DNA of 17,534 nucleotides from NCBI GenBank assembly GCA_049700215.1, contig JBNAVT010000034.1, positions 1-17,534 of the forward strand. Direction: 5' to 3'. The notes below the pieces were generated by a model. It was not told where the DNA came from. It saw only the letters and a program-made list of their open reading frames with translations, and searched no databases. The stretch is from Thermoproteota archaeon. Lineage in GTDB: Archaea; Thermoproteota; EX4484-205; JAAOZP01. Shown in pieces: positions 1-17,534 of this stretch (position 1 is its first letter; every line of letters starts with the position of its first letter). The position numbers were made by a program, and so were the translations under genes.

Positions 1-201
1 AGATGCACGGTTCTCTTAGAGCTTGCCACGCCTCCGGAATCGTCTGAAATATACCTGAGGGTTGAAACTCCAAGCTTCACGCCCTGGGTTTCGAACGATG
101 TTTTGATTCAAATAGCCGTATGCATTAACTTTTTAACAATAGTATTGATAGCTATTGATAGCGTGCAACCGGCACACGCCCTAAAACCTAACGTGCGCTG
201 A
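1..201 (+). CDS. 3' end of a gene entering from the left; C-terminal membrane anchor (partial)
   Basis: Frame 1 is open from base 1 to TGA 199-201 (RCTVLLELATPP...VLIQIAVCINFLTIVLIAIDSVQPAHALKPNVR*), with a hydrophobic stretch near the end. Not in the ORF track because it has no start codon. Confidence 0.5.
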   Translation, partial: RCTVLLELATPPESSEIYLRVETPSFTPWVSNDVLIQIAVCINFLTIVLIAIDSVQPAHALKPNVR

Positions 202-285
202 ACCCCCGAGCCAGCGGATGAGGCTGGTGGCGCAAAGCTCCGGCTGAACGCTGGAAACCCCTTCCGATAGGGAGGGATGGTTCAC
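202..285 (+). mobile_element. Orphan IS200/IS605 (IS1341/TnpB-type) right-end / omega-RNA-like remnant
   Basis: GGAAACCCCTTCC-GATA-GGGAGGGATGGTTCAC (253-285): a subterminal 7-bp hairpin (259-265/270-276) followed by TTCAC, the pattern typical of IS605-group right ends. A further hairpin GCCAGC/GCTGGT lies at 210-228. No tnpB or tnpA is adjacent. Confidence 0.55.
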
Positions 286-797
286 TTCTCTATTTCCCTT
301 AATAGTCTGGCTAAAAGTTTAGGCTCAATCCTAAAGCCTTTGCCAGCCAGCGTTAAGACGGTTTCTCTAGCATTGTTCTTCTCCAGCAACCCTTTTCTCA
401 ATGCTTCAATAATGATGTAGAGCGTCCCCCTAGCTTTAAGGCCCATTGCTTCTGCAAAAGCTCTTCCACTAGACTCGTCGATCAGCAGTAGCGTTTTGTT
501 TTCGCGAGCCAGTATTATTGCCTGAGCCTCTCCTAAGTGGATTTCTGGAGCATGCTCCACAATTTTTTCACAGAGCTTCTCCTCGTCTTCGGCAAGCTTT
601 ACAACTTTCACCCAGCCGTTGTCAACACTCTCTTTTATCACAAACGCGTCGCTGAACCCTTCTTCCAAGCCTTTTTCAACCACCTCCTTGTAAACTTCCT
701 CTGGAATAAGTACTTCGCTGAAAAGTTTCTCGAGCAACGAGAGCTCGCCAACCTTGGAGAGCCATATTAGGGGGCTTGCGTTGGATACTATGGGCAA
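282..797 (-). CDS. PIN-domain (DUF3368/COG2405-like) VapC-type toxin
   Basis: N-terminal IVSNASPLI, VLIPEEVYKE, IHLGEAQAIILA, LLIDE..GR..A..GL...GTL are typical of this PIN subfamily. Lies 16 bp downstream of the antitoxin gene. Confidence 0.85.
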   Translation of the reverse strand: MPIVSNASPLIWLSKVGELSLLEKLFSEVLIPEEVYKEVVEKGLEEGFSDAFVIKESVDNGWVKVVKLAEDEEKLCEKIVEHAPEIHLGEAQAIILARENKTLLLIDESSGRAFAEAMGLKARGTLYIIIEALRKGLLEKNNARETVLTLAGKGFRIEPKLLARLLREIEK

Positions 798-813
798 ACC
801 GGTTCTCCCCGGG

Positions 814-1107
814 TCAAGCCTTAATATCCATCTCTAGGTCGTGTTCCGAATACTGAATGAGAACACCCCTGTCGGCTAGAGCCTTGTAAAAGCACCATAG
901 AGATACACCTGCCATTTGAGCGGCTTTCCATCCTGTAACCTGTCCCTTACGATACGACTCGACCGCATGCTCCAAGTTTTTTTCCTTAAGGCTTTGTTCC
1001 AGGATTTCACGTATCAGCTTCGACCTGTCTTTCCCCTCCTTGCTTGCCAGCTCGTTAAGCTCCCTTATGATTTTCCGGGGGAGCCTTAAGCTGATTGTTT
1101 CGGACAA
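814..1107 (-). CDS. CopG/RHH + UPF0175 family antitoxin
   Basis: N-terminal ribbon-helix-helix (TISLRLP...DRSKLIREIL) and C-terminal UPF0175 pattern (Y..G.VT..KAA..AGVS...F...L..RG). TTG start. Confidence 0.85.
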   Translation of the reverse strand: MSETISLRLPRKIIRELNELASKEGKDRSKLIREILEQSLKEKNLEHAVESYRKGQVTGWKAAQMAGVSLWCFYKALADRGVLIQYSEHDLEMDIKA

Positions 1108-1115
1108 GGTTATCG

Positions 1116-1153
1116 TAATACAAAGTATGTCAAACGTATTATATAAACTTTTC
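1116..1153 (-). promoter_or_regulatory. BRE/TATA promoter of the TA operon with a candidate autorepressor operator
   Basis: The minus strand reads GAAAAGTTTATATAAT (1153-1138). An inverted repeat TAATAC(1116-1121)...GTATTA(1136-1141) lies between the TATA box and the start. Confidence 0.5.
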
Positions 1154-1297
1154 GCGCGCGCGGCCTGTCAGCCCGGAAAAGTTGCGGAGGAGTTGACCGC
1201 CGACTGACTTAGCCATTAAAGTGATGAGCTTTTCAGCAAGCCGGCAAAATGTTCTTCCATCCAATATTCTAAGCTCAAATAGGGCGTGCGCTAAATC

Positions 1298-1852
1298 TCA
1301 AAGACCTATCTTAGCCTTTATCGCCGCTATCTCTTTTTCGATTTTTTCAAATCTTTGCTCCATGTAGCTTTTCAAATCTTCTCTTAACGCTCTTATCTCC
1401 ATTATTGTTTCATCCTGTTTTTTCAGCATTTCATCCTGTTTCCCCAGCATCAGATCCATTTTCCCCAACATTAAATCCTGTTTTTCTATCATTATGTCCT
1501 GCTTCTCTATCATTGAATCCTGTCTTCCAATCATGCTGATTCCCACGTTCACTATTTTGACAAGCTGGTCGACGCTGAACCTATGGTAAAACCCGTCTAT
1601 AGACATGACCTCTCCTCCATAGTCCTCCTCCCGTACTTCATCCACCTTGGCGAATTCCGGGTAATTGCTCCTAGCGAATTCAACGAATTCAATCACCCTG
1701 TCATCATCACCTTCCACGATGAATTCAACGTAATCTTTAACATTCCTAGCCTGAAAACCCTTTAAACCCAGGTCTTCGGCAGCATCCAGGAGGAACAGTC
1801 TATAATCCACATCCTGAACCTTATCGCCTTTAATCGCGATTTTCTTTTTCAC
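1298..1852 (-). CDS. Acylphosphatase-like domain with heptad-repeat coiled-coil tail
   Basis: KGDKVQDVDYR...LGLKGFQARN...VEFIVEG matches the acylphosphatase fold (Arg and Asn retained). The C-terminal half has KQD.M repeats. GTG start. Confidence 0.8.
   Translation of the reverse strand: MKKKIAIKGDKVQDVDYRLFLLDAAEDLGLKGFQARNVKDYVEFIVEGDDDRVIEFVEFARSNYPEFAKVDEVREEDYGGEVMSIDGFYHRFSVDQLVKIVNVGISMIGRQDSMIEKQDIMIEKQDLMLGKMDLMLGKQDEMLKKQDETIMEIRALREDLKSYMEQRFEKIEKEIAAIKAKIGL
1409..1534 (-). repeat. Six degenerate 21-bp tandem repeats encoding M(I/L)xKQDx heptads
   Basis: Plus-strand units start at 1409, 1430, 1451, 1472, 1493 and 1514, e.g. TTCATCCTGTTTTTTCAGCAT / TTCATCCTGTTTCCCCAGCAT. Confidence 0.9.
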
Positions 1853-2048
1853 AACAGTGATGAGACGATAAAATTATTTAAGCCTTGCTGAAAGATTTCC
1901 ATTATGCTTATCGCACCAAGCCCCCGGAAGGTGGTGTAGGAATGTCCTCTCCAGATCCAGAATTAGAAGGAAAATCGGAGATAAAGAGAGGAGAATAGTG
2001 AACTATATCCTGCAAAGATAAGCAGGGAAATAGTTGACGAACCGGGAA

Positions 2049-2065
2049 CCCCATAAACTTTGGGG
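2049..2065. terminator. Small hairpin just downstream of yjbQ (possible terminator or stability element)
   Basis: CCCCA-TAAACTT-TGGGG, 3 nt beyond the yjbQ stop. Confidence 0.3.
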
Positions 2066-2068
2066 ATG

Positions 2069-2470
2069 TCAATCTCCGATTATCTTTACTAGAATCCTCC
2101 GCCTCCTGGGTCCGTCGAACTCGCATAGAAAAACTCCCTGCCAAGTTCCCAGTATGAGTTCCCCATTCCCTATGAACAGGATCGCGTTGTGTCCAACGAT
2201 GCTTGCTTTGACATGGGCATGTGCATTACCCTCTAAATGACTGTAATTGCCCTCCAAAGGTATTAAACGGTTTAAAGTATTGAGAATGTCTCTGGCGACA
2301 CTAGGGTCAGCGTTCTCGTTTAAAGTTACTCCAGCGGTTGTATGAGGAACATGGATGAAGCAGACACCGTTTTTCACACTGCTCCTTCTAACCAGCTCCC
2401 TTATGGCTGAAGTGACTTCTACAAGCTGTTGCCTTGTTTTTGTCGAGATCTCTATTACTTCATAGCTCAT
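2069..2470 (-). CDS. yjbQ: YjbQ/UPF0047 family protein (secondary thiamine-phosphate synthase)
   Basis: [26 protein letters not shown] and [16 protein letters not shown] are hallmark motifs. Confidence 0.95.
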
Positions 2471-2580
2471 GCTGCGGGAGGTTTCCCGAATAATATTAAC
2501 TTTGCTACAGTTTCCTCCTTAATATCTGTTAGCCATATCGGCTTTTTCATCTCGCGTAGAAGCCTGCTTTTCCTCTCACT

Positions 2581-2596
2581 GCTAAAAGTATATAAG
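2581..2596 (+). promoter_or_regulatory. BRE/TATA promoter of the MNT-HEPN operon
   Basis: GCTAAAAGTATATAAG ends about 25 nt upstream of ATG 2621, consistent with a leaderless transcript. Confidence 0.55.
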
Positions 2597-2620
2597 GTGT
2601 AACGGCTTAATGTTTCCAAA

Positions 2621-3160
2621 ATGCAAGGATTGATGAAGCCTAGATACGGATTAGCCAGTATAATGAATCCGGATAGAAGGAGGTTTATTAAAGAGATTCT
2701 TAATCTTCTTAATGGTTTTTTCGGAGAAAAACTGGTAAGTGTAGTTGTTTTCGGCTCTGTAGCAAGAGGAGATGCTAAGCCAACTAGCGATACGGATATT
2801 CTGATTGTTGCAGAAAATCTTCCTAAAAGGATTAGTGAGAAAATGGAGGTCATGGCTAAAATCCTGATTAAGCTGAGAGACACTCAAGTTTATAAAGAGC
2901 TTAGGAAGAAAGGCATTAACACGTGGGTGCAATTCTACCCTCTTACTCCGGAGGAAGCAAAAATCCATAGGCCCATCTACCTGGATATGGTTGAGGATGC
3001 GGTTATCCTGGTTGACAACGATAGTTTCATGGAGTCGGTTTTCACAAGCCTCAGGAAAAGGCTGGGTGAATTGAAAGCTAGACGTATCTACCTTAAGAAC
3101 GGAACATGGCTTTGGGATTTGAAACCGGATATAAAACGTGGTGAGGCTGTTGAGATTTGA
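2621..3160 (+). CDS. Minimal nucleotidyltransferase (MNT) antitoxin
   Basis: FGSVARGDAKPTSDTDILIV is the GSX10DXD motif. Overlaps the HEPN start by 4 bp (TTGA). Confidence 0.9.
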   Translation: MQGLMKPRYGLASIMNPDRRRFIKEILNLLNGFFGEKLVSVVVFGSVARGDAKPTSDTDILIVAENLPKRISEKMEVMAKILIKLRDTQVYKELRKKGINTWVQFYPLTPEEAKIHRPIYLDMVEDAVILVDNDSFMESVFTSLRKRLGELKARRIYLKNGTWLWDLKPDIKRGEAVEI

Positions 3161-3594
3161 ATACTGAGGCTATGGCTAAAGGCTATCTTGACGACGCTGA
3201 GTATTCCCTCCATGAGGATGAAGAAGCCTTCGCCAAGGATATGTATCACAGAACGATTAGGAGAGCACAGGAAAGTGTTGAACTAAGCCTGAAAGCTGTT
3301 CTCAGACTTCTGGGCATAGAGTATCCGCGTGAACACGATGTTAGCGACGCCCTTGTTGAGATAGCGCATGTGAGGGAACTCCCGGATTGGTTCAGGTTTG
3401 AACTGGAAACAATCAGCATTGCGAGTAAGAGGCTCGTGGGGGAAAGAGGACCAGCTTTCTACGGCGACGAGAAAGCCCTCGTTCCTCCTAGAGAACTGTA
3501 TTCCAAGGAGGATGCTGAGAAAGCAATAGATAATGCTAGGAAAATACATGAGTTGAGTAAGAAACTGTTCTACTGGTGGAAGGAAGAAAGTTGA
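3157..3594 (+). CDS. HEPN domain protein (MNT-HEPN pair)
   Basis: AQESVELSLKAVL..LGIEYPREHDV and ERGPAFYG...Y...DAEKA. Translationally coupled to MNT. Confidence 0.9.
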   Translation: MNTEAMAKGYLDDAEYSLHEDEEAFAKDMYHRTIRRAQESVELSLKAVLRLLGIEYPREHDVSDALVEIAHVRELPDWFRFELETISIASKRLVGERGPAFYGDEKALVPPRELYSKEDAEKAIDNARKIHELSKKLFYWWKEES

Positions 3595-3611
3595 ATCATT
3601 AGCGTTTTAGG

Positions 3612-4313
3612 ATGTGCTTATTGTTTAAAAACAGTATTAAAACGGTTTCTTTCGACTGTGGTGGAACCCTCTATTATGAAGCTGAAGAAGACTACGTGGT
3701 TTTCCATAGAATTCTGCTCAAGTTAGGGTATCGGTTTGAATCAGTTAGAGTTAGGGAGGCTCTGGAGGATGCACGCCTATGGTGGAGTAGGGAGAAGGCG
3801 AAGACTAAAGAGGTTTGGAACGAAAACACTTGGGCTAGGCTGCTTGGGAAAATGGTTTCTAACCTTGCGATTACGGACAGGGTTCTCGCTGAACAGTTGC
3901 GCGACTACTGGCTGTCTGAAGCAGTTTTCAAGGCATATGAGGATGCTGAGCCCGCTTTGAAGAAACTTAAGGATAAGGGTTTCAAACTGATCACTATTTC
4001 TAATGTTTCCTCTAGCAGGAGCCTCGCAACATACTTGAGGAAAACCAACCTCTTGGAATATTTCGCCATACTTGTAGCCTCAGGCGATGTGGGGTGTGAG
4101 AAACCCGATCCTGAAATATTCCGTATCGCTTCCCGTCTTTCTAAGACTCCTGTGGAGAACATGCTGCACATCGGTGACAGGTATGAAGAAGACTATCTGG
4201 GAGCACGTGCCGCCGGTATAAACGCTATTCTAATCGACAGGAAAGGGATATGCGGGGACAAGCCGTGTCACAAAATATCGAGCCTAACCGACTTAGCAGG
4301 CCTCATGCTTTAA
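3612..4313 (+). CDS. HAD-superfamily (IA) hydrolase
   Basis: Motif I SFDCGGTL, motif II ISN, motif III KPDPEIF, motif IV HIGDRYEEDY.GA..AG. Confidence 0.9.
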   Translation: MCLLFKNSIKTVSFDCGGTLYYEAEEDYVVFHRILLKLGYRFESVRVREALEDARLWWSREKAKTKEVWNENTWARLLGKMVSNLAITDRVLAEQLRDYWLSEAVFKAYEDAEPALKKLKDKGFKLITISNVSSSRSLATYLRKTNLLEYFAILVASGDVGCEKPDPEIFRIASRLSKTPVENMLHIGDRYEEDYLGARAAGINAILIDRKGICGDKPCHKISSLTDLAGLML

Positions 4314-4357
4314 ACAAAATATTTATTTTAAAGCAGTCCAACTAAGATTGGTGGCGT

Positions 4358-4642
4358 ATGAAGATTCGTGTGGAGCTCGTGGGCCGGTTTAGAGACATCG
4401 TCGGGTCTGCGGAGATACTGGTGGATATGGAGGAGGGTAGTACTGTTCACGACCTTCTTAGGAAAATGGCTGATAAGCATGGTGAGAAGTTTAGGGAAAG
4501 GGTTTTTCAAACCGGGTCAGTGAGGGTTTCAGAGGACGTTACCATAGTCTTGAACGGAAGGGTTATCCCGGTGGACGAGGCTCACTCAGTATCTTTAAGC
4601 GAGGCGAGTAGGGTTGTTCTCATGCCTGAAGCCGTAATATAA
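4358..4642 (+). CDS. MoaD/ThiS/SAMP-like beta-grasp protein without a C-terminal Gly-Gly
   Basis: MKIRV.L...FRDIVG...GSTV.DLL..., IVLNGR, V.LMP pattern; the protein ends PEAVI*. Confidence 0.75.
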   Translation: MKIRVELVGRFRDIVGSAEILVDMEEGSTVHDLLRKMADKHGEKFRERVFQTGSVRVSEDVTIVLNGRVIPVDEAHSVSLSEASRVVLMPEAVI

Positions 4643-4678
4643 GTCTTTATAACCTTCTCGTATACGCATTGCAGCATC

Positions 4679-5566
4679 ATGGGGAATAAAGCTGGCTTTA
4701 GACTCGGAGCCACAGCCCTCTCGCTTGAGGGAGTGCTGGAGGGTTTAGAGCTTGAAGATGGCGCAGTGCTTCTCGACTACCCTAAGCTGGTTAGGAAGAC
4801 TGTTGAAAACGGCTTTAATCATGTTGAGCTCAGCACTGATCTCTACTACGTTCTTCCAGCCTCCTTCTCAAGGAAGAACCTGGAGGAATGGTTTTCCATG
4901 AGGGAGGAGGGTGTTACTTTCTCCGCACACCTGCCCATCTGGTCTATCGAGCTGGACTCTCCGGTGGAGGATGTTCGGGCGGCCTCGGTCAGCGCGGTGG
5001 TTAAGCCTGTTACGGTGCTGGAGGATCTTAAGCCGCTTGCGTATGTTCTCCACGTAGCTGGCCCCTTGGCTGCGGAGGTTAACAGGATGAGGGTAAACTC
5101 AGATTATAAACAGCTCTTCTTCGAGGCGCTTGCCCGCAACGCTTCCAGGAGCGTTGAGCAGATAGTCTCGCACATGGCTGATGCTGGCGTGGAGCCGCGT
5201 AGAATAGCCTTAGAGTCAATAGAGTTCCCGTTTTCGAGAACGCTTGAAATCGCAGAGAGGTTCGATACGTCGATCTGCATAGATACTGGCCATATTCTCG
5301 CCGGATACTCCGGGGATGTGAGCGTTGAAAACGTTCTTAAAAAATGCTCAAGGAGGCTCGGAGAAATACATCTTCACGACGCCTACAGGCGAGTCGAGGG
5401 CGGTAGGATGGTTGTCAGGGATCACTTGCCCTTGGGTGCTGGAGACCTTAACGTTGAAAGCTTTTTCAAAGCCTTGAGGGAAACGGGGTTCACTGGCCCA
5501 ATTGTCTTTGAACTAGGCTTAAGGGATGCTATGGCCTCTTTAAGCAAGATAGCGTCATTCCTATAG
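4679..5566 (+). CDS. AP-endonuclease-2/xylose-isomerase-like TIM-barrel metalloenzyme, similar to cobamide-remodelling phosphodiesterase CbiR
   Basis: FRLG at the N-terminus, FSAHLP, PLAYVLH, IALES, CIDTGH, IHLHD, RDHLPLG.G and PIVFE metal-binding motifs. The fold is well supported; the CbiR subfamily call is tentative. Confidence 0.65.
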   Translation: MGNKAGFRLGATALSLEGVLEGLELEDGAVLLDYPKLVRKTVENGFNHVELSTDLYYVLPASFSRKNLEEWFSMREEGVTFSAHLPIWSIELDSPVEDVRAASVSAVVKPVTVLEDLKPLAYVLHVAGPLAAEVNRMRVNSDYKQLFFEALARNASRSVEQIVSHMADAGVEPRRIALESIEFPFSRTLEIAERFDTSICIDTGHILAGYSGDVSVENVLKKCSRRLGEIHLHDAYRRVEGGRMVVRDHLPLGAGDLNVESFFKALRETGFTGPIVFELGLRDAMASLSKIASFL

Positions 5567-5925
5567 CGTGGGACTCGCTTCCCGCTGGGCTTGAGTAAAG
5601 TAAAAGTTATAAAAAGTTGAAAACCCTGGCCTCCTCGGAGGAGCAGTATAGCAATGTGGGATCAACAGTCTGGTTCAGAAATGCGGCGGGACGAGTTGGA
5701 GCGTGCAAGCGTCGCCAAGACCGGTTCAACCAGCTTCCAGAGTAGAAATGTCGCGCGCGCCGTAGGCTTGGAAAAGAGAGATATTCAAACTTAAACTGTT
5801 TAAGCGTGCACGGTTTTAAACCGGAAGAGCGCGACCGTTGTAGATGCTGAAATGGTTTTAAAATAGTTCTGAGGAAAATAAAGTAAGCGGGCTAAGACGT
5901 TGAGGATGCTGGCTTGCTGAAACCC

Positions 5926-6783
5926 TTACGGGAAGAGAGGCTTAACCCCCCTGGTCTTAAAATGTTTTACAACCTCCTCCTGCTCTTCCTCGGAGAACCT
6001 TCTAAACCTTTCGCCTGCACTTATTATCTTTGGCCAAAGCCTTATGTCGCACGCCATGGAGTAGGTTGCAACCGGCTCTTGGGAAAGTGTGAACCAAACA
6101 GCCTTGTCAATATCCTCCTGCTCATCCATGGGCTCGTACCATGTCTGGTATTTCCTCTCACCGGTCCACCTGCCCTTCGAAACCGCCTTTATGGCGATAA
6201 CCCCTACATCCCTGTCCCTCGCTATTTTTAAAACCGGGTTGAAATCGTTCTCCGGGGCGGGGGCAATCATGCTTCCAACGTTTACGGGTATCAGTACAGT
6301 GTCGAATTCGAATTTCTCCAGGGCCTTAACAACAATCCTCATGTCTGAATGGGCTGTTATCCCTATGTATCGTATTAATCCCTGTTCACGAGCCTCCTGA
6401 AAGGCCTTCATAGCGCCGTCTTCGCTGAAAATTTTTTCAAGCTCCTCCAGTGTGCTGACTGCGTGAAACTGATACACATCCAGGTTTTCAACGTTGAAAC
6501 GAGACAGGGTTTGCCGTAGTTCCCTCCAAGCACCCTCCCTGGTTCTCTCAAGCGTTTTCTCTGTTATGACCAGCCTGCTACGGTTCCTCCTTATTATTTG
6601 CCCAAGCCTGGTTTCCGCTTCTCCGTAGCTGGGCGCCACGTCAACCATGTTAAGGCCCTTTTCAACAGCGTTTTCAAAGGCCTTAAGTCCCTCCTCCGTG
6701 TTAGGAGCTATCCCCGGGCCGCAGCCCCCTATCGCGAGAATACTTACCTTGAAGCCTGTTCTGCCTAGAATCCTATACTCCAC
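5926..6783 (-). CDS. Aldo/keto reductase
   Basis: YR.LGRTG.KVS, DVAPSYG.AE..LG, TEKT, LDVYQFH, GLIRYIGITAH. GTG start. Confidence 0.95.
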   Translation of the reverse strand: MEYRILGRTGFKVSILAIGGCGPGIAPNTEEGLKAFENAVEKGLNMVDVAPSYGEAETRLGQIIRRNRSRLVITEKTLERTREGAWRELRQTLSRFNVENLDVYQFHAVSTLEELEKIFSEDGAMKAFQEAREQGLIRYIGITAHSDMRIVVKALEKFEFDTVLIPVNVGSMIAPAPENDFNPVLKIARDRDVGVIAIKAVSKGRWTGERKYQTWYEPMDEQEDIDKAVWFTLSQEPVATYSMACDIRLWPKIISAGERFRRFSEEEQEEVVKHFKTRGVKPLFP

Positions 6784-7094
6784 GGGGAACTGGTTCTCAT
6801 CCTGCTTTTTAAGCTTTTCTTCGAACGCTTCCCTTCATTCAATGAGCGGCTGGCGAGCTTACCCACTGTTCCATCTACGCGCGACGAAGTAGTAGAACAG
6901 GTTCCCTCCTTGTAACCTTGCTTAAGGGGCTCATCTTGGTAGGAAAGGCCTTCCGGTGAGCGGGAAAATATAGACCCGCATGCTCCCGGCTTACCCTTCT
7001 CAGTAAGACATTTAAACAAGACGATTTCCACCGATAGGAAATGATGAAGAGGGTGCGTTTCCCTCGGCGCACGCTAAAGGAGGTGCTTCAATGA

Positions 7095-8423
7095 TTGAGT
7101 GCTTGGACTGATGACGCTGAGTACGTGAGGGTTCTCAAGGAGCTCTACGAGCTGAGGGGGATAAAGCTAGGCTTGGATGTTGTCAAGGGGGTTTTGAACG
7201 AGCTTGGAAACCCGGAGCAGGACTATCCCGTTATCCTAGTAGGGGGTACTAATGGGAAGGGTTCCACCGTCAGCATGATAAGCTCAATCCTGCGCGAGGA
7301 GGGTCTTAGGGTTGGAACTTTCACGAAGCCGCACCTATGCAGGTTCACGGAGAGAATAGTTGTGGACGGCCGGGAAATAACCAGGAGGGAAGTCGTGGAG
7401 ACTTATGAGGAGGTTAAAGAGGCTGGTGAAAAAGTCTCGAGAAGGTTAGGACGCTTTCCAACCTTTTTCGAGTGCAACGTCTCGATGGCGTATAAGTATT
7501 TCTCGATGAAAAACGTTGACGTGGCCGTCGTCGAGGTGGGTATGGGAGGCAGGCTTGATGCGACAAACGCGTGCGACCCGGTGCTTTCAGTCATAACCAA
7601 CGTCTCTTTAGAGCATATGAAGCACCTGGGTGATACTGTTGAGAAAATAGCCTTTGAGAAAGCAGGCATAATAAGGCGTGGACGGCCCACCGTATCAGCT
7701 TGTTCAGGCTCAGCGCTCAGGGTCATAGAGGAGCGCTGCAGGGAGTTGGGCTCAGAGCTTACCCTGGTGCCCAGGGATGTTAAGCACAGGGTTTTAAGGT
7801 CCGACCTGACTGGGATGACTTTGGATGTTGAACTGGGGAGGACACTTTTGAAGAACCTTAGGGTTTCGCTCAGAGGGAGTTTTCAGGCAGCGAACGTATC
7901 GACGGCCATAGCGAGCTATCTCCGGTTCTCCGAGTTAACGGGCGAATCAAACTTTAATGAGGAAGCCGTAAGGAGGGGTCTTGCCAACATTGTTTGGCCG
8001 GGGAGGCTTGAACCCATTAGCAAACGCCCCCTAGTAATATTGGATTGCGCAAAGGATCCGACGGCTGCTGAAGCGTTGTCGTCGAGCATAGAGGAGATGC
8101 TGCCGGGAGCCAGGTTTAAAACAGTCGTCAGCATCTCCTCGGATAAAGAGTACGATAAGATTCTCCGGTCTGTTGCAAGGATCACGGACGAGTTCATCCT
8201 GACTCAGCATGGCGTCATGGGAAGGGCTCTCCCGATTGAGAGGATGAAGGAGGTTTTGAAGAGTCTGAATGCTAAATACAGTTCTGAGCCGACTGTTAAG
8301 CAGGCGGTGTCTCGAGCATTGTCATGTGCTGGGGAAGAAGGTAGAATACTGGTTACGGGCTCGGTTTTCACCGTTGGGGAAGCAAGGCCAATATGGTCGG
8401 GTGAGCCTTACGACGGATTCTGA
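7095..8423 (+). CDS. folC: Folylpolyglutamate synthase / dihydrofolate synthase
   Basis: GTNGKGS P-loop, TFFE, VEVGMGGRLDATN, ITNVSLEH, IAFEKAGI, WPGRLE, TGSVFTVGE. TTG start preceded by SD AGGAGGTG (7078-7085). Confidence 0.95.
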   Translation: MSAWTDDAEYVRVLKELYELRGIKLGLDVVKGVLNELGNPEQDYPVILVGGTNGKGSTVSMISSILREEGLRVGTFTKPHLCRFTERIVVDGREITRREVVETYEEVKEAGEKVSRRLGRFPTFFECNVSMAYKYFSMKNVDVAVVEVGMGGRLDATNACDPVLSVITNVSLEHMKHLGDTVEKIAFEKAGIIRRGRPTVSACSGSALRVIEERCRELGSELTLVPRDVKHRVLRSDLTGMTLDVELGRTLLKNLRVSLRGSFQAANVSTAIASYLRFSELTGESNFNEEAVRRGLANIVWPGRLEPISKRPLVILDCAKDPTAAEALSSSIEEMLPGARFKTVVSISSDKEYDKILRSVARITDEFILTQHGVMGRALPIERMKEVLKSLNAKYSSEPTVKQAVSRALSCAGEEGRILVTGSVFTVGEARPIWSGEPYDGF

Positions 8424-9757
8424 GGCCTCCATATTATCCTAGTCAGTACTCTGGTAGCCGGTACTCCAACCAGCGTGCCGGCTAGGACTAGAAGCATCCT
8501 CTCTATAGGATAAATCCAGAAGACCGTGTACCAGATTTTCTCAAACCCCTCTCTGTTTATCATTCCGGTTAGGCCGAACACGTATTCAAACAGAGCACTA
8601 CCCGTGGAGTGTTGCGCCATGGTTCCGAGTAAGGCGCATCCTGAAAACTTCAATAGTATTGGGTCAGCCTCGTGTCTAAAATTGCTGAGCCTAATGAGAA
8701 TCAGGGAGACAGGCATTGCGACTAGGTGCAGCCAGTGGAATGGCAAGTCCACCTCTAGGCCGAGAAGGTCAAGGTGTATAAGCAGCAGGCTAAAGGGGCC
8801 TGTCATGAAAACGGTTAATGCGGAGACATAGATGAGGAGTGCTAACCATGTTTTCCTCCTCCAGAGCAAACTTACTGTCAGAGTGTTAACCAGCGGTGGT
8901 AGGAAGTCTAGATAAAGAAACCTAGGAGGCTTTATTAAGAAACCTAGAATTGTCCCTAGGAAGATTACGGTGGCTCCGTGGATGGGGCCCAGCAAGACGC
9001 CGTAAAGCGGCAGAATGACGTCTGAAACCGGGAAGCTTCCTCCAGGTACCCCTATGATTGGGAAGGCTGGGATCGCCCTTAGCACGATGAAGAGCGCCAT
9101 GAACAGGGAAGAGGTAGTAAGCTTACGAACGTCGAATGTTTTTTTACTTAAAATCGCTCTCGGTTCTCCAGCGTCGCGCCGTATGATGCTGGATTCGGTA
9201 ACCACGATGTCAACCTTCACATCGTTCTCGTCAACCGGTATGCTGTCGAAAACCTGTTCGGAGAAGGCTAAGCCGACTACTTTCTTCCCTTCGTCAAATC
9301 TCTTTAAAAACCTGTCGAAGTAGCCCTTTCCTCTGCCAAGCCTGTTGCAATTTCTGTCAAAAACCCTCCCAGGAACCACCACAAGGTCTATTTCATCCGT
9401 GCTGACGGTTCTCGCATTCTTGCGATCCGGCTCCTTCACGCCGAATGTTCCGACAACTAGTTCTTCAAGGTTTGTTATCTCGCAGGGAATCAGCTTCCCG
9501 CTTTCTTCATCAACAAGAGGCACCACGACTCTTTTACCGGATTTCAACATATCAGTAATGAGCCCGATCGTATCAACCTCGTCCTCTTTAGAAACGTAAA
9601 CCATGACACACTTTGCCCTCGAGAACTCGTCTAGACTTTTAAGCTTCGAAACCGCTTTCAAGCTCTTATCCTTCCTCTGCTGAACCGACATTGCCAGGAT
9701 CCTTTCCCCTGCTAGTTTCCTGAATTCATTCTTAGCGTTGCCGGAACCCTCGTTCAT
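8408..9757 (-). CDS. Fusion: 5-formyltetrahydrofolate cyclo-ligase + ECF transporter S-component (FolT-like)
   Basis: The N-terminal ~195 aa carry EVDT, G.FGVKEP, VVPGRVFD...RLGRGKGYFDRFL and DVKVD.VVTE (5-FCL/YgfA). The C-terminal ~240 aa are multi-pass membrane with LFMALFIVL...G.LLGP..G (S-component pattern). There is no stop between them. Start reassigned from 9898 to ATG 9757 because TATA TTTTTATA (9788-9781) lies just upstream. Confidence 0.85.
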   Translation of the reverse strand: MNEGSGNAKNEFRKLAGERILAMSVQQRKDKSLKAVSKLKSLDEFSRAKCVMVYVSKEDEVDTIGLITDMLKSGKRVVVPLVDEESGKLIPCEITNLEELVVGTFGVKEPDRKNARTVSTDEIDLVVVPGRVFDRNCNRLGRGKGYFDRFLKRFDEGKKVVGLAFSEQVFDSIPVDENDVKVDIVVTESSIIRRDAGEPRAILSKKTFDVRKLTTSSLFMALFIVLRAIPAFPIIGVPGGSFPVSDVILPLYGVLLGPIHGATVIFLGTILGFLIKPPRFLYLDFLPPLVNTLTVSLLWRRKTWLALLIYVSALTVFMTGPFSLLLIHLDLLGLEVDLPFHWLHLVAMPVSLILIRLSNFRHEADPILLKFSGCALLGTMAQHSTGSALFEYVFGLTGMINREGFEKIWYTVFWIYPIERMLLVLAGTLVGVPATRVLTRIIWRPQNPS

Positions 9758-10101
9758 TCTCAACTGTAAAAGAAGTTCCCTATAAAAACGTTTCATGAAC
9801 ATTGGAAATCCACGTGTTAAAAACGCATGCTCATCCCGGGGTTTGCACTTAAAACGGTTATAAAATTTCAGCTGACGGGAGCAACGGAATCGAAGCATTT
9901 ATAAGGACGTCTCTGTTTGAAGAAGGACACGATGTCTCGTTGGCTTAGAGAAAAGGTAAGGGTTGATGAGTCTGCCACTGGGGATGGGCGTAACTCTCAC
10001 GGTTGGAAAGTAAGCCTCAGTAGGACAAATGGATGCGTCCCCCTCGTTTCAGGGGTTCTTGAATTTGGGTTCGTGATTTACAAGGGCCCAGGTGGTTCCT
10101 G

Positions 10102-10935
10102 ATGGCGGCTAGGATGTTGAGTGGCAAGCCGGTGGCTGACGCGATTCTGGCTGAGGCTAAGGCAAGGATCGAGAAGCTGGGTTTCACACCGTCACTGCAC
10201 ATTATAAAGGCTTCAGGTTCAAAGGCTCAGGATTCTTTCGTTAAGATGAAAGTTAAAGCCTGCAACTCTGTAGGGGGGAGGGCAGTGGTGCATGAGCTTA
10301 ACAATCCTTCCGAGGCCGAGCTCATCTCGCTCATAAAGGAGTTGAATAAGGATACGAGTGTTCACGGGATAGTGGTTCAACTACCACTTCCGAAAAACGT
10401 GTCGCCGCTGAACGTATTAGAAGCCTTAGACGTTAGGAAGGATGTTGACGGTCTACACCCGGTAAACCTTGGAAGATTGTTATCTGGTCGGGAAGCCAGG
10501 CCCACGGCGACGGCAAACGCTGTGATCAGGATTTTAGAGTGGTATGGGATTAACGTAGAAGGTGCTGACGTTGTCGTCGTGAACAACAGTATACTCGTCG
10601 GAAGACCCCTGTTTGCGATGCTCACCTCGCGAATGGCAACAGTCACCGTTTGCCACGTCAAGACTAAAGACTTGAGCGAGAAGACGCTGAAGGCGGATGT
10701 CTTAATCTCTGCAACCGGTGTCCCAAGGCTCATAACCGACAAAATGGTTGCTGAAGGCGCCATAGTAATCGATGCTGGAACCAGCTTCGTCGAAGGCACT
10801 CTCGTTGGGGATGTGGATTTTCAAAGCGTTTCCCAAAAGGTGTCTGCGATAACCCCGGTTCCAGGTGGAGTGGGTCCAGTGACGGTTGCAACCATCATGC
10901 GCAATCTGGTGGAGTGTGCCTCCGAAGCCTCGTAG
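10102..10935 (+). CDS. folD: Methylenetetrahydrofolate dehydrogenase/cyclohydrolase
   Basis: VHGIVVQLPLP, KDVDGLHPVNLG, ATVTVCH, VIDAG, GDVDF, ITPVPGGVGPVT. Confidence 0.95.
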   Translation: MAARMLSGKPVADAILAEAKARIEKLGFTPSLHIIKASGSKAQDSFVKMKVKACNSVGGRAVVHELNNPSEAELISLIKELNKDTSVHGIVVQLPLPKNVSPLNVLEALDVRKDVDGLHPVNLGRLLSGREARPTATANAVIRILEWYGINVEGADVVVVNNSILVGRPLFAMLTSRMATVTVCHVKTKDLSEKTLKADVLISATGVPRLITDKMVAEGAIVIDAGTSFVEGTLVGDVDFQSVSQKVSAITPVPGGVGPVTVATIMRNLVECASEAS

Positions 10936-11588
10936 TGTGCGAATTGCTGAGAATAGGTATACTTGCATCAACCCGCGCCACCGACATGGAGCCCATCCTG
11001 GAGGCGATTAGAAACAAAAGGTTAAATGCTGAAATAGTCTGCCTCATAAGCAATAAGAAGAACGCGTATGCACTGGAGCGGGCGAGACGAAACGGTATAG
11101 AGGCAATATTCATAGACCCTAAGGGTAAGGATCCCGTGGATTACGACATGCAGGTCGCCATAGAGCTTGAGCGTAGGAAGGTTGACCTCGTGCTGCTCAT
11201 AGGTTATAACAGGCTCCTAAGCCCCAAGTTTGTGAAAAAGTTTAGGAATAGGATTATGAATATTCATCCCTCGCTTCTCCCAGCCTTTCCAGGCTGGGAC
11301 CTAAACGTTCATCGCGCAGTGCTTGAATCCGGCGTGAAGATTACAGGTTGCACTCTCCACTTCGTCGACGAGAAGATGGATGCTGGACCGATAATAATAC
11401 AGAAGGCTGTTGAAGTCAGGGAAGACGACGATGAGGAGACTTTGAAGAAGAGGGTTCAAGAGGCTGAGGGTGAAGCCCTGGTTGAAGGGATCCGTCTTTT
11501 CCAGGAAGGAAGAATCATAGTTGAGCAGGGGAAGGCTAGGATACTTCGTGGAGGGGAGACGAAACCCCTACCGGACCGCAGGTGTTGA
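10935..11588 (+). CDS. purN: Phosphoribosylglycinamide formyltransferase (PurN family)
   Basis: MNIHPSLLPAFPG, GVKITGCTLHFVDEKMDAGPII.Q. The likely start is GTG 10935, overlapping the folD stop (TAGTG), or TTG 10944, rather than 10914. Confidence 0.88.
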   Translation: MCELLRIGILASTRATDMEPILEAIRNKRLNAEIVCLISNKKNAYALERARRNGIEAIFIDPKGKDPVDYDMQVAIELERRKVDLVLLIGYNRLLSPKFVKKFRNRIMNIHPSLLPAFPGWDLNVHRAVLESGVKITGCTLHFVDEKMDAGPIIIQKAVEVREDDDEETLKKRVQEAEGEALVEGIRLFQEGRIIVEQGKARILRGGETKPLPDRRC

Positions 11589-11718
11589 AAGAGTTTTCCA
11601 AGCCTACAAGCTTATGTCTTCAGCTGGCTGGCACAACCTGGGAAAAACGTCACGCAGAATGCCAGCAGGCATAGCAAATGTTAAAAGATAATCCTAATTC
11701 GTGTTAATCGCATACTCT

Positions 11719-12633
11719 CTATGCCTTGAATATTTTGAACAATGGATGGTTGCTGGTTAATGGTCTTGTTCCAAACTCCTGCCGCATGCTGTAAGCCACG
11801 TAAGCGTCAGCCAGTGCACAATGGAAATACGCGTTTGAAGCATTGTCTATCGGCCCATATATTACGAAGTTCGCCCCCATGAATATGGGAAGCACGTCGG
11901 CTACGCTGCTTGCGATTGAGAAAAGCGTTTTATCCAATCTGCGTATCTTGTTCCACCTCTGGACTGCGTTGTGCGTCCCCGCCCCGGCTGGTAAACCATA
12001 TTTCTCCTTTACCAGATAGACGACTTTGCTGACCGGCCCTGGGTCGGGGATGTCGAGGACAGTCGCATCCACAAGGATTTTCTCGATGCCCACTTTCGAG
12101 GCTAAGGCTAAAAGCTCGTCAAGCACCTGCATTCTGCCTGCTATCGTAGGGCTTTTAGCGTTGTATGTCAGTAAGACGGCGGACTTAATCCTGGCCTCCC
12201 TGATCGCGGATATCTCAGCCTCTTTAATATGCGGCATTATCGAGTTGTAGACGACGCGTTCAGACAACCCGACTTCACCGACATACCTGGCTCCTGCAAT
12301 CCTCGCCTCCTCAGTAGTCCCATCTATAGCGAGGGGCCCGTCGATCTTGTCAGCCACGAACTCGATGAGTTTTCCAAAAGCCTGGGGCCATGTGCAGCAC
12401 ACGTCTACAATCCTCGGATTACCGGTTTTATCAGATATCTCCCCCTCCTTGTTCAACAGGTCTTCAGCCTTCCCCTTAGAGAACACTCCAGCCTTCTCAT
12501 CCTCAAATATTTTCTGTTTACTATAGAATATGCTTCCTATCATGACGGTGGGTAGTTGACCCGGCTGACCACCAACCTTCACGCCGGCAATGTCAAAAAT
12601 TTTCTGCTCCTGCTTAAACCTGAACATCCTCAT
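11719..12633 (-). CDS. mtrH: Stand-alone MtrH/MtgA-family pterin-binding methyltransferase (probable methylcorrinoid:THF methyltransferase)
   Basis: MFRF..EQ..FDIAGVKVGGQPG.LPTV..GSIFY, IDGT, YNSI, G.G.HNA, GANF..YGPI, HPLFK. No other mtr subunits occur in the window. Confidence 0.85.
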   Translation of the reverse strand: MRMFRFKQEQKIFDIAGVKVGGQPGQLPTVMIGSIFYSKQKIFEDEKAGVFSKGKAEDLLNKEGEISDKTGNPRIVDVCCTWPQAFGKLIEFVADKIDGPLAIDGTTEEARIAGARYVGEVGLSERVVYNSIMPHIKEAEISAIREARIKSAVLLTYNAKSPTIAGRMQVLDELLALASKVGIEKILVDATVLDIPDPGPVSKVVYLVKEKYGLPAGAGTHNAVQRWNKIRRLDKTLFSIASSVADVLPIFMGANFVIYGPIDNASNAYFHCALADAYVAYSMRQEFGTRPLTSNHPLFKIFKA

Positions 12634-12651
12634 CCCTTTCTTCTACCCCCT

Positions 12652-12666
12652 TTTTATACTTTTAGA
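12652..12666 (-). promoter_or_regulatory. TATA promoter of the mtrH-like gene
   Basis: The minus strand reads TCTAAAAGTATAAAA, about 20-30 nt upstream of the ATGs at 12633 and 12627. Confidence 0.5.
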
Positions 12667-12833
12667 ATCTTTCGCGACGAAGCGCCTGAAAAAGCGCGCG
12701 TTTAGAACATAACGCCCTTAGACTAGAGAGGCCGCTTGAGAAACAACCGTTGCGGGGGCTTCCTCAGCCTAACCATTATAGGGCTAAGCGTCCAATATGC
12801 TCGGAATGTTTGGGGGAATGGTGGGCAGATACT

Positions 12834-14570
12834 CTAGAAGAGGCCTCTTATCCTTCCGGTTTCCGTTTCCACATCGACCCCTAGGAAGGCGGGTTTTCTC
12901 GGGAGGCCGGGCATAAGCTGTATTTCGCCGCATATCGGGATAAGGAAGCCGGCTCCAACGAAGGCGAAAACGTCGTTGACTGGAAACGTATAGTTCTTAG
13001 GCACATTCTTCCAGAGAGGGTCATGCGAAAGGGAGAGTGGTGTTTTAGCCATGTTTACCGGAAGCCTGTCGTATCCTAGGCTGCTGTAAAACTCTATCTT
13101 TTCCTCTGCCTCAGGGGAATATTTCACGTCGCCGGCTCCATAGAGCTCAGTAGCTACAGTCTCTATTTTCTCCTTGATAGTGGCTTCATCCGAGTAGAGA
13201 AACTTCAGCTCATGCGGCTTCTTCATCGCTTCAAGAACCTTGTCAACAAGTTCCTGGCAACCCTCCCCTCCTTTGGACCAGGGGTCTACAACGGCAACGT
13301 CGTCGGCGCCAGCCTCAATGGCTTTTTCACACACCAGCCTTATCTCCCTCTCGCTGTCCGTGATAAACCTGTTGATGGCTACTACGGCCGGAATACCGTA
13401 TTTATGGACTATTTCTATGTGTCTAGCTAAATTCTCACAACCCTTTTCAACCGCTTGGAGGTTTTCTGTCTCAGCCGCCTTTTTAACCTTCTTATATGGC
13501 ATTCCTGGGCGAAGCAGGAAGGCGCCGCCATGTTCCTTAAGGGCTCTAACCGTGCAGACGATAACGGCGCAATCAGGCCTTATCTCAGGGGACTGGCGGC
13601 ATACGATGTCGCAGAACTTGGAGAAGCCGCATTCAGAGCCAAACCCGGTTTCGCAGATAACGTAATCCGCAAGCTTCAAAGCCACTAGATCAGCTATGAT
13701 CGAGTTGGTCCCGTGCGCTATGTTTGCAAACGGGAATCCATGGACTAAAACTGGGTGGCCTTCTGTGGATTGGACTAGATTAGGCTTAATGGCTTCCACG
13801 AGCAGGGCGGCCATGGCTCCGGCTACTCCAAGCTCTTCGCACGTTACCGGTTTTCTACTATAGGTGTAGGCGACGACGGCTCTTCCAAGCCTTTTCCTCA
13901 AGTCCTCCAACCCAGTAGCCAATGCGTGGATAGCCGCTGTTTCCGTCGCTACAGTTATGCTCCAGCGCGCCTCCCTAGGGTAACCGTTTGACCTTCCTCC
14001 CAATCCTATGACGACTCGTCTTAAAGCCCTAGCCTCCACATCCATGCAATAGGGCCATTCGATCGATAGGGGGTCGATGCTCAAAGGGTTTCCGTGAAGT
14101 ATGCTGGCATCTATGGCTGCTGCGCAAAGGTTATGGGCAATTTCCACTGCAGGTATGTCTCCCGTGAAATTAAGATTAATCCTGTCCATGGGTAGGGCTT
14201 GAGAGTAGCCGCCGCCGGTTGCACCACCTTTTATTCCGAAGGTAACGCCTTTAGATGGTTCTCGCAGAGTGTTGATAACCCTTAAACCCCTCTCATAGAA
14301 GGCCTGGCCTAAACCTATTGAAACGGTTGTTTTCCCCTCGCCGAGGGGTGTGGGAGTGATTGCCGTTACGATAATCAATTTGCCGCGAGGCCTATTCTTC
14401 AGCCTATTGAGAATTCTCCTGTAATCTACCTTAGCAATGTATTTCCCGTAGTTCTCAAGCTCTTCCTCCAGAATACCGGCTTGCTCAGCAACCTTCTTAA
14501 TCGGGTGGAGCTCGGTTTTATAGGCGATTTCAATGTCGCTCGGCACCGGCCAGCTTTTTATCACCGGCAT
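12834..14570 (-). CDS. fhs: Formate--tetrahydrofolate ligase
   Basis: SDIEIA, YGKYIAKV, TAITPTPLGEGKTT, LREPS.G..FGIKGGATGGGYSQ, PFANIAHG, MAKTPLSLS, MPGLP, GLF*. SD GGAGG upstream. Confidence 0.97.
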   Translation of the reverse strand: MPVIKSWPVPSDIEIAYKTELHPIKKVAEQAGILEEELENYGKYIAKVDYRRILNRLKNRPRGKLIIVTAITPTPLGEGKTTVSIGLGQAFYERGLRVINTLREPSKGVTFGIKGGATGGGYSQALPMDRINLNFTGDIPAVEIAHNLCAAAIDASILHGNPLSIDPLSIEWPYCMDVEARALRRVVIGLGGRSNGYPREARWSITVATETAAIHALATGLEDLRKRLGRAVVAYTYSRKPVTCEELGVAGAMAALLVEAIKPNLVQSTEGHPVLVHGFPFANIAHGTNSIIADLVALKLADYVICETGFGSECGFSKFCDIVCRQSPEIRPDCAVIVCTVRALKEHGGAFLLRPGMPYKKVKKAAETENLQAVEKGCENLARHIEIVHKYGIPAVVAINRFITDSEREIRLVCEKAIEAGADDVAVVDPWSKGGEGCQELVDKVLEAMKKPHELKFLYSDEATIKEKIETVATELYGAGDVKYSPEAEEKIEFYSSLGYDRLPVNMAKTPLSLSHDPLWKNVPKNYTFPVNDVFAFVGAGFLIPICGEIQLMPGLPRKPAFLGVDVETETGRIRGLF

Positions 14571-14991
14571 TATTCAACGCCTCCTTTCCCATGCATGGCA
14601 AATAGCCAACATTTAAGGCTTTCTGAGACTGTGGGGTGCCTTACGCCATCAGTCTTTTAATGACTTCTATATATCTTCCTTAGGTTCCTTTCGATACATA
14701 CAGGTATGAAAATCCAACTCTTAGGGGTTAGCGCGCTTATCATCCATTGTTTTCACGCATCGATACCATAGATAAAATCATTAAATGTCGTAACGGGTTT
14801 AATTTGCTCAGTAATCGTCTCTTTCCTCGGCAACAATTTCTACGCTTGGGTCGCATGCTCTGATCAGAACCCTCATCATCCAGAGGGCTTCCTCCCTCCC
14901 GTTCAAAGGATTTTAAGCATGTTAGCGGTTTCTGAATGCAATCTGGTGCGCGACGCAAATAAGATGTTTTTCTCTCTTGTCTCTTTCCGTC

Positions 14992-15780
14992 TTATTCTCT
15001 AAATTTCTGCATTTTATTAAGCAACTTTTTATCTGCCTCAATATCTCCCAGGCAAGTAGAAACCACACCATCTACAACGCCTTGAAGCTCTGCTAAAAAT
15101 TCCTCTGCTTCTTCTAGGGTTGTTGTAGAGGGCCATCCGATTCTTTCCAGAATCTTTTTGTTTTTAGGTGTCTCAACCACAAAATATGGATAAATGGGTT
15201 TTCCTAAATTTTTACACTCCAAAGCCAATTCTTTCAACTTCGGCAGAGAGCTCTTTTCTAAGCGTAGGAAAAGGCAGAAATCCCAAGCGTCTCTTATGCG
15301 TGCAATTGCCTCCTGCGTAGGTCTGCGACTAGTTAAGAGACAGCCTAGTTTCAACTTTTTAATCTTTACAGTATTGCGCAGGAAATCCCTAACTTCTTCT
15401 GCAGGACCAGTTTCGCGTCTGAATCTTTCAATCTCCTCCTTGTCAGAAAGAATCTCGCAGGTTCCGTCTTTTCTCGTCCTTATTGGGTATCCGTATCTGG
15501 GAGCGTCTCCAGGATCAGGCACCATCCCGTAAATCCCTAGGGCTTCACAAGCGCTTGCTGCAGCAGCGATTTCAACCGGCCCTTTATAATTAGTAATAAG
15601 CATGGGTATTATTATTTTTTGAGGATACTTTATCTTAACCGCACAGGCTACTGCAGTAGCGCTGGGAGCAGGTACTCCTCCTGCACTATCGGTGATGTTA
15701 AAGCCATCCACTAAATCCTTTATTTCTTCCGCTAAATCTAAAAAGTCTGCTTTCGGAATAAACTCGTACAATATCTTCAT
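14992..15780 (-). CDS. Divergent methylenetetrahydrofolate reductase (MetF)-like protein
   Basis: N-terminal YEFIP, VDGFNITD..GG, IIPML, ALGI...GDAP resemble the MTHFR barrel (catalytic Glu and Asp positions). Lies beside fhs. The C-terminal half is poorly recognisable. Confidence 0.6.
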   Translation of the reverse strand: MKILYEFIPKADFLDLAEEIKDLVDGFNITDSAGGVPAPSATAVACAVKIKYPQKIIIPMLITNYKGPVEIAAAASACEALGIYGMVPDPGDAPRYGYPIRTRKDGTCEILSDKEEIERFRRETGPAEEVRDFLRNTVKIKKLKLGCLLTSRRPTQEAIARIRDAWDFCLFLRLEKSSLPKLKELALECKNLGKPIYPYFVVETPKNKKILERIGWPSTTTLEEAEEFLAELQGVVDGVVSTCLGDIEADKKLLNKMQKFRE

Positions 15781-15929
15781 TCACTCACTCCTCCTTCCAA
15801 TTTTCTAGGGTTTTAAAGTTAAATGTGTCTTTTTAAACTTTAGCGTTCTAAATTGCTTCCTTCAGAGCGTGCAAGACGATTGATTTAGGCTTTTAAAAAT
15901 AGTTTAAAATTGATTTATGAAGAAGGACC

Positions 15930-16685
15930 CTACACGAGCCTCATTCTTTTAAGGTTTTCTAGACAGCGCTTCACGCATTCCAGAGGCGGATGGGCATAGC
16001 TCTCCTGCTCAACAATATACCACTCGGTTCCGCCGACTGTTCTACACAGCTCAAAGAATTCACGCCACTTCATTTCCCCTTCTCCAACCACTGCCTTAGG
16101 GTCTTTAGAGGAATATTCTTTCACATGCACGGTTACGGCTCTGCCAGGGTACTTCCGGATGATCTCGAGAATGCCTTCAGCATTCACTCCCCCATGCATC
16201 GCGTTCCCAGTGTCGAGCTGCATCACCACTTCAGGGATGGTGGAGCTGAAGAACAAGTCCCATATTTTCTCCCCGTTTACAGTTTTAAATTCCATCACGT
16301 GATTATGGTACCCTACTTTCATCCCTTCTTTTATAAGCTTTCTGGCGATTTCGTTGAAAAGGTTGGCTGTCTCCAGACAACTTTTTTTTGAACTCAGCAT
16401 TTCCGCAGGCAGGCCTGGAACTATTAGAAACCTGTTTTCCAAGACACGGTTGAACTCAACAGTCTTGCCGAGCTCTTCTCCGAGCAGAGTATCTATGCGT
16501 ATATGTGTCCCCGCCACCTTTAAACCAAGGTCGTCAAGGATCGCCCTAAGGTTTTCAGCACTCCTCTCGTAATACCCTGCGAACTCAACCCCCTCGTAAC
16601 CCATTTCAGCAACAGCCTTAAGGGTTCCCTCAAGGTCTTTAGCGCAGTTCTCACGAACCGAGTAAAGCTGTAATGCTATCCCCAT
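15930..16685 (-). CDS. Sugar phosphate isomerase/epimerase (IolE-like TIM barrel)
   Basis: LQLYSVRE, MGYEGVEFAG, GYHNH..EF, QLDTG, HVKE, IVEQE. Confidence 0.92.
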   Translation of the reverse strand: MGIALQLYSVRENCAKDLEGTLKAVAEMGYEGVEFAGYYERSAENLRAILDDLGLKVAGTHIRIDTLLGEELGKTVEFNRVLENRFLIVPGLPAEMLSSKKSCLETANLFNEIARKLIKEGMKVGYHNHVMEFKTVNGEKIWDLFFSSTIPEVVMQLDTGNAMHGGVNAEGILEIIRKYPGRAVTVHVKEYSSKDPKAVVGEGEMKWREFFELCRTVGGTEWYIVEQESYAHPPLECVKRCLENLKRMRLV

Positions 16686-16796
16686 TTTTCCTCCTGCAAA
16701 TGAGAATGCCGAAAATATTTTAACTTTTTGGTTGCAGGCTAGGGTTGCTCCGATCCTCTGCTCACAACGGGTTTGGATTCCGGTTGAGGTTTCCTC

Positions 16797-16832
16797 GCCG
16801 GGTCACGCGGGTTTGCTAAAGGGTGACCCGGC
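16797..16832. repeat. Perfect 10-bp GC-rich inverted repeat
   Basis: GCCGGGTCAC (16797-16806) / GTGACCCGGC (16823-16832) with a 16-nt loop, about 35 nt downstream of the URO-D-like gene. Confidence 0.75.
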
Positions 16833-16866
16833 CAAGTGGGTTTTCAATGGGTTCCTAGGATTCCAG

Positions 16867-17469
16867 TCATCCAACTAAGGGTGGGTTTATGGGTAGGCCA
16901 CCGTGTTTCCAGAGCGTCTCAGTAACCGTTTCAATACCCCTTCTATAGTGGTCCGGGTGAATATCTTCAGTAATGCTCATGATGAATCCTTTTCCAGGCG
17001 CTATTTCCTCCAGCAGCCTTATTGTGAAGCTTCTCATCTCTTCAGTTTCCCTGAGGAACACTTCCTCAGGGAAGTTCATCCATACTACTTTATTCTTCCA
17101 GGCTTCTTTAGCCTCCTTGGGCGGGAGGTCTCCCCCGGGCGGGGGTGTGAAAGCCTCTACGGCGTCAAGCTTAGTCTCGGCTATCATGTTTTTAAGTGCT
17201 TTAAGCCTGCCGTCCATGTGTGAAATAACCATCTTGCCTTTCTCGTGGAGAATATCTGTGTACTTGTTGTAGTAGAGGAGGCAGTATTTTTCGAAGAGGC
17301 TTGGGGATACGAGTGCTGAATCAATGTTGTCGCCCACCCTGACTATTTCAGCCGGCGAGTCGGCTATTATCCTGTACATTTTTAGAAAACTCTTGTCCAG
17401 TGCTTCGACAAGCTCCTCTATCACCCCCCTGTTTCTGCGGTACATGATTGCGAATGTTTTGAAACTCAT
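16867..17469 (-). pseudogene. URO-D / MtaA-CmuA methyltransferase-fold protein, C-terminal half only (5'-truncated or interrupted)
   Basis: GDNID...VSP.LFEKY.L.YY, SHMDG, EAFTPPP.GD, W.NFP, GFIMSITED. Only 200 aa, starting mid-barrel; an in-frame TAG sits at 17496-17494. Confidence 0.6.
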
Positions 17470-17534
17470 GTACCTGATACGACCCTCCTTGTGCTAGTCA
17501 TCGCGGCAAAGCAGTACCGTATCCGGATTCCGCT

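Follow-up and report, generated by a model that had tools for sequence, protein, structure and literature searches.

A methyl branch based on tetrahydrofolate (THF) was proposed in 2021 to support methylotrophy in Ca. Brockarchaeota (De Anda et al. 2021, PMC8065059). In this scheme methyl groups pass from MtaB or MttB via a corrinoid protein to THF; MTHFR, FolD and Fhs act next, and Mcr is absent. The main text, as far as it was available to us, is without MtrH and terms the corrinoid-to-THF enzyme "undescribed". In the accessible part of the report on Culexarchaeia (PMC9723716), a lone MtrH is read as the link between corrinoid methyltransferases and THF or H4MPT in non-methanogens. There mtrH lies beside mttB and corrinoid genes in mtrH-mttB-mttC clusters, and the genomes encode parts of both pterin branches. 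A further related enzyme is MtgA of Desulfitobacterium hafniense (PDB 6sj8), the methylcorrinoid:THF methyltransferase of a glycine betaine system. For folate uptake, the described counterpart is the group II ECF transporter FolT with its shared EcfAA'T module.

The stretch of DNA analysed here (the window, 17,534 nucleotides) is an entire contig of a draft genome of 2.09 Mb in 85 contigs, 94.6% complete, and all genome-wide absences given below rest on this draft assembly. Two sequencing runs labelled metatranscriptomic carry the flag "probably DNA". An earlier note on this DNA, made from its letters, had called it archaeal, which was borne out by genes for EF-1alpha, L37ae, the exosome and the proteasome on other contigs of the same genome and by the names of the nearest related loci (Brockarchaeota, Thermoproteota or Nitrososphaerota archaeon). 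The organism comes from a hot spring and belongs to the Brockarchaeota group; genomes named Ca. Brockarchaeota fall in its genus. The Brockarchaeota were therefore misplaced as an outside parallel in that note, since the organism is congeneric with one of their genomes and shares the published pathway, which has been known since 2021. Scaffold GD2_1_5776 of that study (our locus L011) bears the same cluster, and its gene 4 is given as mtrH in a supplementary table of that study.

Positions 7095-15780 hold FolC, a fusion of 5-formyl-THF cyclo-ligase (5-FCL) with an ECF S-component, FolD, PurN, a lone homologue of MtrH, Fhs, and X262, an ORF of 262 aa. The folate cluster is contiguous and all seven gene calls of the earlier note hold, the metF-like one included. 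A Pfam scan of 20 ORFs agreed with it in finding no methanopterin enzyme, further Mtr subunit or de novo folate gene in the window. Each of the five related loci of sufficient length (L005 and L007-L010) keeps the cluster order, the contig-truncated loci L006 and L011 hold the parts they reach, and X262, MtrH and Fhs occur in an identical set of eight of the 16 congeneric genomes; kept order and co-occurrence together argue that the arrangement is not due to chance. On balance we lean towards reading the cluster as the hub of THF-based one-carbon metabolism in a Brockarchaeota-type archaeon unable to make pterins.

FolC (7095..8423, plus strand, 442 aa, TTG start) belongs to the folylpolyglutamate synthase family (TIGR01499, 331.9 bits against a cut-off of 162.65), carries Mur_ligase_M and Mur_ligase_C domains, and is 92-95% identical in L005 and L007-L010. 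The gene for the fusion lies on the minus strand (8408..9898), where the longest ORF encodes 496 aa; the public gene call begins 47 codons later (449 aa, 8408-9757), which is likely the true start. Its N-terminal half matches 5-FCL (PF01812, residues 56-235, 142.7 bits) and its C-terminal half an ECF-type S-component (PF12822, residues 258-376, 35 bits against a cut-off of 30.7), with hydrophobic segments confined to residues 260-486. The PF12822 domain, the several hydrophobic segments and an operon of EcfT and two EcfA elsewhere in the genome (contig C9) are shared with FolT systems. Unlike FolT, this S-component is fused to a cyclo-ligase and scores under the cut-off of the folate-family model (TIGR04518, 26.8 bits against 60), the latter counting against the hub reading. 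The same fusion was found in about 20 clusters, the named ones all being Thermoproteota or Nitrososphaerota; the only one seen outside this archaeal lineage is a distant case of 354 aa. This lineage-restricted cyclo-ligase/transporter fusion is new here, and neither it nor folate salvage is mentioned in the text and supplementary tables of PMC8065059 available to us.

Searches of the genome for de novo folate synthesis did not find FolE (GTP_cyclohydroI), MptA/FolE2 (GCHY-1), FolK (HPPK) or FolP (Pterin_bind), nor was DHFR (DHFR_1) found. The S-component, powered by EcfAA'T, would then import reduced folate, the attached cyclo-ligase would convert 5-formyl-THF to 5,10-methenyl-THF, and FolC would polyglutamylate the imported folate for retention.

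The next two genes are on the plus strand and encode the bifunctional methylene-THF dehydrogenase/methenyl-THF cyclohydrolase FolD (10102..10935; PF02882 191 bits, PF00763 98.8 bits) and the GAR formyltransferase PurN (10914..11588; TIGR00639 190.4 bits, cut-off 150.1), the start of purN overlapping the end of folD. The formate-THF ligase Fhs is encoded on the minus strand (12834..14570; PF01268 756.7 bits; NF010030 694.8 bits, cut-off 652). That the cluster works on a methanopterin-like pterin instead of folate is highly improbable. MtrH family members of methanogens do use H4MPT, and CofE is present in the genome, so that F420 may be made; against this, searches of the genome found no MCH, FTR, MtrA, McrA, GCHY-1 or Pterin_bind, and FolC, FolD, Fhs, PurN and 5-FCL all exceed the curated cut-offs of their folate enzyme families.

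The stand-alone MtrH/MtgA-family methyltransferase (11719..12633, minus strand; PF02007, 286 bits) is present as a single copy in the genome, and its nearest relatives are from Bathyarchaeia. It exceeds the cut-off of NF002142 (292.6 bits against 287) and falls under those of TIGR01114 (267.2 against 271.4) and of the NCBIfam MtgA equivalog (260.8 against 550). Compared with solved structures, it is nearer to MtgA of D. hafniense (226 bits, E 7e-66, full length) than to MtrH of the Mtr complex (173.5 bits), with chain 8z9u_B scoring as high as MtgA (231 bits). Both MtgA and the enzyme found here share the PF02007 fold family and stand alone, without Mtr membrane subunits. In contrast to MtgA, however, the present gene sits inside a folate cluster, away from MttB-family and corrinoid genes, and the fact that it adjoins no corrinoid protein or MT1 gene counts against the hub reading. 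It also differs from the mtrH of Culexarchaeia, as described in the portion of that report accessible to us, in lying beside fhs, folD and X262 in a genome where H4MPT enzymes were not found. On these sequence comparisons it is a candidate methyl-corrinoid:THF methyltransferase, and its proposal as the "undescribed" enzyme of the Brockarchaeota scheme is new here.

Compared with Pfam and NCBIfam, X262 (14992..15780, minus strand) matched no family even with the E-value limit relaxed to 10. Profile-profile alignment with hhalign matched it to MetF over its full length (98.3%, E 1.3e-14, 241 columns), its structure model is a TIM barrel (pLDDT 93.2) with MetF 5ume as best Foldseek match, and all of 45 sequences retain Glu6, Gly91 and Asp92. 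Given the alignment, the confident TIM-barrel model and the invariant Glu6 and Asp92, X262 is, by profile and predicted fold, a divergent member of the MTHFR superfamily, homologous over its full length. It is about 30-40 residues shorter than canonical MetF (PF02219; E. coli 1zp3, T. thermophilus 1v93) and lacks the PF02219 match; identity to solved MTHFRs, including the FAD-independent mycobacterial enzyme (8bgr, 7wmz), is 11-16%. At roughly residues 100-125 it carries an insert, some 20 residues long, that its 240-aa archaeal relatives lack. Its 564 homologues are 60-79% identical across bacterial phyla, and X262 is sister to Nitrospirota sequences; this widespread, strongly conserved and unannotated MTHFR clade is new here. 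In eight of 35 bacterial loci, X262 lies no more than two genes from Fhs, RACo, a corrinoid protein, SHMT, MetH, FolD, MetF or PurL, in favour of the hub reading. In a representative library the A1 profile matched its own clade, a family of about 240 aa and fragments. The MTHFR calls of PMC8065059, as given in the material available to us, are KEGG K00297 matches from other genomes, scoring about 62-63 bits, and may, judged by these weak scores, be of the short MetF type rather than X262.

We consider it improbable that X262 is something other than a methylene-THF reductase. In that case it would be a methyl-THF-binding methyltransferase acting toward corrinoid, or an F420-tied TIM-barrel oxidoreductase, and the step from methyl-THF to methylene-THF would be missing or performed by another enzyme. 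F420 enzymes do tie with MetF in fold score, and of 38 Bathyarchaeia-type loci, 21 have CofE adjoining the X262 homologue, with CofD (10), a nitroreductase (8), an FrhB-like gene (7) or Mtd (4) also nearby. X262 has IPML and PGD in place of IPHxR and RGD, the consensus motifs of the wider family, so that the family H and R are replaced. In loci L018, L023 and L029 the X262-type gene has Fhs on one side and RACo or a corrinoid protein on the other, and neither MtrH nor MeTr occurs within two genes of it. The full-length MetF homology with aligned Glu and Asp argues nevertheless for a reductase, as does the match of 29 of 74 scanned near-full-length representatives to PF02219 with no second family recurring. 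Within the genus, X262 and the short PF02219-type MetF are mutually exclusive (eight against six genomes), canonical MetF was not found in the genome studied, and a methyltransferase role in the cluster is already filled by MtrH.

The remaining components are located on other contigs. MtaB, a corrinoid protein and the RACo activator lie within 6 kb on contig C4, and the genome holds an SHMT-like gene and two MttB-family genes without stops, both under the Pyl-type cut-off and hence non-Pyl homologues. Each methyl-branch enzyme belongs to its family by sequence, and we infer the flux as follows. Methyl groups from methanol (MtaB) or methylated amines (the MttB homologues) would be passed to the corrinoid protein, kept active by RACo, and from there to THF by the MtrH homologue. 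X262 would interconvert methyl-THF and methylene-THF, FolD would lead onward to 10-formyl-THF, and Fhs would free formate with ATP, or run in reverse. The same THF pool would supply PurN and the SHMT-like enzyme. Neither ACS (CdhC) nor the glycine-cleavage T protein (GCV_T) was found in the genome, so the branch probably leads to formate, serine and purines rather than to acetyl-CoA. GCV_T was found in none of 16 genomes of the genus, in contrast to the reductive glycine pathway invoked in the accessible text of PMC8065059.

A purely anabolic cluster is a possible but less probable explanation. Fhs would activate formate, FolD and X262 would reduce it for purines, serine/thymidylate and methyl-THF, and MtrH would load a corrinoid protein for methionine synthesis by a core-MetE-like enzyme, the methanol and methylamine methyltransferases being unrelated. 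Core MetE enzymes accept methylcobalamin. The genome has a 308-aa MetE-like gene on contig C12 (PF01717 86.7 bits; PRK00957 "methionine synthase" 165 bits, below the cut-off of 258), and Pterin_bind-type MetH was not found in it. Six other genomes of the genus have, in place of the cluster, a short MetF (PF02219) beside MetE, a methionine-synthesis arrangement; PurN, FolC and 5-FCL, moreover, are housekeeping or anabolic genes, which counts against a catabolic hub. Congeners G003, G012 and G015 have MtaB without MtrH, Fhs and X262, and in five relatives MtaB has a MetE-like gene rather than MtrH within about 2 kb, pointing to methanol use independent of the cluster and another outlet for its methyl groups. 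On the other hand, MtaB is intact in six of the eight cluster-bearing genomes (broken in G009, a fragment in G010), a dedicated corrinoid activator lies beside it, and the MetE-like gene is unlinked to the cluster. Fhs, MtrH and X262 are also lost or gained as a unit, in genomes with about 0.5 Mb extra, and look more like an accessory catabolic trait than core biosynthesis.

The earlier note's interpretation as a self-contained module for methylotrophy is thus supported in part. Its gene calls stand, and the searches it had proposed for its own refutation (de novo folate genes, the H4MPT route, mcr and mtr, MtrH grouping and corrinoid methyltransferase systems) came out in its favour. Its suggestion of piecemeal assembly fits the mixed ancestry, X262 being sister to Nitrospirota and MtrH nearest Bathyarchaeia. 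Self-containment does not hold, with MT1, corrinoid protein, activator and ECF energiser on contigs C4, C2, C19 and C9, and "module for methylotrophy" is overstated in view of the housekeeping genes and the MtaB-bearing congeners without the cluster.

Beyond X262, a conserved neighbour encodes a xylose-isomerase-like TIM-barrel protein of 251 aa (15930..16685, minus strand; PF01261, 62 bits), syntenic in L005-L010. A URO-D family gene then runs toward the contig end (16867..17534, minus strand; PF01208, 49.9 bits), its match spanning profile positions 163-342 only; in relatives the protein has 359 aa. The full-length copy (L007:7741-8820) reaches 42.7 bits to NF004889 (cut-off 244), a score that suggests a weak resemblance to MtaA-type methyltransferases.

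Pfam and NCBIfam scans bore out the list of seven clustered genes, with their positions, that the earlier note had drawn up from the window, which forms the entire contig C34 of a draft genome of 2,089,643 bases (85 contigs, completeness 94.6%, contamination 0.8%). These genes encode FolC (7095-8423, + strand), a fusion protein (8408-9898, - strand) whose residues 56-235 form a 5-formyl-THF cyclo-ligase domain and whose residues 258-376 form an ECF S-component domain, FolD (10102-10935, +), PurN (10914-11588, +), an MtrH-family protein (11719-12633, -), Fhs (12834-14570, -) and a protein of 262 amino acids (14992-15780, -), referred to here as X262, for which no Pfam match at E ≤ 10 and no NCBIfam family was found. 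The reported absence of any methanopterin enzyme, further Mtr subunit or pterin-synthesis gene from the window was likewise upheld by a Pfam scan of 20 ORFs in it. Rfam returned no family at gathering scores in the window and therefore offered no riboswitch lead. The intergenic gaps of the cluster measure 149-421 bp, which may point to the separate promoters suggested in the earlier note. The longest of them, the 421-bp spacer between fhs and the X262 gene (14571-14991), contains only ORFs of up to 72 amino acids and is unlike the sequence in the contigs of relatives, where the flanking genes still align. Contigs from two sequencing runs span the clusters of relatives on both strands; these runs are labelled metatranscriptomic but flagged "probably DNA" and have no bearing on transcription.

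Searching a species-representative genome collection with X262 as the query retrieved 80 loci. The seven closest, 88-97% identical in X262, are labelled Candidatus Brockarchaeota, Thermoproteota or Nitrososphaerota archaeon. Five of these (L005 and L007-L010) keep the order URO-D, TIM barrel, X262, Fhs, MtrH, PurN, FolD, cyclo-ligase/S-component and FolC, and the contig-truncated L006 and L011 contain whichever parts of the cluster fall on them. The coordinates of L008 are those of the match in genome G007, placed by the genome search in the same genus as the window, which means that the organism studied here shares its genus with a genome named Brockarchaeota. Genes for EF-1alpha, L37ae, the exosome and the proteasome on other contigs agree with this archaeal placement. 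The URO-D family gene of the window (16867-17534, -) runs towards the contig end, and the family model is matched by its C-terminal part alone. The gene of relatives encodes 359 amino acids and follows a 363-aa ORF without a family match and a glycerol kinase/GlpA-like/DUF1667 set (L007, 6632-8820); its likeness to MtaA amounts to just 42.7 bits, which would make it a putative methyltransferase at most.

X262, called metF-like in the earlier note, proved to belong to a family that is strongly conserved and invisible to curated models. A total of 564 homologues were found, the best 120 of which are mostly exactly 262 amino acids long and 60-79% identical, with Omnitrophota, Nitrospirota/Thermodesulfovibrionales, Kiritimatiellia and Actinomycetota among their named taxa; an alignment of 30 homologues gave a mean column identity of 73%. 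No protein of the genome reached the gathering score of the MetF family PF02219 in a genome scan (one candidate scored, no match), and phmmer comparison of X262 with PDB sequences gave chance matches only (E ≥ 0.35). The AlphaFold model of X262 is a confident TIM barrel (pLDDT 93.2, pTM 0.90) with the beta8-alpha8 architecture of solved methylenetetrahydrofolate reductases (MTHFRs). Foldseek ranked the MetF of H. influenzae first (E 6.8e-8, TM 0.69) with generic barrels close behind, and it is sequence profiles, rather than this fold ranking, that decide the homology of X262.

A profile built from the X262 clade alone found nothing among PDB sequences at E ≤ 10. Against 1.84 billion representatives it matched 110 proteins at E ≤ 0.001; these comprise two full-length members of the X262 clade itself, a family of proteins about 240 amino acids long, and fragments. 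In this search it reached a distant relative, P0197, at E 2.1e-8, and this protein scored 63.4 bits with PF02219. Among 74 near-full-length relatives scanned, PF02219 matched 29 at E ≤ 0.01, 15 of them above the gathering score, and no other family recurred. When the profile was widened to take in PF02219-positive relatives, 15 MTHFR sequences ranked ahead of all else in the PDB, the best being the T. thermophilus enzyme (3.7e-8), with "lrGDpp" placed over its RGDPP. The cleanest test of homology is the hhalign comparison of the clade-only profile with a set of seven MetF sequences (three PF02219 genes of bacterial loci, two PF02219-positive relatives and two short archaeal MetFs), which gave a probability of 98.3% and an E-value of 1.3e-14 end to end over 241 columns, aligning "YEFIPK" with "CEIGPPK" and "DPGD" with "LTGD". 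A language-model atlas also names the cluster containing X262 as MTHFR family protein.

The sole invariant columns of a joint 45-sequence alignment are Glu6, Gly91 and Asp92, and comparison with MetF matches them to its own invariant Glu and "GD". Strand 1 of the model contains Glu6, and Asp92 comes directly after strand 4, at sites which we take to be those of Glu28 and Asp120 in E. coli MetF; titles of PDB entries among the Foldseek matches name mutants at Glu28 and Asp120, and also at Glu9 in the mycobacterial enzyme. The "IPHxR" and "RGD" motifs of the wider family read "IPML" and "PGD" in X262, so that the His and Arg are replaced. On the grounds of profile homology, the modelled barrel and the alignment of the Glu and Asp residues, X262 is filed as a divergent member of the MTHFR superfamily that falls outside the curated family model. 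A search of the literature on archaeal, Bathyarchaeia, Bipolaricaulota and Wood-Ljungdahl MetF/MTHFR found no description of this family, whose hundreds of members of near-identical length span many anaerobic phyla and are seen by neither Pfam nor NCBIfam. Surveys that score MetF by PF02219 or a KEGG orthologue would label the genomes carrying X262 as "MetF-less". In anaerobic C1 energetics it has long been asked what donates electrons to MTHFR, and a new MTHFR clade would provide a fresh handle on this.

The distribution of X262 was surveyed in 16 genomes of the genus, including the one studied here. X262, MtrH and Fhs all occur in the same eight genomes (G000, G002 and G006-G011), each of about 2.0-2.3 Mb. 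Six others (G001, G003, G004, G012, G014 and G015) encode a protein of 249-257 amino acids that matches PF02219 weakly, at 38-46 bits, and adjoins MetE-like genes; it was rejected as an X262 orthologue, tblastn of the window proteins having found nothing in L085-L088, and is a separate short MetF. The two remaining genomes, G005 and G013, are of low completeness and contain neither protein. The present genome has no copy of the short MetF/MetE pair (best E 0.11). Mutual exclusion of X262 and the short MetF is as expected for two enzymes of one step; as the genomes are kin, it does not amount to a statistical test.

A tree of X262 was built from 79 loci and the window, L031 having been removed by a length filter. 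The eight Brockarchaeota-type sequences form one clade (SH-aLRT 99), which is sister to seven Nitrospirota sequences (98; joint support 93), and 38 Bathyarchaeia-type sequences of 240 amino acids form a long branch of their own (100). As the tree is unrooted, no direction of transfer can be assigned. The X262-type protein of L075, on a contig titled Deltaproteobacteria, is identical to that of the Bathyarchaeia locus L066, at zero branch length; this contig is likely to be mis-binned.

Neighbours within four genes were clustered across all 80 loci and representatives were scanned. In the 38 Bathyarchaeia-type loci they include CofE (21), CofD (10), nitroreductase (8), FrhB-like (7) and Mtd (4), which hints at an F420-linked MTHFR-like enzyme or a role in F420 synthesis for the 240-aa relatives. 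Across these loci (L047-L084), tandem CofE-like genes lie upstream on the other strand, and FrhB-like, nitroreductase and CofD genes lie downstream. For the 35 bacterial loci, 106 of the 124 neighbours within two genes were scanned, the other 18 being covered by cluster representatives or left unscanned. A folate, C1 or corrinoid gene was found within two genes of X262 in eight of these loci: MetF in L017; RACo and Fhs in L018; a corrinoid protein, RACo and Fhs in L023; PurL in L026; a corrinoid protein and Fhs in L029; SHMT and parts of MetH in L031 and L034; and FolD in L042. The neighbours in the other bacterial loci are unrelated. In the Dehalococcoidia locus L032 (about 7082-13017), X262 is flanked by the small and large subunits of a NiFe hydrogenase and an HdrA-like flavo-iron-sulfur protein of 665 amino acids, and a PF02219-type gene is found at a distance of four genes; this arrangement recalls the MetF-Hdr-Mvh assemblies of acetogens.

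These observations could be drawn together in one reading, which we put forward tentatively and consider rather improbable as a whole. X262 would be a new MTHFR clade, unusually conserved at 60-79% identity from Brockarchaeota to bacterial phyla (Nitrospirota, Actinomycetota, Acidobacteriota, Chloroflexota, Bipolaricaulota and Thermotogota), and would be the true methylene-THF reductase of many anaerobes scored as lacking MetF. Its electron carrier would differ from the classical pairing of bound FAD and NAD(P)H, and the 240-aa archaeal sister clade, among cofE, cofD and frhB-like genes, would be F420-linked. The X262 gene would have passed between Brockarchaeota and thermophilic Nitrospirota and, in the former, been combined with a Bathyarchaeia-like MtrH, creating the archaeal route of THF methylotrophy.

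The MtrH homologue (PF02007, 286 bits) is the sole PF02007 gene of the genome. It stands alone, as MtgA-type proteins do, with no Mtr membrane subunits. Of the NCBIfam models, the family-level one alone is passed (292.6 bits vs a cut-off of 287); the score lies barely under the cut-off of the mtrH equivalog TIGR01114 (267.2 vs 271.4) and far below that of the MtgA equivalog (260.8 vs 550). Against solved structures it scored 226 bits with D. hafniense MtgA (6sj8) and 173.5 bits with MtrH of the Mtr complex (9qtp_o); the top-scoring chain was 8z9u_B (231 bits), for which a literature search on 8Z9U found nothing. Among the best 120 homologues listed, the closest outside the genus (60-75% identical) bear Bathyarchaeia, Thorarchaeota, Hecatellales, Thermoprotei and Poribacteria labels, and no named methanogen appears. 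The gene adjoins no MT1 or corrinoid-protein gene, these lying on contigs C4 (corrinoid protein and MtaB) and C2 and C19 (MttB). It lies between purN and fhs, in a cluster with folD and X262, and its product is the obvious candidate for the corrinoid-to-THF methyltransferase left "undescribed" in the published model of De Anda et al. 2021 (PMC8065059).

The fusion protein points to salvage of folate. The public gene call starts it 47 codons later, giving 449 amino acids, and its hydrophobic segments are confined to the C-terminal half (residues 260-486). Both parts of an ECF transporter were found: the S-component domain scored 35 bits with PF12822 (cut-off 30.7), and contig C9 encodes an EcfAA'T energiser comprising CbiQ/EcfT and two ABC ATPases (EcfA). 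The domain falls below the folate-family model TIGR04518 (26.8 bits vs a cut-off of 60), and folate is its probable substrate as judged solely from the fusion partner and neighbouring genes. The lack of de novo folate genes noted for the window extends to the genome, in which PF01227 (GTP cyclohydrolase I), PF02649 (GCHY-1/MptA), PF01288 (HPPK) and PF00809 (Pterin_bind, dihydropteroate synthase) have no match; this check comprised these four Pfam families. DHFR_1 was not found in the genome either. The apparent lack of pterin synthesis and DHFR, together with the fused folinate cyclo-ligase/transporter, predicts a requirement for reduced folate, which is of practical interest for bringing this uncultured group into culture. 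Folate auxotrophy (FolK and FolP lacking) has been predicted for about 29% of bacteria and shown to block the isolation of hot-spring Atribacterota (PMC13408713).

Every negative genome search found matches in suitable control genomes, and each absence is to be read as "not found" in a draft that is 94.6% complete. Of the H4MPT enzymes, MCH and FTR were not found, nor were McrA and MtrA, the searches for which match methanogen controls. A complete Wood-Ljungdahl carbonyl branch was not found, CdhC being missing from all 26 genomes searched, the present one included; GCV_T is likewise missing from the 16 genomes of the genus and was found in 2/2 genomes of another. Without ACS or GcvT, this genus cannot run the branch through to acetyl-CoA or glycine. 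The corrinoid methyltransferase systems on which the earlier note's interpretation depended are present elsewhere in the genome: contig C4 encodes, within 6 kb, MtaB (585 bits), a RACo/AcsV-like activator and a 215-aa corrinoid protein, and C2 and C19 carry two MttB-family genes with no internal stops, both under the Pyl-type cut-off. The genome also has CofE, one SHMT-family gene (188 bits) and a 308-aa MetE-like gene on C12. In the window, a homologue of the cobamide-remodelling phosphodiesterase CbiR (4679-5566, +; NF041277, 120.1 bits vs a cut-off of 105) is encoded 1.5 kb upstream of the folate genes, after a ThiS-like gene (4358-4642) and a HAD hydrolase gene (3612-4313), and may help to salvage corrinoids for the methyltransferases.

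We propose, with somewhat better than even confidence, that the cluster encodes a bidirectional hub fed by corrinoid methyl groups. Reduced folate would be salvaged via the S-component and the shared ECF module, and the fused cyclo-ligase would convert 5-formyl-THF into methenyl-THF, a route that needs no DHFR, with FolC trapping the product. Methyl groups from the corrinoid protein would pass to THF via the MtrH homologue, X262 would connect methyl- and methylene-THF, and FolD and Fhs would carry the branch on to formate, yielding ATP. The same THF pool would be tapped by PurN and the SHMT-like enzyme.

Several points weigh against a purely catabolic reading of these genes and set the hub's probability against that of a purely anabolic cluster, which we regard as a real though distinctly less probable alternative. 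PurN, FolC and 5-formyl-THF cyclo-ligase are housekeeping functions, and the sister genomes swap the cluster for a MetF-MetE pair, an arrangement for methionine synthesis. MtaB is found in three congeners from which MtrH, Fhs and X262 are all missing. In G012, G015, G020, G021 and G023 no more than about 2 kb separates mtaB from a MetE-like gene, which suggests that methyl groups derived from methanol have a further outlet. Stop codons interrupt the mtaB of G009, whose THF cluster is intact. The MetE-like gene near mtaB (contigs C4 of G012, C38 of G015, C9 of G020, C42 of G021 and C178 of G023) encodes about 310-325 amino acids, scores 69-80 bits with PF01717 and is a candidate for a second methyltransferase resembling MtaA or for a methionine synthase supplied by methyl-corrinoid. 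The mtaB of G009 (C9, 55942-56728) is split into three pieces, with stops of the TAG and TGA types, and is either a pseudogene or the product of an assembly error.

The THF methyl branch put forward in the earlier note thus largely stands, but THF-dependent non-methanogenic methylotrophy by this branch had already been proposed in print for Brockarchaeota (PMC8065059) and the pathway itself is no news; the description of the module as self-contained was overstated. The main text of that paper makes no mention of MtrH, which its PDF supplements may name, and a supplementary table places an mtrH label on the scaffold corresponding to locus L011. Its metF calls are weak K00297 matches in other genomes. 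A lone MtrH as a link to THF or H4MPT has been discussed for Culexarchaeia (PMC9723716). What the present analysis adds is a putative assignment of MtrH to the corrinoid-to-THF step, a Pfam-invisible and highly conserved MTHFR clade in place of a recognisable MetF, and a lineage-restricted cyclo-ligase/S-component fusion accompanied by apparent loss of pterin synthesis and DHFR.

A nucleotidyltransferase/HEPN gene pair occurs three times in the genome, at 2621-3594 in the window, on C4 (L090, 9681-10558), where it lies between mtaB and the gene for its corrinoid protein, and on C2 (L091, 14171-14882), about 4.6 kb from one mttB homologue. A ribbon-helix-helix/UPF0175 gene beside a DUF3368 gene (282-1107, -) near the start of the window looks like a toxin-antitoxin pair.
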